Virus record (IMG/VR): IMGVR_UViG_3300037104_000796
Span: 1 to 64,000 of that record
Length of the DNA stretch: 64,000 bases
Origin: a virus
Reading direction: 5' to 3' (one strand)
Shown: positions 1 through 64,000 of the stretch, piece by piece
Position numbering within the stretch: position 1 is the stretch's first letter
How the letters are laid out: the number at the start of each line of letters is the position of its first letter
Notes under the pieces: model-generated
What the model was told of the DNA's origin: nothing
What the model saw: only the letters and a program-made list of their open reading frames with translations
Databases searched by the model: none
Translations under genes and position numbers: made by a program

Positions 1-125
1 TTCAAAGTTTTATTCTCTTTATCAATTTTGTCAACCCTGATGAGGTTTTTAGCTGTGTTAAAATATACTCCATTGAGAACTAGTTCTCCGGCTGGAATAG
101 CTGTTACTTTCGGTGATTCTTTCAT
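1..125 (-). CDS. Hypothetical protein, partial (runs off window start)
   Basis: ATG at 125 on the minus strand, open to position 1 (MKESPKVTAIPAGELVLNGVYFNTAKNLIRVDKIDKENKTL...). Confidence 0.5.
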   Translation of the reverse strand, partial: MKESPKVTAIPAGELVLNGVYFNTAKNLIRVDKIDKENKTL

Positions 126-158
126 ATGATTTTTTGTATAAAGTGTATGTAATGTATT

Positions 159-585
159 TTATGACAATTTTACTGAAAAGTTTTTGGCCATGTTTGCAAT
201 CATTTCATCAGGAACACCATGTTCATTCTGGCCTCCATGTCTGTTTTCAACAATTATTGAAAATACTGTGTAACCGTGTTGCTTTCCCATTTTTGTGTAG
301 CCATTAACGTCTCTTTCTCTAACATTTGTGTTTGCTACAACTATTACAGGAGCTCCTTCATCCATTAGCTTTTCGCATTTTGCTTGACATAACATGTGAG
401 CTCTTGAAACTCTTTGAGGAGTCCAAACGTACTCACCGTTGATATAAAGGTAATCATCGGCACAACATATAGGTGCGTTGAATAAGGTGGCAAGAGTGTT
501 CTTTCCTGAACCTGATTTATGGGAGCCCTCTTAGGATGATCAACGATCTTCCAGAGAGGGCTCCATTTTCATTTAAGTTTTTCAT
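159..585 (-). CDS. AAA_33/polynucleotide-kinase-like P-loop protein interrupted by a 7-nt gap in Walker A (recoded gene or pseudogene)
   Basis: ATG 585 gives MKNLNENGALSGRSLIILRGLP then TAA (519-517). Skipping TAAATCA (519-513) continues GSGKNTLATLFNAPICCADDY...VVANTN...ENRHGGQNEHGVP to the stop at 159, giving 139 aa with a GLPGSGK P-loop. Confidence 0.75.
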
Positions 586-1415
586 AATTTATTAAATTTT
601 TCTTGATATCTTTTTGTAAATATAAGTTTTTCTTCTTTTATTAATTGTTTTATTTCTTTTAGTTTGAGCAATTTTGTACTTTCTGTTAATTTGTAGATAA
701 AGCTATGTTCTTTACAAAATTCTATTGCAGCTTCTTGTTTTCGTTGTACGCTATCGCTTTTCCACAACATCTTGGGTTTAATTTCAACTAAAAATTTATC
801 ATTAATAAAGAAATCAGGATGATAAGTTCTTTTATTTCCCGTATAATCGATATACTCTATCCTAAATTTTCTTTTTTCACCTGTTTCCCATTTTAAATTA
901 AATCTTTCAATAACATATATCATATATGAGAGTTCTTTTAGTGAGCGAAAAAACCAACCTTTATACCATCCACACCATCCATTTCCTGAACCCTGTGGTG
1001 AAGGCTTTCCATACATTGGATTTTTATCGCCTTTAATAGCTTTAGATATATTTGTTTTCCAATTTTTATATCTTATTTCTGCTTCTTCTTTTCCATATTT
1101 TTCAATCCATGTGTCTTTTATTGTTTTTCCAAACATTCCATTTTTTTCTCCTGATGTAATATTACTCATTGTTTGTCTAAATTCTGGAGATTGATAATCA
1201 AAACCATTTTCAAGACGAGATTTACTTATTTGCTTTTTTGTAATATCGGAATGATTTTTGTTTTTAAATGCATTTTCGTGTGTTTTATTGTATTCTCTCC
1301 AATTACTTCGGCAAGAAGCGCACTTTGAATTTTTATTTTTAGCGTTATTAAATGATATTAAATTTTTATATTTAATTTTTTTATTACATTCAGGACACTT
1401 TCTTATGTATGTCAT
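582..1415 (-). CDS. Free-standing homing endonuclease, TnsA-like PD-(D/E)XK nuclease with Zn-finger/NUMOD3-like N-terminus
   Basis: CxxC motifs, NPMYGK motif, FRSxxE and YHPDF...LVEIKP nuclease motif; C-terminal half nearly identical to 60201..61106. Confidence 0.75.
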   Translation of the reverse strand: MTYIRKCPECNKKIKYKNLISFNNAKNKNSKCASCRSNWREYNKTHENAFKNKNHSDITKKQISKSRLENGFDYQSPEFRQTMSNITSGEKNGMFGKTIKDTWIEKYGKEEAEIRYKNWKTNISKAIKGDKNPMYGKPSPQGSGNGWCGWYKGWFFRSLKELSYMIYVIERFNLKWETGEKRKFRIEYIDYTGNKRTYHPDFFINDKFLVEIKPKMLWKSDSVQRKQEAAIEFCKEHSFIYKLTESTKLLKLKEIKQLIKEEKLIFTKRYQEKFNKL

Positions 1416-1591
1416 TTTTTCTTGGTAGTATTTTTTCTTTGCTTAACATTACTTTTAATTTTTTCAATGTGGTCAACTATTTCTTGTATTTTTTCTCCTG
1501 CGCAAAAGATACTATATTTTCCTTCGTATTTTACGAGAAGAATATAATCTGGTCCTTTGCCTTCAATAAGATCTTTAATGTTAATGGCCAT
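1412..1591 (-). CDS. Small hypothetical protein (59 aa)
   Basis: MAINIKDLIEGKGPDYILLVKYEGKYSIF...; its stop overlaps the next ATG (ATGA). Confidence 0.55.
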   Translation of the reverse strand: MAINIKDLIEGKGPDYILLVKYEGKYSIFCAGEKIQEIVDHIEKIKSNVKQRKNTTKKK

Positions 1592-1651
1592 ATCATATAT
1601 AATTATTTTGGTTGGATATTAATATTTATATATAATATGAATTTAAACTAG

Positions 1652-1735
1652 TAGCCGCCTTGGAAAGATTCGAACTTTCAACCATTTCTGGACCCATGTC
1701 TATCATCTGGGCTATAATCCAGAGTAGCAAAGCAG
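1652..1735 (-). ncRNA. tRNA-like element / degenerate tRNA
   Basis: Perfect T-arm GAAAG-TTCGAAT-CTTTC, acceptor pairing CTGCTTTG/CAAGGCGG, D-like stem GCTA..TAGC; anticodon arm non-canonical; lies downstream of an early promoter motif. Confidence 0.45.
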
Positions 1736-1780
1736 TGTATCATTAAGTTAAAAGAACTATTCCTGATTAATTTTGATAGT

Positions 1781-1812
1781 TAAATATAACAATAATTTCT
1801 GACACGAAAAAA
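1781..1812 (-). promoter_or_regulatory. Early (host-sigma) promoter motif TCRGARA-N6-TTATATT
   Basis: Same motif and spacing at 1781(-), 2848(-), 3068(+), 4691(+), 7665(+), 8942(+); two copies end in TATATTTG, the Bacteroidota -7 consensus TAnnTTTG. Confidence 0.65.
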
Positions 1813-1846
1813 TATTTTGCCACTTATTTTTAACAAAAATTTAATT

Positions 1847-2068
1847 TTATTCTTCAAAGGCTTCTATAAGATTCAAATCTCCTAAGAATTCATTTATCAT
1901 TTTTATTTTACTGATGCACGTTTCGGCTCCGGTAAGATAAATGTCTTGAGCATATTTAGTGGTAGCTTTTCTAGCTTCGTCTTCATATTTTTTCTGTCCT
2001 TCTTTAAGTACGTCAATCATTCTACCATACTTAATTCTCATTTTAGCTTTTAATTCTTTTGAATCCAT
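1847..2068 (-). CDS. Hypothetical protein
   Basis: 73-aa ORF overlapping the upstream gene in the same operon. Confidence 0.6.
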   Translation of the reverse strand: MDSKELKAKMRIKYGRMIDVLKEGQKKYEDEARKATTKYAQDIYLTGAETCISKIKMINEFLGDLNLIEAFEE

Positions 2069-2859
2069 AGTGGTTGTGTTTTATTAAATTTGTAATAATA
2101 TTTGCTTGGGTATAAAAGTTCTTCCATATTTGGAGGTGTTGCTGCTACAAGCATTTGAATGCCTTTTTTAATCCCGTAATAATCTAAGAATCCTTGAACG
2201 TACTCAAGCGAATATTTATACATTATAATTGAATACATGTCTTTACTTTGTATTTCTTCAGTTGATTCTGGAATATATTCGGGACCAACTATTGCTTGAC
2301 CCATTTTATAAGGGATGTAAACTGCTATTCCTTCTTCCAAAAATAAAGAGCCAAATGAATGTATAGGAATAAGTGAAAAGTTATTGTATGCAGGATTAAC
2401 ATACATGCTATCCATTCTCATTTCTCTGATAACCTGATTGAAATATATGTGTGTCAACTCATGAAGTATTGTAGTCTTTACAAAATTGTTTGCTTCTAAT
2501 AAAGAACGCTTCTTATACTTAGGAAGCCAATCCAATTCGTATTCATAATACTTTTCTTCATTTGTGATAATGATTTCACCTGAGCCTTTATAAGATAACG
2601 TTAATCCTAATACGTCTGGATTTTCATCGTATTGGCTTATGTCATCTGCTATCATTTCAATATCATACACACTATCATGTACAAACTTTGAGAATTCATC
2701 AGCCAATTTGAATTTGTTATCTTTCACATATTGCTCTATACCTTTTGTGGTTGGGATTCCTTTCTTAGTTAAAGGATAGCCATTATCGGTAATCAACGAG
2801 AGGTTAACGAATAAAAACAGTATGATAAAAAGTAGTTTATGCATGTACAAATATAACAA
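2050..2859 (-). CDS. Secreted/membrane-anchored zinc metallopeptidase (HExxH, gluzincin-like)
   Basis: Hydrophobic N-terminus (LLFIILFLFVNLSLI), ILHELTH and downstream EEGIA; true start probably the ATG at 2844. Confidence 0.6.
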   Translation of the reverse strand: MLYLYMHKLLFIILFLFVNLSLITDNGYPLTKKGIPTTKGIEQYVKDNKFKLADEFSKFVHDSVYDIEMIADDISQYDENPDVLGLTLSYKGSGEIIITNEEKYYEYELDWLPKYKKRSLLEANNFVKTTILHELTHIYFNQVIREMRMDSMYVNPAYNNFSLIPIHSFGSLFLEEGIAVYIPYKMGQAIVGPEYIPESTEEIQSKDMYSIIMYKYSLEYVQGFLDYYGIKKGIQMLVAATPPNMEELLYPSKYYYKFNKTQPLWIQKN

Positions 2860-2879
2860 ATTTCTCTGACACGAAAAAA
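2848..2879 (-). promoter_or_regulatory. Early promoter motif
   Basis: TTTTTCGTGTCAGAGAAATTTGTTATATTTG on the minus strand. Confidence 0.6.
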
Positions 2880-3067
2880 TAAATTTAACATTATTTTAAA
2901 AAACTTTTAATACCTTTAGATATACATGCACGCGCGGGTACACGTACACGACTCAGAGCAAATCTTTCCTTGAGGCTTAAATACTTAAGTTATATTGCAC
3001 ACTGGGAACAAGTTTTGTACTTTGAGTTAAATTTTTGTTAAAATTGTTGAAAATAAATAGATAAATA

Positions 3068-3098
3068 TTTCTTCGTTTCAGAAATTTGTATTATATTA
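3068..3098 (+). promoter_or_regulatory. Early promoter motif
   Basis: TCAGAAA-tttgta-TTATATTA upstream of 3117. Confidence 0.6.
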
Positions 3099-3116
3099 GT
3101 ACTATAGAAATTAAAA

Positions 3117-3317
3117 ATGGATAGATGTATTACATGTAAACACTGGACTCCGAGAACATTTTATGTTTATCCGGGTGCTATTAACGATGGAAAATGCGCT
3201 AAGTTGCCGGGTAGTAAAATGACTATAAGTTTACAAACTGGATGGGAAGGCGGATATGTAGATTACATTGAAACAGAAAGTGATTTTGGATGTACAGAAC
3301 ATAAAGCAAAAGAGTAA
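3117..3317 (+). CDS. Small Cys-rich hypothetical protein
   Basis: CxxCxHW...GxC...DFGC pattern, 66 aa. Confidence 0.65.
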   Translation: MDRCITCKHWTPRTFYVYPGAINDGKCAKLPGSKMTISLQTGWEGGYVDYIETESDFGCTEHKAKE

Positions 3318-3353
3318 GGTCTTTAAAGAATTTTGTGGATATATAAAATAAAA

Positions 3354-3992
3354 ATGGATTCACATTATTACTGTTATATCACTATCAATAAAACTAATGG
3401 CAAATGCTATGTTGGTTCTCATACACATACTGATACTTTTGATAAAAAATATTTAGGTTCAGGAAAAATTCTATCAAATGCAATAAAAAGATATGGTAAA
3501 GAAAATTTTGTTTCGGCACCTTTAAAATATTTCAAAAATAGAAAAGAATCGTACAGCAATGAAGAAAAATACATTCTATTATTTGATACACTTGAGCCCA
3601 ATGGGTATAATATAAGCCCGAATGGCGGGATAATGGGTCCCAGATTTTTTTCAGATAAAACAAAAGAAGAGTATAAATTACAAAGAAAAGGAAAAACCTT
3701 GGTCGAAATTCTCGGAGAAGAAGGAGCACGAATTAGAGGTGAAAAAATAGGTAAAAAGAAAAAAGGACAACATCATACTAAAGAAGCAAAAGATAAAATA
3801 AGTAAAGCTTTAATAGGAAAAACATATCCTCCGCGAACCGAAGAACATAAAAAACATCTTAGTGAAGCTAGTTTAAATAGAAAAATGTCCGAAACTGCAA
3901 AAGAAAAAATGAGAAAAGCAAAAAAAGGACAAATTCCTTGGAATAAAGGTATAAAACAAAAAGACTACAAAAATGGAATCAAAATTTTTTAA
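3354..3992 (+). CDS. GIY-YIG (Seg-like) homing endonuclease with NUMOD3 motifs
   Basis: YCYITINKTNGKCYVGS, YLGSG, GYNIS, HTKEAKDKIS, PWNKG; ATG 3354 preferred. Confidence 0.85.
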   Translation: MDSHYYCYITINKTNGKCYVGSHTHTDTFDKKYLGSGKILSNAIKRYGKENFVSAPLKYFKNRKESYSNEEKYILLFDTLEPNGYNISPNGGIMGPRFFSDKTKEEYKLQRKGKTLVEILGEEGARIRGEKIGKKKKGQHHTKEAKDKISKALIGKTYPPRTEEHKKHLSEASLNRKMSETAKEKMRKAKKGQIPWNKGIKQKDYKNGIKIF

Positions 3993-4128
3993 AATAGTAC
4001 AAGAAGTTAATAGAAAATCTGCGCTTTCTCAGGGATTTTACGACGGGAGATTTCGTTCACGCACCATCCCTGATAAGAAAAAGTGCGTTCACATAAAATT
4101 ACGCAAAAACAAAGTAATCATCGATTAA
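3973..4128 (+). CDS. Small basic protein, possible ArfA-like ribosome rescue factor
   Basis: Not in the ORF track; 51 aa MESKFFKIVQEVNRKSALSQGFYDGRFRSRTIPDKKKCVHIKLRKNKVIID; FRxRxxxxKK resembles ArfA FRQRVEKNKK. Confidence 0.4.
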   Translation: MESKFFKIVQEVNRKSALSQGFYDGRFRSRTIPDKKKCVHIKLRKNKVIID

Positions 4129-4139
4129 TATAACAAGAA

Positions 4140-4637
4140 ATGGAAAAATTAATATTTCATAAGGTAGACGGACAAAACATCGAAGATGTTGAAAAGTACG
4201 TTAAGGACTGGACTAAGGAAAACCCTTTTGGTTCAGTTATCATAGGTTGTGACTCACAAGTTCATGGACGTAGAGTTAAATACTCAATTGCTGTTGTTAT
4301 GCACTATATCGATAGAATGGGTGGTGGACACGGTGGACACGTTCTTATTGCAGACGTTTGGGAAAAAAGAATGGCAAAAACTCCATTGGAAGAAATGCCT
4401 GCAAAACTTTGGAAAGAAGCAGAATTTGTTCTTATGGCTGCACAAATGGTTGATGGTGGAAGCGAAATGTTCAGAAAAAGAATCACTATTCACCTTGATT
4501 ACAGTGATGACGCTAAAAACAAATCAAATATGATGTTTGCTGCAGGTATTGGTTATCTTACTGGTATGGGTTACACTGCAATGGGAAAGCCCCACGCATA
4601 TGTTGCAACTCACACTGCAGATGCATTCTGTAGATAA
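4140..4637 (+). CDS. Ribonuclease H-like YkuK family protein (DUF458)
   Basis: IIGCDSQ, LWKEAE, IHLDY...KSN, AxxxAD motifs. Confidence 0.8.
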   Translation: MEKLIFHKVDGQNIEDVEKYVKDWTKENPFGSVIIGCDSQVHGRRVKYSIAVVMHYIDRMGGGHGGHVLIADVWEKRMAKTPLEEMPAKLWKEAEFVLMAAQMVDGGSEMFRKRITIHLDYSDDAKNKSNMMFAAGIGYLTGMGYTAMGKPHAYVATHTADAFCR

Positions 4638-4640
4638 TAT

Positions 4641-4671
4641 AAAGGGTCCAGAGTAATTTGGACCCTTTTTT
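4641..4671 (+). terminator. Rho-independent terminator
   Basis: AAAGGGTCCA-gagtaatt-TGGACCCTTTTTT. Confidence 0.8.
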
Positions 4672-4690
4672 AAAAATAAATGGCAAATAA

Positions 4691-4722
4691 TTTTTTATTG
4701 TCAGAAATAATGATTATATTTG
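4691..4722 (+). promoter_or_regulatory. Early promoter motif
   Basis: TCAGAAA-taatga-TTATATTTG upstream of 4741. Confidence 0.65.
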
Positions 4723-4740
4723 CTATAGAATTAATAAACT

Positions 4741-5505
4741 ATGAAAAATTTAGTTACTCAGTTCAGAAAAGGTGCACCTCTTAAAAGTGCTAAAGATACT
4801 ATTCACGAAAGTATCAAATACGATTGGGACCGTAGACACAATTCTGCTTATCATCCTACTGATGGTATTTGGCCATGGAAACGTGTAAAACGTATTTGTA
4901 AAGCTTTTGTTGGCAAACCTTTCGCTGAAGCATTTTCAAAATATTGTTCTGAAGTTCCTGTTTATCAACAGAAGATATTCCTTGACGAATTCAATAACAG
5001 TGGAAGACCTAACAACGATTACTGGAATTATTATTTCGTTGACAAACAAGGTAACATTCAACTTCACGTTGGAACATATTTCAAAAATAAAGCTAAAAAA
5101 GTTTACTACTATTCAGACGATTACAAAACTACAAAAGTACATAAAATTACAGGTGCTGCTTATCCAGAAGATTGGTTTTTAAGAAATAAAAAGAATTTTA
5201 ATGAAGAAGATTACGAATCTGTGGTTGCTTCAGGTTTTTTTCTTGAATTTTCTTCTCCAAAAGACCCAGAATACATCAGACTTACTACTGACCAAAGAAA
5301 ACGCAGAAAAGCAGCTAAAAGAGTAGCAGAAAAAGAAGCTGCTGAAAAAGCTTATTCTTTCATTAGCAAATCTGAAAAAGAACTTGAAAAAGAAAAAGAG
5401 AATAACAAACTTAAAATAGAAGTCAAAGGATTTGATTATGAAACATCATTCAGGAATGCTGGAATTAATCCAGACACTATCAAAGAACATCAAGGCTTCG
5501 CTTAA
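4741..5505 (+). CDS. Hypothetical protein
   Basis: 254-aa ORF behind an early promoter; basic coiled C-terminus. Confidence 0.7.
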   Translation: MKNLVTQFRKGAPLKSAKDTIHESIKYDWDRRHNSAYHPTDGIWPWKRVKRICKAFVGKPFAEAFSKYCSEVPVYQQKIFLDEFNNSGRPNNDYWNYYFVDKQGNIQLHVGTYFKNKAKKVYYYSDDYKTTKVHKITGAAYPEDWFLRNKKNFNEEDYESVVASGFFLEFSSPKDPEYIRLTTDQRKRRKAAKRVAEKEAAEKAYSFISKSEKELEKEKENNKLKIEVKGFDYETSFRNAGINPDTIKEHQGFA

Positions 5506-5515
5506 TAATCAAAAC

Positions 5516-5650
5516 ATGAATACAATTTCAATTAACGGACGATCAATCTCCGTATCAGGCAATAGTGTTTCTGTCATTAACGGAAAAATCATTGTTGATG
5601 GCCAAATTGTTGAAGAAGGTTGGAAATTTAAAATTGAAAGACAGTACTAA
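5516..5650 (+). CDS. Small hypothetical protein
   Basis: MNTISINGRSISVSGNSVSVINGKIIVDGQIVEEG..., fills the gap between neighbouring genes. Confidence 0.5.
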   Translation: MNTISINGRSISVSGNSVSVINGKIIVDGQIVEEGWKFKIERQY

Positions 5651-5651
5651 T

Positions 5652-6317
5652 ATGAATTATTTAGCAGAGTTAGTTAATAAAGAATTGGATAAAAAGTACG
5701 CTAAAATGAATAGAGCAGAAGAAATTTGCAAAGCCCTCAAAATCGATTACAATCAGATTTTGAACATTTATCCTTACGGATCAAGAGTTTATGGGTCGAT
5801 TAATGAATTTTCTGATGAAGACTTTATTATCGTATACAAAGCTTCTTTACTTCCAAGCGGAGCATTCAAAGATAATGCTATTTCTTCAGAAGATAGAGAA
5901 ATTCAGGGCACATGTTTTTCACGTGGTGGATTTATTGATGCTTTGAATAACTACCAGATTGTTGCATTAGAATGTACATTTTTACCTGAAGACAAAATAG
6001 TTCAGAAGAAAATGAACTTTCCTTTGAGACAACTTGATAAAAAAGTGATGGCAAACAAACTTATTACAACTGCCTCAGCAAGTTGGCATAATGCAATTTT
6101 ATCTCACAAAGATAACAACATTTTGTACGCAAAGAAAAATATCTACCATGCTCTAAGAATACTCGAGTTTGGAATTCAGATTAAGAAATTTGATAAGATT
6201 GTAGATTATTCAGTAATGAATGATTTTAAAAGAGAATTGGACTTCAGAGCAGCAGATTTTCATGTTAGTTCATTTTTCCCAAGATTTACAGAATTATGTG
6301 AAATATTAAAAAGATGA
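5652..6317 (+). CDS. Pol-beta superfamily nucleotidyltransferase
   Basis: YPYGSRVYG...SDEDFIIV (GS + DxD) and a helical C-terminal KNIYHALR motif; ATG 5652 preferred. Confidence 0.75.
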   Translation: MNYLAELVNKELDKKYAKMNRAEEICKALKIDYNQILNIYPYGSRVYGSINEFSDEDFIIVYKASLLPSGAFKDNAISSEDREIQGTCFSRGGFIDALNNYQIVALECTFLPEDKIVQKKMNFPLRQLDKKVMANKLITTASASWHNAILSHKDNNILYAKKNIYHALRILEFGIQIKKFDKIVDYSVMNDFKRELDFRAADFHVSSFFPRFTELCEILKR

Positions 6318-7480
6318 CATATCAGTTAACATATAACGACGCAATTAAACTTTGCGAAGCATACAAGAACTTTAACTTCTATAAGACTGAACACATGTTC
6401 GGTAATTACAAAGTAGTTACATTCAACTATTTCTTGTGTGAATACAAAAACTTTGTGAAGCCATTAGAGAATGAGCCAAACATCAATGGACTTGATATGC
6501 GTGGTGTTACTTTCGTTTTCAATGAAGATGGAACTTTGTACAAAAGATTTTTGATGCTTAAGAAATTTTTCAACGTAAATCAGGTTGAAGAAACTCAGCT
6601 TTCCTTGCTTAAGTCTAAGAAGATTAAGAGTGTAACAGTTAAGGAAGATGGATCATTAATTGCATTTATGCAGTTACCTAATAAGAGTGTTTTTGCCAAA
6701 ACACAGGCAGGATTTACGAACGAACAGTCCTCAGCTGCTATGCAGTTATACAATCACCAGAAGGGAGTTAAAAAATTAGTTGATGAAGCACTTGAAGTTG
6801 GAATGACTGCTTTATTTGAATACGTTGCTTACGATAATAGAGTTGTTTTGAAGTACGCTACAAAAGAACTTCGTTTCATAGGTGTACGTGATAACAAATA
6901 TGGCGAATATATTTCAGCTGCCGAAATGGTTAACGACTCTTTATCAATTGTTCCTCACGTTAAAACAATGAAATTCAACTCATTGAACGAAATTGATGAA
7001 TTAATGAAGACCACTACCGATATGGAAGGTGTTGTAGTTGAATTTGAAGATGGACAGTTAGTGAAGTGGAAGACTGCATGGTATTTCAATCTTCATGGAA
7101 TTCGTACCGTAAATATTTTTAGAGAAGACTTCGTTATCAAAAATTACTTAGAAGGAACTCTGGATGACGCTACACAGGAATTGAACATGACTGATGATGC
7201 CGATGCTTTCAAATTCATCGATATAGTCAAAAGAGCAGTTGGAAATTGGGCGATAAATATTGAAGAAAACGTAGATGCTTTAGTAGCAGATTACAATACT
7301 TCGTTTTACTTTGGACATTGGTCAAAGTTTGCAACTGATAAACATAAATCAAAATTCTTCGGATTGGCTAGAACAAAAATAGAAACTCCGGAAATGTATA
7401 ACAAGAAAAAAGTTGGTTATATGTTGAATGCTACCAAGCATTTATTCGATGCGAAATATATAGTAGAAAAGTGGACATAA
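6314..7480 (+). CDS. rnlA: T4 Rnl1-like RNA ligase
   Basis: MRGVTF, KFFNVNQ, KEDGS (motif I), FEY, EGVV, VKWKT ligase motifs. Confidence 0.85.
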   Translation: MTYQLTYNDAIKLCEAYKNFNFYKTEHMFGNYKVVTFNYFLCEYKNFVKPLENEPNINGLDMRGVTFVFNEDGTLYKRFLMLKKFFNVNQVEETQLSLLKSKKIKSVTVKEDGSLIAFMQLPNKSVFAKTQAGFTNEQSSAAMQLYNHQKGVKKLVDEALEVGMTALFEYVAYDNRVVLKYATKELRFIGVRDNKYGEYISAAEMVNDSLSIVPHVKTMKFNSLNEIDELMKTTTDMEGVVVEFEDGQLVKWKTAWYFNLHGIRTVNIFREDFVIKNYLEGTLDDATQELNMTDDADAFKFIDIVKRAVGNWAINIEENVDALVADYNTSFYFGHWSKFATDKHKSKFFGLARTKIETPEMYNKKKVGYMLNATKHLFDAKYIVEKWT

Positions 7481-7644
7481 AATTATTAGAAAAGTTACCA
7501 ACTAAAAGATTGTTAACTTTTTATAAAGCAGAAAGAAAAAGACAAAATTCAATTGGACACAGTCCTGACGATCATTGGGATGTTGATTTAAATGACATTA
7601 AAAAAATGCTTGACGCAAGAGAGCACGTAGAAAAGAATAAATAA
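7471..7644 (+). CDS. Small hypothetical protein (57 aa)
   Basis: GTG start, MDIKLLEKLPTKRLLTFYKAERKR...IKKMLDAREHVEKNK; not in the ORF track. Confidence 0.5.
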   Translation: MDIKLLEKLPTKRLLTFYKAERKRQNSIGHSPDDHWDVDLNDIKKMLDAREHVEKNK

Positions 7645-7699
7645 ATAAAATAGTTTCTGATAAATTTTTATTTGTCGGAAATTATTGTTATATTCAATT

Positions 7700-8179
7700 A
7701 TGAAAGTATTCGCATATAGTAAACAAAAGTTTAATCGTTTTATGAGAGAACAAAATATTGATGACTCAAATGTAGAGTCATATGATATATATGCTTTCAT
7801 ATCTATTCTTGATGTGGTTGGTTTAGATTGTGACGGCCATTTTGAAAAAAATCATAATAATGTACTAGTACAGCATTTTGGAGATTATGGAGAACCTGAA
7901 GAAGGCAAAAAACCAGGTCCTGGACATTTTAATAATAAACAAGCAAAAGAAATAATTGAATTTGTTGAACTGAATAAAAATAAACAAATTATGATTGTAC
8001 ATTGTACGGCCGGAATTGCACGGTCTGGAGCAGTTGCAGCTTTTATAAATGATTTATACGGTAACTCTTATAAAGAATTTTTTAATGATAATAGACAAAT
8101 ACAACCCAATTCATATATTTCAAGAATATTACGAGAAAAATATAGAAATAAATTTTTAAGTTCTTATAAAGAAGAATAA
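7700..8179 (+). CDS. CX5R (tyrosine/dual-specificity-type) phosphatase
   Basis: VHCTAGIARSGAV signature, QPN near C-terminus; early promoter at 7665. Confidence 0.8.
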   Translation: MKVFAYSKQKFNRFMREQNIDDSNVESYDIYAFISILDVVGLDCDGHFEKNHNNVLVQHFGDYGEPEEGKKPGPGHFNNKQAKEIIEFVELNKNKQIMIVHCTAGIARSGAVAAFINDLYGNSYKEFFNDNRQIQPNSYISRILREKYRNKFLSSYKEE

Positions 8180-8877
8180 TCTTTATCTAAAATCATAAGA
8201 TATTTAAAGCCATTAGCAATAGTGGCTTTTTCTTTTATTGTATCTATAATTGAATTATACGTCCATGTACTTTTAATTTCAATTATAGTATTTAATAAAG
8301 GGATGTAAAAATCTGGATGATAAACTTTATTTTTTCCCTCAAAAATATACTTAATATCAGGGCCTCTTTGTATATCAGGAAATTTATCATAAAATTTTTC
8401 AAGAAAATCTAATTCATATGAACCTTGATACCAAATATTTGTATTTTTATATTTTTTAATTTCTAAACGAGTTTTTTGACCCTTTTCATATATTTCTTTA
8501 TTTTGTGCAGGATTTTCTACTCCATATTTTTTTAAATTATTTTGTTTAATTGTGGCTTTATTTTTTTCTAAACCATAACCACAATTTCCATATTTTTTAA
8601 AAATTTCTTCATGAGTTCTTATTCCGTCATATTTGTTACTACATTTTTTACAACAGCAATTTTTATATCCTTTGCCGCTTAAACCATTAAATTTTGTTAA
8701 ATTACCACAAATTTTACATACATCATCATTATTTTCTTTTAGCCATTTATCAAAATATTCTTTTTGATTATTGTGATATTTATTTACATGACGACCCAAA
8801 TCACATTTCCTATCAAATATTTTGCCACACTCTTCACATATAAAAAGTCCATCTTTTGTTTTCCTAAATTCTTTCAT
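8164..8877 (-). CDS. Free-standing homing endonuclease, C2H2 Zn-finger plus PD-(D/E)XK domain
   Basis: CEECG..LGRHVNKYH, KYGVENP, QGSYE, YHPDFY...IIEIKS; opposite orientation to its neighbours. Confidence 0.75.
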   Translation of the reverse strand: MKEFRKTKDGLFICEECGKIFDRKCDLGRHVNKYHNNQKEYFDKWLKENNDDVCKICGNLTKFNGLSGKGYKNCCCKKCSNKYDGIRTHEEIFKKYGNCGYGLEKNKATIKQNNLKKYGVENPAQNKEIYEKGQKTRLEIKKYKNTNIWYQGSYELDFLEKFYDKFPDIQRGPDIKYIFEGKNKVYHPDFYIPLLNTIIEIKSTWTYNSIIDTIKEKATIANGFKYLMILDKDYSSL

Positions 8878-8995
8878 GATTAATAGTTAATAATATTATA
8901 TGCCAATATTATTACTTTGTTTTAAAATAAATGTACTCAAATTTTTTAATATCGGAAAAATTGATTATATTTAATTGAAGATAAATAAAATAAAA

Positions 8996-9517
8996 ATGAG
9001 AGCAAAAACTATAAAACCCGGAATACATAGCACATTCAAAGATTTTTATGATGACGCCCCGGCCGAAATAAAAACTTACATAGACAGATGTGCTTCAACA
9101 CCACAGTCATTTTGTTGGCATCCAGAGGGCGATGTTAAAAAACACATAAACATCGTTTTCAATAGAGCTAAACGAACAGGCGACATTAACTTCATGTTAG
9201 CCGCATTTTTCCATGATCTTGGAAAAGCTGATGCTACACGTCCACACCGTAACACACCTGGAAAATGGAGTGCTCATGGACACGAATTCGCATCTGCTCG
9301 ATTGGTAGAAAAATATCGTGATTGGATTGAAAGTTTAGGTGGAGATTTCGAAAAAGTTCATTTCATTGTTTATGAACACATGCGTGTAAAACATATTCAT
9401 GAAATGAGACCATCAAAACAGGCCACTCTTCGTCAAAACAAATATTTCGATCTTGTACATCAATTTTCAGATTTTGATGACATGCTTAAAGACTATTCAA
9501 ATGATATTGACGACTGA
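8996..9517 (+). CDS. HD-domain phosphohydrolase (CCA-enzyme/poly(A) polymerase-associated type)
   Basis: WHPEGDVxxH, AAFFHDLGK, GHE, EHM motifs. Confidence 0.8.
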   Translation: MRAKTIKPGIHSTFKDFYDDAPAEIKTYIDRCASTPQSFCWHPEGDVKKHINIVFNRAKRTGDINFMLAAFFHDLGKADATRPHRNTPGKWSAHGHEFASARLVEKYRDWIESLGGDFEKVHFIVYEHMRVKHIHEMRPSKQATLRQNKYFDLVHQFSDFDDMLKDYSNDIDD

Positions 9518-10268
9518 ACAGTTACAACTATTAACGACATGCATAGGAGGAGGCCCATTAAATAAGGCCTCCATTGTCATCTTTGGGAACGAACTTGGCA
9601 CCGCAGAAGGTAAAGATACTAATCGTACTATTCAAAATTTTGAACGTGATTGGGCCGGTGATAAAATTGTAACAGACCCAGGATTTGCAACTCTTAACAT
9701 CGGAACTCCGCCTGTGAATAGCACATTCTTGCAGTTTATAGCTCGATTGGTTCTTGGATTAAATGATAATAATGACAGATATTTTGAAAAGTTGGAACCG
9801 ATAGCTAAAGTGTTAGTGAATAACTACATAATGAATCGACTTTACAAATTCGAAACAGCAATTATCAATTTACGTCCCTTACCACAAAGCACTGAGAGAC
9901 ATTGGGATTATGAAAATATAAGTGAAAAGGATTACTATAAACAGTACAATTTCACTCTTCGTAATAGACCCAGTGATCCGTGGAGTGATCTAAGAGTCAA
10001 AGCTATCAAATCAGGATTCGATCTTGCTAAAAATGCTATAATCTTAGGAAGTGGAGATAAGAACAATAAAAGAGCTTTTTTTGAACTGATTTATCCCGAT
10101 ATCGAATTTAGAACTATCACATTAAATTTGAACACACAAGTTTATGTGGCTAAAAATCCCAATATAATTCTCTCCAATTATTATGATAATCGAAATGGGA
10201 TACGATTATCTGGACTATTCGACATATATCAATACATCAAAAATGAAAATTTACTGAAGGACTTTTAA
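9501..10268 (+). CDS. Hypothetical protein
   Basis: About 255 aa; IVIFGNELG and NLRPLP motifs, no confident family. Confidence 0.6.
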   Translation: MILTTEQLQLLTTCIGGGPLNKASIVIFGNELGTAEGKDTNRTIQNFERDWAGDKIVTDPGFATLNIGTPPVNSTFLQFIARLVLGLNDNNDRYFEKLEPIAKVLVNNYIMNRLYKFETAIINLRPLPQSTERHWDYENISEKDYYKQYNFTLRNRPSDPWSDLRVKAIKSGFDLAKNAIILGSGDKNNKRAFFELIYPDIEFRTITLNLNTQVYVAKNPNIILSNYYDNRNGIRLSGLFDIYQYIKNENLLKDF

Positions 10269-10310
10269 CAAAGTCCTTTCGTGTTATGTTTTATTTCGTT
10301 CCAAGATAGC

Positions 10311-10326
10311 GAATATATAAATAAAA
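10311..10326 (+). promoter_or_regulatory. Late-type promoter motif GA(A)TATATAA
   Basis: Recurs upstream of genes at 3338, 10311, 14481, 25514, 32030, 35253, 38108 (+) and 46926, 62068 (-), mostly structural; reminiscent of the T4 late TATAAATA. Confidence 0.55.
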
Positions 10327-10339
10327 TATAAGCGTATTT

Positions 10340-13048
10340 ATGCAATTTTCAAATTTCTCAAAATCTCAAGAAGGATTAGCAATTACCTTTTATAGCGAAT
10401 ATCCCATTTCAAACGTAGGTGTTATTAAATACTATAAAGACAATTCTACGCCTCAATCAGGATTTGCCAAAAAAGAATTCCGTTGGTCTTTTAATAATGA
10501 GTACTGGTCTGCGTGGGAAACACTGACACAAAATAATATATCTTCAGTCGATACTCACAATAACTATTATTTCTTTTTACAAATACGCTATACTTTAATT
10601 GCCTTAGATTCAGGTACTGTTTCATCATTTACTTTAAATTACAATGAAGGAACAGCTATTAATTGTGTTCCTTGTGGAGATACAAATGAAAGGAATTTAA
10701 TCAATGATATCAAGAGAGAAGATGCATCTGCAATTCTTATTCATGATGTACTTCAAACTTATAAAATTGTTCCTATCACAGATGCTAGCTTTTTGAATGG
10801 CTATCCTGGAAGTTGGTACTTAGATAGATCACACCAATGGGGTTATCAACCAATCAGCAGTATTACAAATTTACAAACTATTTTAAATCAATTAAGTAAT
10901 ACTTCATGGGTTTCGTTAGCATATATTGATGGCTCTTTAGCTATAAGGGATGCATCTATATCATGGATAATTAATCAAAACTATCTTAAGGAAAGCTCTT
11001 TAAATATCGGACAGGGATTTGCGTGGGCGCCCAACGGACAGTTATATGTGGATGTTAGTGTTGTTGCCGGAAGTGTTAATCAATTTTATGTTGATAGTTC
11101 ATTATTAGCAAGAGATGCTTCAATATCGTGGTTATTTGCAAATAAACAACCGATAGGTGCTTATATAAGAGATACTTCTAATGGAATAGGCCTTTTTTGG
11201 AATAATGGATTTTTAGATGTTTCAGTCGCAGGCAAAAATTATGATGCATCCATAAGTGATATTTATAGTTATATTGATGGTTCTTTAGTTTCAAGAGATT
11301 CCTCAATAACTGCTTTATTTTCAAAAAATACTCAACAAGATTCTTTAATTGCATGGCTTATAAATAATCATTATTTAAAAGAAAGTTCAATAGGAACTGG
11401 ATATAAATGGAATCTTGGAAAATTAGATGTAAGTGTAAATATTGGCATATTAGATCCTTCATATAATATTCTATTTGATATGATTATCGAAAACTCTACA
11501 AATATCGGAGGAGTTAATTATGATAGTTCAAATTTTATTTTTAATGGAAATAATCTTGAACAAAGCATTTCTAACTTGGATAGTATAATGGGTTTATTGG
11601 CTCCTGCCAGACCTAATTTATTAACTAATAAAACTTTATTATTAACGAATTCTGCAGTATATGCAGCTAAATTACCGACAGGATTAACTGGAGCTTGGTA
11701 TTATGATTCCATTGCGCCCGGTGCTATTATAAATGATTATGCAGTTGATAATACTTTTAGACTTACTACACCAAGTTTTGTAGATACTTTTAGAGCAGGA
11801 TTTTTTGGCAATACAGATACAAGAGGTACTCTTTATGGGTATGTTAATGGAGTTTTGGATGCTTCATATAATATGACAACTGGTTTTGGAAATACTCCAT
11901 TTTCAACAACTGAAGCAATAGGTATTTTAAGATTTAATAATGAAGCAGGATATGGTGGAATTAATTCCGACTTCTGGAGAAGAGTTGAAGCTTATATCGA
12001 TATAACTACTCAACAAACAGGAGGAGTAAAATATTCTATAGGACACTCAGAAGCATTAATCTCTAATGAATTCTTTTTACGATTTGATCCAAGCCCAGGA
12101 TTAGCAAAATGGTCTATTTCTCCGAGTGCATCTGAAGGAGCATTAAGTGTGGTATATTTAAGTGGAATAGAATATTATGGCATAAATTCAAAAATTCTTG
12201 TATCATTTACAGCCGGTTCAGGGATATTTAAAAATGCTTATCATTCGTTAGCTGTTGGAAAAATAACTTCTGCGTACGGATCTCAAATATTATTAAATCC
12301 ATTATCAGTTCCTAATTACAATGATACATTTGTGGTTACTAATCAGCAATTTACATTTGACATAGCTAATTTATCAACAGGGGCCACTTATCCAACATTA
12401 GCCGTAACGTTATATAAACCTAATTTTACAGGAGATTCAAGCACATTAACTTTAGCAAAAAGACTTAACACATATTCTCCAACACGTGCAACAGTTACAA
12501 CTGAATATTTTACTGATGAAAGTAAAAGGATTTTAACAGCTGCAGGCACAGGAGGAACCGATGGCCCATGGACTTCTTCGGATTATGCCATTTTTAATCC
12601 CGGAAATGGAGCACACGCTCAAGTACAAAATGGAACTTTACGATATCCAGTTTCAGTTGATTATGCTAATTTTGCCTTTTCTGGAACAGATAAACAATAT
12701 TTAAGAAGATTTACGAAATCTGGAGCACTAAGTAGTGGAATTCTTACATTTGGAGGATTCAATCCATTAACAGATTCAAGTTCATACGGAAATGGCAATA
12801 CAAATCTTATTATGTGGTTAACAGATCAAAATATATACTATGATTTGGCATTAGAATTTGGAACTGGAGGTGACGGTTCTTCGATTAGTTTAGCAAAAGG
12901 AGCATGGACAGCAAGATCAAGTAACGCAATAGCATGGTCTTTAGGAACTACAAGTTTAGGAAATGAACTTACACATACAAATCAATTTGCACTTATTGTT
13001 ATATTTAGAAATACATCCAAATCAATGACACAAATTACTTTAAGCTAA
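10340..13048 (+). CDS. Virion structural protein (fibre/baseplate-associated)
   Basis: 902 aa, S/T/G/N-rich, internal YxDxSLxxRDxSIxWL repeats shared with 17242..18408, late promoter. Confidence 0.6.
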   Translation: MQFSNFSKSQEGLAITFYSEYPISNVGVIKYYKDNSTPQSGFAKKEFRWSFNNEYWSAWETLTQNNISSVDTHNNYYFFLQIRYTLIALDSGTVSSFTLNYNEGTAINCVPCGDTNERNLINDIKREDASAILIHDVLQTYKIVPITDASFLNGYPGSWYLDRSHQWGYQPISSITNLQTILNQLSNTSWVSLAYIDGSLAIRDASISWIINQNYLKESSLNIGQGFAWAPNGQLYVDVSVVAGSVNQFYVDSSLLARDASISWLFANKQPIGAYIRDTSNGIGLFWNNGFLDVSVAGKNYDASISDIYSYIDGSLVSRDSSITALFSKNTQQDSLIAWLINNHYLKESSIGTGYKWNLGKLDVSVNIGILDPSYNILFDMIIENSTNIGGVNYDSSNFIFNGNNLEQSISNLDSIMGLLAPARPNLLTNKTLLLTNSAVYAAKLPTGLTGAWYYDSIAPGAIINDYAVDNTFRLTTPSFVDTFRAGFFGNTDTRGTLYGYVNGVLDASYNMTTGFGNTPFSTTEAIGILRFNNEAGYGGINSDFWRRVEAYIDITTQQTGGVKYSIGHSEALISNEFFLRFDPSPGLAKWSISPSASEGALSVVYLSGIEYYGINSKILVSFTAGSGIFKNAYHSLAVGKITSAYGSQILLNPLSVPNYNDTFVVTNQQFTFDIANLSTGATYPTLAVTLYKPNFTGDSSTLTLAKRLNTYSPTRATVTTEYFTDESKRILTAAGTGGTDGPWTSSDYAIFNPGNGAHAQVQNGTLRYPVSVDYANFAFSGTDKQYLRRFTKSGALSSGILTFGGFNPLTDSSSYGNGNTNLIMWLTDQNIYYDLALEFGTGGDGSSISLAKGAWTARSSNAIAWSLGTTSLGNELTHTNQFALIVIFRNTSKSMTQITLS

Positions 13049-13062
13049 AATATTTTTATATA

Positions 13063-14478
13063 ATGTCTTGGAATCAAAACGATATATCATTCAAAACTTT
13101 ACTTAACAAGCGTCAAACAGACTCTAATAAGCAATTTTATGAAGAATTTGGAGATAATACCATCAATATTCACTTAAAAGAAATTTGGATTAATGATATT
13201 CCTGCAGATGCTAGCGATGCCGCTGTATTGCCATATTCAGGATATATTGATTCATTTGATCATTGGACTCTTAAAGTTGATCCAACTGTTCCGGGAAATT
13301 TAACATGGGCTGCTGTTACAAATCCTTCAGATGGTTTTGATTTTACTCAACCCGATGATATTACAAATCCAAGATTAAAAGATTGGATATCAGATAAATA
13401 TGGTTTGGGATATGATTTAAAATTATATTCTAATGGAACTCAAATTCAAAAAACAAGTGTTCCGTATCCATGGCGTTTTGATTATATGACTGGTAATTTA
13501 ACGTTTAACGCTGTTCCTCCTGAGCCTATTCAAATTACTGCATTTAGATATAATGGCGTAAAAGGTATTATTGCTCCAACCGATTCCAGCGGAACTGTAT
13601 CTCCTACATTTCAAATTTATATGACTCATAATGGAGTTTTATTAAGAGACTCTAGTGGAAATCTCGAAATAATAAATCCTATTGATAGTAGTTATAGCGG
13701 TATTCGCGCCGGCGCATTAAATATAGGAACAGCTTCAGGCTTATATTTACTTAATCTCAAAGAAGAAGTAGTTGAAAATTTATTAACATCATATTATATA
13801 ATTGACAATTCAATTTTTAATGGAGTTTATTCAACTCCTCCTATTTCTGGTACAGCAATTGTTAATGACGCAAGTGTTTATTCGAATGCTTCTGGAGATA
13901 AATGTCTTTATAAAGTAGGAAACACATGGTTTTTACAATCAATTGATTCTTCTGCATTATCACCAGCACAAACACAAAGTTGGAATGGTCCATTTTGGTT
14001 TAATGAAGGTGGAGTAATTGGAGCATATTTTGGAAATAGTACTTATTATGGACAAAATTTAACGATATACAATTATGAAAATTTATATCCGGAAGTTATT
14101 GGGAGATTTAGAAGATCACTTGGAATTAAAGGAAATGCAGATATAATTGGGAATCTTGGAGTTCACGGAAAAATTATTGCTGAATCATTAAAATTAGACC
14201 CTTCATTTAATGGAGTTTTGATTGCGTCAAATGGAGAAGTAACAGTTTCTTCTTATCCGAAATCACGAAGTTATAATGAAACTATTACAAGTACAGGAGT
14301 TACAAGTGTTGCTATTAATCATGGTTTGCAGACTCTAAATCAATTAATTGCAGTATATGATCCTATTACACAAGAAGAAATATTTCCGCAAAAAACAAGA
14401 GGATCAAATAGTTCAATATTAGATTTTTATGAGTTTCCTTTAGGAAAAAGTTATGATGTAATTATCATAGGATATTAA
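13063..14478 (+). CDS. Virion structural protein
   Basis: 471 aa, beta-rich; C-terminal INHGL fibre-type module; in the structural operon. Confidence 0.55.
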   Translation: MSWNQNDISFKTLLNKRQTDSNKQFYEEFGDNTINIHLKEIWINDIPADASDAAVLPYSGYIDSFDHWTLKVDPTVPGNLTWAAVTNPSDGFDFTQPDDITNPRLKDWISDKYGLGYDLKLYSNGTQIQKTSVPYPWRFDYMTGNLTFNAVPPEPIQITAFRYNGVKGIIAPTDSSGTVSPTFQIYMTHNGVLLRDSSGNLEIINPIDSSYSGIRAGALNIGTASGLYLLNLKEEVVENLLTSYYIIDNSIFNGVYSTPPISGTAIVNDASVYSNASGDKCLYKVGNTWFLQSIDSSALSPAQTQSWNGPFWFNEGGVIGAYFGNSTYYGQNLTIYNYENLYPEVIGRFRRSLGIKGNADIIGNLGVHGKIIAESLKLDPSFNGVLIASNGEVTVSSYPKSRSYNETITSTGVTSVAINHGLQTLNQLIAVYDPITQEEIFPQKTRGSNSSILDFYEFPLGKSYDVIIIGY

Positions 14479-14508
14479 AAGAATATATAAATAAAATAAG
14501 TTTGTAAT

Positions 14509-17184
14509 ATGGCAAAATATGTTCAACCCACATTTATAGTTGACTCTAGTGCCTCATTTTTTGGAAATGTGGGATTTGATTCATCTGTATTTTTACAGGG
14601 GTCAACTTTTATAAGTAGTCCTGCTACATCAGGTTCAGGAACTCCTTATGCCTTAGTCGTTGATTCAATAGGAGCAAAAATACAAATTAAAAGTTTTCTT
14701 CTTGGAACAATGGCTGCTAAGCAATCGGCAAGTTATGATGCATCTATTTTCAATATCGAGACTTCATTAGGAACACTAAATGGTTTAATTAATACTAACA
14801 TAACAGATATTTCTAATATTGAGACTTCGTTAGGAATTCTTAGTAATTGGGATATTTCACAAGATGCTTCTATAGTTGCTTTAAGAGCAGCTGGAACAAG
14901 ATCATGGAATGGTTTAACAACAACAGATAATTCAGTAGGACTTGGTGGAACATTAAGTATTCCTACAACTATTACAACTTCTGTTACAAATTCATTAAAA
15001 ATAGCAGGTTTAGTTACTTCAACAGCAAATACTCCATCCGTCATTGTAATAGAAGGTGCTGATGGTTCGCTTAGAGTAAGAACATTGGGCACAATGGCAT
15101 GGGAAACTTCAACCAACTATTATGGCAAAGGTGAAGTAGATATTTTATTATATCCTTTTGCAACAAATGCCAGTGTCGGTTTAGTTAAAACTACTTTAGA
15201 TGCAAGTATACAATTACTTATTGATGCTGATAAAACATTTGCAACAAATGCTTCAGTTGGATTAGCTTTTGGACCTTACGCAACTAACGCTTCAGTCAAT
15301 GCCGCTTTCGTTACAACCAACGCTTCGTTTGGAGCTTATGCAACTAACGCAAGTGTAGGATTAGTTAAAACTACATTAGATGCTTCAATACAATTACTTA
15401 TAGATGCAGATAAGACTTTCGCAACTAACGCATCAGTTGGTTTAGCAATTGCGCCTTTTGCCACAAACGCTTCGGTAGGTTTAGTCGTTACAACTATTAA
15501 TGCCTCTCTTGGATTGATGGCAACAAATGCCTCAGTTGGTTTAGCCATAGCACCATTTGCAACGAATGCTTCTGTAGGATTAGTTAAGTTAGATGTAGAT
15601 GCTTCAATTCAGCTTTTAATAAATGCAGATAAAACATTTGCTACAAATGCTTCAGTGGGTATCGCTTTAGGCGCTTATGCAACAAACGTTTCAGTTAATG
15701 CAGCTTTTGCAACTAACTCTTCAGTTGGTTTAGCTTTAGGACCTTACGCAACTAATGCTTCAGTTAATGCAGCATTATTTACAACTAACGCTTCATTTGC
15801 CGCTTATGCTACGAACGCTTCAATAGGTTTAGCAGCTTTTGCAAAAAATGCATCATTATCACTTTATTTAGAAAAAGAAGGCGGTACAATGACTGGCCCT
15901 TTAAGCATTACTGCTGGAGGTTTATCAGTTACAAACAACGCTTCTATTAATGGAGGATTATCAGTTGTTGGAGATACTTACATCGGAGGAACATTAACCA
16001 TTGATGGATCTTTATATGTTAGATCTGTTGAAACAATCGATGTATCTGCTGCTTATATTAGATTAAATACAGGTATGACTGGAGTTCCTCCAGCTTATAT
16101 GCAATCAGGTATTGTAATTGAAAGAGGATCAGATGCTCCATACGTATTTTTATACGATGAAACTTTACAAACTTTTAGAATAGGAATAGTAACTGATGCA
16201 TCTTCTTTTGCAGATGCCTCAACTCAAGCAGTTGCAACAAGAGAAGATTCACCAGTATCATTTGGTGTACCATTCTTTAATAATACATTATTTAGATTTG
16301 ATACTTCTGTTGGATTTACATTTACACCGGGAGTTGGTTTAGGATTATCAATTGCAACAAATCAGGGAACTGAAAAAACTGTTTTATCATTAGTTGCTGG
16401 AACAGTTGGTTCTGTAGAACTTGGAACAATGGCATTCGAAGCTTCAATAAACTATTACAGTAAAGGTGAAGTAGATATCTTATTATATCCTTACGCAACT
16501 AATGCATCAGTAGGTCTTGCTATCGCTCCATTTGCAACGAACGCTTCTATAGGTTTAGCTTTAGGACCTTATGCAACAAATGCTTCAGTTAATTTGCAAA
16601 TTAATCAATTAGATGCTAGTATTATTCGTATAGATGCATCTCTTAATGATACATTAGATATAGCCGTTGTATTAGCTCCTTATGCTACTAATGCTTCTGT
16701 AGGATTAGCTATAGCTCCATTTGCAACAAACGCTTCTGTAGGTTTAGCAATCGCTCCGTTTGCAACAAATGCTTCTGTTGGAATCGCTTTAAGCGGAAAA
16801 CTTAATAGTGTTGCAAATATAGGTGTAGCAGGAAATGCATCTGTATTCTCATATGAACTTAGTAATATTGCATATCTTAAGAAATTAGTTCAAGGAACAG
16901 GAATAGCCATAACAGAAGACGTTTCTACAATTACAATTACTTCATCTGGAGCACTAGGATACGCTAACAAATATAGAAGCACGTTTGATGGCACAGCTGC
17001 TAGTCCATTTGTAATTACAGCAGCAACACACGGTCTTGGAACAGGCCCAATTACAGCTACAGTATATGAAAATAATGCTCAAGTTTATACAGGAGTGGAT
17101 GTTAATGGTTCAAATGATGTAACATTATCATGGGCTTTAGGTTCATTAACAGATGCTTCATGTAAATTTATATTAATGGGATAA
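14509..17184 (+). CDS. Tail fibre/appendage protein with (F/Y)ATNASVGLA repeats
   Basis: 891 aa; more than 20 NAS-containing repeats, GGTMTG-L fibre motif, SGIVIERG module, C-terminal THGLGT. Confidence 0.7.
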   Translation: MAKYVQPTFIVDSSASFFGNVGFDSSVFLQGSTFISSPATSGSGTPYALVVDSIGAKIQIKSFLLGTMAAKQSASYDASIFNIETSLGTLNGLINTNITDISNIETSLGILSNWDISQDASIVALRAAGTRSWNGLTTTDNSVGLGGTLSIPTTITTSVTNSLKIAGLVTSTANTPSVIVIEGADGSLRVRTLGTMAWETSTNYYGKGEVDILLYPFATNASVGLVKTTLDASIQLLIDADKTFATNASVGLAFGPYATNASVNAAFVTTNASFGAYATNASVGLVKTTLDASIQLLIDADKTFATNASVGLAIAPFATNASVGLVVTTINASLGLMATNASVGLAIAPFATNASVGLVKLDVDASIQLLINADKTFATNASVGIALGAYATNVSVNAAFATNSSVGLALGPYATNASVNAALFTTNASFAAYATNASIGLAAFAKNASLSLYLEKEGGTMTGPLSITAGGLSVTNNASINGGLSVVGDTYIGGTLTIDGSLYVRSVETIDVSAAYIRLNTGMTGVPPAYMQSGIVIERGSDAPYVFLYDETLQTFRIGIVTDASSFADASTQAVATREDSPVSFGVPFFNNTLFRFDTSVGFTFTPGVGLGLSIATNQGTEKTVLSLVAGTVGSVELGTMAFEASINYYSKGEVDILLYPYATNASVGLAIAPFATNASIGLALGPYATNASVNLQINQLDASIIRIDASLNDTLDIAVVLAPYATNASVGLAIAPFATNASVGLAIAPFATNASVGIALSGKLNSVANIGVAGNASVFSYELSNIAYLKKLVQGTGIAITEDVSTITITSSGALGYANKYRSTFDGTAASPFVITAATHGLGTGPITATVYENNAQVYTGVDVNGSNDVTLSWALGSLTDASCKFILMG
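15157..15860 (+). repeat. Degenerate coding tandem repeats ((F/Y)ATNASVGLAxxP)
   Basis: Repeated GCAAC(A/T)AA(C/T)GC..C.GT units; further blocks at about 16492-16790 and 17838-18110. Confidence 0.8.
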
Positions 17185-17241
17185 TAAAAAAATAAAGCTA
17201 TATAGAATTATTTCTGGATAGTGAAAGAAAATAATTAAACA

Positions 17242-18408
17242 ATGGCAGGCGAATTTAAAATTAAAACGGGCTTAATCTTAGGAGCTACTCCTACAGTACC
17301 TGTATTCAGCATTCAAAATGCTTCAACATCAATTGTTATAGATGCCTCGGACATTTTAGTAACAGCAAAAGCAATCTACGATTTTGTGAATTCACGTGTA
17401 AGTCCCAACACATTGGCGGGGTTAAGTGACGTGTCAATCGTTAATGCTTCTGATTTTAACATGATCAGATATGATTATGCGTCAGGAAAATGGAAAAATA
17501 TAGCTCCTACGGAAGCTTCGTTATATTTTTGGGAATTATCAACTCCTTTATTAAGAGAATCATCTATTGGCTCAGGATTAGTATGGAGTGGAGGAATGCT
17601 AAACGTAAGTGTAGGTATAGCTGATTATGCTACAACTGTTTATGTTAATAACATAACAAACCCTCTTATAATTCAACAAGGAAATCAAGACACATCTGTA
17701 TATAATATGGGTGTATATATTGATGGTTCTTTGGCTTTAAGAGATGTTTCAATACTATGGCTTCAAGATAATAAAGCAAATTTATCAGATTTAGCAGGTT
17801 TTATAACGGCATCTTACGTAACTAATGCATTATTACCTTACGCAACAAATTCTTCAATATCTACAGCTGATTTTGCAAAAAATGCTTCGCTTGGGATTTA
17901 TGCCACCAACGTAAGCGTTGGTTTGGCAATAGCGCCTTTTGCTACAAATGCTTCTGTAGGTCTTGCTTTAGGACCTTATGCAACTAATGCTTCAGTTAAC
18001 GCTGCATTTCTAACTACTAATGCTTCTTTTGGAGCTTACGCAACAAATGCAAGTGTTGGTACTGCTTTAGGAGCTTACGCAACCAATGCTTCAATTAGCA
18101 CTGCAGCTTTTGCAAAAGCTTATGGTGGATTTACACCTTTAGGCACAAACACTAGCTATTTAGTAAGTGCTAGTGATAATAACGGGTTTATAACAGCAGA
18201 TGTTTCTGCTACAACTATAGTTTTTCCAAATACATTAACTAACGGATTTTCAACAGTAGTTATAAATGATACAAATGGACCGATCACACTTAATGCTTCA
18301 ACATTATTAAGTCAAGATAGTTCAATAGTTTTAAGAAATAAATATGCAGCAGCAACAGTAATTTGCAAATCTGCAGGAGTATTTTACGCATTTGGTAATT
18401 TGAAATAA
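17242..18408 (+). CDS. Fibre-related virion protein
   Basis: LAGLSDV...YD..SGKWKN module, ATNAS repeats, C-terminal FGNL module. Confidence 0.6.
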   Translation: MAGEFKIKTGLILGATPTVPVFSIQNASTSIVIDASDILVTAKAIYDFVNSRVSPNTLAGLSDVSIVNASDFNMIRYDYASGKWKNIAPTEASLYFWELSTPLLRESSIGSGLVWSGGMLNVSVGIADYATTVYVNNITNPLIIQQGNQDTSVYNMGVYIDGSLALRDVSILWLQDNKANLSDLAGFITASYVTNALLPYATNSSISTADFAKNASLGIYATNVSVGLAIAPFATNASVGLALGPYATNASVNAAFLTTNASFGAYATNASVGTALGAYATNASISTAAFAKAYGGFTPLGTNTSYLVSASDNNGFITADVSATTIVFPNTLTNGFSTVVINDTNGPITLNASTLLSQDSSIVLRNKYAAATVICKSAGVFYAFGNLK

Positions 18409-18411
18409 AAT

Positions 18412-21400
18412 ATGATAAGAAGTTACGCAGGAATTTTAAGCATTAGTCGTGCAACAGGTATAAGTAGTATCTGGGCTGGCATTTTTACGTATGTTACGAA
18501 TGCTACAACTTCCTATGTTACGGACTGGATTGGCCAAGCTGTTTCTACTTCTCCAAACGTTCCAAATATCATTGATGGCGAACCCACATTAATCGATCCA
18601 AATACATTCAATGGAAAAACGGCTTTAACAAACTGTATCATTAATGCCGGTGTAGTATATTTAGGAAATAGCATGCTTAATGCTTTTAGAGGATGTACAA
18701 ATTTGGTAAATGTCACAGGAATTCCTTCAAATATTTCTACTTTGGAAGGAGCTTTTGCAGGATGTATTAAAATTGTTACTCAACCAACTCTTCCGCAAGA
18801 TGCAACTACAATGGCTTCAACATTTGCTGGATGCACAAATATAAATGGCGTATCAGTAACACGCGCAACTACAAATTTATACAATACGTTTAGTGGGTGT
18901 ACAAATATCGGTGCAGGCATAACCTTTGTGAATTCCCATATAACAAACATGACTAATTGTTTTAACGGCACATCAGCAGCAAAAACTGTATTTTGTGTTG
19001 AAGGCTCTGCTACATATAATTTAGCAATCGCAACTATCAATGGAATTAACGGTGTAACAGTTGCAACAACTACAAACTGGGCCAACACTTATATTTTTTC
19101 TATAGGAGCTGTTGGAGCAACTGATGCTTCTATATTCGGATGGGTAGGAGCAAATCTTACAACATCACCAACTATTCCGGATTCAATTGAAGGATATCCT
19201 GTAGTTGTAAACGAAACAACCTTTCGAGGTAATGGTGTGGTAACAAACATCAATATTTCTCCAAATGTTGTTTTTGCAAATAATATGTTTAATATGTTTG
19301 CGGGATGCAGCGTTTTAATAGGAGTTAACGCGATTCCTAATACAGTAACAAGTATGGTGAATACGTTTAACGGGTGTTATCAATTGGCAAACCTACCTAC
19401 TATTCCAAATACGGTAAAATCTTTATCAAATACTTTCTATTATTGTTATATTGGCCTCATTAATGCTGCTAATTTTGTTATTCCAAATAGTGTTGTTAAC
19501 ATGGCCAACACATTTTTACAATGTCAAGAATTAGTTAATGCTCCTAACATCCCAAATAGTGTAACTGACATGAGTAACACATTTAAAGGATGCGCTAAAC
19601 TACTTAATGTTCCTACACTTTCCAGCAGTATGACTAACATGGATTACACATTTGCCGATTGTACTAATATCGTTAACGTACCTACTATTCCAAGCACGGT
19701 TACTACTATGAATTATACATTTCAGTCGGCGTCAAATGTCAATTTTGTAGGCATGACTATTCCTGCTGGTGTAAATACTTTGAATGGCACATTTTATGGA
19801 TGTTATCAAATTTTCGGGCCTTCAACAATGCCAACTATTCCAAACACTGTAGGCAATTTAATAAATACGTTTACAGGTTGTGCGAATTTATCAACTGCCC
19901 CCACTATTGCTAATACAGTTACAAATCTTATTTATACATTTACTAGTTGCACTAATCTTATCATCGCACCTGCCATACCAAATAGTGTAGTTAACATTAG
20001 CGGTGAATTTTCCTCATGCACGAATATTATTAATGCTCCTACGATACCTAATAGTGTAACTTCAATGGTGTATACGTTTTATGGTTGTACAAATTTAAAT
20101 TTAGGCACAGTATCTATTCCAAATTCTGTAATTACATTAGAAGGAACTTTTAGACAATGTAGTCAATTGACTACAGCTACTATACCAACTATACCAAATA
20201 GTGTAATAAATTTAGCTTACATAGTTGCGCAATGCCCAAAATTAACAAATATGCCGGTTATTAATAGTCCAGCAGCTAATATAGATGGAATGTTTTACAG
20301 TTGTGGTAATTTAGTTAATACGTCAACAATTCCAAATAGCGTAACAACTATGGTTATTACGTTTTACAGTTGTACTAATCTTGTTAACGCACCTGTTATT
20401 CCAAACAGTGTAATAAATATGCAAGCAACTTTTCAAAGTTGCTACAATATGGCCAATACACCTACAATTCCAAATAGTGTAACTGATCTTTCTAACGGCT
20501 TTAGATCATGCAACAGATTAGTAAATGTTGTAGCACTACCGAATAGCATAATAAATTTAAGTTCTACATTTTTTGGATGTTCTAATCTCGTTAATGCGCC
20601 TGTTATACCAAATAGTGTAATTTATTTGTCTAGCACATTTGGAAGTTGTGCTAAAATTGTTAACGCACCTGCTATTCCAAACAGTGTTATTAATATGAGT
20701 GGTACATTTCAAAGTTGCGTACTTCTTGTTAATGCTCCAAACATACCAAATGGTGTAGCTAATATGTATAGCACTTATTTAGGATGTAGTAATCTTACGA
20801 ACGTACCAAGTATTCCTAATAGTGTAATAAACATAGGATCTTTATTTCAATCATGTTATAATCTTGTTAATGTTCCTACAATTCCAAGCAGTCTTAATAT
20901 TGATTCAATGAATTTAACCTTCTATGGATGTAATAATATTGTTAATGCTGCAGGTTTAGTTATTCCTAATAGTGTATTGAATTTAGTACAAACATTTCAA
21001 GGCTGCAGCAAACTCGTAAATGCTCCTGTTATTCCATCAGGACCGAATTTATTATCTGCAACATTTCAAAGTTGTACGAATCTTGTTAATGCACCAGCAA
21101 TTCCTAACACTGTTATTAATATGTCGACAACATTTTCAAGTTGTACAAATATTAACATAGCTACTGTAAATATTCCTAATAGTGTAACTACCATGCCTGG
21201 TACTTTTACATCATGCACAGGCATTGTTAATGCTGCAGGTTTGACTATTCCGAATAGTGTGGTTAACATGTATCAAACATTTTATCAGTGCTATAATTTG
21301 GTTAATGCTCCTAAACTGCCTTATGGAATTAACAATTTAACTTATACATTTGCGTATTGTTATAACATTAATCTTTCTACAGTAAATATTCCAAATACAG

Positions 21401-23004
21401 TAACTAGTTTAACGAGCACATTTTCACAATGTTACAATGTTACATCGGCCGCTGGATTAACTATTCCTAATAGTGTAGTTAACTTGTATCAGACATTTTA
21501 TAGTTGTAATCACCTTACAGTAGCTCCTACAATTCCGAATAGTGTTACTAATTTGTACGGTACTTTTTATTCCTGTAGTAATCTTGTCAATGCTCCTACG
21601 ATACCTAATAGTGTAACTTCAATGGTGTATACGTTTGCGTCTTGTACAAATATCAAAGCAGCAACGGTAATAATACCTAATAGAGTAACTGATATAAATT
21701 CATGTTTTTATTCTACTAACTTTGCAAATGGATTGGTTATAACTCTTCCAAATAGCATAATAAATATGCTTCAAACATTTCAATCATGCACCAACTTAGT
21801 TAATGCACCTATTATTCCAAATGGTGTAGTGAATATGTATTATTCATTCTCGCAATGTCCTAATCTTTTAACAGCTCCTGTTATACCAAATAGCGTAGTT
21901 AACATGTATGCAACATTTTCTGGAGATTCACTTATTATGACTACACCTAATTTTATTGGCACAAGCGTACGTGACATGACTCAATCATTTAGTATGTGTG
22001 GGTTCGTTAATGCGCCAAATATTCCAGCAAGTGTAGTAAATATGAACTGTACTTTTAACGGATGTTGGAGATTAGTTAATGGACCTTCAAGTATTCCGGC
22101 CAACGTAACTGACATGTCAGGAACGTTTAACGGGTGTTCAAATCTTGTTACAATACCAGCAATTGGAGCTAATGTAACTACTATGGATCAAACTTTTGGA
22201 TATTGTTATAATCTTGTTAATGCTCCTACAATTGGCATAAATGTAACAAATATGTCAAATGCTTTTATGAATTGTAATGGTCTTGTTAATGCAACTACGA
22301 TTCCAAATAAAGTAACGAATCTATATAATGCGTTCTTTGGGTGTACACGCCTTGTAAATGCTCCTACAATAGGTACAGCAGTAACACTTATGTATTACAC
22401 ATTTGGTTCTTGCGCGAATCTAACTACTGCTCCATCTATTCCAAATAGTGTAACGAATCTATATGGGACATTTTCAGCATGTTCTAATCTTGTAAACGCG
22501 CCAAATATCCCTAGCAGTGCTATAGATATGACAGCTATGTTTGCACAGTGTGGTAATCTTGTTAATGGTCCTGCAAATATTGCTACTGGTGTAATTACAA
22601 TGACTACTGCATTTTCACAATGTACTAACCTTGTAAATGCTCCAGCTATTCCTAATAGTGTAGTAAATATGTTTCAAACGTTTTATGGATGTACTAGCCT
22701 TGTAAATGCTCAAGCTATTCCTAATAGCGTAACAAATATAGCATGGGCATTTACTCAATGTTTTAATCTTGTTCACGCGCCAACAATAGGTGCAAACGTA
22801 ACTGATATGTCGTATACATTTTATCAAGCCACGAATGTTACTGGAAATATTACAATTATAAGTCCTAGCGTAAGTAATTTTACAAGCTGTTTTGATGGAA
22901 CTTCAGCACCTAAAACTGTAAGATGTCCGGCCGGTTCTGCTACTTACAATTTAGCCATTAACGTTATTCATAGTTTTAATGGTGTTACAGTAGTGGCTTA
23001 TTAA
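18412..23004 (+). CDS. Giant BspA/DUF285-type leucine-rich-repeat protein, candidate receptor-binding/adhesion protein
   Basis: 1530 aa of 22-23-aa repeats IPNSVxNxxxTFxxCxNLVNAP; two solenoids each ending in a TSAxKTVxCxxGSATYNLAI cap. Confidence 0.8.
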   Translation: MIRSYAGILSISRATGISSIWAGIFTYVTNATTSYVTDWIGQAVSTSPNVPNIIDGEPTLIDPNTFNGKTALTNCIINAGVVYLGNSMLNAFRGCTNLVNVTGIPSNISTLEGAFAGCIKIVTQPTLPQDATTMASTFAGCTNINGVSVTRATTNLYNTFSGCTNIGAGITFVNSHITNMTNCFNGTSAAKTVFCVEGSATYNLAIATINGINGVTVATTTNWANTYIFSIGAVGATDASIFGWVGANLTTSPTIPDSIEGYPVVVNETTFRGNGVVTNINISPNVVFANNMFNMFAGCSVLIGVNAIPNTVTSMVNTFNGCYQLANLPTIPNTVKSLSNTFYYCYIGLINAANFVIPNSVVNMANTFLQCQELVNAPNIPNSVTDMSNTFKGCAKLLNVPTLSSSMTNMDYTFADCTNIVNVPTIPSTVTTMNYTFQSASNVNFVGMTIPAGVNTLNGTFYGCYQIFGPSTMPTIPNTVGNLINTFTGCANLSTAPTIANTVTNLIYTFTSCTNLIIAPAIPNSVVNISGEFSSCTNIINAPTIPNSVTSMVYTFYGCTNLNLGTVSIPNSVITLEGTFRQCSQLTTATIPTIPNSVINLAYIVAQCPKLTNMPVINSPAANIDGMFYSCGNLVNTSTIPNSVTTMVITFYSCTNLVNAPVIPNSVINMQATFQSCYNMANTPTIPNSVTDLSNGFRSCNRLVNVVALPNSIINLSSTFFGCSNLVNAPVIPNSVIYLSSTFGSCAKIVNAPAIPNSVINMSGTFQSCVLLVNAPNIPNGVANMYSTYLGCSNLTNVPSIPNSVINIGSLFQSCYNLVNVPTIPSSLNIDSMNLTFYGCNNIVNAAGLVIPNSVLNLVQTFQGCSKLVNAPVIPSGPNLLSATFQSCTNLVNAPAIPNTVINMSTTFSSCTNINIATVNIPNSVTTMPGTFTSCTGIVNAAGLTIPNSVVNMYQTFYQCYNLVNAPKLPYGINNLTYTFAYCYNINLSTVNIPNTVTSLTSTFSQCYNVTSAAGLTIPNSVVNLYQTFYSCNHLTVAPTIPNSVTNLYGTFYSCSNLVNAPTIPNSVTSMVYTFASCTNIKAATVIIPNRVTDINSCFYSTNFANGLVITLPNSIINMLQTFQSCTNLVNAPIIPNGVVNMYYSFSQCPNLLTAPVIPNSVVNMYATFSGDSLIMTTPNFIGTSVRDMTQSFSMCGFVNAPNIPASVVNMNCTFNGCWRLVNGPSSIPANVTDMSGTFNGCSNLVTIPAIGANVTTMDQTFGYCYNLVNAPTIGINVTNMSNAFMNCNGLVNATTIPNKVTNLYNAFFGCTRLVNAPTIGTAVTLMYYTFGSCANLTTAPSIPNSVTNLYGTFSACSNLVNAPNIPSSAIDMTAMFAQCGNLVNGPANIATGVITMTTAFSQCTNLVNAPAIPNSVVNMFQTFYGCTSLVNAQAIPNSVTNIAWAFTQCFNLVHAPTIGANVTDMSYTFYQATNVTGNITIISPSVSNFTSCFDGTSAPKTVRCPAGSATYNLAINVIHSFNGVTVVAY

Positions 23005-23016
23005 TTTCCGAAACAG

Positions 23017-23045
23017 AAAACTATTCCTTTATTTTGCGATATAAT
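23017..23045 (+). promoter_or_regulatory. Putative phage-sigma promoter AAACT-N14/15-NATATAA
   Basis: Recurs at 23017, 29256, 35959, 36804, 40941 (+) and about 3016, 54150, 56536, 59158 (-). Confidence 0.55.
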
Positions 23046-23067
23046 ACAAAACAATTAATATTTACTT

Positions 23068-24624
23068 ATGATTAGATTTGAAGATTTGCCTCAAGGATGG
23101 TTCCATATAGGTGATATAAAAATGTATAGAAATTTAGTTAGTCAGATTCCTTACGGTGGAAAAATGATTGAACTTGGAACGTGGAAAGGCAGAAGTCTCT
23201 GCGCTGTATCAGATATCATAAAAGAAAGAAATATTAAAGTTTATGGTGTAGATACATTTCAAGGATCAGATGATGAAGGAGATGAACACAAAGAAGCTAA
23301 ATCCTCTGATATCAAACAATTATTCTTAGATAACGTTAAAAAATTTGGCATTGATGTTGAAGTTTATGCCATGACTACAGATGAAGCGGCAGACGAAATA
23401 AATGAAAAATTTGATTTGATATTTATTGATGCTGATCACAGTTTTGAATCAATCACTAAAGATTTAACAAATTGGATTCCAAAATGTAAAAGTGCCGGAA
23501 TTATAGCTGGCCATGATTTCGAATTAGAATCAATAAGAAAAGCCGTTAAAAAAGAATTTCCAGATGTTGATTACACACATGATGTTTCCGATACAGGAAG
23601 AAGCACTATGTGGTGGCACAATTATAAAAACAAAAACAATATGAAAAAGAAAATTGACGTAATTATTCCTGCCTTTAAGGCTCAAAATACAATAGCTCGA
23701 ACTATATCATCTGTAGTTATTCAATCAATAGTCGACGAAATTTCAATAACGATAGTAAATGATGCTGACGGAATTGGATATGCCGATTTTGTTAAACATT
23801 TTAAACCATACGTTGATATCAAAGAAATAACAATGAAAAAGAACGGTGGTCCTGGAGTAGCACGCCAGTATGGAATTGATAACACAACAGCGCCTTATTT
23901 TACTTGTATTGATGCTGATGATACATTTGCTGGTGCCTTTGCGCTTGAAATTTTATATCGATCAATGAAAGCAAATCCTGAATATCACACTATTGTAGGT
24001 ACTTTTGTTGAACAACATGAAAATTTACAATTCATAAGCCATCCAAACGATTTAGTTTGGATGTTTGGCAAACTTTATACAAGAGAATTTATAAACAAAT
24101 ACAATATTCGTTTTAACGAAACACGAGCTAATGAAGATAATGGCTTCAACACCATTATTCGTTTAGTTAGTTCTGAAACAGAAAAAATAATGTTCTTGGC
24201 CGATATAGTTTATTACTGGCATCATAAAGAAGATTCAATCACAAGAATAAATAATGCTCAATATTCATACGATCAAAGTTTTGTAGGGTATGTCGATAAT
24301 ATGATTTATGCAATTCAACAGGCCAAAAAAGTTAAGCCTTTTAATAGCTACATTGATATGTGGGCAATTCAAATGATGGCTCAATTATACATCTATTATT
24401 ACCAAACCTGCAAACGAGATAAAAGATTTATCGATCAAAATTATTCATATTGTGTTAAATATTATAAGGAAATTTTTAAACATTTTCATGAAACTTTAAC
24501 AAAAGATAATTTTGAAGCAATTTTCGGAGAAACATTATCAGGACAAGCTGCAAACATGAAAGATATTGTTCCTGACAAATCCATTTATCAATTTATTGAC
24601 GATTTAAGAAAAGATGTTAAGTAA
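23068..24624 (+). CDS. Class I SAM methyltransferase (Methyltransf_24-like) fused to a family 2 glycosyltransferase
   Basis: IELGTWKGRS, VDTF, LIFIDADH, AGHD; then DVIIPAF, VNDAD, NGGPGVARQ, CIDADD, NED. Confidence 0.85.
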   Translation: MIRFEDLPQGWFHIGDIKMYRNLVSQIPYGGKMIELGTWKGRSLCAVSDIIKERNIKVYGVDTFQGSDDEGDEHKEAKSSDIKQLFLDNVKKFGIDVEVYAMTTDEAADEINEKFDLIFIDADHSFESITKDLTNWIPKCKSAGIIAGHDFELESIRKAVKKEFPDVDYTHDVSDTGRSTMWWHNYKNKNNMKKKIDVIIPAFKAQNTIARTISSVVIQSIVDEISITIVNDADGIGYADFVKHFKPYVDIKEITMKKNGGPGVARQYGIDNTTAPYFTCIDADDTFAGAFALEILYRSMKANPEYHTIVGTFVEQHENLQFISHPNDLVWMFGKLYTREFINKYNIRFNETRANEDNGFNTIIRLVSSETEKIMFLADIVYYWHHKEDSITRINNAQYSYDQSFVGYVDNMIYAIQQAKKVKPFNSYIDMWAIQMMAQLYIYYYQTCKRDKRFIDQNYSYCVKYYKEIFKHFHETLTKDNFEAIFGETLSGQAANMKDIVPDKSIYQFIDDLRKDVK

Positions 24625-24625
24625 T

Positions 24626-24880
24626 ATGTGGACTACGATAAAACAAATAATCAAAGGCTATTATCAATGGTTTAAATTCCAACTCAATAAAGAATATCGA
24701 GAAAAAATGGAAAAAGAAGCAGAACGGCGAATAAAAATTTGTGAATCTTGTGAATTATTCTATAAACCCGCTAGAAATTGTATGATCTGTGGATGTTTTT
24801 GTGATATCAAAACAAAAGGCGATTATGATTATGACGATGAACATATAAGTATTGATGGGTGTCCCGAACGTAAATGGTAA
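24626..24880 (+). CDS. Small Cys-rich (metal-binding) protein
   Basis: RIKICESC...CMICGC...K...CPERKW. Confidence 0.65.
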   Translation: MWTTIKQIIKGYYQWFKFQLNKEYREKMEKEAERRIKICESCELFYKPARNCMICGCFCDIKTKGDYDYDDEHISIDGCPERKW

Positions 24881-25479
24881 TGAACGAAACACGAAAATAT
24901 AATTACGTGTATATCACCACAAATTTAATAACTGGAAAACAATACATAGGAGATCACTCTACCAATAAATTAAATGATGGGTATTTAGGAAGTGGTATAT
25001 ATTTAAAACGTGCAGTTAAAGAATATGGCAAAGAAAATTTTAAAAGAGAAGAATTAGAATTCTTTGATACAAAATTAGATGCTATAAATTCTCAAGAAAA
25101 GTACATTCAACAATTTAATACACTAGTTCCATCCGGGTATAATATAAGTGCTAAAGGTGGATATGGAATTCCAGGTTCATTTTTGAGTGAAGAATCAAAA
25201 AAACGTATTGGAGAGAAAAACAGCAAAAATCTAAAAGGACGAAAACAAACTCCTGAATTTATTGAAAAAAGAGCATGCTCAAATCGAGGGCAATTTCGTT
25301 CTCAAGAAACATGTGATAATATTTCAAATGCATTGCAAGGTCACGGGTTTTCTTCGTTAACAATCGATAAAATTAAAAATACATTAAAAAGTAAAAAGAT
25401 AATATGTGAGCATTGCGGGAAAGAACTTCCATATAGAAATTATTATCAATGGCATGGAGATAAATGTAAATTCAAATAA
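24880..25479 (+). CDS. GIY-YIG (Seg-like) homing endonuclease
   Basis: YVYITTNLITGKQYIG, YLGSG, GYNIS, C-terminal CEHC..WHGDKCK. Confidence 0.85.
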   Translation: MNETRKYNYVYITTNLITGKQYIGDHSTNKLNDGYLGSGIYLKRAVKEYGKENFKREELEFFDTKLDAINSQEKYIQQFNTLVPSGYNISAKGGYGIPGSFLSEESKKRIGEKNSKNLKGRKQTPEFIEKRACSNRGQFRSQETCDNISNALQGHGFSSLTIDKIKNTLKSKKIICEHCGKELPYRNYYQWHGDKCKFK

Positions 25480-25486
25480 AAATGGT

Positions 25487-25510
25487 AGAGGACTTCGGTC
25501 CTCTTTTTTT
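25487..25510 (+). terminator. Rho-independent terminator
   Basis: AGAGGAC-TTCG-GTCCTCT-TTTTTT (UUCG tetraloop). Confidence 0.85.
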
Positions 25511-25535
25511 GTAGATATATAAAATAAAGCATAAT

Positions 25536-27362
25536 ATGGCTGACCTTTGTGGAAATGAACCGATTTTAGGCGCGAATCCTGGGCTAGTTACTCCTAACCC
25601 TGCATTTACTGAATGCGACCCTGGTGGTGCAACAAGTGGTGTAGGCACGGGAAGTTCAAAAGCAGGAACAACTACGGTTAATAATGGAACAGGAGTGCAA
25701 ACACCACCAACAGTATCAAAGGTAAGTGTTGCAAGTAGCGTATTAAACCCAAATAATTTACTTAAAGCACTAGAAGATTATCTCGCAATTAATTCTGCAG
25801 CCAACGCTTTATTCGGATATGATTTTAAATGGTTTAGAGCTGTTCCTCAACAACGTTCCAAAGATGTTATTTTTCAAGAATACACACTATATAATGTAGA
25901 CGAATGTCCTCTTGATATTAAAGCCGTTATTCCGGGAGGCACTATGCCAGATAGCAAATACACATTTGATTTAATGGGTCTTGAATATGAAGTGCCATTC
26001 GAATTACAAATTGATAAAAAATATTGGGAATCAATTGCCGGTTTTGGAACTGCCCCTCAAAAGAAAGACATAGTTTATTGGCCGATGGCGAATAAATTAT
26101 ATCAAGTTGAATCAGCATATCTCTTTAGAGGATTTATGGAACAAGAAACTACTTGGAAATGCAATCTTAGAAAATATATGCCAGAAGCTGCAAGAAGAGA
26201 ACCATCTATGCTTCAAAAAACTATCGATATTTATACAGTTAGTGCTGAAGAAATATTCGGTGCAGCAACTAAAGCCAATGTTGAAAAATTAGTTGATGAT
26301 AAACAAATGAGTCAATTTAATGGAACTTCTCAGGACAAATACAAAAAATATGATTCTGAATTGAAAACTGTTGCGCAATCTTTACAAATTTATGGAACTA
26401 TTGTAGCTCAATCATATTATGATATGCAAACCCCAATATGGTTCAATGCAATAACATATAACGGTTCTGATATAATAAACAAAACTACTGATAGAGCTTT
26501 AATGGCTTGGGTTCAACCTCGTATTCCAATTTCTATTTCAAAGGAATATGACATTAAAAATATATCACCTATAGTAACTTGGCCGGATGTTTCTTCTTTT
26601 GATTCTTCTATTGGAGAATCTGTAGATGCATCTATATTTAGTGGTACTAACTACATTATCACACTTAATTCACCAGCATCACTTTTAGATATTAAAATAG
26701 ATAATAATGTAGTGATATCTCGACCAGGAGCTCTTAATTTTTATGCAAAAATTGCAGCTATAAGTATTAATCCATTAACATATTATTGTGTAATTAATAC
26801 GATGGTTGTTGAAGACCTTAATGAAATTAAATCTGATTGGTTTTCACAAAAAGGATATAAATTACAAGTTAAAGATCCAATTTCTATTATAGATGGGATA
26901 AATGATTTTGGAGATCATGTTATGTCTGTAAATATTTTTGCAAATCAATATATTGCAATCAATTATGGCGATAGATATTTGAATAATGACGCTTATGTAA
27001 TTAAATTAGACGATAAATTAGTTGATGGACAATGGTATGGCATAGTTGTTAACATAGGAAATAGTTGGGGACAATATAACGTTTATGTTTGGGAACCAAG
27101 CTTAACAGATAAAAATGCTAAATTACAAAATATATTCTATGAAACACTTAAGTTATATACTGAAGATATTGGTGTTGCTTCTTATTCAATTAATAAATCT
27201 CCATCATTCTTAACTAACATACGTTTATTTAAGACTACAGTTGAAGAAGAAAGACAATCAAATGAATTGTTATCATACTTCTCACAAGACGGTGATCAGT
27301 TAATAATTGGAGATAACGCAGACACAATTATGAAATTACCTTATGTAACAAAACAACGTTAA
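25536..27362 (+). CDS. Neck/head-completion protein (T4 gp14-like N-terminal domain)
   Basis: APQKKDIVYWPMANKLYQVE...WKCNLRKY resembles the gp14 PxxGDLIYFP..LFEI motif; beta-sandwich-like C-terminal extension. Confidence 0.55.
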   Translation: MADLCGNEPILGANPGLVTPNPAFTECDPGGATSGVGTGSSKAGTTTVNNGTGVQTPPTVSKVSVASSVLNPNNLLKALEDYLAINSAANALFGYDFKWFRAVPQQRSKDVIFQEYTLYNVDECPLDIKAVIPGGTMPDSKYTFDLMGLEYEVPFELQIDKKYWESIAGFGTAPQKKDIVYWPMANKLYQVESAYLFRGFMEQETTWKCNLRKYMPEAARREPSMLQKTIDIYTVSAEEIFGAATKANVEKLVDDKQMSQFNGTSQDKYKKYDSELKTVAQSLQIYGTIVAQSYYDMQTPIWFNAITYNGSDIINKTTDRALMAWVQPRIPISISKEYDIKNISPIVTWPDVSSFDSSIGESVDASIFSGTNYIITLNSPASLLDIKIDNNVVISRPGALNFYAKIAAISINPLTYYCVINTMVVEDLNEIKSDWFSQKGYKLQVKDPISIIDGINDFGDHVMSVNIFANQYIAINYGDRYLNNDAYVIKLDDKLVDGQWYGIVVNIGNSWGQYNVYVWEPSLTDKNAKLQNIFYETLKLYTEDIGVASYSINKSPSFLTNIRLFKTTVEEERQSNELLSYFSQDGDQLIIGDNADTIMKLPYVTKQR

Positions 27363-27363
27363 T

Positions 27364-28569
27364 ATGAATAAAAAAATACTTTGTGAATCTCTCGATGAAT
27401 TTCGTAAATTAAATGAAAATGACGAACCACTTGCGCTTGCTATTTTAGGTGCACCTGCTGGGGGAAAATCATTTCAAACCAAAAACATCAAACAATTTGT
27501 AAAAGATAATCGAATTTCTGATACATTAGATAAAGGTGTTGCGCTTACAATTGATAAATTGAGAAGTGAATTTCAAAGCAAAAATCCTCTTCAACAATTA
27601 GTCGGTTTTGTAAGAGCATTTTATTATTTACGAAAAAGATCTTTAGAAGATAATGTTGAATATGGAAAATGGTTTGAAGATATTTCAGCGTTATGGAAAG
27701 ATAAAATTACCAAATTAGCGCCTGCTCTTAAAATAACTATTGATAAGTATCACATTTATTTTGATGGTGCACCAGCTTGGAAAAACTTAAAAGCTCTAAG
27801 AAATACAGGTTATTCACCAGAAAAACTTATTAAAGAACTTGATAAATATAGTGATTATAAAAGAGTAGTACGATATTTTCAAAATATACAACAAACAAAG
27901 GCAATTAAGAAATTGTTAAATATTTCTTATGATGAATCAGGAGATGAACCTAAAAAAATCATTAATACTATGCGTCAATTGCATAAAAAAGGGTATGTAA
28001 CTGATGTATTTTTAATTCATCCTGAAAACGTTGCATCGAATCTTATTCAAAATTATTATCGTGTTGTAACAGGTCGTGATGAAGGAAGAGATTCAAGTGA
28101 AGCGATTGTAGATGCATATAATCAAATTGAAAAGAATAAAGATTTGTACAGCACAAACGCAGAAGATGATTTACAAACAACTTCAAAAGATTTGCAAAAA
28201 GAAAATCCTAAAATATCAGATACAGTAGAAAAAGCTAATGTTGAAGATGATCCTCGAAGAGGAGATAAACCTATTGATGTATTTACAGAAGTAGAGACAA
28301 TGAAGCCTATCGAAGCATACAATTTCTTTAACAAAAAATTAAATAAAGAGCAACAAATTATATTCCGTGCATTACTAAAATATTGTATAGTGGGAATAAA
28401 AGATTTACCTGAAAATGCAAAAAGTGTATTAAGTCAAATTACAAAAAGTATAAATAATAAACAAGCACTCAATATTTTAAAGAAAACTGCCGATAGTGGT
28501 AAGTACGCTTTTCAATGGGGAGGCATAACACAGAAGCTTGTAAAGAAAGCAGAAACAGTATTAAAATAA
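27364..28569 (+). CDS. Zeta-toxin-like P-loop kinase with putative capsid-targeting leader
   Basis: ILGAPAGGKS Walker A; SYDESGD...LHKKGYVTDVFLI...R...GR; N-terminal KILCESLDE..LNE. Confidence 0.55.
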   Translation: MNKKILCESLDEFRKLNENDEPLALAILGAPAGGKSFQTKNIKQFVKDNRISDTLDKGVALTIDKLRSEFQSKNPLQQLVGFVRAFYYLRKRSLEDNVEYGKWFEDISALWKDKITKLAPALKITIDKYHIYFDGAPAWKNLKALRNTGYSPEKLIKELDKYSDYKRVVRYFQNIQQTKAIKKLLNISYDESGDEPKKIINTMRQLHKKGYVTDVFLIHPENVASNLIQNYYRVVTGRDEGRDSSEAIVDAYNQIEKNKDLYSTNAEDDLQTTSKDLQKENPKISDTVEKANVEDDPRRGDKPIDVFTEVETMKPIEAYNFFNKKLNKEQQIIFRALLKYCIVGIKDLPENAKSVLSQITKSINNKQALNILKKTADSGKYAFQWGGITQKLVKKAETVLK

Positions 28570-28575
28570 AATTAT

Positions 28576-29253
28576 ATGAAACTAAAAGAAGAGAGGGTTG
28601 AATTATCAAAAATGTTAGATACTTCACCTAAAGAAATAAATAAAAATGTTCCCGAATCCGAAGCAAGCATTCCCGGCTTAAAAGCAGAACCAGTCACCGA
28701 TGTTAATTTTGATGAATTAAAATTAAAATGTGAAGTTGACGCTCGTATAATGATAACAAATGCAATCGCATTTATTCTACCTTTAGACATGATTGAAAAC
28801 AATGAATATCTCAAGAATAAACTTGAGGTTGATGTTATCTCATTAGCGAGTATGATATATCAATTACGTACTAATGAAGTTATGCAAAAAGCATTAATCG
28901 ATCAGGTAAATTTAGGAATGGTAAATGCAATGATGTTTAGAGTGTTTGCCGAAATGTCAAAAACTATCGGAGAGCTTAATAAACAACTTATTCAAACAGT
29001 TGAAGCTATAAAAGAAACATATAAAACATTCCGTGAGGATGTTAAAGAAAAAAGAACTGAAGCTTTAGGACCATCAACACAAGGACCAACAGGAATGTTA
29101 ACAGCCCATGATGGTAGTGTTGTTACTCGTGGTACTAAAGAACTTATAAATAATGTCAAACGAATTAAACGAGAAAATGGAATTGCAAATGAATTTATTG
29201 ACGAAGCTGAATTAATTCCAGACATTCCAATAAAACCAATCGAACAAAAATAA
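28576..29253 (+). CDS. Probable terminase small subunit
   Basis: Helical 225-aa protein directly upstream of the HEG and large terminase. Confidence 0.5.
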   Translation: MKLKEERVELSKMLDTSPKEINKNVPESEASIPGLKAEPVTDVNFDELKLKCEVDARIMITNAIAFILPLDMIENNEYLKNKLEVDVISLASMIYQLRTNEVMQKALIDQVNLGMVNAMMFRVFAEMSKTIGELNKQLIQTVEAIKETYKTFREDVKEKRTEALGPSTQGPTGMLTAHDGSVVTRGTKELINNVKRIKRENGIANEFIDEAELIPDIPIKPIEQK

Positions 29254-29302
29254 TCAAAACTTTGTTATATTTATTACATATAATTATATAAATGAAATAA
29301 TT

Positions 29303-30010
29303 ATGAATCATCAAAAACTATATGATACTATAATTCAAAAAACAAAATATGAAAATAGAATAAAGATAAGAAAAAATAAAAAAGGCTATGTCTGTTATGA
29401 AAGACACCATATAAATCCAAGATGTTTAGGCGGAAGCGATGAAAAAGAAAATTTACAATTAGTAACTACCAAAGAACATTATATTTGTCATAAATTATTA
29501 ACATACATTTATCCTGAAAATAGAAAAATAGTTTATGCTTTTTTTAGGATGACTACAAGTAAAAAATTTGGACACATTAATTCTGCAAAAGATTATGCAT
29601 ATACAAAAGAATTATTAAATTCAATACCTGTATCTAAAGAAACAAAAGAAAAATTAAGTATATCATTAACAGGCAAGTCTAAATCTCCAGAACATTGTAA
29701 AAATATATCAGAACATCATGCGAATGTATCAGGGGAAAATGGCCCAATGTATGGAAAATATTTTTATGATATGTGGGTAATTAAATATGGAAAAGAAGAA
29801 GCAGATAAAAAAATGCAAAAATATAAAGAAAAACAAAGTGAATCTCATATTGGAAAAATTCCAACAAAAGAAACAATAGAAAAAATTACAAAAAGTAATA
29901 AAGGAAAACATGATCACGCAGGAATTAAAAATTCAATGTTCGGGAAAAGTCATTCACCTGAATCTATTGAAAAAATGAGATTAGCAGCAAAAAATAGAAA
30001 AAAGAAATGA
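29303..30010 (+). CDS. HNH (Mob-like) homing endonuclease with NUMOD3
   Basis: ERHHINPRCLGGSDEKENL...EHYICHKLL; FGKSHSPESIEKM. Confidence 0.85.
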   Translation: MNHQKLYDTIIQKTKYENRIKIRKNKKGYVCYERHHINPRCLGGSDEKENLQLVTTKEHYICHKLLTYIYPENRKIVYAFFRMTTSKKFGHINSAKDYAYTKELLNSIPVSKETKEKLSISLTGKSKSPEHCKNISEHHANVSGENGPMYGKYFYDMWVIKYGKEEADKKMQKYKEKQSESHIGKIPTKETIEKITKSNKGKHDHAGIKNSMFGKSHSPESIEKMRLAAKNRKKK

Positions 30011-32010
30011 GTAATATAACAGTATGGAATAGTTTACTTATCCAACAAACATTGGATAAATTACGTATGGGAATTATAACCGATTTAAGCGCTTTTCATA
30101 TGAGTGATATCGAGTTAAAAGCTGGAAACATACTTTATCAATTAACGACTGATGAAATAGACGAATTCCACAAATGTTCACAAGATATAATTTACTTTGT
30201 AGAAAAATATTGTAGATTCTTAACTGATAGTGGACGTAAAACAGTTAAGTTAAGAAGTTTTCAAACAGAGATTTTGCGTGCTTTAGCAAGAGAAGAATAT
30301 AGTGAAAAAATTGAAGAGATGATTCCTGAAATTCGTAATCTTATTATGATGCAGAGTAGACAATCAGGAAAAACAACGACCATTGCAGCTTATTTTGCAT
30401 GGTATTTGTGTTTTCATAATGATAGAAACTTAGCAATTCTTGCAAACAAACAGGCAACCGCTTTTGAAATTGTAAACAAAGTAACAGACGTATTCAAAGG
30501 ACTTCCATTCTTCTTAAAACCCGGAATGATAAGTGGCGGATCAGGTGGTATGAGACTTGATAATGGGTGTTTTCTTACATCACAAGCAACTACCAAAACA
30601 GCACAAATCGGTTTTACTATTCACGTACTTTATGCCGATGAATTTGCCCACATTCAGAAATTTATAGCAAATGATTTCTGGAGATCAGTTTATCCTACAT
30701 TAGCATCTTCTGAAATATCACAATGTATCATATCATCTACACCAAATGGTGATGATAACGTATTTTATGATATTTGGGAAAAAGCACAAAAAGGCATAAA
30801 TAGCTTTATGTCAATACGTGTTGACTGGTGGGAAGTACCAGGACATGACGAAGCATGGGCAACTAAAATGAAAGCCGACTTTGGTGAAGAAAACTTTGCT
30901 CAGGAATTTGGACTTGACTTTGGAACCAATGCATCAAATCTTTTATTAAGTGCAATGGATCTTTTATTTATGAAAAAGATTCAAAAAGAATATCAATTCC
31001 AAGAGTTAGAAAAATCAAAATTAGATGATCTCTTATATCGTAATTTAAAATGGCATCCGGATTTTGATCCTAATGAAGATTTTAGCTCAAAAGATAATCG
31101 TTTTGTTTTAAGTGTTGATACAGGTGAAGGAAGAGATGAAGAAGAATTAAAAGATAATGACTATAACGTTTGTAATGTTTTCCGTGTAGTTCCTAAAAGT
31201 ATTGTGCAACTTAAGAAACTTAGAAATGATGAGATGACCATCAAGAATATGTTCAAGATCATGCAAGTTGGATTGTATAGGGATAATATAAAAGATGAAG
31301 AAAACTGTGCTCAAGTCACACGAGCACTTGCTTTTGATCAATTTGGAACAGAAATTACAAAGGCTATTATTGAAATGAATTTTAACGGAAAACATTTTCT
31401 TGATAAATTTTCACAGCATGATAAATATGACGAAGCTGTCGTTTTACATACATATCATACAAAACCTATTGTTGGAGAAAAACCACCAAGAAGAAAAGCT
31501 GGATTCAAAGTAACTGCTGGAAATAAAGATTTTTTCTGTAAATTAGGAAAGAAATTAGTTCATCAAAGAAATTTGATATTAAATGAATTAGAAACAGTTA
31601 AAGAATTTAAAGCTTTTGGAAAAGGAAAAAACGGAAGATGGAAAGGAATTGGAACTCACGATGATATTGCAATGAGTGCTGTAAATGTTAGTCATTTATT
31701 TGAAGAACCTGAATATGAAGATTGGCTTTTTGATTATTTAGAAGAAATGGAAGATACGCCAGTTAAAAAATTGATTAACGAATTATTAGAAAAATATACT
31801 GAATCTGGAGATGTAGATGATGATTCATTTACCGCATTATATAAAGATACTGTTTCGGGAAATAATACACCACCTAATATGCCTAAAAGCACACCAAATA
31901 ACGAACCAGTGTATAGTAACCCCTATGCCAATAACAATATACCGCGATATACACCAAGTTCTACTTTTGGAAGAGGAGCGTATACCATGCCATGGAGTAA
32001 CAATAGATAA
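30007..32010 (+). CDS. terL: Terminase large subunit (T4 gp17-like)
   Basis: SRQSGKTT Walker A, LYADEFAH Walker B, SSTPNG, FAQEF, SVDTGEG...DY, HDDIAMS nuclease motifs. Confidence 0.95.
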   Translation: MSNITVWNSLLIQQTLDKLRMGIITDLSAFHMSDIELKAGNILYQLTTDEIDEFHKCSQDIIYFVEKYCRFLTDSGRKTVKLRSFQTEILRALAREEYSEKIEEMIPEIRNLIMMQSRQSGKTTTIAAYFAWYLCFHNDRNLAILANKQATAFEIVNKVTDVFKGLPFFLKPGMISGGSGGMRLDNGCFLTSQATTKTAQIGFTIHVLYADEFAHIQKFIANDFWRSVYPTLASSEISQCIISSTPNGDDNVFYDIWEKAQKGINSFMSIRVDWWEVPGHDEAWATKMKADFGEENFAQEFGLDFGTNASNLLLSAMDLLFMKKIQKEYQFQELEKSKLDDLLYRNLKWHPDFDPNEDFSSKDNRFVLSVDTGEGRDEEELKDNDYNVCNVFRVVPKSIVQLKKLRNDEMTIKNMFKIMQVGLYRDNIKDEENCAQVTRALAFDQFGTEITKAIIEMNFNGKHFLDKFSQHDKYDEAVVLHTYHTKPIVGEKPPRRKAGFKVTAGNKDFFCKLGKKLVHQRNLILNELETVKEFKAFGKGKNGRWKGIGTHDDIAMSAVNVSHLFEEPEYEDWLFDYLEEMEDTPVKKLINELLEKYTESGDVDDDSFTALYKDTVSGNNTPPNMPKSTPNNEPVYSNPYANNNIPRYTPSSTFGRGAYTMPWSNNR

Positions 32011-32099
32011 TTGTCCCTTTCTAAAAAAAGATATATAATAAAAAAGAGCAACTATCTTTAGAATAAATAAAATAAATAGAATAAAAATAACTTAATAAT

Positions 32100-34556
32100 A
32101 TGGCAAGAATCGCATTAAATTTATCACAATTTAAGTCAGCCGGAGTTTACACTGTAGAAATTGACAATTCACAACGTATCGTAGTGACTACGCAATCACT
32201 AAGATTGCTTCCAGGATTTGCAGCTCAAGGTCCTTATAATACACCTGTATTCATAACTTCAACTCGAGACCTTCAAAGATTTTATGGCGACATTGATCCT
32301 AAATTAGAAAGAAAAGGTTCTTTCTTCCAAAGATCAATAGGAACAAGTTTATTGGCAGCTCCTGTATTTGCAATTAACTTATTAAAAACTCTTGATACAT
32401 CTGTAGGTGATAAAGTTCAGGCTGCAGCATTTTCATTAGACTCGAGTACAATTTCAGCACAATTAGGTACGGATTCATCTACATCAGATTTATACGTTAA
32501 TTTCTTTAATCGTCAAAGATTCTGGACTCCTGATCCTGATTTTCTACAAGGTGTAATAGTTAATAAAGGCGGATATGGAACAATTTATAATGCTCCGTTA
32601 TTTGATCTTGTTAACATTGGAATAAAAAATCTTTCATTTATTATTAGAAAAGCACAAAACTTAACACAATATAGTGTTTATGCAAAAGATTGGTACGGCT
32701 CAAAATCAAACATTCCTTATGAATGGATTAGAGAATATGATTATATAAAAGACTATTTTATTCAAGTTATTGCAGTTGAAGGTGATTGGACAAATTATAC
32801 TAACTTAGCAACGGACCCATATTATTCACAATTCTTTAATGTAAAGGGAATAATTCCAACACAACTTCAAAACTTTTTGAATTCGTCAAATGTTAATTTA
32901 ATTGGTTCTTGGACAGGATGTATTATTCCTGATTTCAGAGATCAAACTGGTTCAGAACAATATATTGAAACTGTTATTAATGCAGCTACTCCTTTAACAG
33001 GTGTATTATGCAATATTAACCAACAAGCACTTGACCAATTAAATTGGAATCAAGATGTTAGTTTATGGACATTAGGCGAAGGAACAACACAAGCACCATT
33101 TATGGTTGACTTAGTAGGACACGATTTGATTAGTGCTACGGGCGATGTTTCAACAGGATTCTTAAGCTACAGCATTGATGTAAGCAACTTAGTATTCCAC
33201 ACAGACGTAAGTCTTGTCACATATCCTGCCGGCGATACAACAAAAAGATCATTTTATGTTGGCAATTCTTCAACAGGATTAGCTAATACTACAGTAAATG
33301 TAGGTTCTCTTATTCAAAAAGCAAATTCTGAAATTCCAGGTGTAACTTATGTAACTGGAAAAACTTATGATGCATCATTCGGATATCTTATCACAACTGC
33401 TGAAGAAGTAACTGCTGGTACAGTAACTATTCAAAAAACTATTGATGATCCATCAATTGCAACAGCATACAAATTTATCAAACTTAATGGATTGACTCTT
33501 AAACTAAGACATCTTCCAGGATATAATACAGCTGGTGCACAAGATGCAGAAGCAGGTGTTTCAAAAATCTACGGAATGCTTGAAGATTCAGGAATTCAAA
33601 GAGGTTTAACAAACAAAGACATGATCAGCTTCAGATATGTAGTTGATACAATGGCTTATGGGCTTCAAGCTGAAATGGGTGGAAAAGCCTATCTTTCAAG
33701 ATTAGCAAAAGCAAGAGGTAAATGTACTGCAATTTTAAGTGCTCCTTCAATCGCACAATTTGCAGCATCAACTAATCCTTATTTCTGCGATATTTTCGTA
33801 GCAGGAGTAGACCCAGTTCCTGTATTTGATACAGCATTTATTCCAGTAGGAGGTAATCCAAATATGCCAAGAGCATTCAGATTCAGTTTTCCAACTGAAG
33901 AAGATGGAGCTAAATACTGCGGTGTATTCGGACCATTCTTGAAATATAGTGACGGAGGAAAACTTATCAGTATTCCACCAGCTGCAGATGTAGCAAACGC
34001 ATACGTACAAAAATTCTTAGGTGGTAACCCATTTGCAATCGTAGCAAACCAAGCAGGTATACTTTCAAATCCAAATCTTGCAGGTCTTGAATATATGATT
34101 GATAAAGTTGATAGAGATTCTCTTGAACCATTTGGTTATAACTCAATTATTCAAAGAGCATCAAGTGGGCAAATAATGATTTATGCTAACACAACTGCAT
34201 ATCAACTTGTTAAGAGTGACTTCAATAACTTACATGTTAGAGAATTACTTAATACACTTGAAATTCAAACTGAAGAAGTTCTTGAACCTTATGTATTTAC
34301 ATTTAATAACCCTGTTACAAGATTGAACATTATTAATTCACTTACCCCAATTCTTGAAACAACAAAAGATGCAGGTGCATTACTTGATTACAGTATTGTT
34401 ATGGATGAAACAAACAACACTGCAAGTATTATAGCTGACGGATTCGGAATCGTAGACATAGGTGTAACTGTAACAGGTGCACTTACAAAAATTATCAATA
34501 GAGTTACAGTTAATACAATAACCGGAGCAATTTCTTCTGGAGGATTTGTATTCTAA
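32100..34556 (+). CDS. Contractile tail sheath protein (gp18-like)
   Basis: SAGVYTVEID, GFAAQGPYNTPVFI, PPAADV, LHVRELL, FTFN, VMDETNNT. Confidence 0.92.
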   Translation: MARIALNLSQFKSAGVYTVEIDNSQRIVVTTQSLRLLPGFAAQGPYNTPVFITSTRDLQRFYGDIDPKLERKGSFFQRSIGTSLLAAPVFAINLLKTLDTSVGDKVQAAAFSLDSSTISAQLGTDSSTSDLYVNFFNRQRFWTPDPDFLQGVIVNKGGYGTIYNAPLFDLVNIGIKNLSFIIRKAQNLTQYSVYAKDWYGSKSNIPYEWIREYDYIKDYFIQVIAVEGDWTNYTNLATDPYYSQFFNVKGIIPTQLQNFLNSSNVNLIGSWTGCIIPDFRDQTGSEQYIETVINAATPLTGVLCNINQQALDQLNWNQDVSLWTLGEGTTQAPFMVDLVGHDLISATGDVSTGFLSYSIDVSNLVFHTDVSLVTYPAGDTTKRSFYVGNSSTGLANTTVNVGSLIQKANSEIPGVTYVTGKTYDASFGYLITTAEEVTAGTVTIQKTIDDPSIATAYKFIKLNGLTLKLRHLPGYNTAGAQDAEAGVSKIYGMLEDSGIQRGLTNKDMISFRYVVDTMAYGLQAEMGGKAYLSRLAKARGKCTAILSAPSIAQFAASTNPYFCDIFVAGVDPVPVFDTAFIPVGGNPNMPRAFRFSFPTEEDGAKYCGVFGPFLKYSDGGKLISIPPAADVANAYVQKFLGGNPFAIVANQAGILSNPNLAGLEYMIDKVDRDSLEPFGYNSIIQRASSGQIMIYANTTAYQLVKSDFNNLHVRELLNTLEIQTEEVLEPYVFTFNNPVTRLNIINSLTPILETTKDAGALLDYSIVMDETNNTASIIADGFGIVDIGVTVTGALTKIINRVTVNTITGAISSGGFVF

Positions 34557-34568
34557 TAATTAACAAGT

Positions 34569-35273
34569 ATGAATCATCAAACAATATATGATGAAATAAT
34601 TCGAAAGGCACAACTGAAAAACAGAATTAAATTAAACAACAAAGATTTGGCGTATACATATTACGAAAATCATCATATATTACCAAAATGTTTAGGAGGA
34701 ACAAACGAAAAAGGAAACAAAGTTTTATTAACACCAAGAGAACATTTTATTTGTCATAAATTACTTACATACATTCATCCACATCATTCTGGAATATCAC
34801 ATGCTTTTTTCAGAATGGTATTTGACAAAATAAAAAAACGCGAAATATCTTCAGCAGATTATGAATATGCTAGAAAATTATTAGCGATAAATGGATATGA
34901 TGATAAAACTAAACAAAAAATGAGTTTGGCGAAAAAAGGAAAAACATACGAAGAAATATACGGTGATGAAAAAGCAGAAGAACTAAAAACAAAACGAAGA
35001 GAAAGAAAACATACTAAAGAAGAAAAAGATAAAATTAAATCAGCTAGAAACAAATTAGAGTTAGATTCATCGTATAAAGAAAAACAAAAGAATTCTCGTT
35101 TAGGAATAAAAAATCCAATGTATAAAAAAACAGTTTATGACATCTGGGTTCAGAAATACGGAAAAGAAATAGCTGATAAAAAATACAAAAATTGGAAAGA
35201 AAATATATCTTTATCTTCAAAGGACAAAAGTAAACCAAGAAAATTAGTTAAAGAATATATAAATTATAAATAA
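34569..35273 (+). CDS. HNH homing endonuclease
   Basis: ENHHILPKCLGGTN...LLTPREHFICHKLL; lies between sheath and tube. Confidence 0.85.
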   Translation: MNHQTIYDEIIRKAQLKNRIKLNNKDLAYTYYENHHILPKCLGGTNEKGNKVLLTPREHFICHKLLTYIHPHHSGISHAFFRMVFDKIKKREISSADYEYARKLLAINGYDDKTKQKMSLAKKGKTYEEIYGDEKAEELKTKRRERKHTKEEKDKIKSARNKLELDSSYKEKQKNSRLGIKNPMYKKTVYDIWVQKYGKEIADKKYKNWKENISLSSKDKSKPRKLVKEYINYK

Positions 35274-35288
35274 AATAAACAAACAACG

Positions 35289-35885
35289 ATGGCAGATTTT
35301 ACGTCACAAGGTTCATTCGGATTATCACACTTTAGAAATTCTCGTGCATCACAAGAATTATACGAACCCGTATATTTGAATCTCTTTACAGTGCAGATTC
35401 AATTACCAGATGGTGTTGGTTCGACTCCTGAAAGTACTAATTTAATCTTAGAAAACGTACAAACGATAGGGGGTCTTAAATCGCACAAATTCCCTGGTTC
35501 GCCTATTGCTCAGTATTACAAATGGGCTGCAAGACGTTTCGCTGGTGCTAAACCTTCAGAAACAACAATGGATTTAACTTTAGATTTTCAAGTAAACATA
35601 GACAGAACACCAAGTGCTTACGTTCTCAAAACATTAAGAAAATGGTGCGATTTGGTTTACGATCCACTTACTGGACGTACTGGAATCAAAGCCGATTATG
35701 TTGCTCCTTGGATGTTAATTACTATGTACGACAGAGCAGCTCGTCCATTCTGGCAATGGAAGTGTTACAACGTATTTCCAATGACCGCTTTACCAGAACC
35801 CGCTTTAGGATATCAAAGTGAAGAACTTTATAGTATCGCAGGATTCGGAATAGCTTGTGACATGTGGGATGAAACGATTGTTTAA
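35289..35885 (+). CDS. Tail tube protein (gp19-like)
   Basis: 198 aa after the sheath; RRFAG, LRKWCDLVYDPLTG, NVFP, CDMW. Confidence 0.85.
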   Translation: MADFTSQGSFGLSHFRNSRASQELYEPVYLNLFTVQIQLPDGVGSTPESTNLILENVQTIGGLKSHKFPGSPIAQYYKWAARRFAGAKPSETTMDLTLDFQVNIDRTPSAYVLKTLRKWCDLVYDPLTGRTGIKADYVAPWMLITMYDRAARPFWQWKCYNVFPMTALPEPALGYQSEELYSIAGFGIACDMWDETIV

Positions 35886-35908
35886 TAACTACTTAGGACA
35901 TTTATATA

Positions 35909-35938
35909 AAGGATTGGTTTAATTACTGATCCTTTTTT
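35909..35938 (+). terminator. Probable Rho-independent terminator
   Basis: AAGGATTGGT..ACTGATCCTT followed by a T run. Confidence 0.6.
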
Positions 35939-35992
35939 GTGTTTATTTCTTAATTTATGAAACTTTTATGGGATGAGATATATAATATAAAA

Positions 35993-36805
35993 ATGAATCA
36001 TCAAAAAGTTTATGAATCTATAATTCAGAAAGCTAAATCTGAAAATAGAAAAAGATTAAGAAAAAATAATATCAATTATATTTATTATGAGAATCACCAT
36101 ATTCTGCCAAGATGTTTAGGTGGTAATGATAATAAAAATAATTTAATGTTGTTAACTGCTAAAGAACATTATGTTTGTCACAGATTGTTAACATACATTT
36201 ATAAAGGAAATTATAAAATCGAATGTGCATTTATATACATGTCATTTAGTAAAAAATATAATAAATGCATGTCATCTACAGATTATGTTTATGCAAAAGA
36301 ATTAAACGCAAAAGGACCATCAAAAGAAACATTGGAAAAATTAAAAAATAATCCATATATGAAAAATCGTCCATTTCCTTCTCCAGAAACTTGTTTAAAA
36401 TTAAGTGTAGCAAATACAGGGAAGGTTCGTTCTGAAGAATTTAAACATAATTTATCTATTCAACGAACAGGTGATTCGAATCCCGCAAAAACCACTGAAG
36501 CTAAAGCTCATATTTCTGCTAAACTTAAAGGAAAATTTAGAGGGGATGCAAATCCTATGTCAAAATCATCTCGCAAAAGAGAAAATTTAAATTTATTAGA
36601 AGAAAAAGGAATTAAATTAAAGGGTGATATGCATGAATATCTTCGCAAAAAAATTATATGCACTAATATTGAAACAAATGAAAATAATGTATTTGATGGT
36701 GTGCAAGAATTATTACATACATTAAAAATTAATAAAAGAAAATATTATTCTCATTTAAAAGATAACAAACCGATTTTAGGAAAATATAATTGCGTAGTCG
36801 TGTGA
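35993..36805 (+). CDS. HNH homing endonuclease
   Basis: MNHQKVY start as in paralogs; ENHHILPRCLGGND...EHYVCHRLL. Confidence 0.85.
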   Translation: MNHQKVYESIIQKAKSENRKRLRKNNINYIYYENHHILPRCLGGNDNKNNLMLLTAKEHYVCHRLLTYIYKGNYKIECAFIYMSFSKKYNKCMSSTDYVYAKELNAKGPSKETLEKLKNNPYMKNRPFPSPETCLKLSVANTGKVRSEEFKHNLSIQRTGDSNPAKTTEAKAHISAKLKGKFRGDANPMSKSSRKRENLNLLEEKGIKLKGDMHEYLRKKIICTNIETNENNVFDGVQELLHTLKINKRKYYSHLKDNKPILGKYNCVVV

Positions 36806-36868
36806 AACTTTGATGGTTTTTCTACATACTATAATATATACTCTATAGAACCATAAAAATATTTAAAT

Positions 36869-37852
36869 ATGCAATTAGACGGCACAGACGAAAAGAAAGA
36901 AGAAATTCTCAAAAATTACGTTGAAGAACAAGAAGGCGTTACTCAAAATACTACAACCTTCGTTTCAACAGTTTCATCAATAGGTCCCAAAATCACCGAA
37001 ATCCCAGGCACAAATCTTCCTTGGGAAAAACAACGACCATTAGGCAATCAAATAGGATGGATTCCACTTCCAGTAGAAGACTTACCGACACGCGGTTTGT
37101 TTTATCCTGAAGGAACAGGTCTTGCTATTCGTTCTGCTACAGGCGAAGAAATACGACACTGGTCAATTTTGGAAGAAGCTGATCTTTCAGCTTTAGACGA
37201 TATGCTTAATTATGTTATCGAAAGATGCGTAACAATTAAAGCAAACAATCCCGAATCAGGTGTTTATTTATCGTGGAAAGATATCAAAGAAGTTGATAGA
37301 TTTTATTTACTTCTTGCTATTCATGAATTAACATTTCCAAATGGAGAAAATAAACTTCAGGTTAAAATATCAGAAAACAAAATGGTTGATGTTAAAAAAG
37401 ATATGGTAAGTTACATATCATTAGACCCTGTTTTAATGAGATATTACGATGAAGTTGAAAGATGCTTCGTTTTAAGAATTAAAGGCGGAAGAGTTCTTCG
37501 TATTGATATCCCAAGTGTTGGAGTAACTCAATGGCTTAAAAACTTTATAATCAGAAAACAAAGAGCTCAAGAATATTTTGAAGAAGATTATTTGAACTAC
37601 GCTCCATTTGTTATTCGACAATGGAAAGGTTTAAACGATGATCTTTACAAACAATTTGTTGAAGATTCTCATAAATGGGATATCACAACAATTTCATTGT
37701 TAGTTCATGTTAAAAAATTATTTGCAGATACAATCGATCCTGTAATAAAATTCAAGGACGAAGGAGGTGTGGAGCATATAGCTCCATTAAACTTTCAAGG
37801 CGGAATTAAATCTCTTTTCCTTATTTCAGATCCGTTTGGACAATTGGAATAA
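36869..37852 (+). CDS. Baseplate hub/tail assembly chaperone (T4 gp26-like)
   Basis: LPTRGLFYP, DRFYLLLAI; position between tube and tape measure. Confidence 0.65.
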   Translation: MQLDGTDEKKEEILKNYVEEQEGVTQNTTTFVSTVSSIGPKITEIPGTNLPWEKQRPLGNQIGWIPLPVEDLPTRGLFYPEGTGLAIRSATGEEIRHWSILEEADLSALDDMLNYVIERCVTIKANNPESGVYLSWKDIKEVDRFYLLLAIHELTFPNGENKLQVKISENKMVDVKKDMVSYISLDPVLMRYYDEVERCFVLRIKGGRVLRIDIPSVGVTQWLKNFIIRKQRAQEYFEEDYLNYAPFVIRQWKGLNDDLYKQFVEDSHKWDITTISLLVHVKKLFADTIDPVIKFKDEGGVEHIAPLNFQGGIKSLFLISDPFGQLE

Positions 37853-38075
37853 GATCGAGTTCATATTCTGTCATAAACTTCATGTTTCTCCAGTTGATTT
37901 ACAACAATTAGAATTCTATCGCATTCAATACATTCTGAAAGAATTCGAAGAATACATTGAAAGAGAAAATAAAGAATATGAAAAACAAAAAAGGCATGCA
38001 GATGATCAATCAAAAATAAAACCACCCAGTTTCGGAGGTTTTCAAATGCCCAAATTTGATCTACCAAAATTTTAA
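37836..38075 (+). CDS. Small tail assembly chaperone (gp51-like), possibly reached by frameshift from the upstream gene
   Basis: Overlaps in the +1 frame, only a TTG start, frame open from 37791; sits just before the tape measure gene. Confidence 0.55.
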   Translation: MDNWNKIEFIFCHKLHVSPVDLQQLEFYRIQYILKEFEEYIERENKEYEKQKRHADDQSKIKPPSFGGFQMPKFDLPKF

Positions 38076-38102
38076 AAGACTCGAAAGAGTCTTTTGTTTT
38101 TT
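38074..38102 (+). terminator. Rho-independent terminator
   Basis: AAAAGACTC-GAAA-GAGTCTTTT then T-rich. Confidence 0.8.
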
Positions 38103-38135
38103 CTAAGGATATATAAAATAAATTCTATATACTGA

Positions 38136-40919
38136 ATGAAGACATCGCCCGAACTATTATCTGACATACTTGGCGTACTTGGGCAAATGAGTACAAAAAT
38201 GGATGCTGCGAATGCTAAAGGTCCTGCAACCAAAAAAGAAACAAAAGTTACGTTTGGTGCTGCGGGTGTATTAGGAACATTAATGGGACAAAAGGGTGCT
38301 GCAGCAAAAATGGCTGAAGATGTTGAAAAACTTAAAACAGCCATGAAAGGATTTAATCTTGTTCGATTAAATCAAATGATCGATAGTCTTCGAAAATACA
38401 ATGACGTTTCAAAAGAAGGAGCCAGATCTAAAAAAGTTAGTGGATGGGCAATGGCAGCTCAAGATATGGGTAAAGCTCTTGTTTATATCGCAGGCGGAAT
38501 AGGATTGTTTGCAGGTGTTATTGCCGCTTCTGGAGGCTTATTAGGTGTATCGCCTTTAGGTGTATTCGGATTTATTATGGGATCAATGATAGCTTTGTCA
38601 ATAACAATGATGATTATTTCTGGAGGCGACGCAGGTGCAGAAAAAATAGCAGGTTTTTTAGGAGGAAAATCATCAACATTAAAAGCTGCAAAATCTGATG
38701 AAGGACGAAATAAAAAAGCTATTCAGAATGCTAAAGATATGGGTATTGCTCTTATGTTTATAGCAGGTGGAATAATAGCATTTGGACTTTCAATGAAAGT
38801 AGCCGGAGCAGTTTTGGGTATTGGAGCCTTATTAGTTCCTGTAGCCATAATGGCAGTGATAGGAGTTTTAGGTTTAACAATGTTAGGATTAGCAGAATTA
38901 ACTGGTATGGGTGATAAAGCTGGAGCCGGAACAGGAAAAAATAAAGGCAAATCCAAAGATGCAATACAAAATGCAAAAGATATGGGACTTGCTCTTATGT
39001 TTATAGCAGGTGGAGTAGTAGCATTCGCAATTGGTATGGCATTAGTTCCTGTTATTTTGAAAAAAACTTCGGTATTGTTAGCAATGGGAGAAATAGTGTT
39101 AATCATTGGTGGAATGGCTGCTTTAATTGGCATATTAGGATTAGCACAAAGATTTATACAACCCGGAATTGCAGTCGCCAAAGGAATTGGAGTTGCTTTA
39201 TTAATTTTATCAGCCGGTGTATTTGTAGTTGCTCTTACATCAAAACTTTTACTTGAAATGTTTAAAGGTTCGAAAACAGTCACTGATGAACATGGTAAGA
39301 AAACAAAAGAAAGAGGTGGACCGCTCGCAGCTATCGGGAATGCTGCAGCAGGATTAGGCATATTTGGTTTATTTGTTGCAGGTTTAGGTGCTCTTTTATG
39401 GGTAATGGGTCTTCCAATTATTTCAGGACCAATTGCTTTAGGTTCTCTTGCTTTAATAGGAATGGCATTTAGTTTAATAATGACTGCTGTAGCTATTAAA
39501 AAAGTTACCGATGTAATGAAAACTATGGACGTAAAAACTATTAAGACAAATGTGTCAGATATGGTTGGTGGAGTAATGAGTGGAGTAATTGAAGGTGTAA
39601 TGGGTTCTGGAGTTGATAAAAATAATGATGGAAAAATAAGTATAAAAGAAGTAATGCAATTCAGAAGAGTTACGAGAATGGTTCGTATGCTTGGAACAAT
39701 TTCATCTTCAATATCAAAATTTGCAGATGGTCTTAGAGCTTTTGCAAAACTTGGCGAAATTGCTTCTTTGGAATATGAATATAATGAAGATGGAACTGTT
39801 AAGAAAGCAAAAATTGGTGAAGGTGGAAAAATACATGTTAAAGAAATAGCGCAATCAATTGCAGATACATTTGGATTGTTTATCAAAACTTTAGTTACAA
39901 GTACTGAAGGAATGACCAGAAAACAAGCTCGATCATTAAAGATTTTAGGAAAAGCTTTAACAGGTGATAGAGGTTTAATTTCAGGTGTAAGTCAATTTGC
40001 TTCTGTATTGAAACAATTTGCAGAATTTGGTGCTGAAGGAAGTATATGGGTACCACCTCAATATGAAGATGAAAAACAAACAAAAGTTAGAAAAGGAACA
40101 GGTGAAAGCGTTCCAATAACAGTTATTGTTAAAAATATTGTTGATTCATTTGGAAAATTTGTATCAGAAATTGCTTCTCATGCTTCTGATTTTGAAGTAG
40201 GTGGTAAAGTAGGAAGAAAGATGCAAAAGTTTACTGAAGCTTTAATGGGTCAAGAAAAAGGATTTTTACGTAGAGCTAAACCAGGCATTCTTTCAGGAAT
40301 AACAGGATTTAGTGATGTATTACTTTTATATGCCGATTATGGCGCTGGCGGAAAAATTCCTAAAAAAGATCCTAAAACAGGCGAAATAATTCCGGGACAA
40401 TTTATTTTAGTAGATGAAGTTGCAAGAAATATGGTAAGTGGAATTACTACATTTACTAATTCTTTAAGTGCTGCTCTTAACGGACAAGACTTAGACAAAT
40501 CAGCCAAAGCAATTGATAAGAAAATGGGTTCATTCACAGATATCATAACTCAATTTGATAAAATGGCTGAATCACAAGAAGGATTAGATAAACTCGCTAA
40601 TTCATTAGGATTACTTGCAACAAATATGGGATTACTTGTAACGAATATGGGTAGTTTAAATACTGATAAGTTGCAATCATTAGCTACTATGTCAGCACAA
40701 CATGCTGTAACTACAAAAGGTATTCCAATAGCTCCAGTAGGTTCTGCTGCAGCAAATACCTCACCGGCTTCATCAGGCCAAGCTGATTGGGATAAAATAG
40801 CAGATAGAATGGGTGACATAATTGCTGCTAAACTTTCAGGTGGTAGAAATGGTGAGTTCAATTTCACGTTTTATGATGGAAACTCAGGCGGGAAACTCGA
40901 AATAAAAGAAAATAAATAA
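38136..40919 (+). CDS. Probable tape measure protein
   Basis: 927 aa, A/G-rich helical with many hydrophobic segments and internal AIQNAKDMGxALMFIAGG repeats, downstream of tube and chaperones. Confidence 0.65.
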   Translation: MKTSPELLSDILGVLGQMSTKMDAANAKGPATKKETKVTFGAAGVLGTLMGQKGAAAKMAEDVEKLKTAMKGFNLVRLNQMIDSLRKYNDVSKEGARSKKVSGWAMAAQDMGKALVYIAGGIGLFAGVIAASGGLLGVSPLGVFGFIMGSMIALSITMMIISGGDAGAEKIAGFLGGKSSTLKAAKSDEGRNKKAIQNAKDMGIALMFIAGGIIAFGLSMKVAGAVLGIGALLVPVAIMAVIGVLGLTMLGLAELTGMGDKAGAGTGKNKGKSKDAIQNAKDMGLALMFIAGGVVAFAIGMALVPVILKKTSVLLAMGEIVLIIGGMAALIGILGLAQRFIQPGIAVAKGIGVALLILSAGVFVVALTSKLLLEMFKGSKTVTDEHGKKTKERGGPLAAIGNAAAGLGIFGLFVAGLGALLWVMGLPIISGPIALGSLALIGMAFSLIMTAVAIKKVTDVMKTMDVKTIKTNVSDMVGGVMSGVIEGVMGSGVDKNNDGKISIKEVMQFRRVTRMVRMLGTISSSISKFADGLRAFAKLGEIASLEYEYNEDGTVKKAKIGEGGKIHVKEIAQSIADTFGLFIKTLVTSTEGMTRKQARSLKILGKALTGDRGLISGVSQFASVLKQFAEFGAEGSIWVPPQYEDEKQTKVRKGTGESVPITVIVKNIVDSFGKFVSEIASHASDFEVGGKVGRKMQKFTEALMGQEKGFLRRAKPGILSGITGFSDVLLLYADYGAGGKIPKKDPKTGEIIPGQFILVDEVARNMVSGITTFTNSLSAALNGQDLDKSAKAIDKKMGSFTDIITQFDKMAESQEGLDKLANSLGLLATNMGLLVTNMGSLNTDKLQSLATMSAQHAVTTKGIPIAPVGSAAANTSPASSGQADWDKIADRMGDIIAAKLSGGRNGEFNFTFYDGNSGGKLEIKENK

Positions 40920-40983
40920 TCATTCTTTTAACAAATACTTAAAACTCTTCAATCTAAGTACATATAATATCTAAACAACAAAA

Positions 40984-41739
40984 ATGAAACAGTACTTAGA
41001 TTTATTACAGAACATTCTTGATAATGGTGTAGAAAAAGAATCAGGCCGTGTGATGTATTATCTCTATATAAAAACGAGTCCTCTTGGATTAAAATATTTA
41101 GGAAAAACAACTAAAGATCCTTTTGTGTATATGGGAAGTGGAAAGATATGGTTAAGACATATAAAAAAACATAACTTAACTTTGAAAGATATACAAACAG
41201 AAGTAGTTTTTGAAACTACAGATGTTAACGCTTTAATTAACGAGGGAATAAAATTAAGTAATGATTTAAATATTGTTAAATCACCAGAATGGGCGAATTT
41301 AAGAGTTGAATCTGGAGACGGAGGAGATACATCAAAATTTATAGATTATTCTAATCCAATATTTCATGAAAAAAATCGATCTGATCACTTAAATGGAATA
41401 GGAAAAACTGAAGAAGAGAGAAAAACTTTATTCAAAGAAAGAAGTCAAAAAATTGATTATGAAAATATACAAAGACTTCAAAAAATAAAAGATAATACAG
41501 ATTGGGAATCTTGGTACGAATCTATTAAAAATCGAAAAACGGATTACGCTAAATCACATGAAAATTTAAAAAAACCTATTTTGGTTATTAATATCACTTC
41601 AAATAAAATAAATGAATACAAATCTCTGAAGGACGCTTCTGAAGAACTTGGAATAAAATCTGAAACTATAAGAAAAAGAATTCAATATAATAGAATAATA
41701 GATGGATGTAAATGGGTACACAAAAATGAAATAAAATGA
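40984..41739 (+). CDS. GIY-YIG-like homing endonuclease fused to a duplicated thyA N-terminus
   Basis: First 22 aa MKQYLDLLQNILDNGVEKESGR match the thyA start; then YLYIK...KYLGKT, YMGSG, WANL..E, C-terminal NUMOD1-like HTH. Confidence 0.8.
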   Translation: MKQYLDLLQNILDNGVEKESGRVMYYLYIKTSPLGLKYLGKTTKDPFVYMGSGKIWLRHIKKHNLTLKDIQTEVVFETTDVNALINEGIKLSNDLNIVKSPEWANLRVESGDGGDTSKFIDYSNPIFHEKNRSDHLNGIGKTEEERKTLFKERSQKIDYENIQRLQKIKDNTDWESWYESIKNRKTDYAKSHENLKKPILVINITSNKINEYKSLKDASEELGIKSETIRKRIQYNRIIDGCKWVHKNEIK

Positions 41740-42770
41740 AACAGTATTTAGACGTATTAAATAAAATTTTAACAGAAGGTGTGGAAAAAGAGTCAGGAAG
41801 ACTTAACATGCCGAATACTATAGGAATTTCTAACGCTTTGATAAAAATGGATCTTAGTGAAGGTTTCCCATTATTGACTACAAAAAAGATGTTTTTGAAG
41901 GGAATAATTTATGAGTTACTTTGGATATTACGCGGCGAAACAAATATTAAATATTTAGTTGATAAGGGTGTTAACATCTGGTCGGGTGACGCATACAGAT
42001 GGTATTTAACATTAATGAAAGGTAGAGTATCATCAATTCTTCCAATTGAAAGTCAAGAACAATTTATAGAATATATTAAATCTGGGAGAAAATTTACAAG
42101 AACAGATGAAAAAGGAAACGTGATATATTCGTTGGGTGATTTAGGTAAGGTTTATGGATATCAATGGAGGAAACAGAATGGTGTCGACCAAGTTCGAGAT
42201 GTGATTGAGGGACTTCGAGACAATCCATATAGTCGTTATCATATTATAGACGCTTGGAACAAAGCAGACTTCAAATATATGGCGCTTCCTCCTTGTCATT
42301 TACTTTATCAATTTATCGTACGACCAATATCACCTGAAGAAAGAGGAAAAATTGGATATGATAAATGGGAATATTTAAGAAAAACTAAACCTAAAAATTA
42401 TGTTGATAGTGATGTTCCTAAATTTTATCTTGATCTCAATATGTATCAAAGATCATGCGATACATTCTTAGGAGTTCCCTTTAATATCGCTTCAATGTCT
42501 TTGTTACTTATGATATTTGCGAAAGTATCTAATATGATTCCGGGTGTTTCAACTTGGATAGGTGGAGATACACACATATATGTTGATCATATAGATGTTG
42601 TTAAAGAACAAATCTCAAGAAAACCTAAAAAATTACCTACATTAGAGATTAAAAAAGATTTAAAAACGTTAGAAGATATTTTAGCGTTAACGATCGATGA
42701 TTTTAATTTACAAGGATATCAATCTGATGATAAACTTTTTGGCGAACTATTTACAGGAAATAAAAAATGA
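41736..42770 (+). CDS. thyA: Thymidylate synthase
   Basis: GFPLLTTKK, ELLW, YGYQWR, MALPPCH, YQRSCDTFLGVPFNIA, GDTHIY. Confidence 0.97.
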   Translation: MKQYLDVLNKILTEGVEKESGRLNMPNTIGISNALIKMDLSEGFPLLTTKKMFLKGIIYELLWILRGETNIKYLVDKGVNIWSGDAYRWYLTLMKGRVSSILPIESQEQFIEYIKSGRKFTRTDEKGNVIYSLGDLGKVYGYQWRKQNGVDQVRDVIEGLRDNPYSRYHIIDAWNKADFKYMALPPCHLLYQFIVRPISPEERGKIGYDKWEYLRKTKPKNYVDSDVPKFYLDLNMYQRSCDTFLGVPFNIASMSLLLMIFAKVSNMIPGVSTWIGGDTHIYVDHIDVVKEQISRKPKKLPTLEIKKDLKTLEDILALTIDDFNLQGYQSDDKLFGELFTGNKK

Positions 42771-42774
42771 AATA

Positions 42775-43002
42775 ATGCCAATAGATTTTTCAGACACATC
42801 TAAATTAATAGATGAAATAAACGAAATGATTATGAAAGAAGAGATTGAAAACAAAGAAAAAACGGAAATTTGCGTTATTTGCGGAAAAGATACAGGAGTT
42901 CCTGTTAATCAAAATATAGATTTAAGAAAAACATATGTAGAAGGCGCAGGGCAACTTTGCAGTACTTGCTATAATAAACTTTATAATCCTAAATTAACAT
43001 AA
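42775..43002 (+). CDS. Small Zn-binding phage protein
   Basis: EICVICG...YVEGAGQLCSTCY. Confidence 0.65.
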   Translation: MPIDFSDTSKLIDEINEMIMKEEIENKEKTEICVICGKDTGVPVNQNIDLRKTYVEGAGQLCSTCYNKLYNPKLT

Positions 43003-43005
43003 TAT

Positions 43006-43728
43006 ATGAATAAATTTCATTATGTTTATATTACTACAAATTTAATTAACGGGCATCAATATGTTGGAGATAGAACTTGTAATTGTGAACCCGAAAAAGA
43101 TGCATATTTAGGAAGTGGCAAATTATTTACAAAAAAGAAAAAGGAATATGGAATTCAGAATTTTAAAAAAGAGATATTGGAATTATTTGAAACAAAAGAA
43201 AAAGCATTTAATGCTCAAGAAAAATATATCATTCACTATAATACTTTAATACCAAATGGATATAATATAAGTCCTAAGGGTGGATATGGTGTGCCGGGAT
43301 CATTTTTACATGAAGAAACAAAGAAAAAAATAAAAACATCTAATAAAGGAAAACATAAAGAACAAATTAAACTTAATAACAAAAAATATAAAAAAGGAAA
43401 AAATTATGAAGAACAAATGATTAATACTTATGGAGAAGAAAAAGGAAAAATAAAAGCGGTAGAATATCATAAAAAAATATCGGAAAAAACATCAAAAGAA
43501 AATAATGGTATGTTTGGAAATGGATATTTAATAACAGGAGAAAATAATGGTATGTTCGGAAAAATATCTCCAATGAGGGGAAAACAATTTAATATAGAAC
43601 ATAACAAAAAAATAAGTGAATCAAAAATTGGAAAAGAACGAAACACACATCTATGTCCATATTGTAATAGAGAAATTGGAGATGGAAATTATGAAAGATG
43701 GCACGGAGAAAATTGTAAACAAAAATAA
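43006..43728 (+). CDS. GIY-YIG (Seg-like) homing endonuclease
   Basis: YVYITTNLINGHQYVG, YLGSG, GYNISPKGG, CPYC..WHGENCK; paralog of 24880. Confidence 0.85.
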   Translation: MNKFHYVYITTNLINGHQYVGDRTCNCEPEKDAYLGSGKLFTKKKKEYGIQNFKKEILELFETKEKAFNAQEKYIIHYNTLIPNGYNISPKGGYGVPGSFLHEETKKKIKTSNKGKHKEQIKLNNKKYKKGKNYEEQMINTYGEEKGKIKAVEYHKKISEKTSKENNGMFGNGYLITGENNGMFGKISPMRGKQFNIEHNKKISESKIGKERNTHLCPYCNREIGDGNYERWHGENCKQK

Positions 43729-43737
43729 AATAAAAAT

Positions 43738-44568
43738 ATGGGTCGCATAAAAAAATTATGTTATAATATAAACGCTTTTGATGCAAGCGAACTGCTTGAA
43801 ACTATGCTTACAGAGATAAAAGACGAAGTTAATTGCGTTAATGCTATATGGCAAGCAAAATCCTATTGGCAAAATCCTATGGATCCTATTGATATGGAAG
43901 AATTACATCGTTTAAAAAAAATAGGTTTAATTGATAATTTAATTGAATTTAAACCTGATTTTTTGGCATATGCTCGTCAACAAGAAACTGACAAAAGAAA
44001 TATGGGAATTATGTGGGCCAGAGAACATGGATATTCTCATGTGTTATCACTAGATGCCGACGAGCTCTACGACAAAGATCAATTCAAAGCTGCTAAAGCA
44101 GAAATTAATGCAAAAGGCTGGCCAATCACATACTGGAGTTACGTAAATTACTACAAAGATTTCAATCATTATTTAGTTTATCCGTTCAGGCCTTTCGTTA
44201 ATGGAATCCACTCAACTTATTTTACATATACCTTCAATGGTCCAGCTCCCGGACCCACTGATCCAACGAGAAGAATTTTGAATCCGCTTAATATAGGTAC
44301 CTATCTGTTTCCAGATGAAGTAATTAGAATGGCGCATGGAGCGTGGATAAGAAAGAATATTCGTAAGAAACTCGAGAACTGGAGTGCTAAAGATAATTTC
44401 AATAGACAACTTATTGATAAATGTGTACAACAATACGAAAATTGGAAAGAAGGTGATAATGCAGTAATGTTATTCAACGTTCCAGATAATAATGTATACG
44501 TAAAGAAATTGGAAACAAAAATTCATAAATTTGAAGTTCCGTGGTTACAAAACAAAAAAGAGGCTTAA
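43738..44568 (+). CDS. GT-A fold glycosyltransferase (GT2-like)
   Basis: ETDKRNMG...HVLSLDADELY (DxD), MAHxxWIR..IRKKL. Confidence 0.65.
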   Translation: MGRIKKLCYNINAFDASELLETMLTEIKDEVNCVNAIWQAKSYWQNPMDPIDMEELHRLKKIGLIDNLIEFKPDFLAYARQQETDKRNMGIMWAREHGYSHVLSLDADELYDKDQFKAAKAEINAKGWPITYWSYVNYYKDFNHYLVYPFRPFVNGIHSTYFTYTFNGPAPGPTDPTRRILNPLNIGTYLFPDEVIRMAHGAWIRKNIRKKLENWSAKDNFNRQLIDKCVQQYENWKEGDNAVMLFNVPDNNVYVKKLETKIHKFEVPWLQNKKEA

Positions 44569-44580
44569 GCCTCTTTTTTT
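44554..44580. terminator. Bidirectional terminator at the strand switch
   Basis: AAAAAAAGAGGC-TTAA-GCCTCTTTTTTT between convergent genes. Confidence 0.85.
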
Positions 44581-45236
44581 ATGGGTGGATGAATTGATAT
44601 ATTTTTATTTTTATTCTTACTAAGTTTTGGTAAACTTTTTCTACGTTCTTGATCTTTTAATGTAGATTTGGCAGACTCTTCGGGTGATTCATCTTCATCA
44701 TTTGTAGATATTGATTCTCTAACTACTTTTCCTTTTCTAGCTGCTTCAATCTTTTCTTTTCTTCTACTTGGAATATTGTCTGTAGTTACACTTACATCAT
44801 CGTAATATTCAACAGGATCGAAGATAACAAGTTTTGTTGTTAGAGGATCAATTTTAACTGGAAGTTGATTATCTTGATCTAAAACAACATAATATTTTAT
44901 TGCGCCATCATCAGTTTGAGCAATTTTATTTACAATTCCAGTTACATATTTTTTATCTGGAGTAGCATTTGATCTTACGGCGATGCCTCTAATTTTTGAA
45001 CCTAACTGAATTTGTTCTACTTGAGAATTTGCATCAACAGTAGGTTTTTGTTCGAGAGTATGATTGAGAGGTTTAATTTCGTAGGTATACATAGAGTTTT
45101 GACCTCCAAAGTTACTAGCACCGCCAAAACCACCTCTGGTTGTGCCACCTAAGCCACCTTTAAAACTATTCATGCTGAAGCCAGCACCGTAGCCTTCTTC
45201 AATTATACTTTCTCTAACTATTTTCATATTATCCAC
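44565..45236 (-). CDS. Hypothetical protein with MKIVRESI leader
   Basis: 223 aa, Gly-rich segment, second KVVRESI motif near the C-terminus. Confidence 0.65.
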   Translation of the reverse strand: MDNMKIVRESIIEEGYGAGFSMNSFKGGLGGTTRGGFGGASNFGGQNSMYTYEIKPLNHTLEQKPTVDANSQVEQIQLGSKIRGIAVRSNATPDKKYVTGIVNKIAQTDDGAIKYYVVLDQDNQLPVKIDPLTTKLVIFDPVEYYDDVSVTTDNIPSRRKEKIEAARKGKVVRESISTNDEDESPEESAKSTLKDQERRKSLPKLSKNKNKNISIHPPIKKEA

Positions 45237-46893
45237 CCATTACATCTTCACGTTTTCCGAATTTAACATTTCCGAAAGCTTTTCTGAAGATGTCCATTGC
45301 TGGTTTGTATTTTTCTTTTCCTTTAATATCGCCTGTTTCTTGGTGTATGTAAGGATGTGTTTCAACGATTAACCATAAAGCTTTTGCTGCTAATGATGCA
45401 TCACCTAATTTACACCAATACGCAACATAATTTTCAAGTTCCTGCGCAGTTAATTTTTTATCTTTTGATTGTGAACAAGCTGCACCAATTAAAGCGTTAG
45501 CTTGAAGAATATCAAATCCAGTTCCTTTTGCTTTTGGTTTAGGAGCTTTATCAGGATCAGAAAAGATCATCAATATTTCTTTTGGTTTAAATGATTCTAA
45601 TAAAATAAGAAATGCGTTAAATGCTTCAACTGTAGATGAGTGAATTGTTCCAGCCATAACATTTTCCATATCTGATCTTGAAAATACAATATCACCATAA
45701 TTTTGGCATTCTGCAAGCATTTTTGAAAGTGCTTCCCATGTACGAGGAGTTGTGTTAACTTTTACTTCATTATCAAATAGATAATAATGATCTCTGTTAA
45801 AGTCTACGAATGTTAAAATTCTATCATCAATCTTAGCACCTTTTCCCCATTCAATCCATTCATCAACAGTAGGAACAAAATTCCAGTGTTGAAAACGGTT
45901 TGCAAGTGCGGAACCCATTTCAGTTTGACCGCCTTCAGGGTCATCAGTAGTTCTGTTAGATGCAGCAATTATCGCCCATTTACTTCCAAGTTTTCTATCA
46001 CCTACAATTCTTTCGTCAACTAATTTTAAGCAAGTATTTTGTACTTCTGCATTTGCTCTTGAAATTTCATCTAAGAAAATAACTCCGCCTTCGCCATCAT
46101 TTGCGATACTATCTCGTCTTGCATTTTCTTCTGGATCTTCATGAGGTTCGTATGTTGGAAGCCAATTTTTTGGAATATCTCTGGCTTCAATACGTTCTGT
46201 ATTATCTGGTGCAATTATTTTATAAACTGATGGTAATGACCAGTCGTCAGGAGCCATTTTTGATGTTTGAACGTCGATACATCTGTGACCTGGGCCTAAT
46301 GTTTTAATAACTGCTTTTGTAATTGCAGTTTTTCCAATTCCTGGTGCACCCCAAATACAAGGTGACATTAATTTAGGATTTTTTGTTTGTAACAAAATTC
46401 TTTTAACAAGAAAATCTGAACCTACGTTTCTAATTTTATCTGTTCCTGAATAAGGTAATTTAACTGCATCTTCATTAAGTCTTTTAATTACCATATATGC
46501 GAATCTTTTGCTTTCACTTAATCTAGCTAATTTACGATTTGCTTTATTTTTTGCAGCTTGTGCCAAATAATCAGCTTTAATTCTTTTTATAATTTGATCA
46601 CCTGTTTTCATTCCTGCCAAGCCGGGTTCCATTGAAACATCGCCATCATTTGGAATGTATGAAAGAAATTTAGGATTTTTATCTTTGCAAACAACTCCAG
46701 TGTTAACAGGAGGGCTTGCTGGCACTGGTTTATCTTTGTAAAAACCTACAAAGAAATTTCCCACTTTTTTAAAGATTCCTTTAATAAGATTTTTGGCTTT
46801 ATTAAACCAATTAGCTACTACACCTTCGTTCATTGCAGGACCTTCTTTAAGTTGTAAAGTTTCTTCTATTGATTCAGGTACTAATTTTTTCAT
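45229..46893 (-). CDS. MoxR-like AAA+ ATPase
   Basis: WGAPGIGKT, IFLDEISRA, AASN, ALANRF, TPRTWE. Confidence 0.88.
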   Translation of the reverse strand: MKKLVPESIEETLQLKEGPAMNEGVVANWFNKAKNLIKGIFKKVGNFFVGFYKDKPVPASPPVNTGVVCKDKNPKFLSYIPNDGDVSMEPGLAGMKTGDQIIKRIKADYLAQAAKNKANRKLARLSESKRFAYMVIKRLNEDAVKLPYSGTDKIRNVGSDFLVKRILLQTKNPKLMSPCIWGAPGIGKTAITKAVIKTLGPGHRCIDVQTSKMAPDDWSLPSVYKIIAPDNTERIEARDIPKNWLPTYEPHEDPEENARRDSIANDGEGGVIFLDEISRANAEVQNTCLKLVDERIVGDRKLGSKWAIIAASNRTTDDPEGGQTEMGSALANRFQHWNFVPTVDEWIEWGKGAKIDDRILTFVDFNRDHYYLFDNEVKVNTTPRTWEALSKMLAECQNYGDIVFSRSDMENVMAGTIHSSTVEAFNAFLILLESFKPKEILMIFSDPDKAPKPKAKGTGFDILQANALIGAACSQSKDKKLTAQELENYVAYWCKLGDASLAAKALWLIVETHPYIHQETGDIKGKEKYKPAMDIFRKAFGNVKFGKREDVMGG

Positions 46894-46926
46894 AATTATG
46901 ATTTGTGTTATTTTATTTTATATATC

Positions 46927-48597
46927 TTATGTCATATCACCTACAGATGTCTTTATAGCTCTTCCGAATGGTTTTTCCCATTCAAAATTGTCATAAACAA
47001 TCCAAATAAATTTGCCTGAATATTTTGGTGTTGCAGGATTACTTGCAAAACCATCAGTCAAAAATACACAAAGGCTAATTGCATCATGATATTCAGATTT
47101 AATCCAATCAAGAGGTTTTTGGAAGTTTGTTCCGCCACCACCCTTAACATTTTTTGGAAGCCAAATTTTAGATCCGCCATGAGGTTTAATAATTTGAATA
47201 GAGCCTTTATCGACTCCATCATCAAAGAAGATAACTATGATTTCTTTAATTTTCTTTGAGAATATAATTGCGTTTATTTCTCCAATAATCTTTTCAAATG
47301 TTTTTCCACCACCGCCACCACTGAATATTGATCCTGAAACGTCTACACAAACTACAACTTTTTTAAGAGCATCTTTTTTAATTTTAAGACCTCTCTTAAG
47401 ATATTCGTCACTTTTGTATAAATATTTTTTGGCACCAATTCTGTATTCTTTTTCAGGTGATAAAGCTGTTCCTACATATGCTTTTAATATTGACTTCCAG
47501 TTTGATGAGGATTTCAATATTTTTCCAATTCTACTAATCAATGCATCACCTCTGCCACTTCCGGCTTCTTTAGCTTTTTGAGCTGCTTTCGATATTTCCT
47601 TAGCATTTGATTCCCATTTGGCACGTGCATCATCTCCAGCTCTGGCTTCTGCTTCATCATACCCTGATGCTGCAGCAATCTGTTCTCCGGTACGTTTATC
47701 GATAATTGCACCGGCTCTTCCACCATCTATTTTTCCTAACTTACTAGCAAGACCTCTTGCATCTGCCGCTGCATCTTCTTGAGCTTGTTTTTGTTTTTTG
47801 GCTTTTTCAGCTTCTGCACCAGCGCCACCGCCTTGGCCTTGTCCAGGTTGCGGTTTTCCTTGACCCTGTCCTTGACCTGGCTGTCCCTGGCCACTACCTT
47901 GTCCCTGGCCTTGTCCCTGACCTTGTCCTTGTCCAGGTTGTCCTTGTCCGGGTTGTCCCTGACCTTTTTGAGGTTGACCATTTCCGGCACTTGGAGGTGG
48001 AGGTGGTAACTTAGGTGGATGTTTTAAAAGATCTGCATAAATTTGTTCTGCAGGGATATTTAAGTATTGTTTATCATACAAACCATGAATTTCATCTAAA
48101 ACAAACTTATCAGTAAAATCATCTGTTGTATCTACAATAATATCATTGATCTCATAATCTGCGGCTATATTGAATAATTCGTGATCAAAACCTTGACCTC
48201 TTTGATCATGCAATAAAATGCAATGCATAATTTCGTGAATGATAACAAATATTTTACCCATCCATGTAAGTTCTGCAGCAAATTCAGGGTTAACAAATAA
48301 TCTAATACCATCAGTAGCCATTGTTTTTATAATCCACGTATAAATAGTTGGGTCCATATCATGAACATAAGGACGATAAAGTGGAGACTGAGTAACAATT
48401 TTGTATTTTGCTTTCTCCATTTCTTCATGAACTTTCTTAACGTTAATAGTTTTTCCTGTGTATGGAGAAATAGCAGCTTCGCTCTCAACTAATTTAGGAA
48501 TTCCCGCAATTACTTCTTTACTTGCTACTTCGTTAATATTTCCTGATCTTAGTTTTTCGAGAAAATCTTCCAATAAAGGATAGTATTCTTGTTGCAT
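46927..48597 (-). CDS. DUF2201-type metallopeptidase + vWA domain protein (MoxR partner)
   Basis: TMATDG, HEIMH, NIAADYEIN, G/Q-rich linker, DVSGS MIDAS, GGGT, LTDG. Confidence 0.88.
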   Translation of the reverse strand: MQQEYYPLLEDFLEKLRSGNINEVASKEVIAGIPKLVESEAAISPYTGKTINVKKVHEEMEKAKYKIVTQSPLYRPYVHDMDPTIYTWIIKTMATDGIRLFVNPEFAAELTWMGKIFVIIHEIMHCILLHDQRGQGFDHELFNIAADYEINDIIVDTTDDFTDKFVLDEIHGLYDKQYLNIPAEQIYADLLKHPPKLPPPPPSAGNGQPQKGQGQPGQGQPGQGQGQGQGQGQGSGQGQPGQGQGQGKPQPGQGQGGGAGAEAEKAKKQKQAQEDAAADARGLASKLGKIDGGRAGAIIDKRTGEQIAAASGYDEAEARAGDDARAKWESNAKEISKAAQKAKEAGSGRGDALISRIGKILKSSSNWKSILKAYVGTALSPEKEYRIGAKKYLYKSDEYLKRGLKIKKDALKKVVVCVDVSGSIFSGGGGGKTFEKIIGEINAIIFSKKIKEIIVIFFDDGVDKGSIQIIKPHGGSKIWLPKNVKGGGGTNFQKPLDWIKSEYHDAISLCVFLTDGFASNPATPKYSGKFIWIVYDNFEWEKPFGRAIKTSVGDMT

Positions 48598-48613
48598 AAT
48601 TTTTATTTATTTT

Positions 48614-49264
48614 TTACTGTGAGTATATTTCGCCAGTTACATTACATATTCGTAATATAGTTGCTATGTCTGGAATTAATTTTGATCCTGTTATATGTAA
48701 GTCACCTTTAATTTCTTTAGGAAAATGTTCCAATGTGCCAATAGGATTATTTGACATATACAAATCTCCAATTTTTTCAGGCATAAATTCTAATGAATAC
48801 AAACTATTATCATTAATGTACACTTCACCTTCTATTTTTGTAGCTATTCCTTCTAATGATTCTAATCCGCAATTTGATGCAGCATACGCTCCTATTACCT
48901 GTTTTGGCCCGCCTATTAATCCTGAACTTTTAAGAGGATTGCCACTGCAGAAAAATGAACCCTGAACTAATTCAGGTCCACCTTTTAAATTTTCTAAACC
49001 ACAATTATTTACATGAAAACTTCCGTTAATGTGTGCAAATTTAATATACTCGGGAAATTCTTTAATTTGTTGATGCGAAAAAACAACTGAATCATCTCCG
49101 ATAATTCTCTTTTTGGGTGTTATTCTGTATTTATGTTTTGCTACGCCATGTTCACTCATCCATTTATGAATAAGTTCATCCATACCAATACCCATATTTT
49201 TTACAGGATCGCCATCTTCGGTGAACCCTAAATATTCATTTAAAGATTCTCGAACTAATTTCAT
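48614..49264 (-). CDS. Short LRR-like repeat protein with shared leader
   Basis: LxxLxGxPxxVxGxFxCxxN repeats; N-terminal MKLVRESLNE..DPVKNMGIG. Confidence 0.65.
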   Translation of the reverse strand: MKLVRESLNEYLGFTEDGDPVKNMGIGMDELIHKWMSEHGVAKHKYRITPKKRIIGDDSVVFSHQQIKEFPEYIKFAHINGSFHVNNCGLENLKGGPELVQGSFFCSGNPLKSSGLIGGPKQVIGAYAASNCGLESLEGIATKIEGEVYINDNSLYSLEFMPEKIGDLYMSNNPIGTLEHFPKEIKGDLHITGSKLIPDIATILRICNVTGEIYSQ

Positions 49265-49265
49265 A

Positions 49266-50390
49266 TTATGCTATAATCATATAATCAAGTCTTACTGGAA
49301 AAGATTGTGGGTTAAATACATAAAATCCAGATATTAAATTTTCTACTTGTGACGATGCCGGGTCTTCAGCTGATAACCAAATTTGAAGAAGTCCTATTTT
49401 TTCCCATAAATTATATGAATTAACATAATCAAGATAATCTCCAGCACTGAATATTGCCGGATCGCAATTAACTTGTGAGTTTAATCCTACATCAACACTA
49501 CTAGTATGACTAATGAAGAATGATGATGAATCATAGGTTGCTTGAGTTTGAAATACTGAAACATCTAAAGCGTTTCCATTTATTGACGCGTCCCATAAAG
49601 ATACGTCTGTATATGTGGCAAAAGAACGAATAACACTAACATCAACAGGGGTAAAATATGTTAAATTATTCGTAACATGATTTACTTCTACAAATCTTTC
49701 TGAAAGTAAAATTCCATCAGGATAAGTTATTTTTAAAACATATCCTAACATTGCTCCATTTGGATATTTATATGCTGGAAGATCAGATGATGCATCATCT
49801 GGAAGAAGACCACCATAATACATCGTTCCTGTTGAAGGATTTGGAGTATTCCAAGTAGATGCATTAACTCTGGTTATATCGAAATAATATCCAGCTTTGG
49901 TACTTGAAAAGGATAATACACTAGCATCATATGATGCTTCTATATTAATTCCGTTATTGCCAAAAAGAATATTTAATGCTGTATCAAGAGAAACGCCAGC
50001 ATTATAATTTGATGATGCAGCAACGTATGTTGAAACATATCTAAAATTAGTGTAATAATTAATAGACATGTCTACACTCATAAAAGAATTATTATAACTA
50101 CTATCTAACAAAAAGTTTTGGGTTTTAAAACTAATGCCTTTTGTTAAACCAGCTATATATGTTACTTCTCCTGGCTCTAAAATTTTTGTTTGTATTGTCC
50201 ATGCATCGACATTTAACATTATGTCACCAAGATTCATAGCACCTAAAATGGTGTTACCAGAAACAATACCAACTTGATTTCCGGGTAAAAATTTAAAAAC
50301 ATCGTTTCCAGCACCGTTACTGTCAGGACACGGAGGTAAATCAGGAAAAATGTAATCGTTCGAAATATTATTAAAAAGGTCTTGATACAT
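49266..50390 (-). CDS. Probable virion structural protein
   Basis: 374 aa, S/N/T-rich, nine D-x-S motifs like the fibre proteins. Confidence 0.5.
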   Translation of the reverse strand: MYQDLFNNISNDYIFPDLPPCPDSNGAGNDVFKFLPGNQVGIVSGNTILGAMNLGDIMLNVDAWTIQTKILEPGEVTYIAGLTKGISFKTQNFLLDSSYNNSFMSVDMSINYYTNFRYVSTYVAASSNYNAGVSLDTALNILFGNNGINIEASYDASVLSFSSTKAGYYFDITRVNASTWNTPNPSTGTMYYGGLLPDDASSDLPAYKYPNGAMLGYVLKITYPDGILLSERFVEVNHVTNNLTYFTPVDVSVIRSFATYTDVSLWDASINGNALDVSVFQTQATYDSSSFFISHTSSVDVGLNSQVNCDPAIFSAGDYLDYVNSYNLWEKIGLLQIWLSAEDPASSQVENLISGFYVFNPQSFPVRLDYMIIA

Positions 50391-50458
50391 AATTACAGAA
50401 TTATTTTATTTATTTATTCAAGATTTAAAGATGCATATTGCTTTAACTCTTATTTCAT

Positions 50459-50481
50459 AAAAAAAGAGGCCATAGCCTCTT
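50459..50481 (-). terminator. Rho-independent terminator
   Basis: Minus strand AAGAGGC-TATG-GCCTCTT-TTTTT. Confidence 0.75.
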
Positions 50482-50782
50482 AATAATTCACAGATATTGT
50501 ATGATTACCACTATCCCATTCTTCTTCCGCATCAAAAGGATCATCTTCAACTCTTTCAGCATAAGGTTTAAGATCACTCCAATTCATGTTATTCTGAACC
50601 CAATCAAATATTTCAAATTCATCTTCTAACGCGTGATTTATTTCATCCAAATATTCTTGAGAATCTCTTTCATATCCATCAACTTCAGCATAATAATTTG
50701 CTCGTGATTCAGCTATTACAAATGCCGGTACTTCATAAGTTACACCTTTGTGGAATTTTATGATTAATTTTTTTTCTTTCAT
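50480..50782 (-). CDS. Hypothetical acidic protein
   Basis: 100 aa, RANYY...WVQNNMNWSD. Confidence 0.7.
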   Translation of the reverse strand: MKEKKLIIKFHKGVTYEVPAFVIAESRANYYAEVDGYERDSQEYLDEINHALEDEFEIFDWVQNNMNWSDLKPYAERVEDDPFDAEEEWDSGNHTISVNY

Positions 50783-50834
50783 ATTTTATCAAAATTTCTA
50801 TATTCTTTAGGATTTATTGGAATCCCGAATTTAT

Positions 50835-52454
50835 CTATTTTTGGTTCAAGTTTTTTTTTGGAATTGCTTTCGCGTCAATTACTTCAACACCGTCCAAAAT
50901 TACAGAAGCATAATCATCTTTAAGTTCTGGAGGCACCAGGATTGAATCTTGTGGATTCTCATTAACTATATTTAACGGAGTAATAGATTCCTTTTGCTTC
51001 TTTTTATCTATCTTCTCGAGTAACGCTATGACTTCGTCACCCTTAGAGAGTTTGTTGATCTCTTTAAGATTTTTTAACGGTTTTATTTTCTTTTCTTTTA
51101 GCTTTAGAGGATGTACGATTCTTTTTGTTTTTTGCGGAACCTTTACGGCCTCTTTTGGTAGAAGTTCCTGTTCTTTTTTTGGTTCAACCACTTTATTTTT
51201 ATCTTTTGGTGGTCGCCCTCGTTTTTTGATTTCTTTTTTTAAATTCTTATCAACTAACTCAAATTGCGGTAAATTTGCAGACGAAACAGGAGAAGTTTTT
51301 GGAAGTGAAGCAATTGTATCTACGTCAGTTGCTGTTGATTCATTCTCTAATTCTTCTGCATAATCATCAAGAAATTTTTCAATATCTTCAGATGTTTCTT
51401 CTTTACTGGTTGTTTTATCAATTGATTCATTTATTTCTTGAATAGCTTTTTCTGCTGCTGATTCATCATGAATTTCTAATGAATTATTAACATCAGGGGT
51501 TAGTCTTTCAGCCTCGCTATCCATATCATTTATCGCATCTTCTTCGATAGTAGTATTTTTGATATCTGTTTCTTTATCATCAATGATTTCACTCATTTCT
51601 GTACGAGGATTTTTTTCTCCTTTTAAAGATTGAGCAAATTCTTTAGTGGCTTCTTCTTCAGATTGCAAATTAATTTGAAAAGGCTTTTGAAGAACGGGCA
51701 ATCCATTCTCTTTATCAATTGGAGAATTTTTTTCTTTCGATGTTGCATTAGAAACTGTGTTAGCAAGAAGTTCATTTTTTAACGTTTCTAATTGTTCTTC
51801 ACGATCTGGAGCTGTAGATGGTTCTTCGAGAATCCAATCAGTTGGTTTTTCTTCTTTTTTAATGCCATCAACATATTCTTTAGACACACTATTATCGGAA
51901 ATAGGCAAGTTTTCAATAGGATAAGGAATAGATTCTTTTTCTTCTGGCTTTTCTTCTTTAGTCTCATTTTCTTCATTCATGAATTTCATATTCTGAGCAA
52001 CTAAAGCAGTCATACCTAAAGCAACAATAGGAAGTAAAGCACCTGATATCCACGATATAATCATTTGATATATTTCAGGATTTGATGATTGCACACCAAA
52101 TAAAATTGCTTTTTGCCAATATATCCAATCATTACTGCCGCTTTGAGCCATATATTTAAATGATGCATAAACGTTTGCAGTAACTTGTAAAGCAGTTAAA
52201 AGAAACATTAAAGCCCACGGCAAATATTTCCCTTTATTCTTTTCCGACATTAATATTGAAAACAATACTGATGCTTGACCTACTTCGTATGTCAAACCAA
52301 GAAGTACTGCTAAACTCATTGTATTTGCCAAGTGAAAGAATGTAATAGAGTGTAATGTTGATACAAACCCTACACACAAATACAAAAGCGCAAATGTTAT
52401 GATAAGTCCCCAATAGAGACCTCTGTTTGTAATTTTAAACTTTCCTAATTTCAT
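50835..52454 (-). CDS. Membrane protein (about 4 N-terminal TM helices) with long acidic/disordered tail
   Basis: Hydrophobic segments in residues ~13-155, then E/K-rich low-complexity sequence. Confidence 0.7.
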   Translation of the reverse strand: MKLGKFKITNRGLYWGLIITFALLYLCVGFVSTLHSITFFHLANTMSLAVLLGLTYEVGQASVLFSILMSEKNKGKYLPWALMFLLTALQVTANVYASFKYMAQSGSNDWIYWQKAILFGVQSSNPEIYQMIISWISGALLPIVALGMTALVAQNMKFMNEENETKEEKPEEKESIPYPIENLPISDNSVSKEYVDGIKKEEKPTDWILEEPSTAPDREEQLETLKNELLANTVSNATSKEKNSPIDKENGLPVLQKPFQINLQSEEEATKEFAQSLKGEKNPRTEMSEIIDDKETDIKNTTIEEDAINDMDSEAERLTPDVNNSLEIHDESAAEKAIQEINESIDKTTSKEETSEDIEKFLDDYAEELENESTATDVDTIASLPKTSPVSSANLPQFELVDKNLKKEIKKRGRPPKDKNKVVEPKKEQELLPKEAVKVPQKTKRIVHPLKLKEKKIKPLKNLKEINKLSKGDEVIALLEKIDKKKQKESITPLNIVNENPQDSILVPPELKDDYASVILDGVEVIDAKAIPKKNLNQK

Positions 52455-52470
52455 AATATTTATTTTGTGT

Positions 52471-52782
52471 TTAATTTATTTTTTTCCACCCTTTTTCGTC
52501 AGTGTTAGGTGTGCATTCTTTTTCAATTGTAACATTTATATTTGCATAATCACCATATTTAATAGCTACAGCATCTTTAATAAACATTTCAAGATCAATA
52601 CCTTCAAATGGATTTGAATCTCCTAAGCATACAAATATTTCTTCTGTAAGTTTATTGAAATAAACATCACCATATTCTCCATTACAAATAATCGCAATAG
52701 CCTCAGCATATTCTTTTAATTTCCTAATATTAACTTTTTTGGACATAATTTCTTCATTCAAAGATTCTCTAATTAATTTCAT
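52471..52782 (-). CDS. Hypothetical protein with MKLIRESLNE leader
   Basis: 103-aa ORF. Confidence 0.65.
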   Translation of the reverse strand: MKLIRESLNEEIMSKKVNIRKLKEYAEAIAIICNGEYGDVYFNKLTEEIFVCLGDSNPFEGIDLEMFIKDAVAIKYGDYANINVTIEKECTPNTDEKGWKKIN

Positions 52783-52799
52783 TGTTTTATTTTATTTAT

Positions 52800-53357
52800 T
52801 TACCCTGGCCAAGGGCAATTGCCCGGAAGCCCGCATTCAGAACAAGTACAAAGCCCTAAAGTTTTTCCCTGGTCGCCTTTACAAGTTTTGCATGTTGAAG
52901 TTCTGCGAATATAATCTCGTAATTCAACGTAATCTTTTTGAAATTGTTCTGTTTGTCTTTTTTCACCTTTTATTTCAGATTCCAAATGTCCAATGTATGT
53001 TCCATCATCGCATGTGCAATAAACACAAATTTCTTCATCAAATAAAACAAATCCATCTTCATCATACAATACTTTTCCGTTCATAGGTTTATCACATGAT
53101 ACACGATACCAAGCTTTTAAACCTGCACAACGAGGACACACATTATATTTTCGAAAATCAAATTCTTTTCGATCAAGGTCTTCAATTATTGTGAAGTCTT
53201 TTATGTCTTTATTCGCATCTTTAAATACTTTATGTGATCTATAACTGTATAAATATTGGCCATCATTAGTAGTTCCTATAAAATGACCGCCAGCTAGATG
53301 CAAAAAAGATTTTACTACAAATGTATTCATACTATTGGATGATCGTAATTGAAACAA
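52800..53357 (-). CDS. Cys-rich putative Zn-binding protein
   Basis: Multiple CxxC and CxC motifs; start may be the ATG at 53330. Confidence 0.6.
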   Translation of the reverse strand: MFQLRSSNSMNTFVVKSFLHLAGGHFIGTTNDGQYLYSYRSHKVFKDANKDIKDFTIIEDLDRKEFDFRKYNVCPRCAGLKAWYRVSCDKPMNGKVLYDEDGFVLFDEEICVYCTCDDGTYIGHLESEIKGEKRQTEQFQKDYVELRDYIRRTSTCKTCKGDQGKTLGLCTCSECGLPGNCPWPG

Positions 53358-53599
53358 TCTTCATTTGTACAGTAGTATTCAAGATCAGAAAGCCATGACT
53401 TTTTAACAATATTTGCATAGCATTTTGGACAAGCGCTTTCAAGTGTTGCCACTCTTTCAAAATCATTTACTGAAAGATCAGGATTATTTTTATGAAAATC
53501 TTGATCTGAAGAAAAATGATAAAGTTCTCGATTATCAATTCGAGATTTTCCTAAGGCTTTTCCGCCTTTAAGGATTTTATCGGATTTAATGATGTACAT
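53327..53599 (-). CDS. Small Zn-ribbon protein
   Basis: CPKC...YYCTNEDC. Confidence 0.6.
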   Translation of the reverse strand: MYIIKSDKILKGGKALGKSRIDNRELYHFSSDQDFHKNNPDLSVNDFERVATLESACPKCYANIVKKSWLSDLEYYCTNEDCFNYDHPIV

Positions 53600-53600
53600 A

Positions 53601-53753
53601 TTATTTATTATTTTTTAAAAAATTGGCTGAAGGACCTTCAAAAAGGCGCATTATTTCTTCAAATAATTCTTTCTCAGTATTTACATAAGGTTTCATAATT
53701 TCAATCATACCTTCTAATTGTTCAAGAGTAAAACTTATACATCTGACACACAT
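53601..53753 (-). CDS. Small hypothetical protein (50 aa)
   Basis: MCVRCISFTLEQLEGMIEIMKPY...; exactly fills the gap between flanking genes. Confidence 0.4.
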   Translation of the reverse strand: MCVRCISFTLEQLEGMIEIMKPYVNTEKELFEEIMRLFEGPSANFLKNNK

Positions 53754-54088
53754 TATCTTTTCTTTATTGTATCTCTTTCAGCACCACGAACATTAACTGT
53801 TGTGTTTGCGCGTATTTTTTCAGCAACAGATTGTACAGCAGTTGCTCTTTTATCCGCTTCTTCTGCAGTTTTGCTTTGAAGTTTAAGTTCAAATTTAAGT
53901 TTTTCGATGGCAACATTATCTGTAGCTATTTTATTCTGTAATGAATCGATTGTATGAGTGTATTCTTTTTCGCTCATAGAAGTACTCATTCCTCTGGTGC
54001 AGCTTTGTACTGATTTGAATAAAAATAACACAAACAAAATAAGTGCTATCCATTTCATGTTTTTTGCAAAAAATTGTTCTGGTGTCAT
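53753..54088 (-). CDS. Membrane-anchored coiled-coil protein (spanin-like or lipoprotein)
   Basis: WIALILFVLFLF TM segment, QSC, then coiled coil. Confidence 0.5.
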   Translation of the reverse strand: MTPEQFFAKNMKWIALILFVLFLFKSVQSCTRGMSTSMSEKEYTHTIDSLQNKIATDNVAIEKLKFELKLQSKTAEEADKRATAVQSVAEKIRANTTVNVRGAERDTIKKR

Positions 54089-54132
54089 AAATTGAATTAT
54101 TTTTATTATATATTTGCTTATATTATATCAAC

Positions 54133-54161
54133 AAAAAAGACCTAAGTTTTAGGTCTTTTTT
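54133..54161 (-). terminator. Terminator hairpin
   Basis: AAAAAAGACCTAA-gtt-TTAGGTCTTTTTT. Confidence 0.75.
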
Positions 54162-54170
54162 AAGTTTAAT

Positions 54171-54920
54171 TTATTTTACGGTGTAAATCACCCAAAAGTC
54201 ATCGGTTAAAGCAGGTGTGAAATACGAATAAGGAAGATAAAAATATCCTTTGTTACCCCAGTCAGGACCCCATGAGTTTCTTACAATAAACCATTGTTTA
54301 TTATCATCATAACCAGCTGCAGCAACTGCATGCCCTCCAAGAAGTTTTTCTGATAATTTTGGCATTGGAACAATACCGGTTTTTGCAACAGCATCAGATT
54401 CAAAACTTTCATAAACACTAAATCCGAATACAAATGGATATCCTTGAGCTAAAGCATTTTTATACATATTTACTCCTGATAATGCTTCATATTTTGTAAC
54501 AATATCTTTTAATGCTGCGTTATAGCATTTAACTGTAGGTTTCTTTGCAAATTTATCTACATTATAAGGCCAAAGTTTTTCATCACAAACGCCTTGTTTA
54601 ACAACAGTTTTTATGCCATCTCTTATCATTGCCCCAGAATCAGATTTAACTGAATGTTCAATAACTCTTTCGTTATAATAAATAAATAATCTTGAGGGAA
54701 CCCAAACAGGATGTAATTCTTTGATAAAATCATATTCAATAATTCCTGAGATTGCATTTCCTGTACATGATCCTAGTGTTGTTTGATCATAAACAGGAGG
54801 AAATTTTGATGTTAAATCAACTGCTATTGGATTAATTACCGATGTATTAATCGTAAATTTTAAATCGTGAATATCGGGTAACTGGGGTTTCCACCCATAT
54901 TTTCTTTTAATCTCTGCCAT
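54171..54920 (-). CDS. Papain-like C1 cysteine peptidase
   Basis: QTTLGSCTGN (Q/C), GGHAV (H), RNSWG..WG.KGY (N). Confidence 0.92.
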   Translation of the reverse strand: MAEIKRKYGWKPQLPDIHDLKFTINTSVINPIAVDLTSKFPPVYDQTTLGSCTGNAISGIIEYDFIKELHPVWVPSRLFIYYNERVIEHSVKSDSGAMIRDGIKTVVKQGVCDEKLWPYNVDKFAKKPTVKCYNAALKDIVTKYEALSGVNMYKNALAQGYPFVFGFSVYESFESDAVAKTGIVPMPKLSEKLLGGHAVAAAGYDDNKQWFIVRNSWGPDWGNKGYFYLPYSYFTPALTDDFWVIYTVK

Positions 54921-55074
54921 ATTTTTATATTATTTTAGTTTCTATATCTATTCACCAAAACAATATGACATAAAAAAAAGACCCAGTAGATCTTTTTTAA
55001 ATACTCGAAATTAATCGATTGAAGATTGCATAGAACGTGTTTTATCATAAAACAGTTCGAAAGGACTGAATATT

Positions 55075-55716
55075 TTAATCTTTGTTAGGTGTCATTACAA
55101 TTACTTTAGCATCACCTTCTGATTCAACCTCAGGTGTAGTTTGATCAGGTTCTGTTGCCGGAACTTCTTCCTTTTTTGGTTCAAGGTCTGCAAGGAAAAA
55201 TCCTTGTTCTGATGCCGCATATTTTTCTTGAAGATATTGAACTTCTTTAAGTTTTACACGTGCTTCTTCAACTTTGGTGCCAACAATTATTCCAATTTTT
55301 GAATATTGATCAGCAATTTTTTCAAATTCCATAGCCAATTCAAGACCTACACCACCGGGACTGGTCATCATATATGCGCAAAATTCAAGAGCCTGATAAT
55401 CTAAACAAAATGCTGTAGTTTCGTTAGCGGCATTCATTGCTTTTTTAACTTCTTCATCCATTTTTATCATACCCATCCAACCGGTTTTTGTCCAGAATCC
55501 GAATCGTTTCATATAATCCATAAGAAACATACCAACTACATTAGCTGCATAATTTCCTTTATCACTGATTTCCCATTTTGTTTCTTGAAAATCTTTAACT
55601 GCTGCTTCAAATTCTGCTTTAAATTTGGCTATTTCTTCAGGAGTGGGTTTGCTTATTTCTTTAACTTCTTCGACACCGTCTTTAACGATAGTAAGTTTTG
55701 TTTTTTCGTCTGCCAT
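55075..55716 (-). CDS. Hypothetical protein
   Basis: 213-aa helical ORF in an operon. Confidence 0.7.
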   Translation of the reverse strand: MADEKTKLTIVKDGVEEVKEISKPTPEEIAKFKAEFEAAVKDFQETKWEISDKGNYAANVVGMFLMDYMKRFGFWTKTGWMGMIKMDEEVKKAMNAANETTAFCLDYQALEFCAYMMTSPGGVGLELAMEFEKIADQYSKIGIIVGTKVEEARVKLKEVQYLQEKYAASEQGFFLADLEPKKEEVPATEPDQTTPEVESEGDAKVIVMTPNKD

Positions 55717-55730
55717 TACGTTTATTAATT

Positions 55731-56504
55731 TTAATTTTGTATCAAATATTCTTGTTTATTTTTTATATGATATTCACGTACTAAAGTTTTAAATTTTTCT
55801 TTAAAATCTTGTAAACTTGTACCCGAAAGATCAATTTCTTGTAACTGATCATTTTGCTTATCAACACAAAGTATTGAAGCTCGATTTATGATTATATTCT
55901 TTTCTTTATACATTTCATCTAATGCTGCAGCATAGCCACCCAACTGATAAAAATACTTCAATTCTTTTGTACTGCCTTTTTTAATTTTTCCATTTGAAGA
56001 TTTAAAGTCAGTTAATGAAAGACCAAACAATTTGTCTTTGAATAAAATATCTAACTTTCCACGATAAAATAATGAAGCAGAATAAATACCCATTTCTAAC
56101 GCAACTACATCAGAATATTTTGTAGGATAGTCTGAATAATAAAATTTGTAAAAGTATTTTCGTCCTTCTTCTATTTTATCATCGGGGATGTTATCAAGTT
56201 TAAGTGCCTTAGGAGATTCTTCTTGAGTGTATTTAAGTGCTTCTGATACATCTTTACTTTTGGAGTAAGTGGATATAAAATTTTCTATGAATAAGTGCAT
56301 GGATGAACCTCTATTGCCTGCAGCAATCATAATTGCATCTGCTTTTGCTTTACCTACTTGAGCAACGAAAGCATCCCATTCAGGATCGGGAATGCACTCT
56401 GCTAAAATAGTTGATACACTTGGAATTTTTATTTTATACACACATTCAGGAAGACCGTATGAGCCCTTCTGCCATTTTATATTTTCTTTATTAAATTCAA
56501 ACAT
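55731..56504 (-). CDS. PD-(D/E)XK (Cas4/RecB-like) exonuclease
   Basis: PSVSTIL, RGSSMH, E, YRGKLD, DFKSS, QLGGY. Confidence 0.85.
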   Translation of the reverse strand: MFEFNKENIKWQKGSYGLPECVYKIKIPSVSTILAECIPDPEWDAFVAQVGKAKADAIMIAAGNRGSSMHLFIENFISTYSKSKDVSEALKYTQEESPKALKLDNIPDDKIEEGRKYFYKFYYSDYPTKYSDVVALEMGIYSASLFYRGKLDILFKDKLFGLSLTDFKSSNGKIKKGSTKELKYFYQLGGYAAALDEMYKEKNIIINRASILCVDKQNDQLQEIDLSGTSLQDFKEKFKTLVREYHIKNKQEYLIQN

Positions 56505-56570
56505 ATTGTTTATATGAAAAATAAAACAAAAAGTTTTAATGAGTATATAAAATATATAAGTATGTTCATT

Positions 56571-57188
56571 ATGAGAAAATTAAAATATCATAAATTTTAT
56601 TTAATTTATAAAATTACAAATATATTTGATAACAAAAGTTATGTAGGTTTTCATTGCACTGATGATGAAAATGATAAATATTTTGGAAGTGGAAAATTAC
56701 TTAAGTTTGCTATTAAAAAATATGGGAAAGAAAATTTCTATAAATCTATAATAGAATATGTACAACCAGATAATTGGCAAAAAAAAGAAATATTTTGGAT
56801 AAAAGAATTAAAAACTCATATAAGTGAGGGCGGTTATAATTTAACGTATGGGGGTGATGGCATAATTCCAGCCCCAAATACAGGAAAAATTATGTCCGAT
56901 ATTACAAAACAAAAAATCCGCAATTCTTTAAGCTTAATTAATTCAGGAGAAAACAATCCAATGTTTGGAAAGCATCACTCTTGCGAATCTATTCAAAAAA
57001 TTAAAGATAACTTAGATACTAAGGGAGATAAAAATCCGATGTTCGAACATGTATATACTGATGATACTCTTCAACTAATGTCTGAATCACAAAAAAATAG
57101 GACAAAAATTCAATGTCCTATTTGTAAAAAATTCTTCGATCCTGGCAATTTTGGTAAATGGCACGGAAATAAATGTAAGTTACAATAA
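56571..57188 (+). CDS. GIY-YIG homing endonuclease with NUMOD3
   Basis: LIYKITN..KSYVG, YFGSG, GYNLT, NPMFGKHHS; antisense to its neighbours. Confidence 0.85.
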   Translation: MRKLKYHKFYLIYKITNIFDNKSYVGFHCTDDENDKYFGSGKLLKFAIKKYGKENFYKSIIEYVQPDNWQKKEIFWIKELKTHISEGGYNLTYGGDGIIPAPNTGKIMSDITKQKIRNSLSLINSGENNPMFGKHHSCESIQKIKDNLDTKGDKNPMFEHVYTDDTLQLMSESQKNRTKIQCPICKKFFDPGNFGKWHGNKCKLQ

Positions 57189-57461
57189 TTTTTTATTATT
57201 GTCAACTTGTTTAATAAGTAAATTGATAAATTTTTCTAATGACTTATCCGTTGGTTCTTCTGAGCTATATGCTGTTATATCTTTTATTCTTACATTAGAA
57301 AGATTTTCAAGAAATAAATCTTCTTCTCCTACATCTTCAAGAGTTGCGCATGCTATAACATCCTTTGTAGTTTTAAGATCGATAGCATCTTCAGTATTAC
57401 TTAATTCAGGAGTATCTCCTTTAATTATTAAGTTTTTGTCAAAAATTATTGTGTTATTCAT
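57180..57461 (-). CDS. Hypothetical protein
   Basis: 93-aa ORF. Confidence 0.55.
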   Translation of the reverse strand: MNNTIIFDKNLIIKGDTPELSNTEDAIDLKTTKDVIACATLEDVGEEDLFLENLSNVRIKDITAYSSEEPTDKSLEKFINLLIKQVDNNKKLL

Positions 57462-57491
57462 TTTTTAAAGTTTTAAATTATTTTACGTTGT

Positions 57492-58010
57492 TTAAATCAA
57501 ACTGGAAAGCCATGTGATAAGTAGTGTAATCAAATGAAAGTGTATTACTACATAGGCTAAGATTGCAAGGATGATCAAGGATTTGATTATCCATTTAATT
57601 GAAAAAGTTTCGAATCTGAAACGATAAACCATTAAGTAAGATAATGTAGGAAGTCCTTTATCATCTTCAAATTGATTAAATTCGCAGTTTAAACATTCAG
57701 CAAATCCAAGTTCATCATCCAAATATCTGTGTAAAGGATTAAGAGATTCAACTACTTTTGTTTTTTGAACAGCTTCGGGTAATTGAGCATCTACTTCATC
57801 AAGAGATACAATTGTGTAAATATCATAAAGTTTTGTTCGTGATAATTTCCATTGATTGTATTTAGACTTCGGATCTGCTTCCTGTTCTTTTACAACTCGT
57901 TTCCAATCAAAGAAATTTTCAAAATCTCTATAGACTTTAACAATTCCCCAGTTTCTTGGTTTTAGCCAGTTAAACATACTTGTTTTTTTATTCTTCGTCT
58001 TCATTTCCAA
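57492..58010 (-). CDS. Hypothetical protein with C-terminal TM segment
   Basis: 172 aa, hydrophobic C-terminus. Confidence 0.65.
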   Translation of the reverse strand: MEMKTKNKKTSMFNWLKPRNWGIVKVYRDFENFFDWKRVVKEQEADPKSKYNQWKLSRTKLYDIYTIVSLDEVDAQLPEAVQKTKVVESLNPLHRYLDDELGFAECLNCEFNQFEDDKGLPTLSYLMVYRFRFETFSIKWIIKSLIILAILAYVVIHFHLITLLITWLSSLI

Positions 58011-58620
58011 AATAAGAATCCACTAAATCTGGATATTTTTTGTATAAAACTCCGGCTACATCTTTACGTGCTTTACGAAGTCTTGTTTTTACAGTTGAAC
58101 AATTCCAACCCAAATCATTAGCAATAGTTTGAAGTTGTTTTTGATTAATCTCTCTTTCAATCATTACCGTTTTATATGGCTCATCTAATTGATGAATCGC
58201 AGAAATGGATGCGTCAAAAAGCTGTTGCGTAAGTTCTTCACCTGTTGGGCCCATACATTCAGTATTCATACTAAATACTGGGTTGTACATTTGAAGTAAC
58301 TTTGAATGATTATTCATATACTTATCAAAAGATAAGTTTTTGTTTTTGTTTCGTAAAATTCCGAGTGCTTCATTCTTTGCAATAGCATAAACCCAAGTTG
58401 AAAAATTATATTTTGGATTATATTGTTCTATTTTTTCCCAAAGAACTATAAAAGTTTGTGCTACAACTTCTTGTGCTAAATCACCATCTTTTACATATTT
58501 GTATGCAAATGATGTGAGACCCGGTTTTAAACGGCTTAATAAAATTGAAAAAGTTTCGTTGTTTTTGTTTTCTATAAAATTTAATGCAATACTCTGTATA
58601 CTTATAATTTTTTTGCTCAT
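57988..58620 (-). CDS. ECF-type RNA polymerase sigma factor
   Basis: Region 2 AQEVVAQTF..W..FSTWVYAIAKN; region 4 IANDLGW..STVKTRLRKAR. Confidence 0.9.
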   Translation of the reverse strand: MSKKIISIQSIALNFIENKNNETFSILLSRLKPGLTSFAYKYVKDGDLAQEVVAQTFIVLWEKIEQYNPKYNFSTWVYAIAKNEALGILRNKNKNLSFDKYMNNHSKLLQMYNPVFSMNTECMGPTGEELTQQLFDASISAIHQLDEPYKTVMIEREINQKQLQTIANDLGWNCSTVKTRLRKARKDVAGVLYKKYPDLVDSYFGNEDEE

Positions 58621-58685
58621 AAAATTAGGTTAGTTTAGATATGTGTAATCTGTGTGTAAATGTGAATAAAGAAATGACAGACTGA

Positions 58686-59087
58686 TTAGTCTACCATAAC
58701 TTGTGTTACGTAGTTTCCAACGTTTTTGAGAATTGATTCAACTCTCATATATGGGAACTGACCTATAGCATTTACAATCTGTGTAAGTGTATTATGATCT
58801 AATATATCAACATCAATTGCATTTACAAGTCCTGCAATTTGGTTGAATGGCAAATCACCAATAGCTTTTAAAAGTGCTTGTTTAAATTCTGGTCTAACTT
58901 TATATGTTGGAACATAAGCGTTAGTTTCAATTGCTTGTTTTGCATCTACTTTTGGAGCTTCTACAGGAGTTTCTGGTGCAGGAGTTTCTGGTGCAGGAGT
59001 TTCTGGTGCAGGAGTTTCTGGTGCAAGTGTAGGAACTTCTTCTGTTTTAACAACTTCAGGGGTAGTTTCTTCTGATTCAAGTGTCAT
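58686..59087 (-). CDS. Hypothetical protein with PAPET repeats
   Basis: 133 aa; duplicated AIGxxP(F/Y) helices. Confidence 0.7.
   Translation of the reverse strand: MTLESEETTPEVVKTEEVPTLAPETPAPETPAPETPAPETPVEAPKVDAKQAIETNAYVPTYKVRPEFKQALLKAIGDLPFNQIAGLVNAIDVDILDHNTLTQIVNAIGQFPYMRVESILKNVGNYVTQVMVD
58964..59023. repeat. Perfect 15-bp tandem repeat x4
   Basis: CAGGAGTTTCTGGTG x4, encoding (APETP)n. Confidence 0.95.
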
Positions 59088-59225
59088 AGTAATGATTATT
59101 TTAGTTTAATAAATTTATTTTGTACTTATTTTATATATCAAAGTTGAACTAAAGTTTTACTTTGTATAGTAAATATAATACATTTTATGTGTTATGGTTT
59201 GTTAAGAAAGTTAATTGTTTGTTAT

Positions 59226-59522
59226 TTATGCTTCAACATATCCAACTGCTTTCAGGTGAGTCAATCGTGTTGCAACATCAGAAGCAATTATTTGACTCGA
59301 GTCGGTTATAATACCGCTTTTTGTTTTGTATGTCTTAACATATACGAACCACGGGTCTTCTTTGTCTTCTACAAAGACAATTGTCTGCGGTGAATGAGGT
59401 TTTGATAAAGTATAAAGAATTTTATTATCCATAAAATCTTTAATGTTTTCTGTGCTTTTTTCTTTAACGGTTTTTGCTCGATATTTGTTATACATTGGGT
59501 TTATTGAATAAAGTGTTATCAA
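59226..59522 (-). CDS. Hypothetical protein
   Basis: ORF downstream of tmk; start uncertain. Confidence 0.55.
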   Translation of the reverse strand: MITLYSINPMYNKYRAKTVKEKSTENIKDFMDNKILYTLSKPHSPQTIVFVEDKEDPWFVYVKTYKTKSGIITDSSQIIASDVATRLTHLKAVGYVEA

Positions 59523-60219
59523 GATATTTTTTATAGGTATCGAATAATGCTTCTGGTGATAATGTTTCCCAAAGCACTACTTTTGATCCTGGGACTGTAG
59601 TTGTATGAGCGCATTCAACAATTTGATAATTTTGATAACCTTTAAGTGCTAAATAGTTATCACGAACTCTTTCCTGAAATTCAATATCATTTTCATGAAT
59701 ATCTACCTTTCCTTGAAGATAATCACGATTTTCTGCTATTTTTCTTTCTTTTAATCTTTCTTTTATAAAGTCAATTGGAACATCAAAGAAAATATTCAAA
59801 TCAGGATAAGGAAGTTCCAAAAATCCAAATTCAAATTCATCAATCCAATCTCTCATTATTTGAGATTGAGCTTCATTAAAATGTTTTGCTCCTTGAAAAG
59901 CCATGTTTGAAAATACATAGCGATCTAATAATACTACATCATTAGATAAAAGTTGTTTTTGAAGAGTGGGAAGATATAAAAATCTATCCATTGCATAAAT
60001 ATTAGCAACAAATATAGGATTGACATCATTAATACTTCCGTATTCTCCTCTTAAATAAGCTGAGATACAATTGCTAGCTTCATTATTTCCATAGATAGGG
60101 AAATGAATAAATTCATATTTAAGGCCATGTTCTTCAAAATATTTTTTAATCAGTTCAATTTGAGTAGATTTTCCACTCCCATCCAATCCTTCTAAAACTA
60201 TTAATTTTGCGCCATCCAT
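59488..60219 (-). CDS. tmk: Thymidylate kinase
   Basis: IVLEGLDGSGKSTQ, HFP, DRY, PDLNIFFDVP, DIHE. Confidence 0.93.
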   Translation of the reverse strand: MDGAKLIVLEGLDGSGKSTQIELIKKYFEEHGLKYEFIHFPIYGNNEASNCISAYLRGEYGSINDVNPIFVANIYAMDRFLYLPTLQKQLLSNDVVLLDRYVFSNMAFQGAKHFNEAQSQIMRDWIDEFEFGFLELPYPDLNIFFDVPIDFIKERLKERKIAENRDYLQGKVDIHENDIEFQERVRDNYLALKGYQNYQIVECAHTTTVPGSKVVLWETLSPEALFDTYKKYLDNTLFNKPNV

Positions 60220-61106
60220 AATTCCTGATATTTATTTGTGAATATTAATTTTTTATCTTCTACCAATTGTTTTATTTCATTATGAGAAATAAGTTTTGTA
60301 CATTCTGTTAATTTATATTTAAAGTTATGTTGTTTACAAAATTCTATGGCAGCTTCTTTTTTTCTTTTTACACTATCACTATTCCATAAATTTTTTGGCT
60401 TAATTTCAACTAAAAATTTATCATTAATAAAAAAATCAGGATGATAAGTTCGTTTATTTTCTTTATAATCGACATAATCAACTTTATACTTTTTATTTTC
60501 GCCTGATTCCCATTTTAAATTAAATCGTTCTATAACATATATCATATAAGAAAGTTCTTTTAAAGAACGAAAAAACCAACTTTTATACCAGCCTGACCAG
60601 CCATTTCCGGAGCCTTGAGGTGAAGGTTTTCCAAACATATGATTGTTTTCACCTGAAGAAGCTAATGATATTTTGTTTCGTATTTTTATAGATTTTTCTA
60701 ATCCATAAATTTCTTCTAAAGTTTTTCCTTTTTGATGTAACGATGGATGATTTCCATGCCACGATCCATTAAAATTATGATTTTTTTCACCTGAAATACT
60801 TTTTGAGTGTTCAGCATTCATTTTAGACGCTAATTCATCACCATATAATTCTTCATAAGATTTTCCAGCCATTTTAGCGGCAGCACCTAATCCTGCGTTA
60901 ATATACTGTTTGTCTCTTACACCAGATAAAGCTTGTTCATGTTGTTTGCAACCTCTGCATAAATCTTTTGAATATTTTTTTAATCCAGCTTTTTGATTAC
61001 ATAAAGCAGATTTCCATTCTTTTCCACAAACATCACACTTTACAATAATAGATTGATAATTCGTTGTTGTTAAAGTTTTAAGTTGTTTAATTTCCGACAA
61101 AATCAT
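60201..61106 (-). CDS. TnsA-like PD-(D/E)XK homing endonuclease
   Basis: Paralog of 582..1415 (GKPSPQGSGNGW..FFRSLKELSYM..YHPDF..LVEIKP); overlaps the tmk start. Confidence 0.75.
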   Translation of the reverse strand: MILSEIKQLKTLTTTNYQSIIVKCDVCGKEWKSALCNQKAGLKKYSKDLCRGCKQHEQALSGVRDKQYINAGLGAAAKMAGKSYEELYGDELASKMNAEHSKSISGEKNHNFNGSWHGNHPSLHQKGKTLEEIYGLEKSIKIRNKISLASSGENNHMFGKPSPQGSGNGWSGWYKSWFFRSLKELSYMIYVIERFNLKWESGENKKYKVDYVDYKENKRTYHPDFFINDKFLVEIKPKNLWNSDSVKRKKEAAIEFCKQHNFKYKLTECTKLISHNEIKQLVEDKKLIFTNKYQELWMAQN

Positions 61107-61158
61107 GTTTTATTTTATATATTCATGATTTTTTATTCAGTAGTGTCAAAACCTTCAT

Positions 61159-61431
61159 TTAAGATTTATTGTTATAGAATAATTCCGATACAAATGACAT
61201 AAGTAGATTGATTGCTATACCTATGCATGCAACTTTCCAAAAATTCCAATCAGTATTAAAAATAATTTTTGTACTGTAGCCAAATATTAATACTTTGTAT
61301 ACAGTATATAACGCCAAGAATATTGCAGACAAAGATTCGACTACAGAATTTTTTGGAATATTCTCTGTAGTCGAATTTTTGTTATTTTTAAAGTCATTTA
61401 AACGGTCGCCTAAAGATTCGTTTTTAATCAT
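61159..61431 (-). CDS. Small membrane protein
   Basis: Two hydrophobic segments. Confidence 0.6.
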   Translation of the reverse strand: MIKNESLGDRLNDFKNNKNSTTENIPKNSVVESLSAIFLALYTVYKVLIFGYSTKIIFNTDWNFWKVACIGIAINLLMSFVSELFYNNKS

Positions 61432-62045
61432 TTCTTTTTGGTTTTAAGGTCAATTTTTTTAACCTCGGGTTTATCTTTTTCTTCTTCTTTCTTTTCTTCT
61501 CCAGGAGTTTCGCTAGCTTCGTGTTCTTCTTTCTTTTCTTTTTCTTCTGATTCGCCTTCTTCGTGTTCCTGGTGTTCTTTATTCTTTATATCATCTTTTG
61601 GAGCATTAGTTTTCGGTTCCCCTACTTTTGCTTCGCCAGGTTTTCCTTCTTTCTTTGGAAGTTCTTTTTTCTGAGCATTGCCTTCGTCACCTGCGAATGA
61701 TCCTTGTTCTTTTTTACCGTCTAAGGATGCAGGTTTTTTAGGATTTGGATTTTCAGCAGTTTTAACTTCTCCAAACATACCGGGTTTAAAATCTTTAACC
61801 GATTTAAGATCTGTTTGAAGATCATATCCTGGTTCGAATTTGGCACCACCCATGCTTATTTCAACTTTAACTTCTGTCTGTCCTTTTTGATATTCTCTTT
61901 TAAGCCAGTCATAAGACTTTTTATTTCCATCAGGAATAATTATGCCTTCGGCATCAGTTAAACCTTCTCCACCTGTCATCATAGGAGTTGATTCTTCATA
62001 AAGCTTGTCTAAATAGTCGTTGATGTTAAAATTACCTGCTTTCAT
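61428..62045 (-). CDS. Charged low-complexity protein, possible head/scaffold-associated
   Basis: E/K-rich with HEASETP motif; late promoter upstream. Confidence 0.55.
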   Translation of the reverse strand: MKAGNFNINDYLDKLYEESTPMMTGGEGLTDAEGIIIPDGNKKSYDWLKREYQKGQTEVKVEISMGGAKFEPGYDLQTDLKSVKDFKPGMFGEVKTAENPNPKKPASLDGKKEQGSFAGDEGNAQKKELPKKEGKPGEAKVGEPKTNAPKDDIKNKEHQEHEEGESEEKEKKEEHEASETPGEEKKEEEKDKPEVKKIDLKTKKK

Positions 62046-62104
62046 AAGTATACTTTATTTTATATATCTTATATATTTTATATTAAAATGATTTTCGATT
62101 CTTT

Positions 62105-62779
62105 TTATTCGTCAAATGTTATGAATTCAAAATATTTATTCATGTTTTTTCGATCCGTTCTAAAAAAGTTAGTTTGATTAGCTTTCATGTTAGTTTCTGT
62201 ATGAAGACGTTTTATCGTATATAAAACAACTTTTACATCTTTTAATTTATCTGAAGTTTTAACATAATATACTGTTGCAAGGTTTTCATCGTATTCCGCT
62301 TTTAATACTATGATGTATTGTTTTTTATCAATTGCCTGATAATCATGTGAAGCGCCAAATCCCATATTTGGTATAAAAATTTTTATAAGCTTATTGCCTC
62401 CATTCGTATCCATGACTTCAAATTCATGTTTAGCACGAAGTATACTTCCTAATCGTAAATTATCAATGTTTCCTGTGCCAATACCCATATCTGTTATAGG
62501 ATCGCTTTCATCATTAAATTTTTCATGTAAATTTTCTTTAACTAATTTTGCTGTTTCTAAAGTATCATAAATTCTGTATTGACGATCTTTTTTACGCATT
62601 TCTATAAACTCTTTAATTTTGGCCTTTGTTCCTACAAATGTTCTATCAAATTCTTGATTATCCCAATTTCTAGTCCAAGCATAATCTATAGAATATATTT
62701 TTTTATCTATTCCTATTTTCATATCTTTAATAGGATCGCTTGCATCACTGAATTTTTCAAATACGAATTGAGCTCTCAT
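62105..62779 (-). CDS. Hypothetical protein with two EKFxxxSDPIxDMxIG modules
   Basis: Leader motif at the N-terminus and again internally. Confidence 0.65.
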   Translation of the reverse strand: MRAQFVFEKFSDASDPIKDMKIGIDKKIYSIDYAWTRNWDNQEFDRTFVGTKAKIKEFIEMRKKDRQYRIYDTLETAKLVKENLHEKFNDESDPITDMGIGTGNIDNLRLGSILRAKHEFEVMDTNGGNKLIKIFIPNMGFGASHDYQAIDKKQYIIVLKAEYDENLATVYYVKTSDKLKDVKVVLYTIKRLHTETNMKANQTNFFRTDRKNMNKYFEFITFDE

Positions 62780-63237
62780 TATGTTTTAAAGAATTTTTCA
62801 TTAGGTTTTGGAAGTCTTGTTAATACCCATTTTTTATTATTTGGATTTTTATGACAATATGTGAGAAGTATTCCTTGAGGATATCTTTCTCCATGATTAC
62901 CATTATTACTACCTATAAGACGAGTATTCCAATGACCACGTGTTCTTCTTGCTGATGTGTCATACATCAATTTAGTTTTAGGATTGTAATTTCTAACGGG
63001 TTCTTTTTTCCAAAATTTTTCAGGATTATGTCCTTCACATTCAGTCCAAATGAAAAACTGTATTTCTGTAAGTGACGCACCTTCTTCGCCTTTTTCTTCA
63101 ATGAATTTTAGAATTTTCCAAGCTGCTCTATTCAATTGACTTTCAGGATACCCGATGTTCATATCTTTTATTGGATCTGTTACATCTGCAAACTTTTCAT
63201 TAAGGCATTCGTTGACATATTTTGCTTTCATTCGCAA
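62779..63237 (-). CDS. Hypothetical protein with LNEKF..DPIKDMNIG leader
   Basis: 152-aa ORF. Confidence 0.65.
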   Translation of the reverse strand: MRMKAKYVNECLNEKFADVTDPIKDMNIGYPESQLNRAAWKILKFIEEKGEEGASLTEIQFFIWTECEGHNPEKFWKKEPVRNYNPKTKLMYDTSARRTRGHWNTRLIGSNNGNHGERYPQGILLTYCHKNPNNKKWVLTRLPKPNEKFFKT

Positions 63238-63248
63238 TCATAGTTTTT

Positions 63249-63713
63249 CTATATATTCAGGCAATTGTTAGGCCGTTTCCCTTTCATTCTTTCACTTTTC
63301 TTTTTATTTTGTTGCGTTGTATGTTTTCTTCCTACATTTTTTCCAATCATTGATTTACTTCGTTTTTTTCTTGTTTCTTCAGATATAGGTGTATTTGAAA
63401 GTAATTCTCGAGCATATACGTAATCTCTTGAAGAAATTTTATCTCTTCCATGTTTATCAAATGTCATTCTATGAAATGCCAAAGTAATTTTTCTATTTCC
63501 TTTATAAATATAAGTCAATAATTTATGACATACATAGTGTTCTCGAGCAGTTAATAAAATTCGATTAAATCGGTCATTACTTCCGCCTAAGCATTTCGCA
63601 ACAATATGATGATCTTCATAATAAACATACTTTGGATCGTTTTTCTTAAAACGCATTCTATTTTGAGATTTTGCGTTACTTATTATGTTATTATAGATTT
63701 TTTGATGATTCAT
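63249..63713 (-). CDS. HNH homing endonuclease
   Basis: MNHQKIY start; EDHHIVAKCLGGSN...LLTAREHYVCHKLL. Confidence 0.82.
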   Translation of the reverse strand: MNHQKIYNNIISNAKSQNRMRFKKNDPKYVYYEDHHIVAKCLGGSNDRFNRILLTAREHYVCHKLLTYIYKGNRKITLAFHRMTFDKHGRDKISSRDYVYARELLSNTPISEETRKKRSKSMIGKNVGRKHTTQQNKKKSERMKGKRPNNCLNI

Positions 63714-63734
63714 TTGTGCATGCATTACTTCAAT

Positions 63735-63762
63735 AAAAAAGCTGAGCATGTGCTCAGCTTTT
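63735..63762 (-). terminator. Terminator downstream of tmRNA
   Basis: AAAAGCTGAGCA-CA-TGCTCAGCTTTTTT; a second hairpin GCCGG..CCGGC-TTTT lies at 63763-63788. Confidence 0.75.
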
Positions 63763-63764
63763 AA

Positions 63765-64000
63765 AAGCCGGACATTGAGGCCGCCGGCAGTTTCCTGTAA
63801 ATGAGTGCTTCTTAAGCAGCCATTTTCATTTCATAAACTGTATTGTCGTTTATTTACGTATCAAGTACTATCTTTACTACTTCCTTATCGCTGTCAAATC
63901 TAAGTCATCCCCTAAAAACCGTACTAACGCGACGGGTTAGCGCAATAAAAGTGATAGTGGAGATGCCGGTTTCCGCCACCGGGTCCAAACGATAGTCTCT
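63765..64000 (-). ncRNA. ssrA: Circularly permuted (two-piece) tmRNA, 5' part cut by the window edge
   Basis: Minus strand: GGAC-CCGGT-GGCGGAA-ACCGG-CATCTCC-A (T-arm and acceptor 3' strand, discriminator 63958) comes before GGGGATG (G1=63912, G3-U70 pair) and TTTGAC; resume context ATAAAC-GAC gives tag DNTVYEMKMAA-stop (63847-63812). Confidence 0.88.

Follow-up and report, generated by a model that had tools for sequence, protein, structure and literature searches.

A homing-endonuclease cassette that opens a short, stop-containing gap in phage Pnk-like kinase genes, probably crossed by translational bypassing

In a stretch of viral DNA of 64,000 nucleotides (the window; positions 1 to 64,000 of IMG/VR record IMGVR_UViG_3300037104_000796), the gene for a small Pnk-like kinase is interrupted within its ATP-binding loop by seven nucleotides containing a stop codon, and a programmed translational bypass most likely makes the kinase whole. 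About 50 related phage Pnk-like kinase genes share this build, which consists of an AU-rich start, an open leader of 20-38 codons, a hairpin, a stop, a gap of 5-11 nt, and the Gly codon of the P-loop. From comparison of the sequences, the structure of the cassette, translation-like selection on its leader, a hairpin on the sense strand, and selection on the downstream frame can be regarded as established. Bypass is preferred because none of frameshifting, readthrough, restart, splicing, and decay accounts for the whole family. The cassette family is most likely a previously undescribed, short-range counterpart of the T4 gene 60 bypass; no description of a gapped kinase family was found in the literature covered, which takes in few subscription papers. 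The features of the locus are collected in Table 1.

Table 1. Features of the gapped kinase locus and of the paralogous nuclease, in window coordinates.
Feature	Position	Strand	Remarks
Homing-type endonuclease, free-standing, 277 aa	582..1415	-	N-terminal CxxC pairs, NUMOD3, TnsA-like PD-(D/E)xK
ORF1 of kinase	520..585	-	22 codons; cassette-borne extension of about 10 residues, strand beta-1, and RGLP
Hairpin 5' arm, stimulatory	555..564	-	Cassette-borne; not in gap-free relatives
Hairpin 3' arm	522..531	-	Arg-Gly-Leu codons and first base of take-off codon; uses GGG
Take-off codon CCA (Pro), proposed	520..522	-	
7-nt coding gap	513..519	-	TAA 519-517, one spacer base, proposed landing triplet TCA 515-513
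ORF2 of kinase	159..512	-	Resume codon GGT (Gly) and 117 codons; AAA_33 / T4 Pnk-kinase-like; intact
Paralogous endonuclease	60201..61106	-	Overlaps start of dTMP kinase gene 59488-60219

The record is a virus of 162 kb with a G+C content of about 31% and a completeness of 40% (CheckV), and the window forms its start. SD words precede only 4 of the 131 gene starts in the record and leaders are A-rich; together with the PorP/SprF and CHU_C genes of a relative, this suggests a host among the Bacteroidota. No tRNA genes were found in the record. Reassignment of the stop codon was considered and rejected, as TAA terminates 103 of 131 long ORFs.

The initial annotation placed the start of the kinase gene at 585, overlapping the stop of the nuclease gene, and the sequence bears this out: the ATG (585-583) overlaps the TGA of the nuclease ORF (1415-582, minus strand), and the start is AU-rich with A at -3. 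It also claimed that removing exactly 7 nt yields GLPGSGK, which holds, as taking out 1, 4, or 10 nt brings back the reading frame without the P-loop motif; for the 7-nt removal, three registers with their first base at 521, 520, or 519 are equivalent, each giving a product of 139 aa. The protein described there is indeed restored and intact, except that about ten N-terminal residues are extra relative to the gap-free relatives (129 aa). ORF2 belongs to AAA_33 (PF13671; PHROG 2071 and 505), its best solved relatives being T4 Pnk (1ly1/1ltq) and bacterial Pnkp kinases, and in the model of the gap-free relative P0001 (pLDDT 92.5) the break site lies in the phosphate loop between strand 1 and helix 1. 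Gap-free homologs of the window kinase are 66-85% identical to it, have 129 aa, and keep the loop intact, and the length of the P-loop is fixed across 110 homologs. In aligned DNA, the closest gap-free relatives possess neither the gap nor the hairpin 5' arm, the N-terminal extension, or the nuclease. The combination of hairpin, stop, and gap occurs at one place in the 162-kb record, as a single copy, and scans of viral contigs for close relatives using single proteins returned nothing useful. The gap in the window is a family trait, neither an error nor a sign of decay.

The family was assembled from pattern scans, some including the hairpin and some not, and from look-ups of database proteins truncated at the N-terminus, giving 38 distinct junctions including that of the window, two further Pnk genes (L050 and L218), and 11 gut-phage Pnk genes. 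Most members came from patterns requiring a stop; ten loci with the same build were found without any stop pattern, through the nuclease (L024, L025, L027, L028, and L033) or through truncated proteins (L281, L282, and L363-365). L024, for instance, lies in another phage, was found via a nuclease that is 45% identical, and has the same stem and a 5-nt gap. In all family junctions, the hairpin ends inside or just before the last sense codon, and gaps of 5, 6, 7, 8, 9, and 11 nt are found at one codon, thereby covering all three frames (0, +1, and +2). The invaded genes span 129-aa kinases, kinase-phosphodiesterase proteins, and full Pnk proteins. Since the gap-free comparison set consists of the best-scoring 80 of 556 loci, the prevalence of the cassette is not derivable from it. 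No cultured phage carrying the cassette was found in INPHARED, and gap-free Pnk genes are present in crAss001, PhiCrAssBcn24, Lak-A1, and two gut-phage records. The matches listed for the genome-collection pattern scan were all chance matches, in ABC transporters and other genes, and P0034 was rejected as a gapped gene because a run of N shortens it. Owing to the stop-containing gap, gapped kinases are annotated in N-terminally truncated form: the database kinases P0012, P0020, P0041, P0047, and P0065 are mis-called, shortened products of gapped genes, and P0030 and P0099 may be as well.

The gap opens with a stop in 40 of 40 Pro-type members (TAA in 25, TGA in 14, and TAG in one) and in 11 of 11 Gln-type members, so that the poorly decoded A-site codon of a bypass is in each case a stop, and it always ends ahead of a Gly codon. 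The take-off codon is CCN in all 38 Pro-type members scored, Ser occupies this position in 45 of 110 homologs, and no kinase with a take-off codon starting with A, G, or T was among the matches listed. As landing triplet, the 40 Pro-type members carry CCN (11), TCR (9), CTN or TTA (12), or ACA (8). The U-G landing proposed at the outset (UCA vs CCA) fits this distribution, as the triplet pairs with the Pro anticodon by Watson-Crick or G-U pairs at positions 1-2 in 32 of the 40; seven of the eight non-pairing ACA triplets belong to 5-nt gaps, in which the stop itself contributes the A that begins the landing triplet. Readability by the take-off tRNA is nonetheless loose, with an exact CCN in only 11 of 40 members and one unforced exception, the ACA of L218. 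Gap middles are without C (0/27), and the stretch from the stem base to the start of the landing triplet measures about 4-9 nt (6 in the window), with no fixed ruler. Because the landing triplet could be a remnant of the host gene's own codon, its match to the take-off codon may be partly historical. C-to-T is the commonest mutation, and part of the YYN landing pattern could be drift. That the triplet has persisted alongside gap middles of varying length and sequence points to selection on it.

In the 11 gut-phage genes, which encode full Pnk proteins (L185, L188, L189, L191, L193, L211, L229, L238, L246, L269, and L273), take-off and landing are both CAG (Gln) and the gap is 6 nt; CAA is used at this Gln position in gap-free gut relatives and in most orphaned starts. 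Several gut-cassette members carry a 5' arm identical to the 10-nt arm of the window, which indicates that the gut and window cassettes are homologous. The gut loci mostly adjoin a zinc-ribbon LAGLIDADG-like nuclease, and these phages are the most promising ones in which to look for RNA or peptide data that already exist. In another subgroup with 9-nt gaps (L281, 1998-2006; L363, 1256-1264; L364; and L365), an in-frame ATG or GTG directly follows the stop, and gene callers place the protein start there; restart could compete with bypass in these members.

The 10-bp GC-rich stem reported to end at the CCA codon was found where the initial annotation had placed it: on the mRNA, the 5' arm (564-555) pairs with the 3' arm (531-522), whose final base is the Pro codon's first C, and positions 480-600 fold at -36.6 kcal/mol (z -5.52), a stability equaled by none of 200 shuffles. 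The expectation that gap and hairpin co-occur was likewise upheld, with a hairpin in 37 of 37 gapped genes vs 0 of 78 gap-free genes; the minimum free energy over 60 nt ranges from -18.7 to -30.8 in the former and is never below -10.8 in the latter, without overlap. Compensatory stem changes, also anticipated, are evident, as Watson-Crick pairs form in 100 of 135 instances vs 70 ± 3.4 (maximum 85) after shuffling, counted only in stem columns not used for setting the register. Core columns -11 to -5 of the stem are paired in 37 of 37 members, with G-U present and A-C absent. The covarying positions are bases one and three of a Leu/Val/Ile codon and base three of both the Gly and the Arg codon, and the Gly codon before take-off is GGG in 35 of 38 gapped vs 5 of 78 gap-free genes, GGG making up 4% of Gly codons in the window genome. 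The 5' arm is read in different frames (18, 17, and 2 members across the three), and an in-frame ATG lies 19-40 codons upstream without an intervening stop in the take-off frame of 37 of 37 members and in either other frame of 0 of 37. No promoter or terminator signal accounting for the hairpin was found. These patterns indicate that the hairpin is selected as sense-strand RNA. The relatedness of the family members overstates the independence of the hairpin counts, yet stem changes recur across distant lineages.

Purifying selection downstream of the gap, another expectation, is found in dN/dS values of 0.04-0.28 between gapped relatives at dS up to >1. For the window ORF2 and L002, dN is 0.089, dS 0.68, and dN/dS 0.13, values that pool selection before and after insertion. 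Downstream selection persists in members that have lost the nuclease (L048/L049, L060, and L229/L246), and nearly all members keep a full-length ORF2; in L207 it is shortened to 74 codons. The branch of the window kinase has an ordinary length (0.089 vs 0.10 for its gap-free sister). In the kinase tree, a quick and weakly resolved one, gapped genes are interspersed among gap-free genes with 18 changes, at least five of them forced. The kinase may be dispensable to the phage.

The 277-aa nuclease matches Pfam PF07460 and PF08722 above cut-off and the endonuclease PHROG 15427, and its catalytic motif is intact, with D201, E211, and K213 invariant in 42 homologs. An association of gap and nuclease had been suspected and is supported: counted within 1.5 kb upstream on either strand, a TnsA-like nuclease is present at 12 of 30 gapped loci that were found independently of the nuclease vs 0 of 72 gap-free loci. 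The same cassette is also accompanied by other upstream nucleases, namely GIY-YIG (L214) and LAGLIDADG-like (gut group). Upstream of the nuclease, orphaned old starts that end at the P-loop are found in L045, L046, L214, L218, L185, L193, L238, and L273; the window has lost both the orphaned start and the 91-aa gene found there in L008. L028 and L321 represent a clean insertion pair in which the flank is 94% identical and a short tract is recoded, and many cassette insertions look recent. An intact catalytic motif, an altered target adjacent to the nuclease, patchy presence, and insertion with a recoded flank are all seen here, as in a free-standing homing-endonuclease cassette. If T4 mobA is a guide, the gap together with the recoded codons would shield the invaded gene from re-cutting. 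As the nuclease is divergent from the kinase at nine loci (L025, L027, L028, L033, L058, L207, L220, L265, and L268), the cassette is independent of translational coupling to the nuclease.

The two nuclease paralogs of the window (582-1415 and 60201-61106) share 80% DNA identity over 485 nt, and the dTMP kinase gene (59488-60219, minus strand) is ungapped and overlaps its TnsA-like nuclease. In the nuclease tree, in which L366 is the window's own nuclease and L036, another site on the L046 contig, does not represent a gapped locus, the enzyme next to the gapped kinase groups with nucleases found before dTMP-kinase genes, among them the one at 60201-61106; it may therefore not be the cutter of this kinase gene, and a nuclease swap or conversion at the locus is possible. 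The TnsA-like family also sits before other ungapped P-loop genes. In L041 (3013-3100), such a nuclease overlaps the start of a helicase gene, and two ungapped P-loop genes following related nucleases (L020 and L022) have altered loop residues, perhaps another escape from cleavage.

In the proposed mechanism, a mobile endonuclease cassette would insert into Pnk-like kinase genes of phages at their Walker A codons and supply its own gene start, joined to the remaining gene over the short stop-containing gap. Once the ribosome holds the Pro codon in its P site and TAA in its A site, the loop of the hairpin would lie about 21 nt behind the P site (20-23 in the family), with the 3' arm still in the mRNA channel. 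The stem could close fully only if the ribosome advanced, and, zipping up as the mRNA exits, it would push the ribosome forward. Peptidyl-tRNA-Pro would then release CCA, re-pair 6 nt beyond the base of the stem at UCA (U-G, C-G, A-U), and resume decoding at GGU, giving the 139-aa kinase with the exact GLPGSGK loop. P-site re-pairing in bypass is lenient, and a single bypass mechanism would cover gaps of all frames. The exact motif arises only with 7 nt taken out, the loop has a fixed length while gaps occur in three frames, and an RNA structure of the stimulatory kind is conserved, all as expected for a bypass. It is somewhat more likely than not that the cassette is a widespread, minimal, portable device in which a single hairpin, folding behind the ribosome, suffices to move peptidyl-tRNA past a stop and 5-11 nt, whatever the frame and with loose codon matching. 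Nucleases of three or more unrelated families would use it for homing into the codons of ATP-binding loops, and its members would include the first in-frame stop-hops known from nature. In hosts that use SD pairing, the SD-like word of the 3' arm might assist.

Several alternatives can be weighed against bypass. The initial annotation had allowed for an RNA cut-and-ligate element, a micro-intron whose 7 nt would be excised from the mRNA and the ends ligated by phage RNA-repair enzymes, with the hairpin as the mark. The strength and conservation of the hairpin would suit such a process, as would the targeting of Pnk-like RNA-repair enzymes and the RNA ligase genes in relatives (L008). Yet the idea is disfavored and has a slim chance of being correct, since the hairpin lies entirely 5' of an unstructured gap of freely varying length and middle, and the conserved items, which are any stop and a triplet that follows the take-off codon through the switch from Pro to Gln, are ribosome signals; moreover, no Rfam intron or ribozyme match was obtained (a chance hit in 1-4000 has E 0.55), and the insert is 7 nt. 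About as improbable is ordinary recoding, in which a +1 frameshift at CCA-UAA would add two residues to the P-loop in the window, with readthrough or -1 shifting in other members. One-base removal does restore the window frame, and the SD-like AGAGGG stands three bases before the P-site codon, which is the spacing in prfB. A Pro codon followed by a stop is also shift-prone (PMC5009743). However, three mechanisms would be needed for gaps of 5, 6, 7, 8, 9, and 11 nt, which resume in frames 0, +1, and +2 and not only in the +1 frame of prfB. Further, 2-4 variable extra residues would enter a loop of fixed length in 110 homologs, the landing triplet would be left unexplained, re-pairing from CCA to CAU would be poor, and the genome makes no use of SD pairing (4/131 starts). 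Bacteroidia ribosomes normally ignore SD-like words and shift on prfB without SD pairing (PMC10798248).

Less probable again is inactivation of the kinase by the cassette, with the gap as an insertion scar and the inverted repeat serving a DNA element. A small, accessory kinase, insertions that look recent, and the shortened ORF2 of L207 would fit, but the leader is open in 37 of 37 members, G-U pairing falls on the sense strand, ORF2 is intact in nearly all members, dN/dS is far below 1 among cassette sharers including those without a nuclease, and the window branch is not long. A still smaller probability attaches to split expression, in which a stop and restart would give a two-piece enzyme, or to RNA-polymerase slippage over the gap. 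Restart is favored by the in-frame ATG or GTG right after the stop in the four 9-nt members and by T4-like split genes with separate products (bioRxiv 10.1101/2022.08.31.505936), whereas in the window the first in-frame ATG, GTG, or TTG past the gap is at 395, where a start would drop the entire P-loop, and the break falls inside the phosphate-binding loop; for slippage, no homopolymer or repeat is long enough for realignment. The least probable explanation is an assembly or sequencing error, to which a single metagenomic contig is open. It is rendered very unlikely by an identical 7-nt gap in the unrelated contigs L055 and L282, which have a different kinase lineage and a different stem, and it is further opposed by the roughly 50 related junctions and by the absence of a matching hairpin from gap-free sisters.

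To our knowledge, natural bypassing is documented in very few systems, namely the T4 gene 60 family, the phiHau3 terminase, and the byps of yeast mitochondria. T4 gene 60 contains a bypass of about 50 nt associated with the MobA homing-endonuclease element (Manning and Atkins, bioRxiv 10.1101/2022.08.31.505936). The window cassette works like this element without being a member of its family. In both, the endonuclease inserts in a conserved active-site motif and brings a new N-terminus and a gap, take-off occurs with a stop in the A site, a matched or wobble landing precedes the resume codon, the gap is free of earlier landing sites, and the cassette persists after nuclease loss and travels with nucleases of several families. 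In contrast to T4, with which there is no sequence homology, the invaded gene here is a kinase rather than a topoisomerase, the gap is 5-11 instead of about 50 nt and lacks a take-off stem-loop or mini-SD, and the hairpin 5' of take-off is conserved, unlike the 5' stem-loop of the T4 relatives. The take-off codon also encodes Pro or Gln instead of Gly or Asp, the leader has only about 22 codons, and landing is often imperfect. Pairing of the exiting mRNA has been proposed as the forward driver in T4, where the loop is 26 nt from take-off (Wills, Parsawar and Atkins, bioRxiv 10.1101/2024.12.09.627546), and the geometry of the window hairpin fits this model.

In gap size, the kinase family is nearer to the terminase of Streptomyces phage phiHau3, which likewise has short gaps (7-10 nt) in a conserved phage motif with flanking RNA structure (Antonov et al., 2023, PMC10732093). 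The phiHau3 junction peptide was demonstrated by MS in E. coli; the trigger there is a rare UUA codon with a proposed regulatory role, the RNA structure surrounds the gap rather than preceding it, and no endonuclease is described in the sections covered. A synthetic "stop-hop" and the Magnusiomyces mitochondrial byps have been reviewed, at which time a natural in-frame stop-hop was unknown (Atkins et al., 2016, PMC5009743). The 6-nt members, with Pro-stop-Pro and Gln-stop-Gln, are literal stop-hops and, if they bypass, would be natural in-frame examples. Byps share imperfect take-off and landing matches with the kinase family, but they involve unused codons in relaxed mitochondrial ribosomes instead of stops in bacteria. 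The prfB (RF2) +1 frameshift site resembles the window in its SD-like word three bases before the P-site codon and the stop that follows, and differs in that the word here is held within a covarying hairpin and decoding resumes in frame 0, +1, or +2, varying by member. Compared with T4 Pnk, the window's relative is a stand-alone 129-aa kinase without the phosphatase domain.

The family offers about 50 natural variants of an element of about 80 nt with a covarying stem, a variable gap, and a take-off/landing switch, and thus a direct test of the exiting-mRNA-pairing proposal free of T4's other signals (bioRxiv 10.1101/2024.12.09.627546). Beside introns and inteins, the cassette would represent a third route for selfish nucleases inside essential motifs. 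Elsewhere in the window, positions 3333-3992 (plus strand) encode a GIY-YIG/NUMOD3 endonuclease, and six more weak NUMOD3-type matches occur in the record. An intergenic repeat family of 50-80 nt, common to the window phage and its relatives and probably a phage promoter element, is located at about 1661-1857 and 2849-2911 of the window and at genome positions 7664, 96600, 108450, 116830, 118140, 119720, 140960, 142900, and 143400.
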